Below are positions 1-64,000 of a stretch of DNA of 64,000 nucleotides, piece after piece. Both the position numbers and the translations under genes were made by a program. The notes under the pieces were generated by a model. The model did not search any database and had not been told where the DNA came from. It saw nothing but the letters and a program-made list of their open reading frames with translations. Position 1 is the stretch's first letter; each line of letters starts with the position of its first letter. Source of the stretch: an uncultured Methanoregula sp. (GTDB lineage Archaea > Halobacteriota > Methanomicrobia > Methanomicrobiales > Methanospirillaceae); contig CAZNIL010000003.1 of the NCBI GenBank assembly GCA_964573085.1, positions 1,699-65,698 on the forward strand, written 5' to 3'.

Positions 1-66
1 TTGAAAAAGAACGTGTTTATAGGAGGCTTTTTCATTTCGGCCAAAAAAATACTACAGATATCAATT

Positions 67-1299
67 ATGAAAATCTGCATCATCGGAGGAGGGGTAACCG
101 GTCTTGTCGCTGCCAACAGGCTGTCAGGAATCCATGAGATCGATCTCTTTGAAAAAAAAACCCAACTCGGTGGGTGCCTCTCTTCGTATCAGGTCGATAA
201 TTACTGGATTGAACAGTTCTATCATCACTGTTTCTCCGGGGATATCATTTTTTTCGAACTTTTAAAAGAATTAAAACTATTTGACAAACTTGAATGGCTT
301 GGTGCTACCAGCGGGTATTATGCCGGTAATACTGCATTTCCCCTGAATACACCGGTCGAGATCCTGAAATATCCCTATATTTCCCTGATTGACAAAGTAA
401 AACTTGCATGGCTCGTCATGAGAGCAAAAAAAATCGATACCCGTGCACTTGACCACATCCCCGCTGAAAAATTTATCATCGATACTCTCGGTAAAGATAT
501 ATACAGTTCGTTCTTTGAGCCCCTGCTCAACAGTAAATTTGGTGAAAACCGCAGGAATGTGTCAGCTGCATGGCTCATGAGCCGGATTGCGATCCGCTCG
601 AACCGAGGACTGTCTGGGGAGCGCCTGGGATATCTCAATGGGGGATTTCACCTGCTTATCGATGCACTCGAAGGTTCCATTCAAAAAAACGGTGGACATA
701 TCTTACGAACGTCACCGGTTTTGACAATCTGTCGCACAACGGGTGCGTGGGAGGTCAATGGATCCCGGTATGACACGGTTATTTCGACAATCCCCCCGCA
801 GGAACTGGCAAAGATCGGCGGGTCAAAAGTACTTCCGATCCCGTACCAAGGTGCGGCATGCATGACCATTGGTCTTGGACGGGACGTGACCGGCGGGATT
901 TACTGGCTGAACATGAAAGATCCTGCACCTTATGGAGCGATTGTTTCCCATACGAACTTTGTCCCCTGCGAACGGTATGGAGAGCATATCATCTATCTTG
1001 CCTCGTATTTCAGCGGGATGCCGCCGCAAAATATCGACAAGCAAATGCTTGAGGATTTCTGCCACCGGTTCTCGGTAAAAAAAGAGGAGATCCACTGGAC
1101 AAGGATGGCCGTGGATCCCTTTGCAGGACCGGTATATTCCCTCGGATATCGGTCATTGATCCCTGATTACGGGAAGGACGGGTTCTTTATGGCAGGCATG
1201 TTCTCGCTGCCGAATTATCCTGAGCGGAGTATGGAGGGGGCAGTCAGAGCGGGCAATGAAGTTGCGGACCGGATCATGAAGGTGACTTCCCGTGGCTGA
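67..1299 (+). CDS. FAD/NAD(P)-binding oxidoreductase (amine-oxidase / protoporphyrinogen-oxidase-like)
   Basis: The first ATG in ORF 1..1299 is at 67. It gives MKICIIGGGVTGLVAANRL...LGGC, an N-terminal GxGxxG dinucleotide-binding fold. It overlaps the next gene by 8 nt. Confidence 0.75.
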   Translation: MKICIIGGGVTGLVAANRLSGIHEIDLFEKKTQLGGCLSSYQVDNYWIEQFYHHCFSGDIIFFELLKELKLFDKLEWLGATSGYYAGNTAFPLNTPVEILKYPYISLIDKVKLAWLVMRAKKIDTRALDHIPAEKFIIDTLGKDIYSSFFEPLLNSKFGENRRNVSAAWLMSRIAIRSNRGLSGERLGYLNGGFHLLIDALEGSIQKNGGHILRTSPVLTICRTTGAWEVNGSRYDTVISTIPPQELAKIGGSKVLPIPYQGAACMTIGLGRDVTGGIYWLNMKDPAPYGAIVSHTNFVPCERYGEHIIYLASYFSGMPPQNIDKQMLEDFCHRFSVKKEEIHWTRMAVDPFAGPVYSLGYRSLIPDYGKDGFFMAGMFSLPNYPERSMEGAVRAGNEVADRIMKVTSRG

Positions 1300-2008
1300 T
1301 ATTGAAGTCACCGCGATCATTCCCGTCTTTAATGACCAGACTGCGCTTGAAATTGCGATACCGCAATCACTTGCGATATTGTCTACCATAACAGACAAGT
1401 TCGAGATCATCATCGCAGAAGACGGGAGCACGGACGGAAGCCCGGAGTTCGTCAGTTCGTGTGAACAGCAGGATCACCGTATACACCTCCTCCATAACGA
1501 CGAACGGCTGGGGCGCGGGCGGGCACTAAACCGGGCTATCACCGGAGCGAAGGGATCGATTGTCTGCTATTATGATGTCGATCTGGCAACTGATATGCAG
1601 CACCTCCCGGACCTTATTAATGCGATCCGTGACGGGTGTGCGATTGCCACGGGCTCACGCCTCCTTCCAGATAGCGACATACAAAGAACGGGGGGGAGGG
1701 AGATTGCGAGCAGAACCTATAATTTTCTCGTCAGGATTTTTCTGGGCAGTGCGCTGTACGATCACCAGTGTGGCTTTAAGGCATTCAATAAACAGAAGAT
1801 TCTGTCGGTCATTCCCGCAATCAAATCACAGCACTGGTTCTGGGATACGGAACTTCTCGTAAGGGGGCAGCGGCAGGGGCTTACGGTCAGGGAATTTCCG
1901 GTCCGGTGGCGGGCAGGGAAAGGGACAACCGTGAAGATCGGGGATGTCTTTGAGATGGGGTCATCCATCCTCAGGTTATGGTGGCAGGTCCATGTATCAG
2001 AAGATTAG
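1292..2008 (+). CDS. Family 2 glycosyltransferase (dolichyl-phosphate sugar synthase-like)
   Basis: 238 aa. It has IIPVFND, IIIAEDGSTDGS and a YYDVDL (DxD) motif, typical of GT-A/GT2 enzymes. GTG start; stop is TAG. Confidence 0.85.
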   Translation: MADIEVTAIIPVFNDQTALEIAIPQSLAILSTITDKFEIIIAEDGSTDGSPEFVSSCEQQDHRIHLLHNDERLGRGRALNRAITGAKGSIVCYYDVDLATDMQHLPDLINAIRDGCAIATGSRLLPDSDIQRTGGREIASRTYNFLVRIFLGSALYDHQCGFKAFNKQKILSVIPAIKSQHWFWDTELLVRGQRQGLTVREFPVRWRAGKGTTVKIGDVFEMGSSILRLWWQVHVSED

Positions 2009-2963
2009 CGCTGTCGTTATACCGACCCTCATCGCGATCGGCATCATCGCTTATATGCTCTTTAATGTATGGGGCGATTTACTAGATGCTCTTACCCATA
2101 TTGTTCCCTTCTACTTGGTCATCGCCCTCATCATCTGCCTTGCCGCGTGGTGGCTGCGGGGGTGGCGGTACCACACCATTCTTGCATATATGGATAACAA
2201 CGTGAGTGTCCGTGTCGCAACCGGGTGCATTTTTGTCAGTCAGACCGCAAACCTTGTCATCCCTGCACGCCTTGGGGATTTTGTCAGGATATTTATCCTG
2301 AACCATGAAAACCAGACCAGTTATTCAAATGGCATATCCTCAATTGTTGTCGAACGCGTCTTTGATATTGCATCGGTTGCCCTCCTTGGGCTTGTCGCAC
2401 TTACCTTAGTACTGGACGTTGACCCGGCATACTTTCTGGTCATCGTCCTTGTCTTGGCCCTTTGCGGCGTTTTTTTCATCTTTTTGTATTTTGCCAATAC
2501 TCTGCAATCTGACAACAGGTATGTACAGTTTGTCCTTACCATGCTGCATGAGATCCGGAAGGCATCCCTGACGCCCCGATCAGTTATTGTGCTCGGATTT
2601 TCTTCCCTCGTGATCTGGATCCTTGATGCGCTGGTCTGCCAGGCGGTTGTAATGATGTTTGAACAACACATCCCGTTTGTTACGGTGGTTCTTGCCATCG
2701 TGATCGGCAATCTCATCAAAGCAGTGCCCATAACACCAGGCGGAATCGGCACCTATGAATTTTTCGTTGCCAATATACTCATCCTGGCAGGGACTGCCCC
2801 GGCAGTTGCGACGCTGATTGCAGTCATCGATCACCTGATCAAGAACCTTGTCACGCTTGCCGGGGGCATCATCTCGATCTATCTCTTTGGTGACTGGGTT
2901 GTGCCGACCATAAAAAAAGCGCTCAATATGCGCTTTGATGGGGGGAATACAACTGAACGCTGA
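1992..2963 (+). CDS. UPF0104 / lysylphosphatidylglycerol-synthase-TM-region-like (flippase-like) membrane protein
   Basis: Polytopic hydrophobic ORF. ATG 1992 (MYQKISAVV...) was chosen over 1944. The C-terminal ...PITPGGIGTYE motif is typical of this family. Confidence 0.6.
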   Translation: MYQKISAVVIPTLIAIGIIAYMLFNVWGDLLDALTHIVPFYLVIALIICLAAWWLRGWRYHTILAYMDNNVSVRVATGCIFVSQTANLVIPARLGDFVRIFILNHENQTSYSNGISSIVVERVFDIASVALLGLVALTLVLDVDPAYFLVIVLVLALCGVFFIFLYFANTLQSDNRYVQFVLTMLHEIRKASLTPRSVIVLGFSSLVIWILDALVCQAVVMMFEQHIPFVTVVLAIVIGNLIKAVPITPGGIGTYEFFVANILILAGTAPAVATLIAVIDHLIKNLVTLAGGIISIYLFGDWVVPTIKKALNMRFDGGNTTER

Positions 2964-4956
2964 ACTTCAGGTATATTCGGTGATCAGCTGGCTCTGCATC
3001 ATCACATTTCTCCAGCTTGCGGTCTATCCCTCCTTAAAAAAAACTTTTGACCGGTATGCATTCCCTGCATCGTTTGCCGCTTCATTACTGCTCTTTACCC
3101 TGATCTCATGGTATTGCGGGCTTTTTCATCTCCCCATACATCTTGCCCTCATCCCGTTTGCCATCCTGTTCGTCTACCATCTCTATCATCGTCACTTTAC
3201 CGCAGAAGACCTCAAAGCGCAGTGGCGCTGGGAACTTGTATTCCTCATCTTCTTCTTCCTGATGCTTGAGATCCGGTTTGTCAACCCCACGATCTCGTAC
3301 GCGGAAAAATTCATGGATCATGCATTCCTTGCATCGGTGATGCGCCAGCCTGTGGTTCCCCCGCTCGATCCGTGGTTTGCCGGCGGTTTTCTGAATATCT
3401 ATTATTATCTCGGGTACTGGATGTTCGGGTGCCTCGCGATAGTGAGCGCGGTGCCGTCAAACATCGCGTTCAATCTCGCACTTCCTACAGTGCTGGGAGT
3501 TGCGGCAGTGAACCTGTATGCAACCGGTGACCTGCTGCTCGACCGGTTCCGGTGGTTGCCGCTTATTACATTATTGTTACCCAACCCGTCGTTTTTCTAC
3601 CAGATTGTCCAAGGAAAAGGGGTGAATGCCATCATTTGGGACAGCACCCGCACCATCACCAGTACGATCAATGAATACCCTCTCTTCTCGTTCATCTGGG
3701 GCGATGTCCACCCTCATGTCATCGGGATATTCAACCAGATCTTTTTACTCTTCATCATTATTTTTGCCTGGAAACGGTGGAGTGCCCTCTCTTTATTGGG
3801 TAAGTGGCTTGTCTGTATCATTGCAGCAGTCAGCCTGGGTTCGATGCCGCTCTTCAATACCTGGGATGTGCTGATCTATGCGCCTATCACGGTGCTGTTC
3901 GGGATCCTGATCTGGTGGCAGAACCGGTCAGTCGCATCATTTTCTGATGCCATCCGGTTTCTTATCGTCGTTCCTTCCCTCTCCATCATCTGCTACCTGC
4001 CGTTCTACCTGCAGTTAAAGACCAATATTGGGGGTGTTGCGCTTGTCCAGAGCCCTTCCGATCCTGCCCAGTTTGTCCTTGTCCACGGGTTCTTCATCGT
4101 GATCCTGCTTGCGCTCCTTTCAAAGGATATCCTGCAGAAACCATACTATCTGCTCGCCGCAGTCCCCTTTGTCATTGCAGGATATCCTGCGGCGGCGATC
4201 GCAGTTGTTCCAATTATTTACCTGTTTGCAAAAAAGGAGCACGACATCCCCGACATTCTTGCCATCATCGGTCTTCTCCTGATCACGTTCTGCGAACTTA
4301 TCTACCTGAAGGACAACATGGGCGACACCTATTTCCGGATGAACACGGTCTTCAAATGTTATATCGCTGCATGGCTGTTGCTGGGCATATCCACATTCAC
4401 CATGGCGGGACAGGCACTCTCCCGGTGGAACCAGGTACCACTAATTTCACGTAAAACGCAAGCAATTGTTGTGATTGCTGTTATTGCAGCCCTTGCTGCA
4501 ATCCCGCTGCTGGTGCCCCTCGATTTGAATTATGGGAGCCGTTCCCTCGACGGACTCGAGTATCTCACCACAGCGCACCCGGGTGATGCGGCAGCCGTAG
4601 CGTACCTGCGGTCATTGCCCGGTGATATTCGCATTGTTGAAGGAGAGGGTGGGGATTATACTTACTATTCGCGCATCTCATCGTTCACTGGCATCCCGTC
4701 GATCATCGGGATGCCCTTCCATGAATATATGTGGCGCGGCGATGATTCAGGTTGGTACAGCGGGAGGATTAACGATATCCGGGCGATATATGAACAACCT
4801 GATCAGACACCCGCTCTCATGCAGAAGTACCATGCGACACTACTCATTGTTGGCGAGCCGGAGCGGAGCCGTTATAATATCAATATGTCTTCGACTGATC
4901 TTGAACTCATTTTTTCACAGGATGGAACGGAGATTTACCATATGAAAGGGACGTAA
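2935..4956 (+). CDS. Large polytopic membrane protein, DUF2298 / 'Chlor_Arch_YYY' (TIGR03662-like)
   Basis: 673 aa with many TM segments. It contains DPWFAGGFLNIYYYLGYW (YYY codons at 3399-3407) and a C-terminal soluble domain. The family assignment is from memory of the motif. Confidence 0.6.
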   Translation: MMGGIQLNAELQVYSVISWLCIITFLQLAVYPSLKKTFDRYAFPASFAASLLLFTLISWYCGLFHLPIHLALIPFAILFVYHLYHRHFTAEDLKAQWRWELVFLIFFFLMLEIRFVNPTISYAEKFMDHAFLASVMRQPVVPPLDPWFAGGFLNIYYYLGYWMFGCLAIVSAVPSNIAFNLALPTVLGVAAVNLYATGDLLLDRFRWLPLITLLLPNPSFFYQIVQGKGVNAIIWDSTRTITSTINEYPLFSFIWGDVHPHVIGIFNQIFLLFIIIFAWKRWSALSLLGKWLVCIIAAVSLGSMPLFNTWDVLIYAPITVLFGILIWWQNRSVASFSDAIRFLIVVPSLSIICYLPFYLQLKTNIGGVALVQSPSDPAQFVLVHGFFIVILLALLSKDILQKPYYLLAAVPFVIAGYPAAAIAVVPIIYLFAKKEHDIPDILAIIGLLLITFCELIYLKDNMGDTYFRMNTVFKCYIAAWLLLGISTFTMAGQALSRWNQVPLISRKTQAIVVIAVIAALAAIPLLVPLDLNYGSRSLDGLEYLTTAHPGDAAAVAYLRSLPGDIRIVEGEGGDYTYYSRISSFTGIPSIIGMPFHEYMWRGDDSGWYSGRINDIRAIYEQPDQTPALMQKYHATLLIVGEPERSRYNINMSSTDLELIFSQDGTEIYHMKGT

Positions 4957-5174
4957 ACGGGATTTACCGCAGGTGACGTGATCAGCTCATTTATCATAAA
5001 AATGTAACATTTCCGGCTTTTTAAGAAAAACCTGTATCTTGCAATCATTTCCCTGGATCTGTCCCGCAGGTATCGCATCGCGGGGGTGTCTCCAGTACCA
5101 CGGGCTCCTAGGGATTTCATGAGTGAAAGAGTTAAGGCATCTCACGGATCACATCACTTGACAAGGGTATACAT

Positions 5175-5900
5175 ATGGTACGAAACCGGTTCGTATTCAT
5201 CACGCTTGCAGGTATTGTCTGCTTTTTTTTACTTGTCGTCCCTGTCCTTGGATCCGATGTGACCACATCAATCTCCGGTGGAGGTATGGTGGTGCAGGGC
5301 AAACCGTTTACCCTCACCATAATCGGGGTACCCAACAGCCAGTATTATGTATGGGTAACAAGGACGTTCTCCATGACGGGAGCAACTGGGGACCAGCCCC
5401 CGGTCGTCCAAGTCAGTATAGAGGGTGTTGCACAGGACCCGGCGGGCGGGCCCTATACCATAGGCTCGTATGCATTCCGGAACGGGAACGGCCGCACGAT
5501 TCAACAGGATGTTGCACCTTCGACACCCCAAGTTCAAAATACGCGATATTATGCGCGTGTTACAATGGATAATGCGGGGCGTGCATTCATCGGGTTCCAG
5601 ACGTCATCTGCGACAGCACCAAAGACCTTTTCCATTCGGATCGAGAATGCCGACTCCTATAATGAGGAGAGCGTGAGCGTTGAAAAAGGATCGGTGAGCA
5701 TTGAGGCAGGCGGACAGAAAACGGTGCAGCCGGCACCTGTCGTGACACTCTCAACTCCTGAAACCAGTATTCCCATAACCCCAAGTAACTCTCCAACCCC
5801 TCCGACGACTGCAACAACAACACCAAAGCCTACGCCATTAGAGACAGGGGTCGTCCTATTGGGAGCGGGTATCGGACTTTTTTGTCTGCGAAAGACCTGA
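5175..5900 (+). CDS. Secreted surface protein with Thr/Pro linker and C-terminal membrane anchor
   Basis: It has an N-terminal signal/TM segment (FITLAGIVCFFLLVVPVLG). The C-terminus reads ...TPSNSPTPPTTATTTPKPTPLETGVVLLGAGIGLFCLRKT. Confidence 0.6.
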   Translation: MVRNRFVFITLAGIVCFFLLVVPVLGSDVTTSISGGGMVVQGKPFTLTIIGVPNSQYYVWVTRTFSMTGATGDQPPVVQVSIEGVAQDPAGGPYTIGSYAFRNGNGRTIQQDVAPSTPQVQNTRYYARVTMDNAGRAFIGFQTSSATAPKTFSIRIENADSYNEESVSVEKGSVSIEAGGQKTVQPAPVVTLSTPETSIPITPSNSPTPPTTATTTPKPTPLETGVVLLGAGIGLFCLRKT

Positions 5901-5902
5901 AA

Positions 5903-5910
5903 TTTTTTTT
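5903..5910 (+). terminator. Oligo-T tract (T8) right after the stop of 5175..5900
   Basis: The sequence is TGAAATTTTTTTTAAAA. Archaeal intrinsic termination uses oligo-T tracts. Confidence 0.4.
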
Positions 5911-6167
5911 AAAATTTCCCGGCTAATGCGGGCGTTCACACTCTGGCCTGTTGTGATTCACCTCTCTGTACAAAAAATATTTTTTTTGCAATGCATATGC
6001 TGCAGGAGTTTACATTGAGAGGCTGTCTTGGGAACATGACCGTCTTTTGTGGTGATGACAGATCTGCTTTCCCAAAACTAGGTGTGACCGGAGGATGGAG
6101 AGAATTCTGCACTGCAACAACCTTTATTTCCCATCCTAACGATGTCATATGGCACATCATCAACTGA

Positions 6168-6200
6168 CTGATGAGTAATGAAGGAGTACTCCACTCCTGA
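6168..6200 (+). promoter_or_regulatory. Candidate K-turn-like element (C-box-like CUGAUGA ... D-box-like CUGA) in the rpl7ae leader
   Basis: CUGAUGA lies at 6168-6174 and CUGA at 6197-6200. They flank a GGAG...CUCC hairpin 13-45 nt upstream of the rpl7ae ATG. No clean canonical K-turn could be drawn. Confidence 0.3.
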
Positions 6201-6212
6201 ATGAGGTGAGTT

Positions 6213-6581
6213 ATGGCAAAAGGCTACGTAAAAACCCAGGCTCCAGATGAGCTCCAGAACAAGGCGCTTGAAGCCCTTGAAGTCGCACGGGATACAGGAA
6301 AGATCAAGAAAGGATCCAACGAGGCAACGAAGGCCATAGAACGCAGCATCGCCCAGCTTGTTTTGATCGGCGCTGATGTCGAACCCGAAGAAATCGTGAT
6401 GCACCTCGGCCCCCTTTGCGAGGAAAAGAAGATCCCGTACATTTTTATCAACAAACAGAACGATATCGGCGCTGCAAGTGGTCTTGACGTCGGTTCTGCT
6501 GCTGCTGCAATTGTAAAGTCCGGCAAGGCAAAAGACGTCGTCGATGACTTGGCAAAGCAACTGGTTGCCCTTAAGGCGTGA
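6213..6581 (+). CDS. rpl7ae: 50S ribosomal protein L7Ae
   Basis: 122 aa with ...[37 protein letters not shown].... A GAGGTGA Shine-Dalgarno sequence lies at 6204-6210. It heads the conserved archaeal L7Ae-S28e-L24e-Ndk cluster. Confidence 0.95.
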
Positions 6582-6589
6582 GGATCTTT

Positions 6590-6799
6590 ATGGCAGACGA
6601 TGCAACGCCAGCAGAAGTGATCGAGGTGGTCGGTTCCACCGGCATGCATGGTGAAGCCATGCAGGTAAAGTGCCGCATCCTTGACGGCAACAACAAGGGG
6701 CGCATAATCACCCGCAATACGGTCGGCCCGATCCGCGAGGGGGATATCGTGATGCTCCTTGAGACCGAGCGCGAGGCAAAGAAACTCTCGAGGCGGTGA
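6590..6799 (+). CDS. rps28e: 30S ribosomal protein S28e
   Basis: [33 protein letters not shown]...[19 protein letters not shown] at 6590. Confidence 0.95.
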
Positions 6800-6996
6800 A
6801 CCCGATGGTTGAACACTATTTATGCACGTTCTGTGGTGTTTCTCTTGAACCGGGCACCGGTAAGATGTTTGTCAAAAAGGACGGGACGATCTTTTATTTC
6901 TGCAGCTCCAAGTGCGAGAACAACCACAAGCTTGGCAGGGTCCCCCGCCGTGTCGAATGGACAAAGGCCGGGAAGAAGGCACTCGGCAAGGAGTAA
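6796..6996 (+). CDS. rpl24e: 50S ribosomal protein L24e
   Basis: ...[34 protein letters not shown].... The start is GTG 6796 or ATG 6805. Confidence 0.9.
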
Positions 6997-7002
6997 TGGG
7001 AT

Positions 7003-7455
7003 ATGGACCGCACGTTCGTAATGGTCAAACCGGATGGTGTCCAACGCGGGCTTGTGGGCGGGATTGTCTCACGCCTTGAGTCTAAAGGCTTAAAACTCGT
7101 TGCTGCACGGTTCGAGAAGCTCCCCGAACCACGTGTCAACGATCAGTACAAAGAGCACCTTGAAAAACCGTTCTTCCCGTCCTTAAAAAAATACATCATG
7201 GGCGGCCCGTGTTTCCTCATGGTCTGGGAAGGCAGGAATGTGGTCGCAATTGTCCGCAGGGTGATCGGCGCGACGAACCCGCAGGAAGCTGCGCCCGGTA
7301 CCATCCGCGGTGATTTCGGGATCGATATCGGAAGAAATGTCATCCACGCGTCTGACTCCCCCGAGAGCGCCGCCCGTGAGATTGCGATCCATTTCAAACC
7401 GGCAGAACTCTCCTCGTATGCCCGGATCGATGAGTCCGTCATCTACGAGTATTAA
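7003..7455 (+). CDS. ndk: Nucleoside diphosphate kinase
   Basis: [19 protein letters not shown]...RNVIHASDS... (active-site His motif). Confidence 0.95.
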
Positions 7456-7459
7456 ATTA

Positions 7460-7466
7460 TTTTTTT
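7460..7466 (+). terminator. Oligo-T tract (T7) 5 nt after the ndk stop
   Basis: The sequence is TAAATTATTTTTTTATAG, at the end of the ribosomal/ndk operon. Confidence 0.45.
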
Positions 7467-7682
7467 ATAGCAATTTCAAGATGTTTCTGCTCTATAAAAA
7501 ACCGGTTGAATTTTTCAACTAAAACACTCCAAGGGGCCTTTAAAGATTTAATAATCTTCTCCAATCAATCCTTGCTTACAGCGACAATTGATTCCTCCAA
7601 GAGCGTCATATTGTTACCCAACCATTTCAACAGTACCTAAAAACCATAAACGCTATATCTCCGTCCGCCGCACGTACCGCTC

Positions 7683-8336
7683 ATGGAAGGGGATATGATC
7701 ACGTTTGCGTTACTGGCGCTTTCGTCGATTATTATCATTGTCAACCCACTCGGCGCAACACTCATCTATGTCTCCCTTACAACAAGCCTTGACCGTGCCC
7801 AGAAAGACGTCATTGCGAAGGATTCCTGCAGGTTTGCGCTCATCGTGCTCCTCATTGTCGCTGTGCTCGGCACTTGGATCATTCAGATCTTCGGCATCAG
7901 CCTCGAGGCATTCAGGATTGCCGGGGGGATCCTGCTTTTTGGCATCGGTATGGAGATGGTGTATGCAAAGACGTCCCGCACCAAGCTCACCGCCACCGAG
8001 AAGTATGAATCACGCGACACGGATGACATCGCACTCATGCCGATTGCAATCCCGATGATCGCAGGGCCCGGCGCGATCACGACCACGATCGTCATGATGA
8101 ACGAGGCACAGGCAATGACACCGGTTGCCATTGGAGTTGTTATCATCTCCCTTGTCCTTGCGATCGTGATCACCTACGTAATGATGAAAAATTCCGATTA
8201 TATCATGACCAAAGTAGGGCAGCGGGAGTACCGGGCGTTCAACCGGCTCATGGGGATGCTGCTGATCGCCATCGCTGTGCAGTTCGTCATCAACGGCATG
8301 AAGATCGCATTCCCGTTACTAGGTGGCGTGACATGA
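7683..8336 (+). CDS. MarC family (UPF0056) integral membrane protein
   Basis: ...IIIVNPLGATLIYVSLT... with six hydrophobic segments. The start may be ATG 7695. Confidence 0.8.
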   Translation: MEGDMITFALLALSSIIIIVNPLGATLIYVSLTTSLDRAQKDVIAKDSCRFALIVLLIVAVLGTWIIQIFGISLEAFRIAGGILLFGIGMEMVYAKTSRTKLTATEKYESRDTDDIALMPIAIPMIAGPGAITTTIVMMNEAQAMTPVAIGVVIISLVLAIVITYVMMKNSDYIMTKVGQREYRAFNRLMGMLLIAIAVQFVINGMKIAFPLLGGVT

Positions 8337-8396
8337 TGCGAGGCTGCACAACGAGGATAAAAAAGCACTTGGCGGGTACCGGCGCCTGAATTACTC

Positions 8397-9188
8397 ATGA
8401 GATGCTGCAGCGCCCAGATTACAAGCTGCTGGGAAGATCCTGAAAGGACGCTCAAAAAAATTGAACCGTTCATCCAGCAGGCCGCATCCGCGGGTTCCCG
8501 GATCATCGCGTTTCCTGAACAATTTGCAACAGGGTGGGACCCTTGTTCAGACCAGTATATCCAGGACAGTTCCGGCATGATTGTGTCAACCCTGAAAAAA
8601 TATGCACAGGAATATTCCATTGCGGTTCTCGGTTCGTTCCGCGAACGCCGCTATCCACTCCCGGCAAATTCAGCTATTGTAATAGATAGTAATGGTATTA
8701 TCAGGGCGTTGTACGCAAAGATGCATCCCTTCACGCTGGTGCATGAAGAGCGATGCTATGCGGCGGGCGATGACATCGCCGTATTCGAGATTGAGGGTAC
8801 GAAATTCGGCATCGCGATCTGTTATGACCTGAGGTTTCCTTCGCTGTTCCAGGTCTATGCGAAAAAAGGGGTATGCGGAGTTTTTGTGCCGTCGGCCTGG
8901 CCTGCGAGCCGGATCAGGCACTGGGAACTCTTCGTGAAGGCACGGGCGTTGGAGAACCAGATGTATATCATCGGCATCAACCCCACAGGAAAAACACCGG
9001 TTGGCCAGTATGCCGGCGCTTCAATGACCATAGATCCCGATGGTTGCATCGTGGCGCAGGCAGGCAGGGGCGACGAACTCCTTTTTTCTGATGTGGATCC
9101 AGCGAAGGTTGATGATGCCCGGCGCAGGTTCCCGTCCCATAAGGACCAGCGGACGGAACTGTACCACCGTTTGCATCAGAGGGAATAG
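8397..9188 (+). CDS. Carbon-nitrogen hydrolase (nitrilase superfamily amidohydrolase)
   Basis: It has ...RIIAFPEQFATGW... and ...FGIAICYDLRFP... (catalytic Cys motif). Stop is TAG. Confidence 0.85.
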   Translation: MRCCSAQITSCWEDPERTLKKIEPFIQQAASAGSRIIAFPEQFATGWDPCSDQYIQDSSGMIVSTLKKYAQEYSIAVLGSFRERRYPLPANSAIVIDSNGIIRALYAKMHPFTLVHEERCYAAGDDIAVFEIEGTKFGIAICYDLRFPSLFQVYAKKGVCGVFVPSAWPASRIRHWELFVKARALENQMYIIGINPTGKTPVGQYAGASMTIDPDGCIVAQAGRGDELLFSDVDPAKVDDARRRFPSHKDQRTELYHRLHQRE

Positions 9189-9225
9189 CGCCGCCTATAT
9201 CTATAACGGAATCCAATTGTACTGT

Positions 9226-10431
9226 ATGGAGCGTCTCGTTTGCGTCAACTGCGGTGCTGCATATCCGGCTGACGAGATCCTATATAATTGTACAAAATGC
9301 GGTCACCTTCTCGCTGTGCGATATAATCTCGATGAGATCACCGTTTCAAAAAAAGTGTGGGAGAAGCGCCCGCTCTCGGTCTGGAGATATCGCGAGCTTT
9401 TGCCAGTACGGATTGAGCCGGTCACCCTGCAGGAAGGAGGTACGCCTCTTTATCACCTCAAACGTCTTGGCGAGGAGATGGGACTATCCCATCTCTACGC
9501 AAAACACGAGGGTATGAACCCGTCAGGTTCGTTTAAAGATCGGGGTATGACTGTCGGTGTATCGATGGCACTTCAGCTGAATAAGCGCAGTGTAGCCTGC
9601 GCGAGCACCGGTAACACCTCCGCAAGCCTTGCTGTTTACGCTGCAAAGGCGGGGATACCGGCGGTTGTTCTATTACCCGCAGGGAAAGTCGCGGTCGGCA
9701 AGGTTGCGCAGGCGCTGATGCATGGTGCACGCGTTATTTCCATTCGTGGCAACTTTGACCGGGCGCTGGAGATGGTCCACGATCTCTGCCTGTCCCACGG
9801 CTTGTATCTGCTCAACTCCATCAATCCCTACCGGCTTGAGGGGCAGAAGACAATTGGGTTTGAAGCCGTCGATCAGCTGGGTGGTGTTCCGGACCGGTTT
9901 GTCCTGCCGGTGGGAAATGCAGGAAATATCTCAGCGGTATACAAGGGCCTGCTCGAACTCCAGGACCTCGGGTTTATCGATGCGCTGCCGATGATGACCG
10001 GTATCCAGGCACAGGGGTCAAGCCCGGTGGTCCGTGCGATTCGTGAGGGGTTGCCGGAAGTGATCCCCGAGACGAATCCCGAGACTGTAGCAACCGCAAT
10101 CCGTATCGGAGCACCGGTAAATGCGGAAAAAGCGCTTACGGCTATCCGGAAAACCGGCGGTCTCGCGGAATCGGTGACCGATGAGGAGATCCTGCAGATG
10201 CAGCGTGACCTTGCGCGAAAGGAAGGGATCGGCGTTGAACCGGCATCCGCCGCATCGGTTGCCGGCGTGAGAAAACTGGTGGAGTGCGGTGCCATCGACC
10301 GGTCCGAAAGGATCGTCTGTGTCGTCACCGGTCATCTCCTTAAAGATCCGGATACGGTGATCAGGCAATGCGAACCCCCGACCGAAATCGATGCAGACCT
10401 GCCCTCGCTGCTCTCTGCGCTGCACTTATAA
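9226..10431 (+). CDS. thrC: Threonine synthase
   Basis: Start at ATG 9226: MERLVCVNCGAAYPADEILYNCTKCGHLL (N-terminal Zn-ribbon). It has ...GSFKDRGMTV... (PLP lysine motif). The upstream part of ORF 9040.. overlaps the nitrilase gene and was discarded. Confidence 0.9.
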   Translation: MERLVCVNCGAAYPADEILYNCTKCGHLLAVRYNLDEITVSKKVWEKRPLSVWRYRELLPVRIEPVTLQEGGTPLYHLKRLGEEMGLSHLYAKHEGMNPSGSFKDRGMTVGVSMALQLNKRSVACASTGNTSASLAVYAAKAGIPAVVLLPAGKVAVGKVAQALMHGARVISIRGNFDRALEMVHDLCLSHGLYLLNSINPYRLEGQKTIGFEAVDQLGGVPDRFVLPVGNAGNISAVYKGLLELQDLGFIDALPMMTGIQAQGSSPVVRAIREGLPEVIPETNPETVATAIRIGAPVNAEKALTAIRKTGGLAESVTDEEILQMQRDLARKEGIGVEPASAASVAGVRKLVECGAIDRSERIVCVVTGHLLKDPDTVIRQCEPPTEIDADLPSLLSALHL

Positions 10432-10988
10432 CTGCCCTGCTGGTCATTCCCTGTGCAGCGCTCTATGCAGAGTATCAGGTTCTGCCAAACGGCACCGCAT
10501 ACAATGCTTCAGTCGAAGTTACCAACGTGAATAAATTTGATTTTTTTGAGCTGGGGATGCTGGGAGAACGGATCCCCCAGAAAGTTGGCAACATCGAGAT
10601 TTTGGGAAACTGTTCGCCGTGCCAGTTCAACACGAGCGGCATGTCCTCCATCACGTTTGACAAGGGCAACTATACGATCCTCTATACCGCCCCGATGCGG
10701 GACTATCATCTCCAGGCGGCATTCGAACGCCCGTATGATGTCAACGTCACGCTCCCGCAGGAATTCGATGTCAGAAACCCCTTGCTTGCCGGTATGAACC
10801 CGGGGTCTCAGATCGTCGGGAATTCCGACAATACCACAACCGTATTCTGGACCAAAACGATGTCAGTCGATCTCCGGTTCTACGATAAAAACCGCGAATC
10901 ATTGCTCTATCTGTTTGGTAATTTCTGGATCGTGATCGCTATTGTCATGCTGGTGCCGTTCATGATCACGGTAGGAAGGAGAATGTGA
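10368..10988 (+). CDS. Hypothetical N-glycosylation-sequon-rich exported protein with C-terminal TM anchor
   Basis: It has a signal-like segment (AALCAALITALLVIPCAALYA), several NxS/T sequons, and a C-terminal ...FWIVIAIVMLVPFMITVGRRM. The start is uncertain because it overlaps the end of thrC. Confidence 0.4.
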   Translation: MRTPDRNRCRPALAALCAALITALLVIPCAALYAEYQVLPNGTAYNASVEVTNVNKFDFFELGMLGERIPQKVGNIEILGNCSPCQFNTSGMSSITFDKGNYTILYTAPMRDYHLQAAFERPYDVNVTLPQEFDVRNPLLAGMNPGSQIVGNSDNTTTVFWTKTMSVDLRFYDKNRESLLYLFGNFWIVIAIVMLVPFMITVGRRM

Positions 10989-11165
10989 TTTTTTCTTCGT
11001 GAGGGGGGTACAACCCGATACAGTGCCCTGTTGGGAGGGTTTACGAAGCCGAAGTACGATTTCCCGGCCTCCCCATCCTTGTTCTTCCAGGAGAACTATG
11101 AGTTGGTCAGCATGGTATGATGCCGGTACCGACAAAAACCTAAGAAAAGGATATTCAATAAAAAA

Positions 11166-12110
11166 TTACATCAGCCCGAACGACTTAAGTGCCACGTCGG
11201 TATTAACCGCACCGCAGTGATAGACTTTGCCTTCGGACAACTCGTTGATGATGACTTCTGCCGGTGAGAAGAGCGCGGTGTCGATCTTGTAGAAGTCGTA
11301 CCCTGCCTCTTTGAAGATGTCGTTGAAGGGTTTCCCGTACCCTTTGGACTTGCTGCTTGGGATCTTCTCAAGATAGTCCTTGATCTCCGGGGCTTTCATG
11401 GTCAGCATGATCCGCCCGTGGTAGATGGTGGCGTCATTGGTCACTCCCATAGCAAGCTTCGGCCCCCGTACGGGAGGAACGGGTGCCGTGCCCATCGCAG
11501 CGGTGATTTTTTTGGTGTCAAATCCGAGTTCGTTTAATTTGTAGATTGCGGTCTCCACACAGCGCCCTGCAACCTGTATTGAGCCGACCATCGAGGATGT
11601 GGGGGCGACGACTGCGCAGACGTTCCCCACGTCAATGTGGCATTCCTCTGCGATCTTTTCCATTACCTCACCGTTGGGCAGGTGGTCGCTCTCAAGGCAG
11701 ATGACGGCGCCGTCACAATCGTCCTCATACTCAATTACCTCATAAGTATGTTTGGGTTTGAGCGAGAGCGCCCGTGCAGGTCCGCTTCCCATCGCGAAAT
11801 AGTTATTCACCTTGACCGTCCAACCGGCTTTCTGCGCCCCGAGGCATGCAATTGAGGGAAAATCGGTATTGACATCGATGAACGGAAGGGGAAACTCTTT
11901 GATGTGCCCCATCCGGAAATTGACTTCCCCGAGCCCGCCCATGCAGATCTCGGTGAATGCCCGTCCCGCCGCGTACCCGCCGCGGGTGCTCACACCACAG
12001 TCCACAATGCGTGCGCCATTATCAAGCTCATGGTATGCCGCATTGAATTCCTCCGAGAGTTCGGCAAGATTCTCGAAAATCTCTAATGCCAGTTCGTTTA
12101 CACTGAGCAT
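11166..12110 (-). CDS. mch: Methenyltetrahydromethanopterin cyclohydrolase
   Basis: MLSVNELALEIFENL...ARIVDCGVSTRGGYAAGRAFTEICMGGLG.... This is a methanogenesis C1-carrier pathway enzyme. Confidence 0.95.
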   Translation of the reverse strand: MLSVNELALEIFENLAELSEEFNAAYHELDNGARIVDCGVSTRGGYAAGRAFTEICMGGLGEVNFRMGHIKEFPLPFIDVNTDFPSIACLGAQKAGWTVKVNNYFAMGSGPARALSLKPKHTYEVIEYEDDCDGAVICLESDHLPNGEVMEKIAEECHIDVGNVCAVVAPTSSMVGSIQVAGRCVETAIYKLNELGFDTKKITAAMGTAPVPPVRGPKLAMGVTNDATIYHGRIMLTMKAPEIKDYLEKIPSSKSKGYGKPFNDIFKEAGYDFYKIDTALFSPAEVIINELSEGKVYHCGAVNTDVALKSFGLM

Positions 12111-12176
12111 GTTCTTTACCCCCTGTACCATACAACACGCCTGCGAAATTAATAATCCTTGCCAAATGATTGCGGA

Positions 12177-13304
12177 TCAGGAGAGGTGCTCGAGCACTTT
12201 CTGCGGGTCGTACCGCAGGCTTATTAAGCGTGTCCTTCCTTTGCCTTCGCGGTAGTGCAGGTTGATGATGCGCAGCGCATCGAGCTTCTTTATAACTTCG
12301 TAAAACCGGGTGTACCCGATTTCAACCGATTGGGAAATTGTCTTGTGGACATCCCCTGCGTTCATCTCTTTCTCGTTCAGGCTTGCAAGGGCAAGGGCTT
12401 TGAGAATTTTTCTCTCCTCGTCCTTCAGGGTTTTTGTGGTAAAGGAGAGGTGCAGGTACTTTGAGATCATGTACGCTCCGCATATGTCGTCCCGGCCGAT
12501 GGTGCGCCGTGCAGCACGTTCTGCGCTCATGGTTGCCCGCTTGAGCAGGTCAATACCGACCCGCAGGTCCCCGCTCCCTTGTGTCTGTTCAACAACAAGC
12601 GAGAGCATCTCATCAGAAAGGACACCCGGGAACAACCCCTGCATGACGCGCTCATGAATGATCTCGCGGATCTCTGCCTGTTCATACGGGGGGAAGTAGA
12701 TCTCGGTCGGGCGAAAGACCGAGGTTACGCGGGCATCAACCGCTTTTGCAAGATCGACATCAAGGTCGCTGATGATTACAATCACGCCAATCCGTACGCC
12801 TTCATATGCCTCATGGGCACGCAGCAGGGTGTAGAGTACCTTGTTGATCTCGTTCTCGTACAGGAGATAGTTGGCATCATCCAGTGCGACCAGCAGGACA
12901 ATCTCTTCTTTTAAGAGGATCCGGGCGATGGCATCGAACAGCTGCTTGAACGATGTTCCTGACGCAGGCGGGAGGTGCCCGGTAAGCTTCCGGTAGATCT
13001 GGGAGAATATTGCAAACTTGGTGTTGTCGATCTGGCAGTTGACATAAACAGGGACTAGTTTCTTAGTGGCATCGGAGATCTCGGAGAAGAGTTTGCGGAC
13101 GCTCGTGGTCTTCCCGGTGCCCGGGAGCCCTTTGCATATGGAGTTAAGCGGCCGGCCCCCCCTCATGCCGGGCCGGATCTGGAACGCGAGCTCGCGCATC
13201 TGGTTCTCGCGGAACTGGAACTGCTCCGGGACATAGTCGTACTCAAAGACCTCTGGGTCGCGAAAGAGGGTCTCGTCCCACATGAGCAGGTTCTTCTTCA
13301 TCAA
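12177..13304 (-). CDS. cdc6: Orc1/Cdc6-type DNA replication initiation protein
   Basis: ...PDYVPEQFQFRENQMRELA...GLPGTGKTT (Walker A)...LVALDD (Walker B), with a C-terminal winged-helix region. Confidence 0.95.
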   Translation of the reverse strand: MMKKNLLMWDETLFRDPEVFEYDYVPEQFQFRENQMRELAFQIRPGMRGGRPLNSICKGLPGTGKTTSVRKLFSEISDATKKLVPVYVNCQIDNTKFAIFSQIYRKLTGHLPPASGTSFKQLFDAIARILLKEEIVLLVALDDANYLLYENEINKVLYTLLRAHEAYEGVRIGVIVIISDLDVDLAKAVDARVTSVFRPTEIYFPPYEQAEIREIIHERVMQGLFPGVLSDEMLSLVVEQTQGSGDLRVGIDLLKRATMSAERAARRTIGRDDICGAYMISKYLHLSFTTKTLKDEERKILKALALASLNEKEMNAGDVHKTISQSVEIGYTRFYEVIKKLDALRIINLHYREGKGRTRLISLRYDPQKVLEHLS

Positions 13305-13617
13305 TCCATTCCCCTGTTCACCAGACAGTATCTGTTGCTGTGAGGTATCACCTTACCGACACAGACCTGTTTTCAGGTATCCTCACCATTTTTTTGGTGC
13401 CGTGTCATATCAAGATCACGCATTTGATCCTAGCCGGTCAGCCCGTTAATAATATATTTCGCAAGCGACCACGTACCATAACCTGCGCCGCTGGGCAGAT
13501 GATGAAAGTTACCCCCACTGAATGGTGATGATGCAGGGGACTGATGCCACGTATGGCCGGGATAAAATTCCAGAGCTGGCGTTTCAACTTTTTTACAGCA
13601 CCCATGCCTGAACCGGT

Positions 13618-14769
13618 TCAATTGAACAGGAATTCCAGGAAACCGACCGCCTCTTTTATGCCGAACTTCCCTCCCTGCGCCTCGCGCTCTGTGAACCGCC
13701 GGGTCCTGTCTATTCCTCTTCCCCGAACAACAAACGGCACCGGGTCACGGGTATGTGTCTTCACCCGGATTGGGGTCGGATGATCGGGCAGCACGGCAAC
13801 CACACCATCGAACCCATCAAGGATCATGCCGACAACTCCGTCCACCCGTTCGATCGCCGTCACCTTCTCTTCAATGCTCCCAAGATGCCCGGCCTCATCC
13901 GGTGCTTCAATATGGATGTAAAGGAAATCAAGGTGCCGGATCGCGTCAAGCGCATACCGTGCCTTTGCCGCGTAATCAGTGTCAAGGTAGCCGGTCGCTC
14001 CCGGGACGGTAATGACTTCCATACCAGCGCAGCGTGCAATCCCGTTCAGGAGATCGACTGCCGATATGATTCCCCCTTTCTTCCCGTACTTCTTTTCAAA
14101 GTGCGGGAACGCTGGTTTGTGCCCCCCGCTCCATGGCCAGACCTGCGTCGCTAGTTGTTTGCCCGCTTTTTTCCGTGCAGCATTAACCGGATGATGAGCA
14201 AACACCCTCTGACTGGCCTCCATGCACTGCGCGAGAACCGGGGCATCCGGACCTGTTGGAAGATATCCGGCAACCGGTCTTCCGATGATATCGTGGGGGG
14301 GCGTGGAGGAGGAGCCGTTGCCATGAGGGACAACAATGAGGTTGCGGTAGGTTACGCCGGATTTAATGAAAACAGAAGGAGCCTCCTTCTGGAGTGAGGC
14401 AAGGAGCGCCGCACCTTCCGGGCTGGAGATATGCCCGGCAGAAAAGTCCTGCATCAGCCCGTCATTGATGGTGACGAGGTTGCACCGGTATGCAATATCG
14501 TCATCTTTCATGTCGATGCCCATGCTCATCGCTTCGAGTGGCCCCCTGCCCGTATAGTACGTCTGCGGGTCGTACCCGAGAATTGACATGTTTGCAATAT
14601 CGCTCCCCGCTTCAAATCCTTCGGGGATAGTGCGAAGCATACCGCAGGCACCGTCCCGCGCCATCCGGTCGAGATTCGGCGTCCGTGCGTGCTCAAGTGG
14701 CGTCTTCCCTCCAAGTTGCTCGAGCGGTTCGTCTGCCATGCCGTCCCCGCAGATCACGATGTATTTCAC
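13618..14769 (-). CDS. apgM: Cofactor-independent phosphoglycerate mutase, archaeal type
   Basis: MKYIVICGDGMADEPLEQLGGKTPLEHARTPNLDRMA...GSDIANMSILGYDP... Confidence 0.9.
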   Translation of the reverse strand: MKYIVICGDGMADEPLEQLGGKTPLEHARTPNLDRMARDGACGMLRTIPEGFEAGSDIANMSILGYDPQTYYTGRGPLEAMSMGIDMKDDDIAYRCNLVTINDGLMQDFSAGHISSPEGAALLASLQKEAPSVFIKSGVTYRNLIVVPHGNGSSSTPPHDIIGRPVAGYLPTGPDAPVLAQCMEASQRVFAHHPVNAARKKAGKQLATQVWPWSGGHKPAFPHFEKKYGKKGGIISAVDLLNGIARCAGMEVITVPGATGYLDTDYAAKARYALDAIRHLDFLYIHIEAPDEAGHLGSIEEKVTAIERVDGVVGMILDGFDGVVAVLPDHPTPIRVKTHTRDPVPFVVRGRGIDRTRRFTEREAQGGKFGIKEAVGFLEFLFN

Positions 14770-15719
14770 GCCATTCCTGCCCGGTGTTCAGCGAGTATCG
14801 CCTTGACAGCCATCCGCACGCTCTCCTCTGAACCCCGTTGTGGTCTCCAGCCCAACCCTTTGATCCGGGCTAGGGAAAGCTGCATTTTGGGAACGTCGCC
14901 GACCCAGCCGCGTTCTCCCCCGGTGAAACAGTACCTGGCACCGGAGCACCGCATCTCCCCTGCCACGATATCCGCGATGGTCTTCACATCGATCCAGTCC
15001 TCTGACCCGATGTTGAGGGTATTTACCTTATCAACCGCATGGTCAACGGCAAAGAGCATCGCATCCACGCATTCCTGCACATCAAGATAGGATTTGATCT
15101 GCTTCCCGTCACCAAGGATCTCCAGCTTGCGGGGGTTATCTTTCAACTTCGTAACAAAATCGGTGATAACCCCGTGGCCGCTGCGGGATCCGATGATATT
15201 GGCAAACCTGAAGTTCCACGCCCTCATGGAGAACGAATGGCAATACGCCGAGATCAGCGCCTCGCAGGCGAGTTTGCTCGCGCCATAGACGGAGACTGGT
15301 TCCAGCGGGGCGTACTCCTCCGGGGTCGGTATGACCGTTGCATCGCCATAGACGGTCGATGTGGAGGTGAAGATAATTTGTTGAACATTGTACAGTCGCA
15401 TCGCTTCCAGAACCCGAAATGTGGCAAGGATGTTGTTATTGACAGGACCTACGGGGGAGACTGCGCTCTTCCTCACATCGGGGTCAGCCGCAAGGTGATA
15501 GATCCGGTCAGCACCCTCTAACTCTTTCTGCCACCCATCAGAAAGGAGATCGGCGACTATGAGGTTCACCCGGTTTTTTTCGAGGTGACGCGCGATATTG
15601 TTTTTTAACCCTGCAGCAAACGAATCGATCACCGTAACACGGTCGCCCCGCGCAACCAGCGCATCCACGAGGTGGGAACCGATGAACCCAGCACCGCCCG
15701 TTACGACATCAAACATCAT
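14766..15719 (-). CDS. NAD-dependent epimerase/dehydratase (UDP-sugar 4-epimerase-like SDR)
   Basis: ...VTGGAGFIGSHLVDAL... with a YGASKLACE (YxxxK) catalytic motif. It overlaps apgM by 4 nt. Confidence 0.85.
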   Translation of the reverse strand: MMFDVVTGGAGFIGSHLVDALVARGDRVTVIDSFAAGLKNNIARHLEKNRVNLIVADLLSDGWQKELEGADRIYHLAADPDVRKSAVSPVGPVNNNILATFRVLEAMRLYNVQQIIFTSTSTVYGDATVIPTPEEYAPLEPVSVYGASKLACEALISAYCHSFSMRAWNFRFANIIGSRSGHGVITDFVTKLKDNPRKLEILGDGKQIKSYLDVQECVDAMLFAVDHAVDKVNTLNIGSEDWIDVKTIADIVAGEMRCSGARYCFTGGERGWVGDVPKMQLSLARIKGLGWRPQRGSEESVRMAVKAILAEHRAGMA

Positions 15720-15755
15720 AACTAATTATGTCATCCATGCTATAGGATTACTGCT

Positions 15756-16628
15756 ATGTTCATCGGGATCGATCATGGCACGACCGCGATGCGCTTCGCC
15801 ACGACTTTAAAAGAGTTCAAGATATCGCGGGAAGAAGCGACCTCTTTTACCATCCCTGATCTTGCTGTATTATGCCCGCCCGATGAGATCGAGGGCATCG
15901 CGCTCTCCTATTCTATGGGGGATAACTTTTCAAAGATTACCTCGATTAATAAAGTGAACAACCGGGGGCTTGTCAGCCGCGAGGGAGCCGGAAAACATAT
16001 TGGCGGGGGGACCCGGGTCTTTGACGAAGTGAAAAAGAGCGGGATCCCTGCAGTCGTCATCCCGGGACTCCACCGCAGTACACCCTGCGATTCCCGGTTC
16101 AAGGTATATTCGCATCAGTCAAGCCCGGAGAAAGTCGGCATCGCGTATGAGGTCTGCCACGCGCTCGGGAACGATGTGATCGTCTCAGATGTGAGTTCAA
16201 ACACCGTTACCCTCCTTGTGATCAACGGAAAGATGACCGGGGCATTCGATGCCTGCATATTTGCACCCGGAACCCGGCACGGGGCACTCGATGTCGATGC
16301 AATACGGCGCATTGATGCCGGGGAGTGCACGGCAAATGAGGCATTCCAGCATGCAGGCGTGAACTTTACCGTGCCGGCGGAGGAGCGGATGCAGACCATT
16401 GCGATGTTCTCCGCGATGGAGTGCGCAGCGATGCTCCTGCTAAACAGAAAGGCGCGGATCGCTCTTGCCGGCTCCCTTGCACCGGTCATCGCTCCCGAAG
16501 TCCGCCTGCTCCTGAACCGGGAAGTTACCGTCTATGACGAGTGGTGCGCCTCCCGCGGGCTTGCACGGATTGCGCACGATGTATTCTCCGGGATACCTGA
16601 CATCCTCGGGCTCGCTGTGGATCTGTAG
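15756..16628 (+). CDS. UPF0285 / methanogenesis marker protein 12-like (ASKHA ATPase fold)
   Basis: The N-terminus MFIGIDHGTTAMRF is an actin/hexokinase-type phosphate-1 motif. The family assignment is from memory. Confidence 0.55.
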   Translation: MFIGIDHGTTAMRFATTLKEFKISREEATSFTIPDLAVLCPPDEIEGIALSYSMGDNFSKITSINKVNNRGLVSREGAGKHIGGGTRVFDEVKKSGIPAVVIPGLHRSTPCDSRFKVYSHQSSPEKVGIAYEVCHALGNDVIVSDVSSNTVTLLVINGKMTGAFDACIFAPGTRHGALDVDAIRRIDAGECTANEAFQHAGVNFTVPAEERMQTIAMFSAMECAAMLLLNRKARIALAGSLAPVIAPEVRLLLNREVTVYDEWCASRGLARIAHDVFSGIPDILGLAVDL

Positions 16629-16669
16629 ATTTATATTGATTTATCATGTAAGATTACTGGGGATTTTTC

Positions 16670-17212
16670 TTGAAAGAGCTGCGTATCCACGGCAGGGGCG
16701 GGCAGGGATCTGTCACCGCTGCCGAACTGATTGCCGTCGCCGCATTCGAGGACGGCGTCTTTGCACAGGCATTTCCTGCGTTTGGCGTTGAACGCCGCGG
16801 GGCACCGGTGCAGGCATTTGTACGGTTCGATAACAAAAAGATCCGGAAACGGAGCCAGGTCTATGAGCCGGATTACATCATCGTGCAGGACAGCACGCTG
16901 ATCAAGGATGTGAATGTATTTCTGGGTGTCAAGGAGGGAGGGATTGTGATCGTGAACACCGAAAAGGCTCCCGATTACAAGGTCCCCGATGGCGTGAAGC
17001 TGATTACGATCGATGCCACCTCGATCGCCCTCAAGACGCTCGGGCTCCCGATAACCAACACATCGCTCATGGGCGCGTTTGCGGCTGCAACCGGTGAGAT
17101 CACATTCTCTGCGCTCGAGAACGCACTCAACCACCGGTTCCCAAAAGAACTGGCGCTTAAGAATATCGAGGCAGCGCGGCAGGCATTTGAGAAGGTCAGG
17201 GGGGCAAAATAA
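16670..17212 (+). CDS. porC: Pyruvate:ferredoxin oxidoreductase, gamma subunit
   Basis: (TTG start) KELRIHGRGGQGSVTAAELIAVAAFEDG...AFPAFGVERRGAPV. Confidence 0.9.
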   Translation: MKELRIHGRGGQGSVTAAELIAVAAFEDGVFAQAFPAFGVERRGAPVQAFVRFDNKKIRKRSQVYEPDYIIVQDSTLIKDVNVFLGVKEGGIVIVNTEKAPDYKVPDGVKLITIDATSIALKTLGLPITNTSLMGAFAAATGEITFSALENALNHRFPKELALKNIEAARQAFEKVRGAK

Positions 17213-17473
17213 ATGGCGCTTGCTTTAGGCTGCCGGGCAAAACCGGGAAAGTCGCGTGACAATAAGACCGGCTCGTGGCGTGTCTTCAAGCCGTTCTTTG
17301 ATCATGAAAAGTGCACAAAATGCGGGCTGTGCCAGACCATCTGTCCCGAGGGCTGCATTCATGAGACTGAGGAGGGATTTGTGGAGCCCGATTATACATA
17401 CTGCAAGGGCTGCGGGCTCTGTGCCGAGGAGTGCCCCGGGGAAGCGATCGAGATGAGACAGGAGGAGAAATAA
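17213..17473 (+). CDS. porD: Pyruvate:ferredoxin oxidoreductase, delta subunit (2x[4Fe-4S])
   Basis: CTKCGLCQTICPEGC and CKGCGLCAEECP cluster motifs; 86 aa. Confidence 0.9.
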   Translation: MALALGCRAKPGKSRDNKTGSWRVFKPFFDHEKCTKCGLCQTICPEGCIHETEEGFVEPDYTYCKGCGLCAEECPGEAIEMRQEEK

Positions 17474-17474
17474 G

Positions 17475-18629
17475 ATGCTAAAGATAACAGAAGGGTCATA
17501 CGCGGTCGCAGAAGCGGTCCGGCTCTGCCGCCCGCAGGTGATCTCCGCCTACCCGATCACCCCGCAGACCCATATCGTGGAAGCGCTTGCCGATATGGTG
17601 GCAAACTGCACGCTCGATGCCGAATACATCACGGTCGACAATGAATTGTCGGCACTCTCGGCATGCGTTGGTGCGAGCGCTGCAGGCTCCCGGGTCTATT
17701 CGGCAACAACGTCACAGGGGCTCGCGCTCATGTTCGAGGTCTGTTTCAATGCTGCAGGTATGCGCCTGCCCATTGTCATGACAATCGCGAACCGGGCAAT
17801 GGGCGCACCGCTCTCGATCTGGAACGACCAGCAGGACTCCATCTCCCTGCGGGACTCGGGCTGGCTCCAGTTCTATGCAGAAGACAACCAAGAGGCAACC
17901 GACCTCCACTTCCTCGCGTACCGTGTCGCGGAAGACCATTCGGTCCTGCTCCCTGCACTCGTCTGCTTTGACGGCTTCATCCTCTCCCATACCTACGAGC
18001 CCGTGGATATGCTCACGCAGGAGCAGGTGGACACATACCTCCCGAAATTTACTCCCTACCAGAGGCTTGACGCGGCTGACCCGATCAGCTTTGGCATGTA
18101 TGCGACGCCGGACTATTACCACGAGTTCCGGTACGAGACCGACAACGCGGCAAAGAGAGCAAGGGATGTCATAAAAAAGGCAGGAAAAGAGTTTGGCACC
18201 ATGTTTGGCAGGGACTACAGTGCCATGGTCGAGGAGTACCGGCTCGATGATGCCGAGACCGCAATCGTTGCGATGGGCTCCATCTGCGGGACGATCAAGG
18301 ACTCCATCGACGAGATGAGGGCTGAAGGAAAGAAGGTCGGCCTGCTCAGGATCCGTGTCTTCCGACCGTTCCCCTCTGAAGACATTGCAAAGGCGCTGTC
18401 GAGAGTCAAACGTGTTGCAGTACTCGATAAGAACATCTCGCTTGGCGCAAAAGGGGCAGTTGCCCTTGAGGTAAAGGATGCTCTATACGGCAGCAGCATT
18501 CCGGTCAAGGACTATATCCTCGGGCTTGGTGGCAGGGACGTGCGCAAAAGGGATATCAAGGAAATTGTATCCCTTATGGAAAAAGGGGTCGGCGACCAGT
18601 TCTACGGGTTGCGCATGGAGGTGCTGTAA
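17475..18629 (+). CDS. porA: Pyruvate:ferredoxin oxidoreductase, alpha subunit
   Basis: [32 protein letters not shown]... Confidence 0.95.
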
Positions 18630-18630
18630 C

Positions 18631-19527
18631 ATGGTCGATAAAACATTGGAATTATTTGACTGCGGGCACCGTGCCTGCGGCGGGTGCGGAGAATCTCTTG
18701 CAGCACGCCTCGTGATGAAAGGCGCGGGAAAGGATACAATCGTGGTCGCTGCGACCGGGTGCATGGAAGTCTTCTCGACACCCTACCCGGAAACTGCATG
18801 GAAGGTGCCCTGGATCCACTCGCTCTTCGAGAACGCATCGGCGGTTGCATCTGGCGTGGAGGCATCGCTCAAGAAGCAGGGGAGAACGGAGAAAGTCGTC
18901 ATCATGGCAGGCGACGGCGCGACCTTTGATATCGGCATGATCTGCATCAGCGGCGCATTTGAACGTGGCCATGACTTCACCTACATCTGCTATGATAACG
19001 AGGCGTATATGAACACGGGCATCCAGCGCTCCGGTGCGACGCCCTATGATGCGAGCACGACAACGAGCCCCGCCGGTTCCTGCTCCTTTGGCAACAAGCT
19101 CCCGAAGAAGGATATGCCCCAGATCATTGCAGCGCACGGTGCCCCCTACGTCGCTACGGCATCGATCGCCTATCCTGCAGATCTGATGCAGAAGGTGGAG
19201 AAAGCGATCAACACCAAAGGCCCCTGCTATGTGCAGGTGCATGTTCCGTGCTGCACCGGCTGGGGATTTGAGGGGGACCAGACCATCGCGATAGCAAAAC
19301 TCGCCATCGAGACCGGGCTCTGGGTGAACTACGAGATGATTGACGGTAAGGTCACCAAGGTAAAGAAGGTCGTGAAAAAACCGGTGGAAGAATACCTAAA
19401 GACCCAGAAGCGGTTCCGCCACCTCTTCAAGCCAAAGCGGCAGGACGCCGAGATTGCCATCATCCAGGCAATGGCTGACAGAAACTTCGAGAAATACGGC
19501 ATCGAGATCAAACTGAAAAAGGAATAA
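18631..19527 (+). CDS. porB: Pyruvate:ferredoxin oxidoreductase, beta subunit (TPP-binding)
   Basis: ATG 18631 gives [21 protein letters not shown]...GDGATFDIG... It lies 1 nt after the porA stop. Confidence 0.95.
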
Positions 19528-19599
19528 CCCGTTTCCTTTTTTCGGCGTAAAATCCCAATACCCGGTTCCCACTATCATATCGCTATATTTATTTCCCCG

Positions 19600-20133
19600 G
19601 TGCAAGAACTCATCACTGCTATGAAAAAACCGGTTATGATCCTGCCAGTCCTTCTTGTGCTCGCCGTCTTTTTCGCCGGCTGCACAACCCAGCCCGGACC
19701 TGCAACGACCCCTGCCCCCGCAGCCACTCCTGCCGCAACGCAGCCGGCAGGTACACCCGCCGTTGCCGCCCGGTCCTTGACCGGGACGGCGTGGAAGCTG
19801 GGCTGGTACGATGACACCAAGGGGGTAAGGTCATCGGTCATCTAGGGGAGTACGATCATGGCGACCTTCACGCAGGGCGGCACGATCGACGGCTCCAACG
19901 GGTGCACCCCATACACGACGGAGTACCAACTCATCGGGACCTCGGGGGCGATCTCCATCCGCCGGCCTGCTGTCCCGGCGACCACCTGTTCCGAACCAAC
20001 CGGGGTCATGAACCAGCAGTCGGCATACTACACCGATCTCATGTGGTCTGAGAAGTTCGTCATTGAGAACAACCAGCTGAGGATGTTCGACAGGACAGGA
20101 AAAAAGATCCTGCAGTTCGATTCCATGCCGTGA
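19600..20133 (+). pseudogene. META-domain (HslJ-like) lipoprotein gene interrupted by one in-frame TAG at 19843-19845
   Basis: ORFs 19600..19845 and 19858..20133 are in the same frame. There is a lipobox (LAVFFAGC) and a Pro/Thr/Ala linker. The META pattern LTGTAWKL...[TAG]...IMATFTQGGTIDGSNGCTPY...ATTCSEP...NQLRMFD spans the stop. Confidence 0.6.
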
Positions 20134-20225
20134 GGCATACCAAAATCCGCACTAAAAGTCCGGGACACCCCTGACCTTTTTTGCCACTTCTTTGTGCATA
20201 GTAGCGCCGGAACCTTAGACCAGCA

Positions 20226-20235
20226 TTATTATTAA
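20226..20235 (+). promoter_or_regulatory. Candidate TATA box for the tRNA-Val gene
   Basis: TTATTATTAA is centred about 38 nt upstream of the mature tRNA 5' end. No other AT-rich element is nearby. Confidence 0.35.
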
Positions 20236-20268
20236 GAGCGGGCAGGGCAATAGAGATAGGAGTTTTTG

Positions 20269-20340
20269 GGGCTCGTGGTCTAGCGGTATGACGTCGCCCT
20301 TACACGGCGGAGGTCGCCGGTTCGAATCCGGCCGGGCCCA
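20269..20340 (+). tRNA. tRNA-Val (anticodon UAC), 72 nt, CCA not encoded, no intron
   Basis: A manual cloverleaf fold works. The acceptor is GGGCTCG/CGGGCCC (one G-U pair) with discriminator A. The D-loop AGCGGTA contains GG. The anticodon stem is TCGCC/GGCGG with loop CT-TAC-AC. The T-arm is GCCGG-TTCGAAT-CCGGC. Confidence 0.9.
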
Positions 20341-20372
20341 TGATTCGAGTTTTCCTTTAAAAAATAATTCTC

Positions 20373-20942
20373 TTATTTTGCCGCTTCAATCCAGATAAGC
20401 CGGATCATAAAGGTCAGGTTCTGCCCGGCAAGCATGTGGTTCTGGTCAATAGTCACGGTGTCCTGCGTGACATTAATTACCTTCACAACGTTCACCGTGC
20501 CATCAGTTGGATTTCGAACTGAGTAATACATACCCACATCAGGAGGTGTGCCGGCGGGAAAGACTGACCGATTTACTGTAAGGATAAGATCGCTCTGGTA
20601 CTGCCCGTATGCCTTGTCGGTGGGGATGTGGACTGTTTTTACCTGTCCCTTGCTCATGCCAATGACTGCATCCTCAAAGCCATGGATCACCGTGTGGGAA
20701 CCAAGGGTGAATGAGAGCGGTGTTTTGTTCACGTTTGAATCAAAGACCGTCCCATTATCCAGCGTGCCGATGTAGAGGACAGAAACGGTATCCCCTGCCT
20801 TTGCACCCGCTGGATTGAGAACGAAAAACAGGATGATTGCAATGACTGCACAACCAGCTGCGACGGCAATCCCGTAAAGGACATAGTTCCGTTTGCGTGC
20901 CGCCGCCTTCTCCTTACCCCTCAGTTTCTCTGATCTCTTCAT
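20373..20942 (-). CDS. FKBP-type peptidyl-prolyl cis-trans isomerase, membrane-anchored
   Basis: N-terminal TM segment (YVLYGIAVAAGCAVIAIILFFVL), then GDTVSVLYIGTLDNGTVFDS...FTLGSHTVIHGFEDAVIGMSKG... Confidence 0.85.
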   Translation of the reverse strand: MKRSEKLRGKEKAAARKRNYVLYGIAVAAGCAVIAIILFFVLNPAGAKAGDTVSVLYIGTLDNGTVFDSNVNKTPLSFTLGSHTVIHGFEDAVIGMSKGQVKTVHIPTDKAYGQYQSDLILTVNRSVFPAGTPPDVGMYYSVRNPTDGTVNVVKVINVTQDTVTIDQNHMLAGQNLTFMIRLIWIEAAK

Positions 20943-21089
20943 CCCAATAATTTACGCAGTTCACAAATAAGGCTCTTGCAGTTGAGCAGGGCAGGAGAAG
21001 AGTGGGGGGATGAATCCGGTACCGGTCTTTATACCGTTCTTGGAAGGGGAAAAATTAATGGAGAGGATTTTTAAAAAAGGTTACTAGGT

Positions 21090-22868
21090 TCACCCGATCC
21101 CGAGTTCTTTTAGTTTTTCCTTGGTCGGTCTTCCTTCCTTATCCCATCCCCGCACGGCATAATACTCCGGCAGCAACTCTTCCCGGTGCCACACCTGCCC
21201 TTTCGGTGCGCCGTCCTTGAGCGGCTCTTTCAGCATCCGGGGTGGGAGGGTGTCATCATCTCGACCAAACCCGGCCCTGATATTGAAGATCTTCTGCAGG
21301 TTCCAGATCCGCTCGCCGACCTGCAGGAACTCCCGCTCATCTAGGGTCCAACCGGTGAGCGCGGAGACCATTGCTGCATAATCGGCAGCGCCGATCACCC
21401 TTCCCCCAAACAAGCACATACCTGACGCGTCAACGGCTGCGGCATGATCCTGCATAGTCTTGGTCCACTGCGCTTTTCCCTGAGTGACAAAGGGATCGAG
21501 TTTTACCGGCACCCCCAGCAATTCCGGGTAGAGCATGTTCCCGTATACATGGCAAGCACCCCGCACTGATGTGGCATATTCGAGCCCCTGCCCCTGCAAC
21601 CCGCGAGGGTCATATGCAGGGAACTCAAGCTTCTTGGCGCTCATCGAGAGCTCCGGATGGCCGTACCGGGCGGCGAACCGGAATGACCCCTCCGCCATCT
21701 CATCACCGATACCGGCACGGTACGCGATCATGCGCACGAGGTTGACGATCGCATCTTTATCACCATACCGGACGGTATAGGGCAGGTACCCTTTTTCGGA
21801 CAGTTCCATTGCGCAAGCAATCGTAACGCCGGTTGAGATCGTGTCGAGCCCAAGCTCGTTGCACAGGTTATTTGCCTTGATGATCGCCCCCAGATCAGAG
21901 ACCCCGCAGTCGGGTCCGAACGCCCAGATGGTTTCGTATTCAGGACCGCCACCGCGCTCCCCGTCGATCTCGCAATCCCTGCCGCACGCGACTGGACAGG
22001 AGTAGCATGCTTTTTTTCCTACAACATACGATTTTGCGAGCGCCTCACCCGATACGTTGTCAGCACCGGCAAACTGGTTTTTCTGGTGATTGTTCACCGG
22101 AAGGAGACCGTGGCTGTTGATGAGCTGGAGGAGCGCGGCCGTACCGAATTTGTTGAGACTTCCCGATGTCAGGCCCCCTGCTATCAGCCGTTCGCGTATC
22201 GATGTGACAACACCGGCAAAATGGACGGGGTCCGCCGCCACGGTGATGCCGGTCCCCCTCACGGCAACTGCCTTGAGCAGTTTCGAACCCATGACCGCAC
22301 CGGAGCCCCCGCGGGCAGCGGCCCTACTCTTCTCATTGATGATGGCAGCAACCAAGCATTGCCGTTCACCTGCCGGGCCGATACATGCCACTCGGATCGC
22401 AGGATCGCCCAGTGTATCCTGAACCGCTGTTGTGGTAGAACTCGTCGTTCTCCCCCAGAGCGTGGATGCATCCCGTATCTCTGCGGTCCCGTTGTTGATC
22501 CACAGATATACCGGGGCCTTTGCCTTACCCCTGATAACCACGGCATCAAATCCCGCCCGCTTCAGTTCGGTGCCAAAAAAACCTCCGCTGTTTGCACTGG
22601 AGAGTGTGCCGGTTAAAGGAGACTTCGTGACGACATCGTACCGCGAACCCATCGGCATTTTGCTGCCCGTCAGCAGTCCTGCGGCAAAGACCAGACAATT
22701 CTGGTCAGAGAGCGGATCAATGGTAGGATCAACGAGACCCGAGAATATTTTGACCCCAAAACCCCGGCCCCCGATAAATTTTCGCTTCCACTCTTCAGGG
22801 AGGCGTTGTATGTCGATCGACCCGGAGGTCAGGTCAACCGATAGAATCGAACCAGCATAACCGTCCAT
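21090..22868 (-). CDS. aor: Aldehyde:ferredoxin oxidoreductase (tungstopterin AOR family)
   Basis: 592 aa. MDGYAGSILSVDLTSG...RKFIGGRGFG... and the C-terminal AOR domains, including ...CYSCPVACGR.... Confidence 0.95.
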   Translation of the reverse strand: MDGYAGSILSVDLTSGSIDIQRLPEEWKRKFIGGRGFGVKIFSGLVDPTIDPLSDQNCLVFAAGLLTGSKMPMGSRYDVVTKSPLTGTLSSANSGGFFGTELKRAGFDAVVIRGKAKAPVYLWINNGTAEIRDASTLWGRTTSSTTTAVQDTLGDPAIRVACIGPAGERQCLVAAIINEKSRAAARGGSGAVMGSKLLKAVAVRGTGITVAADPVHFAGVVTSIRERLIAGGLTSGSLNKFGTAALLQLINSHGLLPVNNHQKNQFAGADNVSGEALAKSYVVGKKACYSCPVACGRDCEIDGERGGGPEYETIWAFGPDCGVSDLGAIIKANNLCNELGLDTISTGVTIACAMELSEKGYLPYTVRYGDKDAIVNLVRMIAYRAGIGDEMAEGSFRFAARYGHPELSMSAKKLEFPAYDPRGLQGQGLEYATSVRGACHVYGNMLYPELLGVPVKLDPFVTQGKAQWTKTMQDHAAAVDASGMCLFGGRVIGAADYAAMVSALTGWTLDEREFLQVGERIWNLQKIFNIRAGFGRDDDTLPPRMLKEPLKDGAPKGQVWHREELLPEYYAVRGWDKEGRPTKEKLKELGIG

Positions 22869-22926
22869 GGATATACCGGAACTATCACGATTGCACGGTA
22901 TTTATACATTAACAGCCCATTGTCTG

Positions 22927-23832
22927 ATGTTCATTATGGTAGAAGAAGAGGTTCGGGTCGCTGATGTGGCAGGAAAGAAGGTTCAGTGGGATCCGGAGCA
23001 GATGCGAAAGATCCAGGAGCATCCTTGCTTCTCCGAAAAGGCGTGCCATACCTTCGGCCGCTGCCACATACCCGTCGCACCTAATTGCAATATCCAGTGC
23101 AATTACTGCATCCGGGACTTTGACTGCGTGAATGAGAGCCGGCCCGGTGTTACGACAAAAGTGCTCAACCCCGATGAGTCTGTCGAGATGGTCAAAAAGG
23201 TGATGGCGAAATATAATTACATCAAAGTAATCGGTATCGCCGGGCCGGGTGAACCTCTGGCAAACGAAGAGACCATGGAAACGCTCCGCAGGTTGCATGA
23301 AGAGTTCCCGAACGTGATCAAGTGCATCAGCACGAACGGGCTCATGCTCCCGGAAAAAATTGACCTGCTGCAGAAATACGATGTAGGTAACATCACCGTT
23401 ACTCTCAATGCAATCGACCCCGAAATTGGCGCAAAGATCTACCAGTTTGTCGACTATAAAGGAAAACGGTATACCGGGATCGAGGCGGCAAAACTGCTGC
23501 TCGCCCAGCAGTTGAAGGGCATCCAGATGGCAGTCGAGCGCCACATTATCGTGAAGATCAATACCGTTTATATACCCGGCATTAATGAAAACCACATTCC
23601 CGCTATCGCAAAAAAAGTTGGCGAGATGGGGGTCTATACGTTCAACGTCATCCCGCTCATTGCCCAGTACAAGTTCGCAGACATCACCCCCCCGACTCCC
23701 GAGATGAAGAGGAAAATGCAGGATGAATGTTCAAAATATGTCAAGCAGATGAGGCACTGCCAGCGGTGCCGTGCCGATGCGATCGGAAAACTGGGCCACG
23801 ATGTCCAGTCGTGTATCTACGGAAAAAACTAA
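22927..23832 (+). CDS. NifB-like radical SAM protein
   Basis: ...HPCFSEKACHTFGRCHIPVAPNCNIQCNYCIRDFDCVNESRPGV... (CxxxCxxC radical-SAM cluster in NifB-type context). The start is ATG 22927 or 22936. TTTATACA at about 22903 could be the TATA box. Confidence 0.8.
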   Translation: MFIMVEEEVRVADVAGKKVQWDPEQMRKIQEHPCFSEKACHTFGRCHIPVAPNCNIQCNYCIRDFDCVNESRPGVTTKVLNPDESVEMVKKVMAKYNYIKVIGIAGPGEPLANEETMETLRRLHEEFPNVIKCISTNGLMLPEKIDLLQKYDVGNITVTLNAIDPEIGAKIYQFVDYKGKRYTGIEAAKLLLAQQLKGIQMAVERHIIVKINTVYIPGINENHIPAIAKKVGEMGVYTFNVIPLIAQYKFADITPPTPEMKRKMQDECSKYVKQMRHCQRCRADAIGKLGHDVQSCIYGKN

Positions 23833-23853
23833 AAACTATTTTTAAAATTCAAA

Positions 23854-24654
23854 TTAAACAGCAAGTTCGCCGCTCCAGATCGTAACAGCTTGCCCGCCAA
23901 GTTTCACCCGGTCACCTTCAACTCGTACGCGGACTTCCCCGCCCCGCTCTGATGCCTGGTACGCGATGAACTCCGATTGGTCAAGGTGGCGCTGCCAGAA
24001 CGGCGCAAGGCAGCAGTGTGCTGATCCGGTCACTGGATCCTCATTGATGCCCAGTGAAGGTGCAAAGAACCGGGACACAAAATCAAATCCGGACTTCTCT
24101 GCCCGGCTTGTCACGATGAACCCACGTGCCGGGATCTTTGCTAACATCCCAAAATCAGGTCGCATCTCCCGGACTACGGATTCGGATTCGACCTCTATGA
24201 GGTAATCGAACCGGTTCTTTCCCACATACAGGAGACGTACCCCCAGCGCCTCGAAAAGTCCATCGGGAACGGGCGCGGGGCTCTCCGGTTCAGCAGGAAA
24301 ATTGAGCCAGACTTGGGTGCCCCGTTTCTTTGCAGTAAGGATCCCGCTTTTTGTTGAGAACCTGATTGCGAGGTCTGGATCACAAAACCCCTGTTCCCAG
24401 AGAGCATGGGCACTTGCAAGCGTTCCATGCCCGCAGAGATTAACCTCAATACAGGGGGTGAACCAGCGCAGCCGGTATCCCTCCCCATGTGGAAACAGGA
24501 ACGCAGTCTCCGGAAGGTTCATCTCCCGCGCTACCTGCTGCATCCAGCCAGCATCCTTCCTTCCCTGGAGGATGCATACTCCCGCGGGGTTTCCCAAGAA
24601 TGGACGACCGGTGAACGCATCAACACAGGATATTCTGATCATGGCAGGGGCCAT
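23854..24654 (-). CDS. PhzF-family isomerase-like protein
   Basis: ...MIRISCVDAFTGRPFLGNPAGVC...EDPVTGSAHCCLAPFW... Confidence 0.85.
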   Translation of the reverse strand: MAPAMIRISCVDAFTGRPFLGNPAGVCILQGRKDAGWMQQVAREMNLPETAFLFPHGEGYRLRWFTPCIEVNLCGHGTLASAHALWEQGFCDPDLAIRFSTKSGILTAKKRGTQVWLNFPAEPESPAPVPDGLFEALGVRLLYVGKNRFDYLIEVESESVVREMRPDFGMLAKIPARGFIVTSRAEKSGFDFVSRFFAPSLGINEDPVTGSAHCCLAPFWQRHLDQSEFIAYQASERGGEVRVRVEGDRVKLGGQAVTIWSGELAV

Positions 24655-24698
24655 CCTATGGAATATTGAAGAGGGTATTGTAAATGAAGGGACTGGAG

Positions 24699-25199
24699 TT
24701 ATGCCTTAATCCCTGTATCTCTCACAATCCGGTTCATCTCATTCAGGATCGGGTCGAGACTGGGGGGGATTGCGGAATCTTCGGTTGTCACGGTTTTTCC
24801 ATGGTAGCTGACCGAATACTGGATCAGGTCGGCGCCACCACGAGGTGCAGGATAATTATTCTGGAGCATCGAGAACTGGGCCTTATTAAACAGATCTGAA
24901 ACCTTATTCATCTCTGAACTGTTCAGGACAATCTCCCTGCTCCCGGCTTTTGTGGCCACCACAGCCGCACCATTGTCAAATATTACGAGTCGGTCATCAA
25001 AACCTGCGATTCCCCCGGTGCGGTAATAATCCAAAAATACAGCGGGTGCCGCCTGTCGTGATACCGGAGGTGTCTTTACACCCAGACATCCTGCACTCGC
25101 AAGACAGAGAATTAGCAATCCAATGAATAATGCCAATATCGTACGCCTGATACGTATCCCTCCTATCGGAATATGTAGTTGTCGTGTTTCCGGAATCAA
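24699..25199 (-). CDS. Lipoprotein with emfourin-like (metallopeptidase-inhibitor family) domain, tentative
   Basis: Lipobox ...LASAGC. The pattern YYRTGGIAGFDDRLVIF...ADLIQYSVSYHGKTVTTEDSAIPPSLDPILNEMNRIV resembles the GGFAG...D..xY...lP..l signature of that family, from memory. Confidence 0.4.
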   Translation of the reverse strand: MIPETRQLHIPIGGIRIRRTILALFIGLLILCLASAGCLGVKTPPVSRQAAPAVFLDYYRTGGIAGFDDRLVIFDNGAAVVATKAGSREIVLNSSEMNKVSDLFNKAQFSMLQNNYPAPRGGADLIQYSVSYHGKTVTTEDSAIPPSLDPILNEMNRIVRDTGIKA

Positions 25200-25525
25200 A
25201 TCTGCAGCACATCCGGCTTTGCAGGTGCTGCTGCCATCCTGCGCTCCGGGAGGACATCCTCGAGAGCTTTTATGAGGTTGTCCACTTTTTCATTGTTAAA
25301 CGTCGCACGAAATGCTTTCAGCTCCATTGAGTTCATCAGCATGATGCCTTTCTTTTTCATGGGGAGCCCCTGGTCGTTGAGCGGGTTGATGTCAATTGCA
25401 AGTGACGCCGACCGGTTCTTGGTTTTGGGGAGGCGGATGATGGATACTCCCTTCACACTAGTCGGTTTGCGTTCCCAGTCCTGTCCCTCTTCAATGAATG
25501 TTTTCAGTTGTTCCGTCAATTCCAT
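25196..25525 (-). CDS. Hypothetical protein (109 aa), translationally coupled to 24699..25199
   Basis: A clean ORF with a 4-nt overlap with the downstream gene. No recognisable motif. Confidence 0.5.
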   Translation of the reverse strand: MELTEQLKTFIEEGQDWERKPTSVKGVSIIRLPKTKNRSASLAIDINPLNDQGLPMKKKGIMLMNSMELKAFRATFNNEKVDNLIKALEDVLPERRMAAAPAKPDVLQI

Positions 25526-25669
25526 GAAAAGAACTTATGATTTATATATTAAAAGGCTATTCGTTGCGATGTGAAGGTGCCGGGTGCCAACCCTGAAAAG
25601 AACCGGGTAGCGGGCCCTGTTGCATGGCAACTTCATGAACGCTAAATAGGTAAAAATTCGATCTGTATA

Positions 25670-26530
25670 GTGACTAAAACCATGCCGGTTCTTTCCCTAA
25701 CCCATAATGAGCCGTTCTCCCTTGACCTCACGCTCTCCTGCGGACAGGCGTTCCGGTGGGAGCGGGAAGCTGACGGGTGGTGGTATGGCGTTGTCGGAGA
25801 CCGGGTCATCAAGATCCGGCAGAAGAACGCACCCCTCACCTTTGAGGGCGCGTCTTCAGCTTTCATTAGGCACTATTTTTCCCTTGACACCGATCTAGAT
25901 GCGATCACCACGTCCTTTGACCGCGACCCGTTCATCCATGACGCGATTTCGGACTGCCGGGGCCTTCGCCTTGTACGCCAGCCGGCTTGGGAGTGCCTGA
26001 TCTCCTATATCTGCGCCACCAATTCCAACATCCCGATGATCAAAAGGAGGATTACAAATATTGCGAACACGTTTGGCAAACCCCTTGAATTTGAGGGGAG
26101 GGCTTTTCACGCGTTCCCGGATCACGCTTCACTTGCTTCTGCCTGCCCTTCCGCACTCTCCGAATGTAAACTGGGATACCGTTCATCGTATGTGCTCAAG
26201 ACCGCCTGCGATATCGAGGACGAGAAGGAATGGCACAATTCCATCGCTTCACTCTCCTATGAACAGGCACGCACGGCACTGATGAGACTGCAGGGTGTCG
26301 GGTTCAAGGCAGCAGACTGCATCCTCCTCTTTGCATTCCAGAGATACGAGGCGTTTCCTGTGGACGTCTGGATACGCCGCATCATGCGGGACCATTATAT
26401 CAAAACCCTGGGCTATGACTCATCCCTTACCGGTTGGGAGTATGACACGATCCGCAGGTTTGCAGCGAAGCATTTTGGAAGATATTGCGGCTATGCGCAG
26501 GAATACCTCTATGCCGCACGCGAAGGATGA
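25670..26530 (+). CDS. 8-oxoguanine DNA glycosylase / AP lyase (Ogg, HhH-GPD superfamily)
   Basis: It has an N-terminal OGG_N-like ...LDLTLSCGQAFRW.... The HhH motif is ...LMRLQGVGFKAADCILLFAF... followed by ...PVDVWIRR.... The start is GTG 25670 or ATG 25682. Confidence 0.8.
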   Translation: MTKTMPVLSLTHNEPFSLDLTLSCGQAFRWEREADGWWYGVVGDRVIKIRQKNAPLTFEGASSAFIRHYFSLDTDLDAITTSFDRDPFIHDAISDCRGLRLVRQPAWECLISYICATNSNIPMIKRRITNIANTFGKPLEFEGRAFHAFPDHASLASACPSALSECKLGYRSSYVLKTACDIEDEKEWHNSIASLSYEQARTALMRLQGVGFKAADCILLFAFQRYEAFPVDVWIRRIMRDHYIKTLGYDSSLTGWEYDTIRRFAAKHFGRYCGYAQEYLYAAREG

Positions 26531-26576
26531 AGAGAAATTTGTATTTTTTTAAATGTATTAATGATAATAAAAATGG

Positions 26577-27812
26577 CTACGTGCCGATATCCCAGCTGCA
26601 GAGATAGGTTCTCTGTTCTTTGCTTAACTCATCAATGGTGAGACCGAGCGATGAGAGTTTGAGGCGCGCCACCTGCTCATCGATCTCCTGCGGAACCTCA
26701 TAGACACCGCCGGAGAGTTCCCTGCCATTCTCCGCAATATACCGGGCGCAGAGGGCTTGCAATGCGAAGCTTAAGTCCATCACTTCAACCGGGTGCCCCA
26801 TGCCCTTAGGTGTGGCAAGGTTCACCAGCCTGCCCTCGGCAAGGACATGGATGGATTTCCCCTTGATTACAAACGTTTCGATGCCTTCGCGCTGGATGAC
26901 CTTGTCGGCATGCTCTGCAAGATAACCCATATCGATCTCGACATTGAAGTGGCCGGCATTGGAGAGGATTGCCCCATCCTTTAACTTTTTGAAATGGGGG
27001 GCGGCAATCACACCCATGTTCCCGGTCGTCGTGATGAAGATATCCCCGATTTCTGCGGCTTTGTCCATAGGCATCACTAGGAACCCATCCATGTGAGCCT
27101 CAAGCGCCCGTCGCGGGTCAACCTCGGTGACGATGACTTTTGCCCCAAGGCCGTGCGCTTTGCGCGCAAGTCCCCGCCCGCAGTAACCGTAGCCGGCAAC
27201 AACCACGTATTTTCCGGCGATAAGCGTGTTGGTCGTGATCATGATGGAGGAGAGTGCGCTCTCCCCGGTGCCGTGCACGTTGTCAAAGAATCGTTTCATG
27301 GGGGTATCATTGACCGCGATGACAGGAAACTCAAGCTTACCCTCTGCTGCCATCGCCCTGAGCCGGTGGATGCCGGTGGTTGTCTCTTCGCATCCCCCAA
27401 TGATGCTGCTGAGGAGGTCACGACGTTTTGTATGCAGGTAGTGGATCAGATCCATCCCGTCATCGATCGTGATCGTCGGGGACGCATCCAGCACCTTGTC
27501 AATTGCAGCATAATATTCCTCGACCGAACATGCACGCTTCGCATAACAGTGGACACCTTTGATATGGTTGAGTGCCCCTGCCACATCATCCTGTGTTGAG
27601 AGCGGGTTGCAACCGGTGATATGCACCTCAGCACCACCTGCTGTAAGGGTGGAGACAAGGTTTGCCGTCTTTGCTTCCACGTGGAGTGCCATTCCAACCG
27701 TCATACCGGCAAAGGGCTTCTTCAGCACAAACTGTTTTTTTATGGCGGCAAGCACCGGCATGAACTGCGCCGCCCATTCTATCTTCAATGCACCTGAACT
27801 CATAGATAGCAC
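26577..27812 (-). CDS. ahcY: Adenosylhomocysteinase
   Basis: 411 aa. ...EWAAQFMPVL...ITGCNPLSTQDDVA...VVVAGYGYCGRGLA... (NAD-binding GxGxxG). Confidence 0.95.
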   Translation of the reverse strand: MLSMSSGALKIEWAAQFMPVLAAIKKQFVLKKPFAGMTVGMALHVEAKTANLVSTLTAGGAEVHITGCNPLSTQDDVAGALNHIKGVHCYAKRACSVEEYYAAIDKVLDASPTITIDDGMDLIHYLHTKRRDLLSSIIGGCEETTTGIHRLRAMAAEGKLEFPVIAVNDTPMKRFFDNVHGTGESALSSIMITTNTLIAGKYVVVAGYGYCGRGLARKAHGLGAKVIVTEVDPRRALEAHMDGFLVMPMDKAAEIGDIFITTTGNMGVIAAPHFKKLKDGAILSNAGHFNVEIDMGYLAEHADKVIQREGIETFVIKGKSIHVLAEGRLVNLATPKGMGHPVEVMDLSFALQALCARYIAENGRELSGGVYEVPQEIDEQVARLKLSSLGLTIDELSKEQRTYLCSWDIGT

Positions 27813-27946
27813 CGCAAAGGCCAGGATTAAACGGTCCTGTCCCGAAAGTATCGTACCATATCAATGAGCACCCCACAGGACATAAAACTCGCCCTACGTG
27901 GGATGGGGAAAATTAGAAACGCCCCGCAGTCCCAGACTTAGAACAG

Positions 27947-28753
27947 ATGGTGCTTACACGGCGGATTATTCCCTGCCTTGACTTAAAAGACGGCAGGGTT
28001 GTGAAAGGCACGCATTTCCTCAAGCTCCGCGATGCCGGAGACCCGGTGGAACTTGCAGGGCGGTATAACGAGCAGGGAGCTGATGAGGTTGTCTTTCTGG
28101 ATATCACCGCTTCAAAGGAGAAGCGCGGCACGATTATTGACGTGGTCAAGCGCGCTGCAGACGAGCTCTTTCTTCCTCTTACGGTCGGCGGGGGTATCCG
28201 GTCTCTTGAAGATATCCAGCAGATCCTTCGGGCCGGTGCCGACAAAGTGAGCGTCAATACGAGCGCAGTCCACGATCCCTCCCTGATCACCAAGGGCGCG
28301 GAATCGTTTGGCACCCAGTGCATGGTCGTGGCAATGGACGTGCGCCGGAATTTCACGCCAAACCCGGAGGGGACACCCGTCATGCTTCATAACGGCGGAA
28401 CGTGCTGGTATGAGGTCGTGATCTACGGGGGAAGCAAACCAACAGGCATCGACGCGATCCGGTGGGCAAAGGAGGCAGAAGCAAGGGGAGCGGGAGAGAT
28501 CCTTCTTACAAGCATGGAGACAGACGGCACAAAAAAGGGCTTTGATATCGCGATCACCGCTGCAATCTCTGATTCTGCCGGCATCCCCGTCATCGCGAGC
28601 GGGGGTGTAGGCACCCTTGACCATTTTTACGAGGGCTTTACCGCAGGAAAAGCGGACGCCTGTCTTGCGGCGAGCGTCTTTCATTACGGCGAGTTCACGA
28701 TACGGGACGTCAAGGACTATCTTGCAGCCCGGGGTATCCCGGTACGGCCCTGA
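27947..28753 (+). CDS. hisF: Imidazole glycerol phosphate synthase, cyclase subunit
   Basis: [24 protein letters not shown]...[11 protein letters not shown]...GGGIRS... Confidence 0.95.
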
Positions 28754-30350
28754 GGTCAAGCTCAAACGCCGCAACGCTGTGCTCCAGCTCAAAGGCATTC
28801 AGCACCGCAGGATGAATTTCGCCAAACACTCCCGCTTTTTTCCCGCCGACAACAATATCCGCTCTCCTGCCATCGATGAACGCCTTGTCGGCCGACTCCT
28901 TCACAGTATAGGCAATTGACAGTTCGTGCTGCACGGCATCTGCGCAGGCATATGCTTCTGAAAAATCCGCAGATGGGTGGATGCTCACGATTGCGAGGCG
29001 CTGCGATGTTTTCATATCCTCAATAACATCACCGGTCGCAAAGAGGCGCTGCGGGAGTTCCCGGTGCTTGTTCACCTGAAGCATCTCCATGAGTAGCGGG
29101 AGGATATCCGTACGCACAACCGTCTGCTCCTCGCTGATGGGGTGCATGACGGAGAGCACCCGTGACGAGCGCTCCCGCTGCATCGCATCGAATAGCACCC
29201 GCTCACTGGTCAGCGTGAACGGCATCATCTCAAGGTAGCCAAGCCCGGAAAGGATGGTGCGGACCTGTGCGGCGGTGGTGTACACCGGGTGGGCCCTGCC
29301 GATGGCAAAGGTCGGGGAGATCTCAACAGCAAACCTGTCATACCCGTACGTGATGGCCACATCCTCGAAGATGTCCCAGTCATGCATGATGTCGGCGCGG
29401 TAACAGGGCACCTGCACGGTCACCCTGTCCTTCCCTTCAGGCTGAGCACCGAACCGCATCTTCTCAAGGAGTGCCGCCATCTCTGCACTCGAGAGCTCGA
29501 TACCGATCAGGTCACAGCATTCACGGACACTCACAGTCCGCTCTTCAGGTGCGAGGGTTGGGGTCTGCTTTCCATTGATCTCAATGCTCTCAATGGTTGA
29601 CCCAGCCTCTGCCATAGCCGTGCAGATGATGTTCACTGCCACCTGCACGGCACGCTCGTCAGTGCCGGTCGTGTCCAGCAGGATATTTCTCGTACTGGTC
29701 GTCACCCGCGTGCGTTCACCATTGATGATCGGCGGGAACGAGCAGACATGGTCTTCTGCATCGACAATGAGCGGATATAGCGGGAAGTCTTTTACGATCT
29801 TTGCATAGTCCCTGCCTTTCGGGTGCTGTGCGAGGATCTCATCCATAGTAAGTTCCCTGTCAAAGTCAAGGGGGACAAACTTCCGGGTTTTTGGCGAGGC
29901 AATATAATGGAACGGTGGTTTAATGGTATCTAGGTCATGGATACCGATTGCAACCTTGCTCCTGCCTCTCCCCACCGCCCAGTGAAGAGCCTCCTGCAGC
30001 CCCATGACTGAGAGGATGGACTCGTCATCAAGCTTCACGTTCCGGATGACCGCCGAACCAAGGTAGGGGCGGATGCCTGCAAGCTCCCTGTCAATGGTAA
30101 ATGACATGCCGGAAGGTTTCACCGTGTATTCCGGCAGACCTGTTTCAATTCCCAGAAACCCGCGCAACGCCCGCGCTGCACCCTCGACAGAGAACATATC
30201 CGGGCGGTTTGGGAAAAACGCTACGTCTGCATGGTCTGCCTCAAGGCGCTCGACCTCAGATCCGATCATCGGCAGGCGGGCGATGATGGTATCCTTGTCA
30301 GTACCGGTGAGCCGTTCGAGATACTTGTATGGAAGCCCGATAACCGCCAT
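28710..30350 (-). CDS. pheT: Phenylalanine--tRNA ligase beta subunit (archaeal type)
   Basis: 546 aa. [16 protein letters not shown]...; adjacent to pheS. Its 3' end overlaps the hisF 3' end by 44 nt (convergent). Confidence 0.9.
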
Positions 30351-30351
30351 A

Positions 30352-31812
30352 TTATATCCTCCCTCCCTTTGAAGGACTCAGGCCGCGGCAGACCGGGCTC
30401 TCCCGTATCCACTCGATATCACTCCTGTACAGGAGCCGGAGGTCCTTTAATCCCAGCTTGAGCATTGCTAAACGGCTCACGCCTAATCCCCAAGCAAGCA
30501 CCGGATAGGAGATGCCCCACGGCGCAGTGACTTCCTCCCGGAAGATGCCCGCACCGCCCATCTCCACCCAGCCCAGCCCGTCTACGTAAATCTCGGGCTC
30601 AACCGACGGCTCGGTATACGGGAAGTAGCCTGGCCGGAACCGGATATCTTCAAATCCCATCCTCATGTAGAACTCACGGAGGTAGCCAAGGAGGTCGCGG
30701 AACGAGACTCCCTTGTCCATAACTATACCTTCGAGTTGTTCGAACTCCGGTGTATGCGTGGGGTCGATCGCCTCGCGGCGGTACACTCGGCTGATGCAGA
30801 ATGCTTTTACCGGTGGGTTGGGGTTTGCGGCAAGGTGCTGGATGGACAGGGCCGTGGTATGCGTGCGCAGTACGCACTGCTTTGCCTTATTAATATTCCA
30901 CTTCCCGCCCCAGCCGGTCGATGATGTATCTCCTCCGCGTTCATGCATGTCCCGCACCCGTTCCCAGCCTGAAGGAAGCGAAGCCTCCTTATTCAAATAA
31001 AACGTGTCCTGCATCTCACGTGCAGGATGGTCCTGCGGCTGGAAAAGTGCGTCAAAGTTCCAGAACGAACTCTGGACAATGTCACCGTAGATCTCGGTAA
31101 AGCCCATCTCTAATAGAATCTGGCGCATCTCTTCGATGAGCCGCTGGTACGGGTGGGTCTTGCCCGGGTAGATACGCCTAGGGAGTTTTGTGATATCGTA
31201 CCGGCGAAGGTTTGCGTCCTTCCAAGAGCCGGAAATGATCTGGTCACGGACCAGTGTCCCGTACTCTTTGCGCAGGTCAAGACCCTTTGCAACAAGGGCG
31301 GCACCTTGGGGAGTAATTGTTATGGAGTGCCTGACGGACTCCGTTTCCTGTAATATTCCGCGTTTGAGTAAGTCTTTTACCCGTGGCCCGCTGGAGATGG
31401 GATCTTTTAATGCCAATTCATCATCAGCGGTGGAAGCACCGGCAACACGGAAGACAACCCCCTCCTTTACGTTCACCAGCCCTTTTTTGCGAAGCTGCCC
31501 AAACCCGATCTTAAATGCGGGATCTTCCCGAAGAGCTGAGAGATCTGCACTCTTTTCAATACGATTGAGAAGCCGGGTTTCGGGCAGGCCAGAATGGAGA
31601 TATTCTTTTCCTTCATCAGTATAGAGAAAATCCTTCGTTACTTTCCGTTCGACCTGCACAAGCCCCTTGTCAGCTGCAAGATGCGCCCACTGGATGAGAG
31701 CCTCCGGCGTTGTCTTAATCTCTGCAGCAAGGTTGTGTGCATCCCCGGTCTTTTCCTGTGCGAGTGCAGCAAGCAGCCTTTTTTCATTCTGCGTCAGTTC
31801 CACGATTGTCAC
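30352..31812 (-). CDS. pheS: Phenylalanine--tRNA ligase alpha subunit
   Basis: 486 aa with class II motifs ...[11 protein letters not shown]... and ...GAGIFREEV.... Confidence 0.9.
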
Positions 31813-33062
31813 GCCCCGATCTTGTCTGCTGCAGCATCCATCTTCTCACGGAAATCCTTTAAAAATACAACAACCCGTTCTGCGGTCTCCTTCTTGCACT
31901 GGCCGCAGGTGATCTCCCCCTGCATGCACTTTTGCCGTATCCGGGAAAGTTCAGAGTCATCGGTCACCATGTGGAAGAGGTTGAGGAGGTAGAGCGAGCA
32001 CTTGTCCGGCTCTCCCCCGAGCCGTTTCTGCTCTTCAAGCGTCATCCTCCCGCCCGTGATCCCGCTCATCACCTTCTTTTTTACGGTTACATCCGGTTCA
32101 AAGAACCCGATGATGCTCTCGGGAATACTGCTTGACATCTTTCCACCGGTAAGCCCCGGCATAAAGATATGATAGGTGGATGAAGGAGTGAAAAAGCCAA
32201 ATCCCCCGTGGGCGAGCTCGATCTCACGGACCTTCCGGCTCACGTCAGCACACGCCATTCCTCCGATATCCACATGCCCCTCGTATTTTTTCGAACCGGC
32301 AAAGGCTTTGTGCACTGCAGCAAGCGCTGCATCGGGTGCGTTCTTGGACCTCACGCTCACGTAACTCTCCCGTTCCTCTACGGTAAACATACGCATCTTG
32401 TGGGCAACCCCCCGGGTCAGGCGGATGTGGGGGTCCTGATCGATCCCCACGGGCACGAGCGTCGGTGCCGGAGCACGGTCGATCTGAGGGTAGAGAATAT
32501 CAGCGACCTGCGTGATAACGCTCTCCGCATGGGCTAGATCGGTCTCCGGTGAAAACCCGTAAATAGCGGTCAGTTCCGAGAAATTCACCTTTGTCGCCGC
32601 CTCGAATGCAAGGTCTTTTAACCGCTCGTTCCTGCTCTGGAAGTACGTCGTCCCCTCAAATCCCAGCGCGTATAGGCACGTTAAGTACTCCTTCCCGAAC
32701 TCCCGGCACTTCTCCCACGAGGTTCCACGAACCGCATATGCCTCGCGGTCGGCGATTGTCACGTACCCGTTCCCCCCCTGTTGTACATGCCAGACGACTT
32801 CTTTCATGACCATCAGGTGACCGAGATGGGGGTGTCCGCTCGGCATAAAACCGGTCAGGATATGGAACGGCGTTTTGTTCTTTATGGCAGATGCAATCTG
32901 CCGGTAATCCCGATGACCGACAACGATACCCCGGCGCATGAAGTACGGGATTTCCGGGAGGTCGGCGAGTGCCGGGGTGATAGATTCGATGCCGAACTCT
33001 GAAAAGAGTTTTTCGACATCGAGAGACTGGTTGTTTGACCATGGATTGATATCGTGTGCCAT
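31809..33062 (-). CDS. trpS: Tryptophan--tRNA ligase (archaeal type)
   Basis: Class I signatures GHPHLGHLMV (HIGH) and KMSSS. 417 aa. It overlaps pheS by 4 nt. Confidence 0.85.
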   Translation of the reverse strand: MAHDINPWSNNQSLDVEKLFSEFGIESITPALADLPEIPYFMRRGIVVGHRDYRQIASAIKNKTPFHILTGFMPSGHPHLGHLMVMKEVVWHVQQGGNGYVTIADREAYAVRGTSWEKCREFGKEYLTCLYALGFEGTTYFQSRNERLKDLAFEAATKVNFSELTAIYGFSPETDLAHAESVITQVADILYPQIDRAPAPTLVPVGIDQDPHIRLTRGVAHKMRMFTVEERESYVSVRSKNAPDAALAAVHKAFAGSKKYEGHVDIGGMACADVSRKVREIELAHGGFGFFTPSSTYHIFMPGLTGGKMSSSIPESIIGFFEPDVTVKKKVMSGITGGRMTLEEQKRLGGEPDKCSLYLLNLFHMVTDDSELSRIRQKCMQGEITCGQCKKETAERVVVFLKDFREKMDAAADKIGA

Positions 33063-33071
33063 GATGAGCGC

Positions 33072-34079
33072 TCACAGTTTGATTCTGGCGAATTCGACGT
33101 ACTGAATACCATTTGTATATACACAGCCAAACAACATCTTCTTTTTGACGCTGTGGGCAAGGCGCACTGACCGTGAAATGGTGCTCATGGGCAGTCCGGC
33201 TCCTGTTTCCATTGCGTGGACGAGCATCTCGGAGTGCGCTTTCCCCCCGGAATAGACCCGGAAATGGTGCCCGAACTTATACCCTGTTTTTGGTACGTAA
33301 CCCTTCTTTCGCAGGTCAAAATAGACCGTTGCCTTGTGTGCAAATTCACGGTCGCTTTCGCATGCACGGGAAAAGATCTCTTCTGCGGCCACGTCATTTT
33401 CATATGCGGTCACACGGAGCACCCCTTCACCTGCCAGATACCATGTTTCGAGTTGCGAGAACAAGAGCCGCGAATCGTCAAGACGGCTGCCAAACCATGC
33501 CTGTTCGAACGCTGATCCACCGGGAATTTTTACCATCACCGATTTACCGGCAGGCACCCCGGAAACAGGCGGGTAGTGCAAGGGTGTGGACACTTCCGGA
33601 AGATTCTGGATCTTTATTTCATAATAGGTCAGTTCATCCTCGTCATCAACGACAGCGAGCACATACTGCTTTCGCATGTTGTGGGCAGTTGTCACTTCGT
33701 GGATGAGTTCGGTATATTGGATAGGGTCACGTTCGGAAACCACCCGTACAAGGTAGACCGACTCACCTTGTCCGGGCCGTTGCCCGCGTTTGAAGATGCG
33801 GAAATCATGGGGCCCGGTCTGAACAGCATACCCCCTCTCCCGGATGTCGCGGTATACAAGGTAGCTGCGCAGAATATTAGCCGTTTGTGCGAACACCGCA
33901 AGGAGCCGGTCGAAATCATACCCATCGATCTCGATCTTTCCCCGGTGGAGAAGATAGAGAGCTTCCTGCGGGGCGAGCCGGAGGCTATCTTTTTCCCTGC
34001 GCCCAAACCCGCCCTGTTCGTAGAGCGTCTGCCCGTCACGCCCGCAACGCACAGAGGTCCCGTCAAAAACCGCTTTCAC
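33072..34079 (-). CDS. endA: tRNA-splicing endonuclease, two-repeat (alpha-prime-2) form
   Basis: 335 aa with two EndA repeats: ...YLVYRDIRERGYAVQTGPHDFRIF... and ...VYFDLRKKGYVPKTGYKFGHHFRVY...HSEMLVH... Confidence 0.9.
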   Translation of the reverse strand: MKAVFDGTSVRCGRDGQTLYEQGGFGRREKDSLRLAPQEALYLLHRGKIEIDGYDFDRLLAVFAQTANILRSYLVYRDIRERGYAVQTGPHDFRIFKRGQRPGQGESVYLVRVVSERDPIQYTELIHEVTTAHNMRKQYVLAVVDDEDELTYYEIKIQNLPEVSTPLHYPPVSGVPAGKSVMVKIPGGSAFEQAWFGSRLDDSRLLFSQLETWYLAGEGVLRVTAYENDVAAEEIFSRACESDREFAHKATVYFDLRKKGYVPKTGYKFGHHFRVYSGGKAHSEMLVHAMETGAGLPMSTISRSVRLAHSVKKKMLFGCVYTNGIQYVEFARIKL

Positions 34080-34793
34080 TACTCAGGGTATTTGGTACTT
34101 CTTGGTATTAAGAAAACGGGGAGGGTATATTCGGCTGACCGGATCTCTGATGTCCTCCTGACATGCGGATCATGCTGTGTTCCCGTGGTCCAAAGAGATG
34201 TTCAGCAGAGGTTCGGGGTCGGTCGGGTCAGGTGCGATCACCCGCAAGATCCGGTAGCGCGCGGCGCAGCGACGTTTGACTAGGGATAGGGGGTATCGCG
34301 CTACATCACCCGCGACTATGCCCTATGGTAACGGGACCCGGGTTTCCGGCAACACCAGTACCGGGTCATCGTGCGGACCGGAACAGATTACCCAACAGCC
34401 GGGCAGGTATCAAGGTTACTGATCAGCGCCGCGTATGATGACCAGACCCACCTTTGCGTCCCCTTCTTTGAGATCCGGGATGGTACAAACCCGAATATTT
34501 CCCCTATAATCGAACTGGTGACTGACCTACAGAGCTCGACCTAGGTGGTGGATGGCGTGCATGACTGCCACAACCTGAGATTTGTACCGATGAATACGGG
34601 CACCCCGACATTTCTTATGGCAAACCCACCGGCACAGAAAGCGGAGGTGCGGTTCGAACTGACATTTTGGATCGATGCGCAGGCGAAGATATTCCTCTCA
34701 GCACGGGATGCAAGGACCAAGGAGCAGGTTAAGGAAACCTTGTCGTGGCAACCCTGATATGAGGATAATAACGAGCAACAACCGAGGTTGATT

Positions 34794-34981
34794 ATGGAAT
34801 TACAGGAACTGGAGATTACCATATGGCGCGATGGGACCGTTCAAGTGAATGTGAAAGGGATTAAGGGAACGGATGTCTTAAAGTGACCGCGGAGCTCGAG
34901 AATGCCGTTGGCACCGTTGCCCACCGGGCATTTTCAAGTGACTACAAGGAACCGCCTGTGTCTGCTGAAATATGGTCCTAG
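34794..34981 (+). pseudogene. DUF2997-like mini-gene with an apparent 1-nt frameshift
   Basis: GAGGT lies 5 nt upstream of ATG 34794. MELQELEITIWRDGTVQVNVKGIKGTDVLK ends at TGA 34884-86. The +2 frame from 34883 continues VTAELENAVGTVAHRAFSSDYKEPPVSAEIWS and ends at TAG 34979-81. Adding one T in GAT-GTC restores ...GTDCLKVTAELENAVG.... Confidence 0.5.
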
Positions 34982-35105
34982 AACAGTACAATCAGAAACC
35001 AGTAAGAAAAGATTTTTCAGGTACCTATTCGCATGATGAGTCGGGAGACTGGAGGACTACCCGTCAAGAAATAAATTCCTCCCTGCGCACCATACACATC
35101 AGTAG

Positions 35106-38042
35106 TTATGGTTTATCGATGGTGATGCGAAACGCACCCGGGGGGACAATGATTTCAAAGCGTGCACCTTTACCGGGGAACCCTGTCTCCATAATTGACA
35201 TCCCCGTGATCGCAAGAATCTCACGGGCCAAAAAAAGCCCGAGCCCTGTATGCTTGCCAAATCCTTTATTGAAGATCTGGCTTTTGTCTTTTGAAGAGAT
35301 CCCCACGCCATCATCCTCCACAACCCAGGCCATCTCCTCCCCCTGCAGACGATAGGAGGCACGGATCCCTGTGATACGTTCCCCATACCGTAGCGCGTTA
35401 TCAAGAATGTTATACACTACCCTTTCAAGGAGCGGATCGGCAAAAATAACAAGTCCTGAAATATCGGTGTGTATTTCAACATTCCCAAGGTCAAGCTGGG
35501 AAATTGCCCGGGCAAACAACACTTCGAGTTCCTGCCATTCCGGTGCTCTTACGCCAAGGTCCTGGTAATCCCGGGTAAACTGGATCTGGTCCTGGATCAC
35601 CTGTATCGTGTCATCAATCTTTTTAATAAAATCCTCAAGTTTAGCCCGGTCATGCACCATCTTTGCGAGCTCGAGATATCCCAGAACAATGGTCAGTTTG
35701 TTGAGGATGTCGTGCCGGGTGACACTGGAAAGCAGGTTCAGTTTCTGGTTTGCCAGCATGAGTGCTTTTTCCGAGCGCTTGCGGTCGCTGATGTCACGGA
35801 TGAACGAACAGACAAAGATCGTCCCTGCATATTCGAAATAGTCACTGGTTACCTCTACAAGGAACCGTTCACCGCCTTTTCTTGCGTAGGCGGTCTCAAA
35901 CGGAAGAGAATCGGATGCTACTTTTGAGCTGAGATATTCATTCCACCGGGGCTTTGAGACTGAATTGTCGATATCAAAGATGGTGATCTCTGCAATCTCT
36001 TCTGAAGTATAACCGAGCATCGAACAGGTGGCGGCATTGGCATACACAACCCTGCCATTTCCATCAAACCACAGAATCCCCTCAGCCGCATGTTCAACCG
36101 CAAACTGGGTAATCCGCGCCCGGTTCTCACTTTTGCGCAGGTCCTTTTCTGCCAGACGCCTTCGTGCTTTTTCAAGCACAATGACCGTAAAGTCCGCAAG
36201 CGATGCAGCAAAATCCTGTTCCTCGACCTCCCATGACCGAGGCGGCCCCATGTGTTCAAGGCAGATAACGCCGACAACATGGCGTCCCGACCTGATCGGA
36301 ACGTCAAGCATTGAGGTAATCCCCAAGGGTTCGAGATAATTTTTCGAGAATTCACGGGTGTTTTCGTCGGTCGGTGCATGGTTGGCTACAATGGTACGGT
36401 TGTCCTGCAATGCAGAAAAATACCGGGGAAAATCTGTACCCTGTATCGTCTGGCCGGAACTATGGTGGTTCCGGCTGGCAATATACAAATCATTGCACAC
36501 TAGCTGGTGGCCATCAGGAGAGAAAAACCATACACTTGCCCGGTCTGCATTCAGGACATCTGCTCCCGTCCGGGTGATATTATTCATCGCGTCCCGAAGT
36601 GTAGGTGCATCCGTGGTTGCAAGGTTCACAAGAGCCTTCTGGTACTCGATCGACCGTTCTGCCCTGTTCTTCTGCAGTTCTTCTGCCTGCTTTGCTTCAG
36701 TGGCATATCGGTAATTGTCCTGAAGGACGGCATTTGATGAGCTGAGCTGCTCATATGCTGCCCGGAGCTCCTCGCTCTTTTTGAGGTTCTCCTGCTCCGC
36801 AAGCTTTCGGGCAGTGATATCCTCGTAGGTGCCCAAGACCCCACGGATAACCCCCTGTGTGTCTTTTAGGGGAATCTTGCTGGTGAGCAGCCAGACCAGC
36901 TTTCCTTCCCGGTTGGTCTGTGGTTCTTCATAGTTGAGCTTGGGGATGCCACGGTCGATCACGACACGGTCATCAGCCCGGTATTGTTCTGCCTGCTCCT
37001 TCCACACCATTTCATAGTCAGATTTTCCCACAAGGTCTTCTGGAGACGAGTACCCCGAATCCAAAGCAAACTGGCGGTTGCATCCCAGGTAGTTCAGGCG
37101 AGTGTCCTTCCAGAACACACGTACTAGGATAGTATCCAGTACCGATTGCAGCATCTGCTGTGAATCGGCAAGAGCCTGCCGGCTGGTTGTCAGGTCATCA
37201 ATGTTTGCCCGGAGCTTCTCTTCAATTGCCGTCAGTTTTTCGTATGCGGCAGAGATCTCCTTTGTTTTCTTTTTGAATTCCGTGGTCACACGACTGCGAT
37301 TGGTCATGTCGATCAGCGATGCAATGCTCTTTTTTGTGCCGGGGATCATATCGATATTTAAGAGGATGTTGCGTACATCCCCAAGTTTTGTAATGAGCCG
37401 GAACTCGTATTGCCTGAAAGATTCCTCGCTCCTCTCCCGACGGAGCCTGTGCTGGGCGAGCATTCGTTCGACATCTTCTTTGACTACAAATTCTGTCCAT
37501 GGTTTCTTACTATCGATATCTTCCTGGCTATAACCAGTAAGCCGCAAGAACTCGGAATTTGCGAGGCTGATGGTAGTATCCTCTTCGACAATGATCATGG
37601 CGGTGCCGGTGTTTTCAAACACTGCCCGGTACCGGCTCTCGCTCTCTTTGAGTGAATTGTCGACTTTGCGCCGTTGCACCGCCTGCTTTATCTTATGCTC
37701 CAGTTCGATAAACTGCGATTTGGGATCTCCCCCTTTTTGCAGGTAGAAGTCCACGCCGTTGTTGATCGCCTCGATGACCACCTCCTCCCTGCCTTTACCG
37801 GTGAAGAGAATGAATGGCAGTTCGGCATTTCGGGACCGTATCTCCTTTAATAGCACAATCCCATCCATCTCCGGCATCTGGTAATCGGAAACGATGGCGT
37901 CAAAGGATTTTGTTTTGATCATTTCAAGGGCACTGACTGCGGACGTGGTTACATCGACAATAAGATCCCCGGACAGTTGGAGAAACAATCGGGAGATGTC
38001 AAGGAGCGCCGGTTCATCGTCAATATATAGCACCGAGATCAT
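35106..38042 (-). CDS. Hybrid sensor histidine kinase (N-terminal receiver, multiple PAS, GAF, kinase core)
   Basis: 978 aa. REC domain: MISVLYIDDEPALL...DAIVSDYQMPEMDG. Repeated PAS-like segments and a GAF-like segment follow. H-box SSVTRHDILNKL. HATPase motifs NILDNALRYG, DDGVGI, GLGLFLAREI. Confidence 0.9.
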   Translation of the reverse strand: MISVLYIDDEPALLDISRLFLQLSGDLIVDVTTSAVSALEMIKTKSFDAIVSDYQMPEMDGIVLLKEIRSRNAELPFILFTGKGREEVVIEAINNGVDFYLQKGGDPKSQFIELEHKIKQAVQRRKVDNSLKESESRYRAVFENTGTAMIIVEEDTTISLANSEFLRLTGYSQEDIDSKKPWTEFVVKEDVERMLAQHRLRRERSEESFRQYEFRLITKLGDVRNILLNIDMIPGTKKSIASLIDMTNRSRVTTEFKKKTKEISAAYEKLTAIEEKLRANIDDLTTSRQALADSQQMLQSVLDTILVRVFWKDTRLNYLGCNRQFALDSGYSSPEDLVGKSDYEMVWKEQAEQYRADDRVVIDRGIPKLNYEEPQTNREGKLVWLLTSKIPLKDTQGVIRGVLGTYEDITARKLAEQENLKKSEELRAAYEQLSSSNAVLQDNYRYATEAKQAEELQKNRAERSIEYQKALVNLATTDAPTLRDAMNNITRTGADVLNADRASVWFFSPDGHQLVCNDLYIASRNHHSSGQTIQGTDFPRYFSALQDNRTIVANHAPTDENTREFSKNYLEPLGITSMLDVPIRSGRHVVGVICLEHMGPPRSWEVEEQDFAASLADFTVIVLEKARRRLAEKDLRKSENRARITQFAVEHAAEGILWFDGNGRVVYANAATCSMLGYTSEEIAEITIFDIDNSVSKPRWNEYLSSKVASDSLPFETAYARKGGERFLVEVTSDYFEYAGTIFVCSFIRDISDRKRSEKALMLANQKLNLLSSVTRHDILNKLTIVLGYLELAKMVHDRAKLEDFIKKIDDTIQVIQDQIQFTRDYQDLGVRAPEWQELEVLFARAISQLDLGNVEIHTDISGLVIFADPLLERVVYNILDNALRYGERITGIRASYRLQGEEMAWVVEDDGVGISSKDKSQIFNKGFGKHTGLGLFLAREILAITGMSIMETGFPGKGARFEIIVPPGAFRITIDKP

Positions 38043-38263
38043 GCAGGGGGTCCGTCCACCACGTACGAGCGACGTGCCGGTGAGGATGTATGTGAATTAT
38101 TATCGGATAAAGAGCCAATAAATGTACGCTTTTTTTCATGAAGGTCATGAAATGTAAGAGAACCCCGTCTGGCATATCACATCCGATTCTCATGATCAGG
38201 GAGGACTGACAACATGGTTATCGGTGACAATGCGCAGAAATGACCGATAAGAGTCCGGGGGTT

Positions 38264-39103
38264 CTATTGTAATAGTTCCCGCACCTTTTTGATATTTCCT
38301 TGATCGTCCCGGCGTTCATCAACCGGGGTTTCGCAGATAAGGGGCAAGGCCAAAAACACCTTGTGGTGGAGGATACGGCGGAAGCCCTCCTCGCCGATGA
38401 ATCCCATGCCAATGTGCTCATGACGGTCGAGCCCGCTGCCCAGATCCCCTTTGGTATCGTTGAGGTGGATGATTTTCAAGTGATTTAACCCGATCACATC
38501 ATCGAACTGCGACAGTGTATCCTGGAGCCCGTCATCGGTACGAAGTTCGTAGCCCGCGGCGAATGCATGGCATGTATCAAAGCATATGCCGATGCGCTTT
38601 TTTTCCGTAATACCATCCATGATCGACCGGATGTGCTCAAAACTGCTCCCTACGCTGTTCTTCTCACCCGCTGTATTTTCCAGAAGGAGTACCACCGGGC
38701 TGTCCACACGCCCGAGTGCTTCGTTGATCGCTGCAATCACCCGCATCCTTCCACCCGCGATCCCGTCTCCAAGGTGGTGACCGAGGTGGGTGACAAGATA
38801 CGGGATGCCTAGAGAGTCACAACGCCCCAGTTCTACCGTTAAGGCTGATACTGACTTTTCATATACGTCCTCCTTTGGAGATGCAAGGTTGGGGAGGTAT
38901 GGCATGTGGTCAACCGGGATCAGCCCGGATGACCGGATCTTTTCTGCAAATGCGGTACAGTCCGTGTCCAAGAGGGGTTTGTATCCCCAGCCCCGGGGGT
39001 TACGCGAGAACATCTGGAAGACGTCGCACCCCGCCATTTCTGCGCGGTCAACAGCCTGATCTAACGTGCCGGCGATGGAAACATGGACCCCGACTTTTAC
39101 CAT
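38264..39103 (-). CDS. nfo: Endonuclease IV (AP endonuclease, TIM barrel)
   Basis: MVKVGVHVSIAGTL...FQMFSRNPRGW...LLENTAG...CFDTCHAFAAGY...HLND... Confidence 0.9.
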   Translation of the reverse strand: MVKVGVHVSIAGTLDQAVDRAEMAGCDVFQMFSRNPRGWGYKPLLDTDCTAFAEKIRSSGLIPVDHMPYLPNLASPKEDVYEKSVSALTVELGRCDSLGIPYLVTHLGHHLGDGIAGGRMRVIAAINEALGRVDSPVVLLLENTAGEKNSVGSSFEHIRSIMDGITEKKRIGICFDTCHAFAAGYELRTDDGLQDTLSQFDDVIGLNHLKIIHLNDTKGDLGSGLDRHEHIGMGFIGEEGFRRILHHKVFLALPLICETPVDERRDDQGNIKKVRELLQ

Positions 39104-39306
39104 GGCTGCTCCCTCTTAATGTGAATTATCATCAGATCAAGATACGCTCTTGTGGGATATTAGGAGGTTGCGATATTGCTTATTGGGAGGACTTTGATGA
39201 GCTCCCCAAACCATAGGGCTGCCATATCATCACTGGTTCAATATCCATGAAAAAACCGGAAGGACCCTTGACGAGTTCACCTGGAAAAAAGAGGGATATG
39301 AAAAAT

Positions 39307-40197
39307 TCAGCGGCGGACTTTTGTCCGGATTACTGATATGAGAGCAAGGGCACCGATTACGACTGCCGGGAGCACTGCACCCGATTTTGTAGGCGCTGGC
39401 GCTGGCGTGCCTGTACCTGAGGGAGGAATCGGGGTTAAGGCTTCGTCAGGCTGTGTTGTTGTTGCGGTCCGGATATTGACCTGTCCGGTGCCGATTGGCG
39501 GCACAATACTGATCACATATATTGATACTGCCTGTGGACCAGTCATGCCGGCTTTACCGGGGCAGATCTGGGCATCTGCCTGCCCGGCAACAAACTTTGC
39601 GGTAACGCTTGATCCGTCGTTTCGACCGCTGTACACGAGTGATTCACCAGGCTTGAGTGTTTTTTCCGCAACCCTTGTGCCGGTGCTCTTTATTTCCACC
39701 TTTGCCTGTGCTGCAGTGCAGACAGTGCCGGTGCATGTGGTGCAGTCAGGTGCGGCTTCGGTAACAATGGAATAATCCCCGATGAACGGTGTATCAACCG
39801 TCCGGGGGTCGCCGATGAGATCGGTGACAACCTCCTCATTCGGGCGGGAACCATAGAGTTTGGCAAGAGTGATCCACGGATCACCTGCACCGCCAAGACT
39901 TGTGGCGATTGCAGTTTCGCCTCCTTTGAAGACGGAGAATGCCGCAGGGTCCGGCACGGTACCGGTGAGTGTGGACTGGGTCATCGGTTTCCACGAGCAG
40001 ACTGGTGACTTTCCAGTGGGGTAATCACACCCGTACTGCACAGGATTTTTTATCGTGAGGGTGTTCTTTGCTGGATTCATGGTCGATACCTCGCCCTTGC
40101 AGGTGACCTCAAGGATCGCCGCAGAAACAGGCGCTATGATGCAGCACAGGGCGAAAGCTGCAATAAATACGCCGCAAAGGAATGATTTCTCTCTCAT
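39307..40197 (-). CDS. Secreted surface protein with Pro/Thr linker and C-terminal membrane anchor
   Basis: It has a signal peptide (FLCGVFIAAFALCCIIAPVSA). The C-terminus reads ...PPSGTGTPAPAPTKSGAVLPAVVIGALALISVIRTKVRR. Confidence 0.6.
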   Translation of the reverse strand: MREKSFLCGVFIAAFALCCIIAPVSAAILEVTCKGEVSTMNPAKNTLTIKNPVQYGCDYPTGKSPVCSWKPMTQSTLTGTVPDPAAFSVFKGGETAIATSLGGAGDPWITLAKLYGSRPNEEVVTDLIGDPRTVDTPFIGDYSIVTEAAPDCTTCTGTVCTAAQAKVEIKSTGTRVAEKTLKPGESLVYSGRNDGSSVTAKFVAGQADAQICPGKAGMTGPQAVSIYVISIVPPIGTGQVNIRTATTTQPDEALTPIPPSGTGTPAPAPTKSGAVLPAVVIGALALISVIRTKVRR

Positions 40198-40464
40198 AGA
40201 AGGCCACCTGCCAGATACGCAACCTCCCGTTCCGCCGGGGGTTATCCGGTTCCTGAACCGTTACATCGTCCTGATACCATAAAAAGGGCATCGTTTTGAG
40301 GGGGGCGCCGTTTGGTTCAACGGTCAGGGGGTCTGAGAATGATATTCCAAAAGAATTTTTTACTTTCAACCTTTTTTTATGATAACTCTGCAACAAATCC
40401 TCACCGTAGACGACCCATCCCCCTACGACATAATTCGGCCATCGGGGAGGTTAAAAGAGGCGCT

Positions 40465-40653
40465 TTATGTTTTGCATGACTGGTCCTGAAGGCGCGAGAT
40501 CCAGATGACCGCGATAAAGATAAAAATCCCCATCATGATGATTGCAATTCCCTGCATCTCATCGCCATTTGGGGGCATGTACATTACATAAACCCCATTT
40601 GCAACCATAAACAGGGCAATAAAAAATGAAATGACTTTTAAGATTGCTTCCAT
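40465..40653 (-). CDS. Small two-TM membrane protein (62 aa), hypothetical
   Basis: It has two clear hydrophobic helices. No other support. Confidence 0.35.
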   Translation of the reverse strand: MEAILKVISFFIALFMVANGVYVMYMPPNGDEMQGIAIIMMGIFIFIAVIWISRLQDQSCKT

Positions 40654-40884
40654 ACTGTCATCCTCTTTGGTACGAAGTACTCATGATACCGGTTAATAAG
40701 GGCTTTGCCCAATACACGAAATCGCCTCCAACAGCTTGGTTGACCTTGGATGATTTCCTGTCGCAGATAAAAATCACAACACCCGCAACTGCACACTGAA
40801 TCAAATAGTCTCTGACACGCATATGATGACAGCCATGTCGTCAACACTTAAAAAAAGGACTCCGTCATCAGATGGTACTTTAAA

Positions 40885-41295
40885 TTACAGAGAGAGTTCA
40901 TCAAGATACGGCATAAGAGCAGTGATATATACCAGTGCCGGGATTGCAGGATTGGCAGCGATCTCAGCAACGGTGATAACCTCGAGTGTGATCGGGTGGT
41001 CCTGCATGACCTGATGGAACGCGGGATCATTTTCCTGTACGAATCGTAGAAAATCTTCCACCCGGACGTAGGGGCGCTCGAATTCGGGCACATCGCGGAA
41101 CTGGTGGATGACAAGTTCGAGGGACGTGGTGCGGGCAAGCTGCTCGTCGAAGAACAGGTAGACCCCGATACCGTATGTTCCGGCAGCCGCAGAAAGGGAA
41201 CGGAGATCGACTTTCTTTCCGGAAGCAATCCCAAGACTCCTGATTTTTTCAGAGGGGCTCGTGCCCGGGAGCATACGGTAGGCGTCCGTCGTCAT
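40885..41295 (-). CDS. Hypothetical protein (136 aa)
   Basis: It has a more protein-like composition than the overlapping alternative frame 40848..41234. No motif was recognised. Confidence 0.45.
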   Translation of the reverse strand: MTTDAYRMLPGTSPSEKIRSLGIASGKKVDLRSLSAAAGTYGIGVYLFFDEQLARTTSLELVIHQFRDVPEFERPYVRVEDFLRFVQENDPAFHQVMQDHPITLEVITVAEIAANPAIPALVYITALMPYLDELSL

Positions 41296-41491
41296 TCAAT
41301 CATGCGTGCAGCGTTCACCTTTGTATAGGTTTGGGTTTCTTAAAGCCTTGTTTTATAACGCCTTGTTTACTTTGCCGGGTCCAAATCCCGTGCCAATCAA
41401 AGAAATCCGATGGTGTATCCCCTGTCTGAGTTCGTGAAGTGCAGTCTATCACCACCTTTATTTTCATACTATTCACATACTCCCCGTAACA

Positions 41492-42298
41492 ATGGGACTC
41501 AAAGATGACCTTACAGGGGTTATACCTGGCGATCTGCTTTACTTGCTCTCTGACAGGTTTGAGGTCATCGGGGATATTGCAATCCTTTCCCTACAAAAAA
41601 AGCTTAATCCCTACAAAAAAACCATCGCCGCAACTCTTCTTACCCGTCGCAGGAACCTGTACACGGTGCTCAACAAGGTCACAAAAGTCACCGGGGATGA
41701 GCGGATTACCCACTATGAGATCCTTGCCGGCGAGACAACGGTTACACTCCATCGCGAATTCGGATTTGAGTACCGGTTTGATGTCGGAAAAACATTTTTC
41801 TCCAGCCGGCTTGCATATGAACGGAAACGGGTGACTGACCAGGTACTGTCCGGAGAACGGGTGCTTGTCCCGTTCTGTGGTGTAGGCCCGTTTGTTATCC
41901 CTGCTGCCGCACACGGGGCACACGTTCTTGCTATCGAAAAGAACGAAAGTGCGTTCCCGTGGCTCCTTGAGAATATATCACTCAACAAGGCAGGCAGGTA
42001 CATCACCGCTATCAAGGGGGATGCCTTTGATACTTCTCTCCTTACACACGATGACTTTGACCGTACGATCATCCCGACACCCTATGGGATGGATGCAATT
42101 CTTGATGTGATCACCCCGCTTGTTAAAAGCGGGGGAATAATCTATTTTTATACCTTTAAAAAGCGCTACCAGATCCCCAGACTGGTTGAGAATTTTAAAA
42201 GGAGAGGCCTTTTACCTATCTTCTATAGGTCCTGCGGCAATGTGGCGCCGAATGTAAGCCGATGGGTGTTTGATTTAAAAAAAGGTTCGTCACTATAA
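41492..42298 (+). CDS. Class I SAM-dependent methyltransferase, Trm5/Tyw2 (Met-10+) family
   Basis: ...RFEVIGDIAILSL... at the N-terminus, a SAM-binding VLVPFCGVGPFVIPAA, and ...RTIIPTPYG.... Confidence 0.75.
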   Translation: MGLKDDLTGVIPGDLLYLLSDRFEVIGDIAILSLQKKLNPYKKTIAATLLTRRRNLYTVLNKVTKVTGDERITHYEILAGETTVTLHREFGFEYRFDVGKTFFSSRLAYERKRVTDQVLSGERVLVPFCGVGPFVIPAAAHGAHVLAIEKNESAFPWLLENISLNKAGRYITAIKGDAFDTSLLTHDDFDRTIIPTPYGMDAILDVITPLVKSGGIIYFYTFKKRYQIPRLVENFKRRGLLPIFYRSCGNVAPNVSRWVFDLKKGSSL

Positions 42299-42721
42299 AT
42301 TCCCAAGTTGTTCATGCCCCTTTTTCATAACGATCCATTGCCCTTTGCCCGCACGTTTGAACCTGATGAATACGTATGTCCCTGTGTATTGCTGCCCGTT
42401 GAGCACCACTTCAATCTTATCTTCTGACCATACGAGCTGCCGGAACGTTCCCGAATCAGCGATCCTCACATCACCAGCGCCATATTCGCCTTCAGGAATC
42501 GTGCCCTCAAAGCCGATATAAGATAAATCGTGATCTTCTGTCTCAATTGCAAGTCGCCGGTCCTTGGGTTTTTCAGGAAGCCCTTTTGGAATCGCCCAGC
42601 TCTTCAGCACACCTGCCTTTTCCAGTCGGAGATCGAAGTGGTGGTGCCGTGCGAAATGCTCGTGGATCACGAACCTGAGCGGGATGATACCGGGTCCTTT
42701 TGTTTCCGGTTGTTCTGTCAT
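42293..42721 (-). CDS. Stand-alone LigD-type 3'-phosphoesterase domain protein
   Basis: ...RFVIHEHFARHHHFDLRLEKAGVLKSWAIPKGLP... matches the PE-domain His cluster (xHxAxxxHyDlRLE, then SWAvPKG). 142 aa. Confidence 0.85.
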   Translation of the reverse strand: MTEQPETKGPGIIPLRFVIHEHFARHHHFDLRLEKAGVLKSWAIPKGLPEKPKDRRLAIETEDHDLSYIGFEGTIPEGEYGAGDVRIADSGTFRQLVWSEDKIEVVLNGQQYTGTYVFIRFKRAGKGQWIVMKKGHEQLGNL

Positions 42722-42752
42722 AGGCAGGGTATGTCGTGGATAATTTTGATCC

Positions 42753-43361
42753 TTATCGTTTGAATGTTGTTATTGCATTTGCCCGTCCGAGTACATGGTT
42801 AGTTATTGCCCAATCGATACCTTCACGATCTGCGGTTGGCATGGAGATCTCATAATCAAGAGCATACACCGAAAATACATAATGGTGCGCCGGCCCGATA
42901 GGTGGACATGGAGGGAAATAACCTCGACTTCCAGCGGAATTATCGCCCTGTTGTGCACCGTTTGCGAGCACTTTTGCATTCGGTTGTGCCCGGTAGATCT
43001 GCCGGATATCTTGCGGGATGTTATAGACGAGCCAGTGCGTGAACGTGCCTGCCGGAGCGTCCGGGTCATCCACGATCAGGACGAAGCTTTTAGTACCCTG
43101 CGGGACGTTCTCCCACGACACTGCAGGGGACTCGCCCGCCCCTGTGCATGTGTATGCTTCCGGTAATACTGCGCCCGTAGCAAGTGCATCAACACGAACC
43201 GAGAAACTCCCCTTTCCCGTTGCAGGAGAGTTTGTTACGTGGGTTATCACTGCCGTTGACGGTGATTGGGGTGCTGATATTGGTTGCGATGTAGTGCAGC
43301 CGCACAGCCAGAGTACCGATGCAAGAATGAGCAGGAGGATAAGGCAGGCTCGTTGTTTCAT
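42753..43361 (-). CDS. YbhB/YbcL (PEBP / Raf-kinase-inhibitor-like) family lipoprotein
   Basis: ATG 43361 gives MKQRACLILLLILASVLWLCGC (lipobox). ...FVLIVDDPDAPAGTFTHWLVYNIP...GYFPPCPPIGPAHHYVFSVYALD. Confidence 0.85.
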   Translation of the reverse strand: MKQRACLILLLILASVLWLCGCTTSQPISAPQSPSTAVITHVTNSPATGKGSFSVRVDALATGAVLPEAYTCTGAGESPAVSWENVPQGTKSFVLIVDDPDAPAGTFTHWLVYNIPQDIRQIYRAQPNAKVLANGAQQGDNSAGSRGYFPPCPPIGPAHHYVFSVYALDYEISMPTADREGIDWAITNHVLGRANAITTFKR

Positions 43362-43438
43362 GATCGGCATTGGGGGTGTCCAAAAGATAAGTATGACGGA
43401 AACAGGACTGTTCAAATAAAAAGAGAAGAAAACCGGTG

Positions 43439-43723
43439 TTATTTAGGCGCGAGGTCGACCTGAACGCCACCTATTTTTCCGGCAAAAATATTATACAGGA
43501 ACGCCATGATCGCCCCGCATATAAATCCGAAGATGGCAAGGATAATCGGGAAAATTACGATAGATAGAATGCCGAATGCCTCGACACCAGGCATGCCTCT
43601 TGAGAGTCCGATTGCCGCACCCATGAGTGCAAACATAATTCCATAGATTAAACCGAATACGATACCAAACAGGGCGTGGATCTTTGCCCATGACATGATG
43701 TCAATACTTTTGATTTCCTGCAT
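43439..43723 (-). CDS. Small polytopic membrane protein (94 aa), hypothetical
   Basis: It has three hydrophobic, Gly-rich helices. Confidence 0.45.
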   Translation of the reverse strand: MQEIKSIDIMSWAKIHALFGIVFGLIYGIMFALMGAAIGLSRGMPGVEAFGILSIVIFPIILAIFGFICGAIMAFLYNIFAGKIGGVQVDLAPK

Positions 43724-43817
43724 CTTTACACCTATAGTCTGATTTTTGGCAACTGAAATAAAAAGACTTTCGAATCTGCCTTCTGTAGCTTTAAAATAAC
43801 GAGATGGGAAAAGATAG

Positions 43818-44405
43818 TTACAGAATAGTCTGGGTTTCTACCACGACTTTCTGCCTGCCCATTGAAAATCCGAGAAAAATACTGATAAACCCGAAGATGA
43901 TCGCGTAGATGCCCAACACGATGACAAGGGCATACGCACCGAGAACCGGTGTCAGGACAAGGATGAGTGCAAAGAGGAGCGCGATGATGCCAGAGAGAGC
44001 AAGCACAGCACGGTGCGGAGTGGTTTTGCTGGAGATCGCAAGCCCGAGTTCCGAGATACCGGTGATCAGCGCCCATGCTGCGATGAACATCGTGATCGTC
44101 ATGGCGATGATGACCGGTGTAAGCAGCGCAAAGATCCCAAGGAGGACCCCCAGTATACCCGTAATGAGAAGGAGCCATTTGGGAAGCTCGGTCTTCTCAG
44201 ACGAGATCCCGACACCTGCATTCACGATACCTGTGATAATAGCAAAAAAGCCGAATATGTACACGAGGAAATCAAGGACAAACTTTGTTGCCACAATTGC
44301 GAAAAGACCAAATATAACCGCGATAATGCCCCGGAGGGCAAGGGACTTTTTGTCAAGGATACAACACATGCATTCCATACTATCACTTACAGGGAATCGG
44401 CTCAC
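43818..44405 (-). CDS. HdeD/DUF308-family membrane protein
   Basis: It has repeated ...LxGIxxxxxGxxxL... TM pairs (ALRGIIAVIFGLFAIV; LLITGILGVLLGIFALL; VLALSGIIALLFALIL). Confidence 0.7.
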   Translation of the reverse strand: MSRFPVSDSMECMCCILDKKSLALRGIIAVIFGLFAIVATKFVLDFLVYIFGFFAIITGIVNAGVGISSEKTELPKWLLLITGILGVLLGIFALLTPVIIAMTITMFIAAWALITGISELGLAISSKTTPHRAVLALSGIIALLFALILVLTPVLGAYALVIVLGIYAIIFGFISIFLGFSMGRQKVVVETQTIL

Positions 44406-44449
44406 AGAATAATAGGTTTTTGGATAAATTTAATGAAAAAAGGGGATGA

Positions 44450-45277
44450 TTACGGTTTCCGGTAAACCGCAGCTGCACAGCATGCGAAGGCGAGCCCTGC
44501 AATAGCGACAACCGGAGGAAGCGGGGATTTTGCAGTGGTCGGGGCTGCGGAAACAGGGGGTGTTGTCAATGCTGCGCCAGTACAGGACTCCTCCCATTCA
44601 CGCAGGCACTTCTGTTTTGGTTCGCACCAGGTGTACCCTGCGGAGCCAATGCATCCATGGCTGTCCCGGTCGGAGCCGGGCATCATCGCGGTGGTGGTTG
44701 CCAAGGAGGCCGCTTGGGAAGTGGTGATAGTAAACTGGGTCTTTGTATAGATGTCATCAACACCGGGCAGAGCAAGGGCGTTTGAAAGGGCATCTACCGC
44801 TGCCTTGTCAGTAACACTGCCTGTACCGGTAAAGTTGAAGATAACCGCCCCGGTATTGGCGTTGATTGCCTGTCCTGCATAGCCGCTTGTGGTTATCTGG
44901 AGCTTGTTGTCAGATCCCGGACTCTGAACAAATACATAGTATGTCGCTTGAGGAAATCCTGCGGAGGCATATGTCTTTGAGTACGTCCCGTCAGAATTGA
45001 CTGGAACCGTGGTGACGTTGACATAGTTTCCGGCAAAGATCCAGATCTGGACCTCAGTTGCGGGTCCGGTTGAGACGCCGGATATCGTGACAGGCTGACC
45101 GGCAGTGATGCTTGGTGCTGATACGGTTGCCGAAACATAGGATTGTTTTGCTTGAGCTGCTGAATTTGTCGTTACCGTTGCCGTCGGGGTAACAACTCCC
45201 GATACCGGGAGCACAACCAGTGCTGCCATCACAAGGACTGCGAGGGGGACAAAGAGGAAACGCATATTTGATTTCAT
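44450..45277 (-). CDS. Secreted surface protein with 4-Cys module, Pro/Thr linker and C-terminal membrane anchor
   Basis: ATG 45277 gives MKSNMRFLFVPLAVLVMAALVVLPVSG (signal). ...HGCIGSAGYTWCEPKQKCLREWEESC...TPPVSAAPTTAKSPLPPVVAIAGLAFACCAAAVYRKP. Confidence 0.6.
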   Translation of the reverse strand: MKSNMRFLFVPLAVLVMAALVVLPVSGVVTPTATVTTNSAAQAKQSYVSATVSAPSITAGQPVTISGVSTGPATEVQIWIFAGNYVNVTTVPVNSDGTYSKTYASAGFPQATYYVFVQSPGSDNKLQITTSGYAGQAINANTGAVIFNFTGTGSVTDKAAVDALSNALALPGVDDIYTKTQFTITTSQAASLATTTAMMPGSDRDSHGCIGSAGYTWCEPKQKCLREWEESCTGAALTTPPVSAAPTTAKSPLPPVVAIAGLAFACCAAAVYRKP

Positions 45278-45782
45278 ACTGATGTGGATGGGCGGGAAAG
45301 GTAATATGATTAATGGTTTGCATTGCAGGTGCAAGGACTGCGCTATTAACGATAACGATGCATTACCTGCTCCGGGGATATCGCAGATGGGAGAAGGCTG
45401 TCGCAACTAAAATGTCGGGGCAGATGGAGAAAACTGTCTTTAAGATAATCTAAGACTTGCCACAGCGGCGAAGGCAAAGCCTCTGGAAGCGTTGTCTGTT
45501 ACTACCTTTATCTTTTTTAAATGTGGATTGATTTTGAAGTTTTAATTAATATTTACTTAAGGTTAGGCGCGTATTTTACATAAAAAAAATTATGGGGGTG
45601 TCACGGTAACGGGGATAAAGGAATATGCAAAAAAAGCTAAAACAGAATTATATGAGTTTTTTTGTGGACTTCCCGGCAGAATGGTTTTTTGAGAAGTGAT
45701 TCATCTAATAAGAGATCCTCACATTCTTTTTAGGTAAGTCCAGATCTGAGACAGGATCATCATTCAAGGAATTCGATGTTAT

Positions 45783-47417
45783 TCACGTTGAGTTTATCCT
45801 CGTGAAAATATCGAGGTTCATGCTCCCCATTTTGCCGTCCCGATGGAGATAATAGTCAGATAACCGGTTTTCATTATCATAAAACGAGAACCAGTAACTC
45901 AGTTTATAGGTTGTTTTATTGTAGCCCTCCAATGACTCATAACTCGCGCCGTCATGCAGGATAATTGTGGACGGTCTTGACCCTGTCAGCGTCGTTTCAT
46001 CCTCTTTATCCGCATAGAACGTGATCTTACCCCAACGGTCACCACGATAATACCAGGGTAGTGGCCAGTAATTTTTCGATGCCAGCACAATCTTATCGGA
46101 GTGATCGATGATGTTCATGACCGTTCGCATATCTTCCGAGTTCTGGACCTGCACGATGGGCTCGTTGATATCCACGGGTACAAAGGCAACATGCCAGGTC
46201 ATCGCAATAAGGAAGAGTGTCCCGATAATAGCAAATGCAGCCTTCTGCCAGTTGAGCTTGTATACAGCGACAAACGTCATCGGGAGCAGTTGGTGGATAA
46301 GCAGCCAAGGTACTTTTTCCCCGACATAGGCATAGAACGCCATGGAGAGGAGCATCCACCAGATACAGAACCGGAAAAATTCATCGGATTTTTTAGATTC
46401 TTGATCTTTCCCGGTCAATTGCCGGAGACTTACAGCAACAAGTTCCGGGATCGGAAGCGAGTATGTCCGGTGGGAAATCCAGTTCTTTGCACGTTTCAAT
46501 GTGAGTGCAACATTAGTACCCGTTATAAGGAATTGTAATGTCCCTATCACTGCGAGAATGAAGATTGGCACCTCATACAGCAGAAGCAGGGGGATATAAA
46601 AAAACCAAGGCCCACCAAGTCGCTGCTCGTTATGCATCGCTGTCCAGTGCTCGACTGCCTTGTACCATCCTGTAGTATTCAGCATGTAATCTTGGCCAAC
46701 AAGGGTACTGATATGGGCACCGAATGCCGAGTACAGGATACTCATGATGGTGACGACCAGAATTACGCAAATTATCAGGTCTGTTTTCCAGCCGGGAGGT
46801 AAAATGAACCGTCTTCTCCAGATAGCATAGAAGAAAAATATCCCAAAGATAATCAGGATAACAGGCATCTCTTCTTTGCAGGAGAGCCCTCCGGCTATAG
46901 CAATAGCCGCAAGAATGGCATACCTTGTCTGTCCACGGTCAAAGTACCAGAGCAATGCAACGAGGAGGAGAAGGGTAAAAAAGAGCATGAAAATATCGTG
47001 ACGCAAAAACCGCGAAAAATACACCATATCCGGTGAGACTGCAAGAAATAATGCCGCAAAAAGCGTTTGTTTCCGATCAAGATATCCAAGCCGGTAGATG
47101 CAATATACCAAAGGAATGAGCAGCGTTCCAAAGAGGGCTGGCAGGAGTCGTGCAACAAGATCAGAATCCCCAAACAGGGCAAACATCCCTGCCGTTACAT
47201 AATAAAGAAACGGTCCGTGGTAACTGGGATCATAAACCCACGCCCCTTTTGTCAACAGGTCGAACGAGAACCATGCATGGATTGCTTCATCATGGTGAAG
47301 GAGCTTGAGATCGAGGAAGTAAAACCGGAGGAAGAGTGCAAGGAGAAGGATGAGAAGAAAAGTCCGCTCAAAGGTAAATATTTTTTTTATTTGTTCTGAA
47401 AAACCAGCGGCCGGCAC
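45783..47417 (-). CDS. GT-C/PMT-like polytopic membrane protein (TIGR03663 / Agl23-like)
   Basis: 544 aa. ...LHHDEAIHAWFSFDLL...YDPSYHGPFLYY... with many TM segments and a C-terminal soluble domain. The family assignment is from memory. Confidence 0.65.
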   Translation of the reverse strand: MPAAGFSEQIKKIFTFERTFLLILLLALFLRFYFLDLKLLHHDEAIHAWFSFDLLTKGAWVYDPSYHGPFLYYVTAGMFALFGDSDLVARLLPALFGTLLIPLVYCIYRLGYLDRKQTLFAALFLAVSPDMVYFSRFLRHDIFMLFFTLLLLVALLWYFDRGQTRYAILAAIAIAGGLSCKEEMPVILIIFGIFFFYAIWRRRFILPPGWKTDLIICVILVVTIMSILYSAFGAHISTLVGQDYMLNTTGWYKAVEHWTAMHNEQRLGGPWFFYIPLLLLYEVPIFILAVIGTLQFLITGTNVALTLKRAKNWISHRTYSLPIPELVAVSLRQLTGKDQESKKSDEFFRFCIWWMLLSMAFYAYVGEKVPWLLIHQLLPMTFVAVYKLNWQKAAFAIIGTLFLIAMTWHVAFVPVDINEPIVQVQNSEDMRTVMNIIDHSDKIVLASKNYWPLPWYYRGDRWGKITFYADKEDETTLTGSRPSTIILHDGASYESLEGYNKTTYKLSYWFSFYDNENRLSDYYLHRDGKMGSMNLDIFTRINST

Positions 47418-47426
47418 GCCGCACCT

Positions 47427-47735
47427 TCAGCTTTCCAGTACAATCTCAATGCCGATATCTTTTGGCACCTGGATGCGCATCAACTGACGCAGTGCACGTT
47501 CATCTGCATCAATATCGATGAGGCGTTTGTGGACACGCATCTGCCAACGGTCCCACGTTGCGGTGCCCTCTCCATCGGGGCTCTTCCTTATCGGGACAAC
47601 CAACCGTTTTGTCGGGAGTGGGATCGGACCAGCCAGATTCACACCTGTGCGTTCTGCTATTTCCCGGATCCTGTCACAGACCATCTCTACTTTATTAAAA
47701 TCTGTTCCTGTCAGGCGTATTCTGGCTTTTTGCAT
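47427..47735 (-). CDS. rps10: 30S ribosomal protein S10
   Basis: [32 protein letters not shown]... Confidence 0.95.
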
Positions 47736-47752
47736 GTTATATCACCAAAAAA

Positions 47753-49030
47753 TTATCTCATCTGTTTCTTGTTGATGGCAATGCACATACCAGCGGCAAT
47801 CGTTTGACCCATATCACGGATGGCAAACCTGCCAAGCTGCGGGAGCTCCTTGACATTTTCAATGACCATCGGTTTTGTCGGCTTGACCTGGACAATTGCC
47901 GCATCACCGGTCTTAAGGAATGTCGGGTTCTCCTCTTTCGTCGCGCCGGATCGTGGATCGAGTTTCTTTTTCAGCTCGACAAACGTGCATGCGGTCTGCG
48001 CGGTGTGGCAGTGGAAGACCGGAGTGTAACCAACGGTGATCGCGCTGGGGTGCTGAAGGACAACGATCTGGGCGGTGAATTCATCTGCAACCGTCGGGGG
48101 GGCCTCAAGCGGACCGCAGACATCTCCGCGCCGGATGTCGCCTTTGCCGATCCCGCGGACGTTGAACCCGATGTTGTCACCGGGAACTGCCTGTGGCTGC
48201 TCTTCGTGGTGCATTTCAATAGACTTGATCTCACCATCTTTGTTTGCAGGCATGAACGAAACTTTCATTCCCTTCTTCATGATGCCGGTCTCGACACGGC
48301 CTACGGGGACTGTGCCGATGCCGCTGATGCTGTACACGTCCTGGATCGGGACGCGGAGCGGTTTGTCGGTTGGTTTTTCGGGTTCCTTGAAGGTGTCAAG
48401 TGCCGGAATCATTGCCGGGCCTTTATACCACGGAGTTTCTGGACCAACGTTCTTGATGTTGACGCCACCAAGTGCACTGATGGGGATAAAAAGAGTCTCT
48501 TCCGGTTTATAACCGACCATCTTGATGAGGTCAGAGAGGTCCTTTTTCACTTCATTATACCGCTTTTCATCGAACTTCACCGCGTCCATCTTGTTGATGG
48601 CGATGATGATCTGGGTGATACCAAGTGTCCGTGCAAGGAAGACATGCTCCTTGGTCTGTTCCATGACACCATCGGCAGCTGCGACAACAAGGATCGCTGC
48701 ATCAGCCTGTGATGCGCCGGTGATCATATTTTTTACAAAGTCCCTGTGTCCCGGACAATCAACGACCGTGAAGTAGTATTTGGGGGTATCAAAACGCTTG
48801 TGTGCGATATCGATGGTAATACCTCTCTCACGCTCTTCTTTTAAGTTGTCCATGACCCATGCGAACTCGAAGGTTGCCTTTCCCTTCGACTCGGCTTCCT
48901 TTCGGTAGCCTTCGATGATGTGTGCCGGTACTGCGCCGGTCTCGAACATCATCCGACCCACGAGCGTTGACTTCCCGTGGTCGATATGTCCGATAATAGC
49001 AAGATTCATGTGGGGCTTTACAGATGCCAT
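47753..49030 (-). CDS. tuf: Translation elongation factor 1-alpha
   Basis: ...[18 protein letters not shown]...DCPGHRDF...NKMD... Confidence 0.97.
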
Positions 49031-49201
49031 TATTTTCCTCCAATAAATACTGAAACTGTCAGTTCACAGTCAGTTTATGCGAGTATTACATATAGGAAAC
49101 CCATCTATATAAAACATATCGAGAACGCCAGATCACGACTTACAGTGCGGGATTATTAACCGAAACTCCCTTATCACATGCAAAGTAACTATTTCCATAC
49201 G

Positions 49202-49498
49202 ATGAAAATACTCGAATTCCATCGGGATGAAAAGAAGAGCCGTGTTACGGTCACATGCGCGGACGGGGAAGTTTCGGTGTACAGCCAATGTGCTTACTGT
49301 AAACATTGCAAAGGGATATGGGTGGGAAAACGGGTGACCCCGCCCCCTCAGGCGCAGGCATATTCAGATATTCAAAGGGGAAAAGCTCCCGATGAGAGCC
49401 TTATGAATGCCGCAATGATGTTCAATACGCTCATCAGGGATGGTTCAGCCATCGAGTGTGACGATGATGCAAACGAGGGGTTTCATACCCGGTATTAA
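49202..49498 (+). CDS. Hypothetical Cys-containing protein
   Basis: MKILEFHRDEKKSRVTVTCADGEVSVYSQCAYCKHCKG.... The start (49178 or 49202) is uncertain. No family was recognised. Confidence 0.35.
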   Translation: MKILEFHRDEKKSRVTVTCADGEVSVYSQCAYCKHCKGIWVGKRVTPPPQAQAYSDIQRGKAPDESLMNAAMMFNTLIRDGSAIECDDDANEGFHTRY

Positions 49499-49507
49499 TA
49501 AAAACAG

Positions 49508-50371
49508 TTATTTTTTTGGGATATCCTGCAAAATTTCTTTTTTAAATGTCTCAAACTGCAGGTCATCCATCTGTTCTGAGAGGAGTCTCCCGCTCCATGC
49601 CCTGCGGTATACCCAGTTTACGATCTTCCGGACCACCGAGATGGCCTGCTCTTCGGTGTCCACGGTAATCAGTTCCCTGCCAATGTGGGGATGCCGCCCC
49701 CTCCTTCCCCCTACTAGGACAAGGTAATGACGGTGTTCTGCTTCTATGATATCGAACGGGCATGAGTGAATGCAGACCCCGCACTGGACACATTTTTTTG
49801 GATCGAGGACTAATACCCCGTTTTTAATACGGATTGCACGCTCCTTGCAGTACTGGACGCATGTCCCGCATCCGGTGCACTGCCCCGGTTTCCGGACCGG
49901 CTGGATCCGTCCCATGATCCCGATCTCATTGAGCATGGGGCTTGTACAGGCATTAGGACATCCTGATATCGCAATCCGCATCTTTACCGGCATCTCCTTC
50001 CCGAACAGTATTGCATCGATCTTTCCTGCAAGGCTGATGGTATCGATATTTGCGAACTTGCACCGTTCAGTGCCGGGACATGCGATAATGTTGACAATTT
50101 CGTCGCGTTCTGACCCGATTGGTGTCCCGTTCTTTGCCAGGTTCTTCTCAATTCTTGCTAGCGATGCCGGCAAAACATGCGGGATCTCAATGGTCTGCCG
50201 GGTTGTGCAGTGAACAACCCCGGCTCCGTATTTTTTTGCAATATTTGCGATACCACGGAGCTGGTCAACGGAAATCTTGCCGGCAGGCAAACGTATCCGG
50301 ACCGTGCAAAAGTCCGAATCTCTCTCCGTGATGACCCCCCCTTTCATATGCACGCCAATATCCAGGTTCAT
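49508..50371 (-). CDS. Sulfite/nitrite-reductase-like protein with ferredoxin insert (small Dsr-like protein)
   Basis: ...VRIRLPAGKISVDQLRGIANIAKKYGAGVVHCTTRQTIEIPHV.... It has the siroheme/[4Fe-4S] Cys motif ...CPGTERC... and CTGCGTCVQYC / CVQCGVCIHSCP ferredoxin motifs. Confidence 0.75.
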   Translation of the reverse strand: MNLDIGVHMKGGVITERDSDFCTVRIRLPAGKISVDQLRGIANIAKKYGAGVVHCTTRQTIEIPHVLPASLARIEKNLAKNGTPIGSERDEIVNIIACPGTERCKFANIDTISLAGKIDAILFGKEMPVKMRIAISGCPNACTSPMLNEIGIMGRIQPVRKPGQCTGCGTCVQYCKERAIRIKNGVLVLDPKKCVQCGVCIHSCPFDIIEAEHRHYLVLVGGRRGRHPHIGRELITVDTEEQAISVVRKIVNWVYRRAWSGRLLSEQMDDLQFETFKKEILQDIPKK

Positions 50372-50424
50372 CGATTATTACTTCGGGACAGTGGTTAAAA
50401 AGTGTGTCGTTGTGGCTGGGGTTT

Positions 50425-51141
50425 TCAGATCAGCGCCATGCAGAGGATGACGACGGCGCGGGTGATCTCATTGGATGCACCAACAACATCACCATTGACC
50501 CCGCCAAACAACCGTTTCGAGATGAGCAGGAGAACAATCGGACAGAACACCATCAGGATCGCAGCTGCTGCAAGTTTTAAAGGAGAGACCGGGAGAAGGA
50601 CAAGGGGCAGGCATAACAGGAATGCAATCATGGGGAAGTAAGCGTGGGAGAATGAGTGGAGGTAACGGTGAATGCCATCCCGGAACGGGGTGCCTGTGGT
50701 TGTCAGGAATGCCATGGAAAATTTTGCACAGACTTCTCCGATCAGAATCGCTGAAATGATCGATGCCGATGCCTGCAAACCGCTAAAGAGCAAGAGCGTG
50801 ACTGCGATGCCGAGTGCAACCCCGCCCGCTCCCACCTGCCGGTCAGTGAGGGCACGGATGCGTTTTTCGCGGTCGCCGTGCGCCATGACTGCATCCCCAA
50901 AGTCAAGGAGTCCGTCGAAGTGATTGCACCCGGAAAGCAGCAGCAGTCCGGTGACTGCAACCGCTGCGGCTATGGTCCGGTCAGGTATAAAAAACACAAC
51001 GAGTGCGACAAGACCCCCGATGACATACCCGGCAAAAGGATAGAGGTAGGAATGCCGTGCAAAATGCTCAAAATCGCGGGGTTTCCCCAATGGCAGGATG
51101 GTGGTAAACTGTAAAAGGGAGATGAGTGCTTTCATATACAT
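50425..51141 (-). CDS. cobS: Adenosylcobinamide-GDP ribazoletransferase (cobalamin 5'-phosphate synthase)
   Basis: ...MKALISLLQFTTILPLG...GLLDFGDA...NGDVVGA.... Polytopic membrane protein. Confidence 0.9.
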   Translation of the reverse strand: MYMKALISLLQFTTILPLGKPRDFEHFARHSYLYPFAGYVIGGLVALVVFFIPDRTIAAAVAVTGLLLLSGCNHFDGLLDFGDAVMAHGDREKRIRALTDRQVGAGGVALGIAVTLLLFSGLQASASIISAILIGEVCAKFSMAFLTTTGTPFRDGIHRYLHSFSHAYFPMIAFLLCLPLVLLPVSPLKLAAAAILMVFCPIVLLLISKRLFGGVNGDVVGASNEITRAVVILCMALI

Positions 51142-51566
51142 TCGCTGTAAAGGCGGGATGTGCAGCCGGCAATCAAACCTGCGATCGCATCATCAAGGAA
51201 GGGCCCAAGCTTTGACAGGATGCCAGGTTTTTTCTGGTCATACCGGGTGAATTCAAACCGGGCATATGTCCCGCCGATGCATTCTGCGATCGCCATGCCG
51301 ATGATTTCGTCACTCAATAAAAAAACCGGGTCGTCTTTTATTTCGGAATCGGTCCGGTTGAGGTAGAGTTCGTCTTCGAGCAGGATCGCCCCGAGTATGA
51401 GGGAGGAGACGTTGGGATCACAAAGATATTTCCTGATTTTTTTGTCAAGTTCAACCGCTGCGTCCGACTCGCTCATGCCGTGAGAAACATAGAGCGTCAT
51501 ACCGGCTGCAACAATATCCTTTATTAAAATTCCCTTATCCTGCAGCCTTTGTTCGATTTCAAACAT
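51132..51566 (-). CDS. Conserved hypothetical protein, cobS-coupled (possible alpha-ribazole-phosphate phosphatase role; speculative)
   Basis: 144 aa. It overlaps the cobS start by 10 nt and is divergent from the cobT-type gene. No motif was confidently recognised. Confidence 0.35.
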   Translation of the reverse strand: MFEIEQRLQDKGILIKDIVAAGMTLYVSHGMSESDAAVELDKKIRKYLCDPNVSSLILGAILLEDELYLNRTDSEIKDDPVFLLSDEIIGMAIAECIGGTYARFEFTRYDQKKPGILSKLGPFLDDAIAGLIAGCTSRLYSECI

Positions 51567-51605
51567 GTTATTTCAGGGTTGTATTGATTGGTGGAGTAAT
51601 ATGGG

Positions 51606-52682
51606 TTGTGGAGTGTGATCCAAGCGATACCTTCAAACTCAATGCTGATGAGATGGTTACTTGCGAATTGTATGGCATTTGTTTCAGGAGTTCCTCCCCT
51701 CCAGTTCACACGGCCGATATTTTGTAGTATTCTTGGGAATACCAGACTAAGTACTCTGCAGGGAATATCCGGGGCGGGTCCAACACCGGAGAAAACATTG
51801 CTTACCCCGATCCTTGATGCGGAATTGATCATGCAGGGCAGTATTACGAGCATGCCGGTAAAACCCAACACCCCGACGGGCTGCCCGACACCTGCAACCA
51901 TCACCCGTGCAATGATGGAACTCACCGGGTTAAGGCCCCTGTTCATCAATGCCGGTCTTGCCCAGAATCCGACCGTTCCCTGTCTTGATGTGTATGGGTG
52001 TGTTGGTGGCGACCCACAGGAACGGGACGCCATTCCCTGTGCAGATGCCCTCTACCAGCGTGGCATATGGATCGGAAAATTCCTGTCGGAATCATGCGAC
52101 CTGCTGGTGCTTGGTGAATGCGTGCCAGGAGGAACGACTACCGCACTCTGCATCCTGCGTGCGCTCGGTTATTCAGCATCTGTGAGCAGCAGTTTTATAA
52201 AAAACCCTGTCTCAAAAAAAGAAGAGATCTGCGACACCGTGATGAAACGGATCAAATCACTGGGGATCACAAAACCCCTGGAGATCATCCGGGCCACCGG
52301 AGATCCTATGATGCCGGTGGCTTGTGGCATCACCAATTCATATTCCGGCACCCTTATACTTGCAGGAGGGACGCAGATGCTTTCCATTGCTGCGCTGGTG
52401 CGTGCGATGGGAGACCCCCTGCCAATGATCGCAACAACATCGTTTGTCCGCGATGACCCGAGTGCCAATGTTATGGAACTGGCAGATCAGATCGGGGTAA
52501 AAATTGTATATGTCGACCCTGGTTTCCATGACCTTGGTCACTCCGGACTCGCACGGTACTGCATCGGCGAGGTTAAGGAAGGAATGGGTGCCGGCGGTGC
52601 AATGCTTCTGGCATACATGATGGGGCATTCCCCCGAAACGATCCGGGCAAAGATCTTTGAGGCCGTGAGCGCATACAGCTGA
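51606..52682 (+). CDS. UPF0284 / archaeal CobT-type nicotinate-nucleotide--dimethylbenzimidazole phosphoribosyltransferase homolog
   Basis: ...ILGNTRLSTLQGISGAGPTPEKTLLTPILDAELI...GECVPGGTTTA.... The start is uncertain, with ATG candidates up to 51672. Confidence 0.7.
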   Translation: MWSVIQAIPSNSMLMRWLLANCMAFVSGVPPLQFTRPIFCSILGNTRLSTLQGISGAGPTPEKTLLTPILDAELIMQGSITSMPVKPNTPTGCPTPATITRAMMELTGLRPLFINAGLAQNPTVPCLDVYGCVGGDPQERDAIPCADALYQRGIWIGKFLSESCDLLVLGECVPGGTTTALCILRALGYSASVSSSFIKNPVSKKEEICDTVMKRIKSLGITKPLEIIRATGDPMMPVACGITNSYSGTLILAGGTQMLSIAALVRAMGDPLPMIATTSFVRDDPSANVMELADQIGVKIVYVDPGFHDLGHSGLARYCIGEVKEGMGAGGAMLLAYMMGHSPETIRAKIFEAVSAYS

Positions 52683-52719
52683 AAAGGACTTATCACGCAG
52701 CATCGCCAACTTGTATGCA

Positions 52720-53283
52720 ATGCGCCCCATCTATGTGGTGAATAATTTCGGGCAGTTCAATCACCTGATACACAGGTCTCTTAAGGATATGGATATCCCG
52801 GTCTCGATGGTTCCCAATACAACACATCCCGATGAGATTGCAAATGGTTGCCGCGGGATCATTCTTGGCGGAGGACCTGCCATTGAGCGCGCAGGCCTCT
52901 GTTCACAATACCTTGGGCTTGGACTTCCAGTGCTTGGGATCTGTCTGGGTTTACATATCATCGCAACGACATTCGGAGGAAAAGTCAGCCAAGGTTCCCA
53001 AGGGGGTTACGGGCCTGTTGAAGTGGAAATCTGTGAGCATAATGATATCCTCAAAGGTTACCCGGAAAAAATCTTGGTCTGGGCATCCCATGCGGATGAA
53101 GTGACCTCGCCTCCTGCGGATTTTTCCCTGCTTGCCCGTTCTTCTATCTGCAGTTGCGAGGCAATTACACTCCAACAAAAACATATCTACGGACTCCAGT
53201 GGCATCCTGAAGTCAGCCATACGGCAGATGGCAGAAGAATTTTTAAAAACTTCGATGCAATAACACGGGAGAACGGGACATAG
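52720..53283 (+). CDS. guaAA: GMP synthase [glutamine-hydrolysing] subunit A (class I amidotransferase)
   Basis: MRPIYVVNNFGQFNHLIHRSLKDM...LGICLGLHII (nucleophile Cys)...LQWHPEVSHT (His-Glu motif). Confidence 0.85.
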   Translation: MRPIYVVNNFGQFNHLIHRSLKDMDIPVSMVPNTTHPDEIANGCRGIILGGGPAIERAGLCSQYLGLGLPVLGICLGLHIIATTFGGKVSQGSQGGYGPVEVEICEHNDILKGYPEKILVWASHADEVTSPPADFSLLARSSICSCEAITLQQKHIYGLQWHPEVSHTADGRRIFKNFDAITRENGT

Positions 53284-53846
53284 TGCAGAGCGATACTTCT
53301 GGCATGAATAAAATTTCTGATCTTGCCGGAAAAATCCGGTCGATTGGGTTCAGGTGCACACAATGCGGTACGTGCTGCCGCTGTGGTGAAACGGATTCCA
53401 ATCTTGTCATGGTCTTTCCCGATGAGATCCGGTCGATTATTTCAGCATATGGACGGCCATGGGATTCCGTGGCACAACCTTACCCGGAAACGATCGATCA
53501 TCAGAATGGCGCACGCTATACCTTAGGTTGGTGTCTCTGCCGGGAGAACGACCATTGCCATTTTTTAAAGGAGAACCTGTGTGCAATTTATGGACAGAGA
53601 CCGTGGATCTGCCGCACCTATCCATTTTTTTTAGATGGGAACGACCTTGGGATCTCCCAATGTGGGGGTCTGGGACAGGTGATATCAGAACAGGATGCCA
53701 CCATGATTGCATTCAATCTTCTCCAGCGCCGGCGTGTAGAAGATGAGGAAGAACAAAAAGTCCGGCAGGTCCTGCAGCACATACAAATCCCAATAGGGGC
53801 GGGTGTCGTTATCGATAGTGAGGGTGTCCGGGTGTTCGATGGCTGA
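53283..53846 (+). CDS. YkgJ-family (CxxCxxCC) zinc/iron-chelating cysteine-cluster protein
   Basis: ...FRCTQCGTCCRC... with a second Cys-rich part ...CHFLKENLCAIYGQRPWICRTYPF.... The start is GTG 53283 or ATG 53304. Confidence 0.7.
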   Translation: MQSDTSGMNKISDLAGKIRSIGFRCTQCGTCCRCGETDSNLVMVFPDEIRSIISAYGRPWDSVAQPYPETIDHQNGARYTLGWCLCRENDHCHFLKENLCAIYGQRPWICRTYPFFLDGNDLGISQCGGLGQVISEQDATMIAFNLLQRRRVEDEEEQKVRQVLQHIQIPIGAGVVIDSEGVRVFDG

Positions 53847-55038
53847 GATCAGGATTGTCGGGACAGCGCATGTCTCCCAGAAGAGTGTTGATGACGTAAA
53901 GGCAGCCATCAGTGAATTCCAGCCGGATGTTGTTGCGGTGGAACTGGATCCGGCACGGTTCCAGGCACTAAAAAAGAGCATGGCGGAACCATCGGTTACA
54001 GAAGTTATACAGGCAGGAAATTTCAACCAGCTCATCGTCCAGTGGGTTCTGTCATACCTCCAACGCAGGATTGGTATGGACGTTGGTGTGGAGCCTGGAG
54101 CCGAGATGAAGGCTGCCATTGCTGAGGCGGAAGAGCGACAAATGAAGATCGGGCTCATCGACCGTGACATACGTATCACCCTGATGCGGTTCTGGCGCTC
54201 GATGTCGTTATGGGAGAAGCTAAAAATGTTCTATGCCCTTTCTGCATCCGTGGTGGGTGTGAAAGGCGAAGAGATCGATATCGAGTCCTTAAAACAGGAA
54301 GAAGTAATCACCATGGCACTTGAAGAGTTCCGGAAATTCTCTCCCAACGGTGCGCGGGCATTGATCGATGAGCGGGATGCGTACCTTGCCCACCAGCTGC
54401 TGGCACTCGATGCACATAACGGGCGTGTACTAGCAGTGATCGGTGCAGGCCATGTAAAAGGTGTCCAGAAGTACCTGCACGAGCCATCAACTCTTCCCCC
54501 CCTGTCAGAACTCACCGCAGAAATAAAGACACCAAGATGGGGTCTGATCTTCGGCGTTGCTGTAACAGTCCTGTTTGGGTTGCTCATTCTTGCCATTTCC
54601 TTCTCTGGTGTCGGGGTGAATGTGCTTGTCACTGCCCTCATTTACTGGGTCCTCATCCACGGGGTGCTTACCGCAGTCTTCACCCTGATCGCCGGGGGTC
54701 ATCCGCTTTCTGCGCTTACCGGCTTTGGCGTATCATGGTTGACTGCATTACACCCGCTGATTGCGGCGGGCTGGTTCTCCGCGATCGTGGAAGCAAAGAT
54801 CAGAAAACCGTCACCGGGTGATTTCAAAAAGATCTTTGAAGCGGAGACATTCACTGACATGTGGCATATCCCCCTTTTTAAGGTTGTGCTCGTTGCCGCG
54901 CTTGCGAATGTCGGGAGTACGCTGGGCACTATCCTCTATTTCATCGTTATCTTCCCCACTCTCGGCATTGATCCGGGGGTTCTGATCCTTCAGGGGTTCG
55001 GGAACATGTGGCAGGGGATAATGAACCTGATCCATTAA
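53839..55038 (+). CDS. TraB/PrgY-family protein with C-terminal membrane domain
   Basis: ATG 53839 gives MAEIRIVGTAHVSQKSVDDVKAAISEFQPDVVAVELD...VIGAGHVKG..., followed by 4-5 TM helices. Confidence 0.85.
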   Translation: MAEIRIVGTAHVSQKSVDDVKAAISEFQPDVVAVELDPARFQALKKSMAEPSVTEVIQAGNFNQLIVQWVLSYLQRRIGMDVGVEPGAEMKAAIAEAEERQMKIGLIDRDIRITLMRFWRSMSLWEKLKMFYALSASVVGVKGEEIDIESLKQEEVITMALEEFRKFSPNGARALIDERDAYLAHQLLALDAHNGRVLAVIGAGHVKGVQKYLHEPSTLPPLSELTAEIKTPRWGLIFGVAVTVLFGLLILAISFSGVGVNVLVTALIYWVLIHGVLTAVFTLIAGGHPLSALTGFGVSWLTALHPLIAAGWFSAIVEAKIRKPSPGDFKKIFEAETFTDMWHIPLFKVVLVAALANVGSTLGTILYFIVIFPTLGIDPGVLILQGFGNMWQGIMNLIH

Positions 55039-55103
55039 TCTATAATCCTGACCCTTTTTTCCATCAGTGTCTGACAACCTTATATGATAGAAAAAAGAAC
55101 CTG

Positions 55104-56108
55104 ATGATTATGAACGGAAAGATTGGATGGATCATGCTCGTTCTCGTAATTACAAGCATCTTTGTGGTATCCCCTGCCACAGCTGTTCTTAATAGGGTTC
55201 CCACAGGAGGAACCGTCTATATAGGGGAGCAGGGGTTGGATATTTCGGCTCCTGTTGCAGTACCAAATACTGTCGTTGCTTGGTGGAGCCCGGGGGCTTC
55301 ATTTGGTACTCAGGATCCGGATGAGAGAGTCACTGTCACTGACCCGCTGAACTTTGCCATATCACCAATGGAATTCGGTCAGCGAACCGGTTCTTGGTAT
55401 GTCTGGCCGGCAAAGACTCTGGCATTCAATGTAAAGGATCCTCAAATAGGCATCAGGATTGAGGATACGTCCATCAATGGCGATATCACGGACAATGGAT
55501 GGGTATACCGTGGAGATGAAGTCAGGTTCCGTATTGACAGTAACCTTGCTGATATCGCCGGCCGTCCTGGTGCGGGAGAACCTACGGTCACCATCAAAGT
55601 CCAGGGGCCTGATGGGGGTACCTATTCTGCGCTTATGAATAAGACAGGGCTCCTGACACTTCTTGATGTCAGCGTTTTCACAACGCCCTTCTATACCGTT
55701 CCCGTCTGGGATACCGGGAGCAGCTCGTACACACCGGGAACCTATACAATCTGGGCGGAGTGCAACGCGAACCGGATGAAAGACAACTACAATATCGTTG
55801 GAAAGACGGTAAGTACCCAAAGACCCCTGCGTGTGCAGGAACAAAACCCCCTGATTGGTGCCACCGTCCTCACAACGAGCCCGACGATTCAGCAGACAAT
55901 AAAAATTACGACAAAACCGACGACAATTGTGACCACAAAACCGACTACCGCGGTTCCCACAACTATGGCCATTCCTGTTGAAACGATTCAATCTCCCATA
56001 ACCCCAACCCCCTCCCCGACTCCGACAAAAGCAGCAGGTCTTTGCGGATGGTGCGCTGTGCTTGCCGGTGTCATCGGCTGTGCCCTATATGGTGCACGGC
56101 GCCCATGA
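55104..56108 (+). CDS. Secreted surface protein with Thr/Pro-rich linker and C-terminal membrane anchor
   Basis: ATG 55104 gives MIMNGKIGWIMLVLVITSIFVVSPATA (signal). ...GGTVYIGEQGLDIS.... The C-terminus reads ...TTKPTTIVTTKPTTAVPTT...TPTPSPTPTKAAGLCGWCAVLAGVIGCALYGARRP. Confidence 0.6.
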   Translation: MIMNGKIGWIMLVLVITSIFVVSPATAVLNRVPTGGTVYIGEQGLDISAPVAVPNTVVAWWSPGASFGTQDPDERVTVTDPLNFAISPMEFGQRTGSWYVWPAKTLAFNVKDPQIGIRIEDTSINGDITDNGWVYRGDEVRFRIDSNLADIAGRPGAGEPTVTIKVQGPDGGTYSALMNKTGLLTLLDVSVFTTPFYTVPVWDTGSSSYTPGTYTIWAECNANRMKDNYNIVGKTVSTQRPLRVQEQNPLIGATVLTTSPTIQQTIKITTKPTTIVTTKPTTAVPTTMAIPVETIQSPITPTPSPTPTKAAGLCGWCAVLAGVIGCALYGARRP

Positions 56109-56172
56109 TCCCTTTTTTTGTTGCCCGGTCACATTGGCATATTTTATCACCGTGTTGTGCAAATCGTTCACT

Positions 56173-56679
56173 ATGAACATTGTAACCACGGTCATCAAGT
56201 CACGGCACAGCGTCCGGAAGTTCAAACCCGATCCTGTTGATGATACGGTCATCAGGGATGTAATTGAGTGCGCGAGCCACGCACCTACAGCCAAAAATCT
56301 CCAGCCATGGCTCTTTGGTGTGATACAGGACAGGGGAACCCTACAAAAAATTGCACAACTCACCGATAATGGAAAATTTATTGCGGATTCATCCCTCTGT
56401 ATCGCAGTTTTCGGAGAGAAAAAATCGACGTATTACTTGGAGGACTGTTGTGCCGCGACCGAGAACCTGATCATCGCGTTACAGGCGTATGGCATCGGTT
56501 CCTGCTGGGTTGCAGGCGATAAAAAACCATATGCAGAAGAGGTTCGGAAGCTGCTTAATGTGCCTGATACCTATACTCTTGTATCACTGGTTCCTGCGGG
56601 ATTGCCGGCAGAGATTTCCGTGGCAAGGAAAAAGGACCTGAAAAAAGTCCTGTTTGACGAACACTATGGAACTGAATGA
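56173..56679 (+). CDS. Nitroreductase-family flavoprotein
   Basis: ATG 56173 gives MNIVTTVIKSRHSVRKFKPDPV...ASHAPTAKNLQPW... Confidence 0.85.
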   Translation: MNIVTTVIKSRHSVRKFKPDPVDDTVIRDVIECASHAPTAKNLQPWLFGVIQDRGTLQKIAQLTDNGKFIADSSLCIAVFGEKKSTYYLEDCCAATENLIIALQAYGIGSCWVAGDKKPYAEEVRKLLNVPDTYTLVSLVPAGLPAEISVARKKDLKKVLFDEHYGTE

Positions 56680-56748
56680 ACTCCTGGAGGGAATGGATCG
56701 TTCCGACAGGCGGGATAAGGAAGAAGTCTTCCTCATCCTGTCCCCGGA

Positions 56749-57996
56749 TTATGTATTGTAATTGTTGATATTATCCGCAATCTCTGCTGCGGTGAGCACC
56801 CGGTTATAGAACGAGACCTCGCTCATGGCACCGTCATAATACATGTCATAGGGCGGGTAGTCCTGTTTTCCAATCGTGATCGGGTTGTTGTTATCCTTTA
56901 AGCTGACAGCCACCGGGGCGACCGGGTTTGCTCCGGGTACATTGCTCTGGTAATACCCGAAGGGGACGGAAGTACCATCAAAATAGAAGGATGGCGTGCC
57001 GTCGTTGACGGTCATGGTCACATAGCTTAGGTCCGGGGGGCTCCCCCACGGCATCGGGTCCGTTGTCATGATATGGTAGATTTGGTTAGTGGTACTGTCG
57101 GTCCATTCGAAATATAACCGCTGGTTGACGATGAACATGTCATAGTTCTCATCGGTGTCCCCGGGCTGTCCCTTCCCGACAATCTGGTGGTACCCGTTCA
57201 CCCCGGCAGATGTCGGCTGGAGCCAGAGCGAGAGCGAGAGGTCACCGGTATAATCGAGGTCCGGGTTATCAGCACCCTGAATATATGCGCCGGTTCCGTT
57301 GAACTGGAACATCTGTAAACCGTTCGGCCCCGGAAATGGGATAACTCCATAGTTTTCGAACGGGATCTGGTACCCGGATGAGTTGGTCAACGAGAGATCG
57401 GTTGTATTTGTCCAGATCGTATGGGGTGCAAGAGGGTTCGCGATAAACGAACCATTACCGGCAATAGATACCGTCATCTCATTGAGGATGACATTTGCCG
57501 TATCATCAACCATTCTAATCGTCCAGGCGCCACCTCTGGGGGGCACCATATATTTTATCTTCTGATTTGTTTGCATCGTATCAGTGACCCAGTACCCCCC
57601 GCCCCGCATATCCCTGTATACATACATCGATTTGCCATAGAGATCCCGGTTGCCGGATATATCGGTCCCCAAAGTTTTTGCAAATGTTCCATCAGGTCCA
57701 ACCAGTACAAATGAAACAGAAGGGGACCCTCCGGGAATATTTTGTTGTCCTGAAAGGTAGAATTGTTCTCCGGCCCGGGGAAGAATATCAAAGACCGGCA
57801 GGGATGTTGTTGTATCTATGGGAATGTAGGCAACATCTGCCGACGCAGCAACAAGCGAGGTTTTCTGTAAATAGGGGGTAAGGGATCCGGTTATAAGAGC
57901 AAGGATGATCACACCAAGTGCAACGACAAGGATAACCATTAAAATTACTGATTCTATTTCTGAAATACCTCTGGAATCAGGTCTTTTTCCCCTCAT
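56749..57996 (-). CDS. LamG (concanavalin-A-like lectin) domain protein with archaeal type IV pilin-like (class III) signal peptide
   Basis: The N-terminus MRGKRPDSRG-ISEIESVILMVILVVALGVIILALITG matches the archaeal pilin N-terminal pattern (R/K-G then a hydrophobic helix). The C-terminal LSLSLWLQPTS...YHQIVGKG...YDMFIVNQRLYFEW...YDGAMSEVSFYNRVLTAAEI is LamG-like. Confidence 0.65.
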   Translation of the reverse strand: MRGKRPDSRGISEIESVILMVILVVALGVIILALITGSLTPYLQKTSLVAASADVAYIPIDTTTSLPVFDILPRAGEQFYLSGQQNIPGGSPSVSFVLVGPDGTFAKTLGTDISGNRDLYGKSMYVYRDMRGGGYWVTDTMQTNQKIKYMVPPRGGAWTIRMVDDTANVILNEMTVSIAGNGSFIANPLAPHTIWTNTTDLSLTNSSGYQIPFENYGVIPFPGPNGLQMFQFNGTGAYIQGADNPDLDYTGDLSLSLWLQPTSAGVNGYHQIVGKGQPGDTDENYDMFIVNQRLYFEWTDSTTNQIYHIMTTDPMPWGSPPDLSYVTMTVNDGTPSFYFDGTSVPFGYYQSNVPGANPVAPVAVSLKDNNNPITIGKQDYPPYDMYYDGAMSEVSFYNRVLTAAEIADNINNYNT

Positions 57997-58299
57997 ACAA
58001 ATTCCTGAATTTTTATATTATTTTCAATAACCATTAAGGTTTTTACACAAGGATCCTGACATTTCCGATATCAGCGGAAGGGAAATCTTCCATGCTAAAA
58101 AAATTCTCCAATCATTTGATTAAAGATAGAAGGATCGAGCCTGGTTTATAAAAAAAGTAATGCGGTATCAGATCTTGGCATATTCCTGATGGATTTTGGG
58201 AGGAAGAACCCGACAACCGCGAATGTAACCGCGGGGGAAAACCATGGCAATTTTTTGCCAAAGTAATCCTTATGCACTGGCGTCTCATACTCTCTGGGT

Positions 58300-59586
58300 A
58301 TGAAAAAGCCAATCCTGCAGGTAGCGCTCGACCTCACGGAACTGAACCGGGCACTGCAGATTGCACAGGAATCGGTGCGGGGCGGTGCCGACTGGATTGA
58401 AGCAGGAACTCCTTTAATCAAAAGCGAGGGAATGCAGGCAATCCGGGCATTAAAAACGCAATTCCCCGATTATACGATCGTTGCCGATATGAAGATCGCT
58501 GATACCGGGAGTCTCGAGGTTGAAATGGCAGCAAAAGCCGGCGCCGGAGTGGTCTGTATTCTCGCGGACGCGGATGATTCGGTCATTGCCGAAGCGGTGC
58601 GGGCGGCACGTCTCTACGGTGTCAGGTTAATGGCGGATCTCATCAACTCACAGAACCCTGCACAACGGGCCCGGCAGGTTGCGGCAATGGGGGTGGACAT
58701 CATCACCGCACATGTTGGTATCGATCAACAGATGATGGGAAGAAGTTCCCTTGATCTGCTCTCCGAGATTACGGAAGATGTCACCATCCCGGTTGCTGTA
58801 GCGGGGGGGCTTGATGCAGGAACAGCAGCACAGGCAGTACAAAACGGGGCAGCGATCGTTATTGTCGGAAGTGCGATCACCCGTTCGGCGGATGTGGCCG
58901 CATCCACCCGTACGATCCGGGCCTCAATCGATAATCCCTCGTTCCAAAAAGCTGACATGAGTTCTCTCGATGAACGGATCCGGGATCTTTTTTTAAAGGT
59001 GTCTTCCCCAAATGTCACCGATGCGATGCACCGGAAAGGTGCGATGGAAGGGATGGTCTCCATATGCGGGGATGTGAAGATGACAGGCCAGGCCGTCACT
59101 GTACAGACGTTTTCCGGTGATTGGGCAAAACCTGTCGAAGCTATTGATGTTGCAGGTCCGGGGGATGTCATCGTGATCAACAATGATGGTGCAACTCATG
59201 TTGCTCCATGGGGCGAACTGGCAACCTTGAGTTGTGTCAGAAAGGGGATCGCAGGTGTCGTCATTGATGGTGCCGTGCGGGATGTGGATGATATCAGGAG
59301 AACAAAGTTTGCGGTTTTTGCAAGAGCAATCGTCCCTAATGCCGGCGAACCAAAAGGATTTGGCGAAATCAATGCTGAGATCCGTTGTGCAGGGCAGTTA
59401 GTGAACCCTGGTGACTGGATCATCGGTGACGAGAGCGGGGTTGTTGTGGTTCCCAAAGAACGGGCGTATGAAATTGCACGGCGGGCACTTGAGGTTAGGA
59501 AAAATGAAGAGAGAATACGGGAGGAGATACGGCGCGGGAGCACGCTCTCGCAGGTGGCAGATTTGATAAAATGGGAAAAAAAATGA
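58300..59586 (+). CDS. Fusion of a 3-hexulose-6-phosphate synthase (OMPdecase-fold) domain and an RraA-like domain
   Basis: The N-terminal half is MKKPILQVALDLTELNRAL...WIEAGTPLIK...VADMKIADTG... (HPS). The C-terminal half is ...PNVTDAMHRKGAM...PWGELATLSCVRKGIAGVVIDGAVRD... (RraA/aldolase-like). Confidence 0.85.
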   Translation: MKKPILQVALDLTELNRALQIAQESVRGGADWIEAGTPLIKSEGMQAIRALKTQFPDYTIVADMKIADTGSLEVEMAAKAGAGVVCILADADDSVIAEAVRAARLYGVRLMADLINSQNPAQRARQVAAMGVDIITAHVGIDQQMMGRSSLDLLSEITEDVTIPVAVAGGLDAGTAAQAVQNGAAIVIVGSAITRSADVAASTRTIRASIDNPSFQKADMSSLDERIRDLFLKVSSPNVTDAMHRKGAMEGMVSICGDVKMTGQAVTVQTFSGDWAKPVEAIDVAGPGDVIVINNDGATHVAPWGELATLSCVRKGIAGVVIDGAVRDVDDIRRTKFAVFARAIVPNAGEPKGFGEINAEIRCAGQLVNPGDWIIGDESGVVVVPKERAYEIARRALEVRKNEERIREEIRRGSTLSQVADLIKWEKK

Positions 59587-59597
59587 GTGCAATTTTT

Positions 59598-60032
59598 TTA
59601 GTGGAAGACTGAACTCTCGATTAAGGTTGCACCCGATTTTGAGATTTTTTCGATCGCCTCTTCCACGTGATCGACCCGGAGGATCAGTACCGCGCCATCC
59701 TTTCCTGAATAGGCATATGAATATTCTATGTTGATTTTGGCATCCCCTAGGATCTTTGCGACCTCGTAGAGCCCGCCGGGAATATCCTTCATATGGACAG
59801 CAATAACCTCGGTAAACGCAACATTGAACCCGAGCGACGTCAGTTTCTTGTGCGCTTTTTCCGGGTGATCGACGAGTGCCCTGACAACGCCAAAGCCGCT
59901 TGCTTCAGCAATGCTGAATGCAAGGATATTGACCTTTTCCTCCCCCAGTGCATGGGCGATTGCAGCAAGCCTGCCGGGTCGGTTTTCCGAAAATACCGAT
60001 ATCTGCTTGACCACATATTTTTTCACATCCAT
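59598..60032 (-). CDS. Tandem ACT-domain protein
   Basis: 144 aa. ...ISVFSENRPGRLAAIAHALGE...INI... with a second ACT repeat. Its start overlaps the upstream PaaK stop (TAATG). Confidence 0.8.
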   Translation of the reverse strand: MDVKKYVVKQISVFSENRPGRLAAIAHALGEEKVNILAFSIAEASGFGVVRALVDHPEKAHKKLTSLGFNVAFTEVIAVHMKDIPGGLYEVAKILGDAKINIEYSYAYSGKDGAVLILRVDHVEEAIEKISKSGATLIESSVFH

Positions 60033-61333
60033 TACAATGACCTCCTGTCAACCACTTTCTTGGATTTTCCCTCATATCTCGGTAATGAACCCGGTTCGAC
60101 GAGCTCTACGTTAACATTCACATTCAGGGCATTGCGCAATTTGTGCTCAACTTTCCCGCTTATATGCATCAGATCCGTGATCTTATCAGAGAACGACTCC
60201 TTGTTGAGTTCGACCCGGACGAGCATATCATCGAGCGCCCCTTTGCGGTCGACAACGATCTGGAAATGCTGCCCGACCTCGGGGATCGCCATAAGGGCAT
60301 ACTCAACCTGCGAGGGGAACACGTTGATGCCCCGGATGATGAGCATATCATCGACCCTCCCTTGGATCCGGTCCACCCTTGGATGGGTTCTGCCGCAATT
60401 GCATGGTTCCTCATTGACCCGAGTGATGTCACCAATCCGGTACCGGATCATCGGAAGCGCTTCCTTTTGCAGAATTGTTATGGTGAGTTCCCCACTCTCC
60501 CCGGGAGCGAGCTGTTCTCCGGTCTTTGGGTCGATAATTTCGACCAGTGCAAGATCGGACCAGACATGGAACCCTTTTTGCTCGGTACATTCGGTAAACA
60601 TCGGGCCGGAGAGTTCGCTTGTACCATAGATATCATACGCTTTGATGCCCAGCCAGTCCTCGATCCGGTTCCTCATCCGTTCAGTCCAAGGTTCGGCACC
60701 GAGAATACTTGTCCGCAGGCGGGTATCTTTCCGGATGTCAACACCCATCTTTTCGGCTACTTCCCCAAGATGGAGTAAATAGGATGGGGTGCAGGCAATC
60801 GCTGTTGTACCGAGGTCCTGCATCAATTCAATCTGGCGTTCGGTATTGCCGACACTTGTAGGGATTACTGTGGCTCCGATCCTTTCTGCACCATAGTGCA
60901 ACCCCAGTCCTCCGGTGAACAACCCGTACCCGTAACTGACTTGAATCACATCTCCCCGCCCCAGTCCCAGCGATGTGAGCGCTCGTGCGAGTGATGTGGT
61001 CCAGTTGTCCAGGTCGTTCTGGGTATACCCGACAACCGTCGGTTTGCCCGTCGTCCCCGATGAGACATGATACCTCACCAGCTCGTCCTGGGTTGCTGTG
61101 AATATCTTGTCCGGGTAGTTATCCCTCAGGTCACGTTTGAACATGAAGGGCAGTAACTTCACATCAGCAAGTTCCCTGATATCATCCGGATGGACATTCT
61201 GTTCCTTCATCCGGTCGTGGTAGAATGGTGAAAAACTGTAGAGCCGGTACACAAGGCCTTTTAATAGTTTATACTGCATCCGCTGGAGTTCAGTTATTGG
61301 CAGTTCCTCAATCCGCGGGTCCCAGCATCTCAA
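60032..61333 (-). CDS. Phenylacetate--CoA ligase family protein (PaaK / F390-synthetase-like adenylate-forming enzyme)
   Basis: 433 aa. ...YHVSSGTTGKPTVVGYTQNDLDNW... (AMP-binding P-loop-like motif)...GLHYGAE...CTPSY.... Confidence 0.9.
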   Translation of the reverse strand: MRCWDPRIEELPITELQRMQYKLLKGLVYRLYSFSPFYHDRMKEQNVHPDDIRELADVKLLPFMFKRDLRDNYPDKIFTATQDELVRYHVSSGTTGKPTVVGYTQNDLDNWTTSLARALTSLGLGRGDVIQVSYGYGLFTGGLGLHYGAERIGATVIPTSVGNTERQIELMQDLGTTAIACTPSYLLHLGEVAEKMGVDIRKDTRLRTSILGAEPWTERMRNRIEDWLGIKAYDIYGTSELSGPMFTECTEQKGFHVWSDLALVEIIDPKTGEQLAPGESGELTITILQKEALPMIRYRIGDITRVNEEPCNCGRTHPRVDRIQGRVDDMLIIRGINVFPSQVEYALMAIPEVGQHFQIVVDRKGALDDMLVRVELNKESFSDKITDLMHISGKVEHKLRNALNVNVNVELVEPGSLPRYEGKSKKVVDRRSL

Positions 61334-62622
61334 AGTGTATCCCCCCGCCGATCGATGACCCGTTTGGCTTTTCCCTCGAAACGGGGAAGGGAGCCCGGTT
61401 CGACGAGCTTCACGGTTGTCCTGAGCTCGAGAACATCCCGCAGTTCTTTTACAACTTTCTTCTGGATTCGCGCAAGGTCAGTGAGTTCCCCGCTGAAATA
61501 GTCACGATTGATCTCAACGTCCACGGTCATCTCATCCAAGTGATTCACTTTGTCCACATAGACCATAAACTGATTGCCCACTTCCGGAATTTTTAACAGC
61601 ACATGTTCAATCTGGGAGGGAAAGACATTGATGCCGCGAATGACCAGCATATCATCGCTCCGCCCGGTGATCCGTGAGATCTTCTGTCCTCGTGTGCAAA
61701 GACAACCGTCTTCCATCTTCATGGTAACATCACCCGTACGGTACCGCAGGAGCGGCATTGCTTCTTTCACTAATGGCGTGACAACAAGCTCCCCACGTTC
61801 CCCGTCTCCAAGCGGCTCACCGGTCTTCGGGTCAATTATCTCGACAAGATATGCGTCGTGCCAGATGTGGAGCCCGTCTCGTTCGGGGCATTCAAATGCG
61901 ACCCCCGGTCCGAAGAGCTCGGAGAGCCCATACGAGTCAAATGCTGTGACTCCAAGACGCTCTTCAAGGGAACTGCGCATTGTCTCCGACCACGGTTCGG
62001 CCCCGAAAATACCGGTCTTCAGGCTTTCAAGAGATATATGCATCTCTTCGGCCACCTCAGAAAGGTGCATCGCATAACTGGGGGTGCAGTGGATCGTGGT
62101 GACACCGAAGTCCTTGATCATCTCAATCTGGCGTTTGGTGTTCCCTGTTGCGCTGGGAATTACAGTCATCCCGATCTTTTCTGCTCCGTAATGGAACCCA
62201 AGCCCGCCGGTGAACATACCATAGTTAACCATGTTCTGGAAGATGTCATCATCCGTAACGCCAATCATGGTCATATTTCGTGCGATCAGGTCTGCCCACG
62301 CATCAAGGTCGTTCTGCGTATACCCGACAACGGTTGGTTTGCCTGTCGTACCGGATGTTGTATGGATCCGAACAACTTTTTTGAGCGGGACAGCAAAGAA
62401 CCCGAAAGGATACCCGTTCCGCAGGTCCTGTTTTTTGGTAAACGGGACCTTTTCGATATCCTCAAGTGTCCTGATATCATCCGGGCGGACATGTGCATCA
62501 GCAAGGCATTTTTTATAAAACCCCACGTTCTGCGAATCGCGGATTGTTTTTTTCAGGCGCTTGAGCTGGAGTGCTTTGAGTTTTTCTCCATGGAGAGTCT
62601 CGGTCGTTTTATCCCAGAACAT
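61330..62622 (-). CDS. Phenylacetate--CoA ligase family protein, paralog of 60032..61333
   Basis: 430 aa. ...IHTTSGTTGKPTVVGYTQNDLDAW...GFHYGAE...CTPSY.... By eye it is about half identical to its neighbour. It has a 4-nt ATGA overlap with it. Confidence 0.9.
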   Translation of the reverse strand: MFWDKTTETLHGEKLKALQLKRLKKTIRDSQNVGFYKKCLADAHVRPDDIRTLEDIEKVPFTKKQDLRNGYPFGFFAVPLKKVVRIHTTSGTTGKPTVVGYTQNDLDAWADLIARNMTMIGVTDDDIFQNMVNYGMFTGGLGFHYGAEKIGMTVIPSATGNTKRQIEMIKDFGVTTIHCTPSYAMHLSEVAEEMHISLESLKTGIFGAEPWSETMRSSLEERLGVTAFDSYGLSELFGPGVAFECPERDGLHIWHDAYLVEIIDPKTGEPLGDGERGELVVTPLVKEAMPLLRYRTGDVTMKMEDGCLCTRGQKISRITGRSDDMLVIRGINVFPSQIEHVLLKIPEVGNQFMVYVDKVNHLDEMTVDVEINRDYFSGELTDLARIQKKVVKELRDVLELRTTVKLVEPGSLPRFEGKAKRVIDRRGDTL

Positions 62623-62987
62623 CTGTCACCTCTGTTGTCACGGTGATTCGCGTTTTTCAAATTCAAAGGATTTCATCCGCCGATGATCCCGCGGGGTCGC
62701 AAGCATGATTATTATTTTCAGAAATCCCTTCCACTGAAAAACCGAACGTCTGTTTTCCTTGAAACATCAGTACGTACTCGTGCCGTAGAGAAAAGCATTG
62801 TCCTGCATTAGCATGGCATAGATTAAAAAGAAAAAAATTCGATCCTGTTATCCCTAGCTCAAAAACCATAAACCTATCCCCATCAAAATTCCGTTCTCCT
62901 GTTCAGTGTAAATCATGTTCCTGTTGTGCATGGTTTGTATATCGCACAATATGGTTTATGTCCCTGAAATCTCTTGTAATATTTTGG

Positions 62988-63159
62988 GGGAATTCCGAGG
63001 GAATTTTTAAAAAAACCCGATATTTGGGATTTTCCCCCGTAACCGGTATATCCAGAAATACCTCATCGTGAAAACGATGCTTTAATCTGTGCGTACGATG
63101 GTAGTAATTAGATAGAAAATCCCGTGTTTTATACAAATGACGTCATCTAAAATCCCGTG
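62988..63159. repeat. Cluster of short GGGAWTTT / AAAWTCCC motifs upstream of and across the cas1-like start
   Basis: Forward copies: GGGAATTCC 62988-96, GGGAATTTTT 62999-63008, GGGATTTTC 63026-34. Reverse copies: GAAAATCCC 63115-23 (a perfect inverted repeat of 63026-34) and AAAATCCCGTG at 63116-26 and 63149-59 (an 11-nt direct repeat). Confidence 0.35.
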
Positions 63160-64000
63160 GTTTCTGGTCAGCGGTTTTGGCGCACACATAAAGTCAAGCC
63201 CATCAATGTTGATTATCGTACAGAAAAACACCACCCGGGAATTTCCCATCGATACGATCAACCACCTTCTGATTGTTGGCGGACATACTCTTCACACATC
63301 CACCATCATCCACCTCGTAAAAAAAGGTGTTTCCATATCAATTTTTGAAGCTGACGGGACCCCGGTGAGCACAATCCGCCCGTACGGGAACGATGTTCCC
63401 GAGGTTATGCGGGCGCTCCAGGTTGACGCACCCCGGCACCGGTACGCAGTGGAGCTCGCTGGAGGATCGATTAAATCGCGTTTACTCTTTTTGCAAAAAC
63501 TTGAAGAATCTTGGGGGTCGCCCCTGCTCTATGAGGGAGAGAGCGAGATCATTCATAAATCCCTTGGGGAACTGGAATATTTAATCAAACTCGAAGAGAT
63601 CCGACGCATTCACCGGCTGACCGCTGATATGTATTACGAGATCCTGTCCAGAGCGCTTCCACCGGAACTGGGATACCGGCGAAGGAGGCTTACGTCCCAA
63701 CAGGACGTCGTGAATGCAATGTTTTCTATCGGATACTCAATTCTGTATGGCAATTGTTGTGTCTCGATCCTTGGCGCTCACATGGATCCTGATATTGGTA
63801 TCCTGCATGAAGGGCAGGGGGGGCTCGTATATGACCTGATCGACCCGTTCAAAGCTGGAATGATCGACGAAACGGTTATCAGGGTCGCTGCAGAAAGGAT
63901 CAGTCCTGACGACTTTGAAATAAGTGGTAGCCGTTGTATCCTTTCAGATGAACTTGTACGGAAACTGATTAACCTGTTCAAAACTTCGATCCGTGTCGGG
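63137..64000 (+). CDS. cas1: Cas1-family protein, N-terminal 288 aa (partial; continues past the window end)
   Basis: The frame is open from ATG 63137 (in-frame TAG at 63113-15) to 64000 and is not in the supplied track. It has an N-terminal ...REFPIDTINHLLIVGGHTLHTSTIIHLVKKGVSISIFEADGTPVSTIRP.... The helical domain has ...RRLTSQQDVVNAMFSIGYSILYG...HMDPDIGILHEGQGGLVYDLIDPFK.... Confidence 0.75.
   Translation, partial: MTSSKIPWFLVSGFGAHIKSSPSMLIIVQKNTTREFPIDTINHLLIVGGHTLHTSTIIHLVKKGVSISIFEADGTPVSTIRPYGNDVPEVMRALQVDAPRHRYAVELAGGSIKSRLLFLQKLEESWGSPLLYEGESEIIHKSLGELEYLIKLEEIRRIHRLTADMYYEILSRALPPELGYRRRRLTSQQDVVNAMFSIGYSILYGNCCVSILGAHMDPDIGILHEGQGGLVYDLIDPFKAGMIDETVIRVAAERISPDDFEISGSRCILSDELVRKLINLFKTSIRVG

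Follow-up and report, generated by a model that had tools for sequence, protein, structure and literature searches.

Why does a gene of the Cas1 family lie at the end of a long stretch of archaeal chromosome in which nothing else looks related to CRISPR? CRISPR adaptation is defined by the enzyme Cas1, and much attention in the field goes to how this enzyme evolved from casposon integrases. The stretch analyzed here (the window) comprises 64,000 nt from an uncultured Methanoregula sp. The original prediction, made from the letters of the window, left three options open: a cas operon that begins with this gene, a casposon that ends with it, or a stand-alone Cas1.

A Cas1-family gene with a predicted two-domain fold

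The gene occupies the 3' edge of the window.

63137..64000, + strand: cas1-solo (group 1) gene, first 288 of 311 codons (translation; Pfam and NCBIfam Cas1 matches; contigs L094-L097; dN/dS)

As predicted, the reading frame that starts at ATG 63137 stays open to base 64000, a length of 288 codons, and the translation agreed with every peptide that had been quoted. The start is unambiguous, because an in-frame TAG is present at 63113-63115 and no further start codon lies between it and ATG 63137. The gene had been thought to be missing from the ORF track for want of a stop codon, and the list does omit ORFs that run off the window end. The contigs L094-L097 are 99.9% identical to the window at the nucleotide level and encode an identical protein across the 288 residues; the full-length protein of 311 aa was read from them, and the end of cas1-solo is predicted ~72 nt past the window, roughly at position 64072. 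A weak CARF match was also seen.

The assignment to the Cas1 family was examined with profile searches and the match was far beyond chance. PF01867 (Pfam) gave E=5.4e-47 and a score of 160.7 bits (cut-off 22.3), the match spanning positions 3-282 of the 283 in the profile, and TIGR00287 (NCBIfam) gave 131.2 bits against a cut-off of 71.7. The nine subtype-specific Cas1 models all scored below their cut-offs (best, cas1_CYANO, 82.9 bits against 385). In pairwise comparisons the similarity to a casposase (E=5.8e-10) was weaker than that to A. fulgidus Cas1 (E=2e-15). The AF2 model of a 93%-identical orthologue (pLDDT 87.9, pTM 0.87) was compared by Foldseek with Cas1 and casposase structures, for example 4n06 (A. 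fulgidus Cas1), 7cr6 (Synechocystis Cas1), and 6opm (M. mazei casposase), with TM 0.76-0.83. According to this model the full two-domain Cas1 fold is kept, with an N-terminal beta-sandwich and a C-terminal alpha-helical domain, in agreement with the layout first read from the sequence, and no additional C-terminal domain is present.

The gene stands outside CRISPR-Cas loci and casposons

No CRISPR-like repeats were detected in the 64-kb window, and no cas family besides Cas1 was found among its 66 predicted proteins, a set that leaves out small ORFs overlapped by longer ones; the statement that nothing upstream is CRISPR-related was thus upheld. The window stops inside the gene, as would also be seen if an ordinary cas operon or adaptation module started with this gene and continued beyond the edge, and a look downstream had been fixed beforehand as the observation that could overturn the reading of an isolated gene. 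In the true downstream sequence (8.6 kb, from the 99.9%-identical contigs) a convergent acylphosphatase gene is followed by genes for an alpha-solenoid protein of 1187 aa, phosphoglucomutase, MobB, and DUF5806. This sequence contains no cas2, cas4, polB, CRISPR array, terminal inverted repeats, or cas/defence or PADLOC match. The same flanks and arrangement were found in 87/87 related loci, and in these loci (1.5 Mb) no cas2/cas4 and no CRISPR arrays were detected. The sole locus flagged for an array candidate, L049, carries tandem satellites of 27, 57, and 88 nt without spacers, and the candidate was rejected. With every subtype-specific model failing as well, we give virtually no credence to the cas operon; it is refuted, provided that the source genome has the same structure as its 99.9%-identical population relatives.

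A casposase at the end of a casposon would likewise be a Cas1 without CRISPR context, and Foldseek does match the model to the casposase 6opm with TM of about 0.8. Against this, no polB domains were found among the called genes on either side, no inverted repeats in L094:1-10000, and no target-site duplications; the inverted-repeat pairs in L001, L005, and L088 are weak and non-conserved. The gene sits at a fixed chromosomal site with housekeeping flanks in the 87 loci and co-diverges with them, the catalytic tetrad conserved in casposases is missing, the sequence is closer to A. fulgidus Cas1, and the model lacks an extra C-terminal domain. A casposon end is hardly conceivable, and the genomic context refutes it. 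The 8.6 kb downstream is without cas2, cas4, polB, array, or inverted repeats, so the observation fixed beforehand as a refutation did not turn up. Of the three original options, the evidence selects the stand-alone Cas1.

Genomic neighbourhood

59598..62622, - strand: ACT-PaaK-PaaK cluster, divergent, context only (Pfam and NCBIfam matches)

The upstream neighbours had been described as PaaK/ACT genes on the other strand, and they proved to be two PaaK-type AMP-binding ligases and an ACT-pair protein on the minus strand. This ACT-PaaK-PaaK synteny was found in 84 loci; it holds within the Methanoregulaceae and not in other families, Methanospirillum, Methanofollis, and Methanocorpusculum having other genes upstream. 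The PaaK/ACT neighbourhood is therefore family-level synteny only. The linkage of cas1-solo to the acylphosphatase and the solenoid protein spans three families. In Methanoregulaceae the gene is monocistronic: its upstream neighbour is divergent and its downstream neighbour convergent. A function could not be derived from operon partners, because the conserved neighbours are convergent or divergent and leave no operon partner to guide it.

Searches of Pfam, NCBIfam, and PADLOC assigned the linked protein (1185-1189 aa) to no family. AF2 models it as an all-alpha solenoid with generic TPR/HEAT matches only (TM 0.1-0.2). The solenoid gene is absent beside cas1 in Methanolinea-type and a few other Methanoregulaceae loci, so the protein is a non-obligate neighbour.

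Membership in Cas1-solo group 1

Cas1-solo group 1 was described by Makarova, Wolf & Koonin in 2013, as relayed in PMC4046053 and PMC9939771. Krupovic et al. in 2014 characterized it as the Cas1-solo of Methanomicrobiales, with an incomplete active site and without CRISPR-cas association (PMC4046053). By BLASTP the protein was 45-51% identical (265-299 bits) to the published proteins of M. boonei, M. marisnigri, M. petrolearius, and M. palustris, whereas the nearest canonical Cas1 reached 23-27% identity (35% in a single partial match of 141 residues) and 77-103 bits. In a search of 1.84 billion representatives the family was set off by a gap in score from 178 to 126 bits, and in a distance-based NJ tree the solo clade was monophyletic (19/19 tips). 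Every named member belongs to the Methanomicrobiales, the named divergent ones being Methanofollis, Methanospirillum, and Methanocorpusculum. The 80 genome loci come from Methanoregula, Methanolinea, Methanoregulaceae, or Methanomicrobiales MAGs, save a few with phylum-level labels and two contigs, which are probably mis-binned since they are short and syntenic. The gene belongs to Cas1-solo group 1, a group to which no function is assigned in the literature searched.

The former active site

63605..63616, + strand: remodelled motif R157-I-H-R160, canonical G-[IL]-E-G (residue counts in representatives)
63611..63613, + strand: His159, codon CAC, at the catalytic Glu position (E. coli E141 equivalent; alignments to 4n06 and 7cr6)
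63806..63808, + strand: His224, codon CAT, E. coli H208 equivalent, present here but unconserved clade-wide (alignment)
63833..63844, + strand: Asp233..Asp236, E. coli D218/D221 equivalents, retained (alignment)

Residues were counted in an alignment of 121 close relatives and in 18 solo versus 57 canonical representatives. In pairwise alignments to 4n06 and 7cr6, IHR pairs with the canonical IEG motif, so that His159 replaces the catalytic Glu. The corresponding column holds H/S/N/Y and never E across the 121 sequences, and Glu is present in 57/57 canonical versus 0/18 solo representatives; the suspicion that the Glu was not conserved proved right. The full tetrad (E. coli E141, H208, D218, D221) was not found, Glu being absent in all members examined, whereas E/H/D/E is complete in all 57 canonical representatives. 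The His and the D..D of the metal site, which the original prediction had reported as present, are indeed His224, Asp233, and Asp236 in this protein. The His224 column reads H105/N8/Y5/R2 among the 121 close relatives and H/T/F/N/S/A/P/Y in divergent solo representatives, against H in 57/57 canonical ones. D233 is invariant in the 121 sequences and the matching canonical column is D in 57/57, while position 236 is E76/D42/G3 in the 121 sequences and its canonical equivalent is E in 57/57.

The positions on both sides of the lost Glu are remodelled as well. Position 157 is R in 18/18 solo representatives and G in 51/57 canonical ones, and position 160 is R in 11/18 versus G in 53/57. These Arg substitutions at the dead active site are not mentioned in the literature searched. 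The new Arg residues may form salt bridges to the retained Asp233 and Asp/Glu236. Next to the lost Glu, the residues E154, D164, M165, and E168 are clade-specific and do not vary. Relative to canonical Cas1, the loop that follows the His has lost 4 residues in length. Solo and canonical Cas1 have the structural-motif residues Y166, R183, D190, N193, Y200, G221, D233, and D244 in common.

Upstream spacer and conserved element

62623..63136, no strand: divergent intergenic region from PaaK to cas1-solo, 514 nt, AT-rich (GC 0.38)
63064..63079, + strand: clade-specific palindrome CATCGTGAAAACGATG, overlapping the conserved element (window and its closest relatives L001-L003 and L009 only)
63072..63087, + strand: gene-specific conserved element AAACGATGCTTTAATC, about 65 nt before the ATG (motif search, anchored profile)
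63100..63113, + strand: GGTAGTAATTAGAT box, putative TATA region, about 25-35 nt before the ATG (Methanoregula conservation)

The AT-rich spacer of 514 nt noted at first was recovered at 62623-63136, with a GC of about 0.38 versus 0.50-0.56 in the flanking genes. Within it, conserved blocks span about 62766-62822 and 62940-62959. Rfam yielded no family for the spacer (best match 15 bits, E=0.69), and its small ORFs gave no Pfam match.

The 16-nt AAACGATGCTTTAATC has a single match in the 64-kb window, even at 2 mismatches. Its core AACGATGNNTTRAT was found in 65/93 loci, once per locus and always on the + strand 50-85 nt upstream of cas1-solo. In the anchored profile, information reaches about 2 bits/position within the core, and conservation is absent upstream of it. 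That the element is a generic promoter consensus was ruled out, as it occurs once in the 64-kb window and once per roughly 20-kb locus. A weaker information peak, +26 to +35 from the core, corresponds to GGTAGTAATTAGAT, which is conserved among Methanoregula loci and which, by analogy with archaeal promoter geometry, may be the TATA region of the promoter. Such a placement would imply a leaderless or short-leader mRNA. The upstream element itself may act as a promoter or operator.

Selection, net charge, and the possibility of activity

Group 1 has been termed "probably vestigial" (PMC9755687), and an incomplete set of catalytic residues is what a decaying cas1 from a lost CRISPR-Cas locus, without current function, would be expected to have. 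The sequences point the other way. The dN/dS was 0.08-0.14 (dS being saturated in deeper comparisons), hundreds of sequences keep the frame intact over its full length, and the invariant residues number dozens. The fold prediction is a confident one, and both the upstream element and, across the archaeal order, the locus are conserved. No sign of horizontal transfer was observed: the locus is fixed in 87 loci and cas1-solo co-diverges with its neighbours (rho 0.44-0.79). A decaying remnant is thus very improbable; the gene is under strong purifying selection and is not vestigial.

The net charge is -5.6 in solo proteins versus +11.0 in canonical ones, the canonical set coming from diverse organisms, and the background is about -1 in a control of 51 window proteins only. 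Compared with the strongly basic canonical Cas1, Cas1-solo carries an inverted, net-acidic charge. This net-acidic character of group 1 is not mentioned in the literature searched.

Strong purifying selection would also be expected if the protein were still an active nuclease or integrase that, through rearranged residues, served chromosomal DNA repair or recombination without CRISPR. The rearranged set could combine Asp233 and Asp/Glu236 with either His159 or one of the invariant residues E154, D164, and E168. D233 is invariant and position 236 is acidic in 118/121 sequences, His224 is retained in about 87% of Methanoregulaceae members, and E154, D164, and E168, which with M165 are the invariant clade-specific residues beside the lost Glu, are on the same helix. 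An alternative catalytic constellation may therefore exist, and Krupovic et al. left alternative catalysis open as the less likely option (PMC4046053). However, the Glu position is free to vary (H/S/N/Q/Y/T/F/L/D), and other genera have F/T/N/S/A/P/Y at the His position, a pattern unexpected for catalytic positions. Bulky Arg takes the place of the pocket glycines, the protein is no longer basic like DNA-processing Cas1, and D164 and E168, at i+5 and i+9 from the lost Glu, would face another side of the helix. We regard an active enzyme as unlikely. Judged by these residues, catalysis is probably absent.

A proposed role for the protein

The strong purifying selection and, in Methanoregulaceae, the dedicated upstream element, despite the loss of the active site, make an exapted, non-catalytic Cas1 the most likely explanation, and we are largely convinced that this is a chromosomal cas1-solo group 1 gene of that kind, outside CRISPR-Cas modules and casposons. 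It is a single Cas1 derivative, vertically inherited within the Methanomicrobiales and probably transcribed independently. Its predicted two-domain fold is kept, the canonical integrase active site is lost, and the two flanking glycines have become arginines. Such a pseudo-integrase would bind a specific nucleic-acid site or a protein partner without cutting or joining DNA, and this binding would serve a lineage-specific cellular role. A binding role for the cas1-solo protein is thus suggested.

A more detailed version of the exapted Cas1 is put forward tentatively, and we would not bet on it at even odds. The protein may be a domesticated pseudo-integrase, present in all or most Methanomicrobiales and strongly selected for a cellular role that is not CRISPR. 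Arginines would fill the metal site, the integrase surface would be lost, and the target might be its own upstream AAACGATG-NN-TTAATC element or a partner such as the linked TPR/HEAT-like solenoid.

Group 1 is the one branch of Cas1 that was set aside in 2014, since it looked inactive (PMC4046053). The comparative data argue for a selected, order-wide gene across the clade and not a vestigial one, a view supported by the purifying selection, the fixed locus, the dedicated cis element, the Arg-rich dead site, and the inverted charge. If the domesticated pseudo-integrase is true, no earlier case would be on record in which the CRISPR integrase fold was exapted to serve as a non-catalytic cellular factor. 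If a function is found, the gene would show cleanly how an integrase from immunity or transposition can be reused by the cell as a pseudoenzyme.

Comparison with known systems

Compared with canonical type I/III Cas1, the protein has the two-domain fold in common (TM 0.76-0.83) and scores above the cut-off of the generic profile. It differs in that the catalytic Glu is missing, the His is unconserved, and Cas2, an array, and a subtype signature are all lacking.

Casposases (Cas1-solo group 2) have four strictly conserved catalytic residues and belong to mobile elements with polB, TIRs, and TSDs and a patchy distribution (PMC4046053). Both they and cas1-solo are Cas1 homologues outside CRISPR loci, in archaea of the class Methanomicrobia, and the core folds agree with a TM of about 0.8. 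Unlike casposases, cas1-solo has neither the full tetrad nor polB, TIRs, TSDs, or a patchy distribution, and its flanks are constant in 87 loci.

With the published group 1 the gene shares the incomplete catalytic set, the lack of cas/CRISPR neighbours, the restriction to Methanomicrobiales, and vertical inheritance, and the hallmark motifs GFGAHIKS, YEGE, and LDEIRRLxxLxxDMYYEI are identical. There is no difference in kind: this sort of gene has already been described, and the locus adds a new orthologue from an uncultured Methanoregula lineage and nothing new in kind. What our analysis adds beyond the papers is the purifying selection, the acylphosphatase/solenoid linkage, the upstream element, the Arg substitutions, and the charge inversion.

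Assignment of the gene to Cas1-solo group 1

The original prediction placed a Cas1-family gene at the 3' edge of the window, and the profile searches bear it out. The product of this gene (cas1-solo) matches PF01867 of Pfam with an E-value of 5.4e-47 over nearly the entire profile and scores 131 bits against TIGR00287 of NCBIfam (cut-off 71.7); the subtype-specific Cas1 models of NCBIfam (9/9) all stay far under their own cut-offs. On these matches we regard the assignment to Cas1 as secure. The closest solved structure is the Cas1 of Archaeoglobus fulgidus (4n06, E=2e-15).

Starting at ATG 63137, the frame runs without a stop for 288 codons until the window ends, and every peptide quoted in the prediction is present in its translation. 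The gene is indeed missing from the ORF track, a mechanical list that does not report ORFs running off the window end. Its start is unambiguous because an in-frame TAG lies at 63113-63115 and no other start codon stands between it and the ATG. Searching for exact copies of the neighbouring PaaK protein led to four contigs (L094-L097). They differ from the window at 12 positions, without gaps, over its last 12 kb (99.9% identity) and run 8,622 nt beyond its end. Their Cas1 has 311 aa and is identical to that of the window over all 288 encoded residues, therefore the window gene would end about 72 nt beyond the window. Public gene calls for the same cas1 (L094 8551-9417 (-), also L095-L097) start at the internal Met24 and give 288 aa, which removes the conserved N-terminal IPWFLVSGFGAHIKS motif of the full 311-aa ORF.

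Relatives of about 310 aa number more than 700, and those that bear names are Methanoregula or Methanoregulaceae. The family is discrete: among 1.84 billion representative proteins searched with a profile, its full-length members score between 449 and 178 bits, and ordinary Cas1 proteins reach no more than 126 bits. In a distance tree 19 family sequences form a single clade with no canonical Cas1 inside, the nearest canonical proteins being generic type I/III-style Cas1. The supplementary alignment of PMC4046053 lists group 1 members from Methanoregula boonei, M. formicica, Methanosphaerula, Methanospirillum, Methanoculleus, Methanoplanus, and Methanocorpusculum, and the hallmark motifs are common to all of these and the clade of the window. 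Since the window protein is 45-51% identical to four published group 1 sequences (265-299 bits) but only 23-27% identical to the closest canonical Cas1 (35% over one partial 141-residue match; 77-103 bits), its sequence establishes it as a member of Cas1-solo group 1, a described clade. A genome scan gave 80 further loci, nearly all from Methanoregula, Methanolinea, Methanoregulaceae or Methanomicrobiales MAGs, a few with a phylum-level label only; divergent representatives bearing names come from Methanofollis, Methanospirillum, and Methanocorpusculum. Two short contigs, L051 (2.6 kb, binned as Draconibacterium) and L052 (5.2 kb, binned as Thermoplasmatota), show the full Methanoregula-type synteny of PaaK, cas1-solo, acylphosphatase, and solenoid gene and are probably mis-binned.

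Genomic surroundings

The prediction had left open whether the gene begins a cas operon, ends a casposon, or stands alone. On L094-L097 it is followed by genes for an acylphosphatase, which is convergent and shares 17 nt with the 3' end of cas1-solo, a protein of 1187 aa without Pfam domain, phosphoglucomutase, MobB, and DUF5806. This downstream stretch contains neither CRISPR-like direct repeats nor inverted repeats, and its products match no cas or defence family, so a cas2 gene and array immediately downstream were sought and not found. The start of a cas operon is accordingly rejected as highly improbable. The end of a casposon was rejected too, with neither polB nor a terminal inverted repeat in the same stretch, and we give it hardly any credence. 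The stand-alone option is the one that held.

A few kb downstream of cas1-solo on one Methanomicrobiales chromosome (L049), three tandem satellite arrays were seen, with periods of 57, 27, and 88 nt (13664-14005, 15818-16291, and 17265-17879) and units up to 92-95% identical. They were rejected as CRISPR arrays because they hold no unique spacers.

The description of the upstream side stood as well. The minus strand encodes two PaaK-type ligases and an ACT-pair protein, and a 514-nt AT-rich spacer comes next (GC about 0.38 vs 0.50-0.56 in the flanking genes); no CRISPR-like repeats were found in the 64-kb window and no other cas family among its 66 predicted proteins. The rest of the window is core chromosome (EF-1alpha, aminoacyl-tRNA ligases, Orc1/Cdc6, PorA, S-layer proteins). 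An ORF with a GLPGTGKT Walker A motif (12177-13304 (-)) is probably the Orc1/Cdc6 replication protein of the NCBIfam summary, and its upstream intergenic region of 313 nt (13305-13617) is a possible replication origin. PADLOC matched proteins of the window to mad2 (6.6e-19), to two pVip/radical-SAM models (about 1e-8), and weakly to CARF3 (5.7e-4); the desaturase-like match is ORF 1-1299. The weak CARF match is of possible interest since the casposon cas1-solo gene of M. mazei is regulated by a CARF protein (PMC7465815).

Active site and charge

The catalytic Glu had been described as not obviously conserved. In alignments with 4n06 and the Synechocystis Cas1 (7cr6), the catalytic I-E-G aligns to I-H-R, so that His159 (codon 63611-63613) occupies the Glu position; His224, Asp233, and Asp236 of the metal site are present, as had been noted. 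Over the query and the 120 relatives nearest to it, the Glu column holds H (103), S (13), N (2), and Y (1); Q and T occur as well in the per-sequence listing, and E nowhere. In the His column stand H (105), N (8), Y (5), and R (2). Asp233 is invariant and position 236 is E (76), D (42), or G (3). The four catalytic columns are E, H, D, and E in 57/57 canonical representatives, the Glu is present in 0/18 solo representatives, and outside Methanoregulaceae the His column of the solo proteins is F, T, N, S, A, P or Y. The contrast at the catalytic columns is absolute across the family boundary.

The motif around the lost Glu changes from canonical l-R-G-[IL]-E-G to I-R-R-L-H-R. Position 157 is Arg in 18/18 solo and Gly in 51/57 canonical proteins, the canonical Gly at position 160 is Arg in 11/18 solo proteins, and arginines 115, 172, 182, and 266 are invariant and clade-specific. 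Mean net charge is -5.6 in solo vs +11.0 in canonical proteins, and lysine content is halved. A Cas1-solo orthologue has a charge of -7 overall and -9 in its C-terminal domain, against a window average of about -1 per 300 aa; since it is more acidic than 84% of the window proteins, the shift is largely a property of the clade and not of proteome background alone. No description of the arginine remodelling at the dead site or of the charge shift was found in the literature searched.

The main rival explanation is a residual nuclease with a rearranged site, which could draw on the retained acidic pair (Asp233 and Asp/Glu236) and on E154, D164, and E168, invariant and on the same helix. The Glu and His columns vary freely, however, and we consider this explanation unlikely.

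Selection, fold, and conservation of the locus

Group 1 has been called "probably vestigial" (PMC9755687). The dN/dS of the window gene is 0.08-0.14 against orthologues at 74-93% protein identity. The AlphaFold2 model of a 93%-identical orthologue is confident (pLDDT 87.9, pTM 0.87); both of its domains can be superposed on Cas1 and casposase structures (TM 0.76-0.83), and it has no extra domain. The convergent acylphosphatase gene follows in 87/87 related loci, the PaaK pair lies upstream in 84 of 87, and the divergence of cas1-solo correlates with that of every neighbour (Spearman rho 0.44-0.79). Selection, fold, fixed locus, and co-divergence contradict the label, and a vestigial gene is very improbable.

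Sequence elements upstream of the gene

Features upstream of cas1-solo
63072-63087 (+), gene-specific element AAACGATGCTTTAATC, unique in the 64-kb window, about 65 nt before the gene
63064-63079, palindrome CATCGTGAAAACGATG, overlapping the gene-specific element in the clade of the window
63100-63113, weaker TAATT box after the gene-specific element, about 30 nt before the start codon
62940-62959 (-) (L094 877-902, 1699-1724, 9664-9689), 26-nt element ATAAACCATATnnTGCnATA, unique in the 64-kb window
about 62766-62822, spacer block of about 60 nt, CATCAGTAC..CTCGTGC..AAAAGCATTGTC.TGCA.TAGCATGGCAT, common to loci L001, L003, L009, and L010

Each of 65 loci has a single copy of the core AACGATGNNTTRAT of the gene-specific element, in every case 50-85 nt upstream of cas1-solo. 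The element has the pattern AAACGATG-NN-TTAATC and sharp boundaries, and it is absent at the Methanospirillum locus. We infer a putative operator or activator site ahead of a putative TATA box. The 26-nt element occurs three times in intergenic DNA of the locus, once in the cas1-PaaK spacer facing PaaK and twice beyond DUF5806, and may act as a common regulatory site or as a promoter element. The spacer block, which has no Rfam match, could serve the divergent PaaK operon as leader or operator; Methanolinea-type loci have similar CATTGTCA..CATGGCATGG strings ahead of cas1.

Neighbourhood across Methanomicrobiales

Outside Methanoregulaceae the genes upstream of cas1-solo are unrelated. In Methanospirillum (L088 1-8915) it lies 51 nt after nusA in the same direction, at the tail of an rpoB'/B''/A'/A''-L7Ae-nusA cluster, and may be co-transcribed with this transcription-machinery operon. 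The nearest called gene upstream in Methanofollis is an arginine deiminase on the opposite strand; in Methanocorpusculum an archaemetzincin precedes cas1-solo and a GTPase follows it.

The acylphosphatase and a large solenoid protein are kept as a downstream pair in Methanospirillum and Methanofollis. The solenoid gene forms an operon with the acylphosphatase beside cas1-solo in Methanoregula, Methanospirillum, and Methanofollis.

Solenoid gene (1185-1189 aa)
L094 4714-8277 (+)
L001 11216-14773 (-)
L088 9184-12753 (-)

The protein matches no Pfam, NCBIfam or PADLOC family, and its AlphaFold2 model is all-alpha, with about 65 helices and generic TPR/HEAT structural matches only. Because the 3' ends of cas1 and the acylphosphatase gene overlap, their linkage could have been frozen neutrally, and the solenoid gene does not adjoin cas1-solo in Methanolinea-type and a few other Methanoregulaceae loci; we therefore place little functional weight on this association and find the gene-specific upstream element more informative.

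Proposed role and relation to known Cas1 groups

Cas1-solo would be an exapted, non-catalytic Cas1 in which the new arginines neutralise the retained Asp233 and Asp/Glu236, and whose role would be to bind a particular nucleic-acid site or protein partner, with no integration of DNA. This reading fits best since the fold is intact, the Glu always and the His sometimes lost, the pocket altered by Arg substitutions, and the overall positive charge gone, and since selection is strong, descent vertical, Cas2, array, and polB lacking, and the upstream sequence dedicated to the gene. We hold the identity and the exapted, non-integrase reading, taken jointly, to be quite probable; granting both, complete loss of catalysis is somewhat more likely than not. 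That group 1 is a domesticated Cas1 pseudo-integrase with its own operator is a tentative proposal that falls somewhat short of probable.

This kind of gene was published in 2013-2014; new here is an orthologue from an uncultured Methanoregula lineage. Group 1 was reported from Methanomicrobiales only, with no sign of horizontal transfer and with an incomplete active site in every member, and was passed over for group 2, later the casposons (PMC4046053, PMC9939771). The comparative features described here make the neglected question of what the clade does approachable by experiment.
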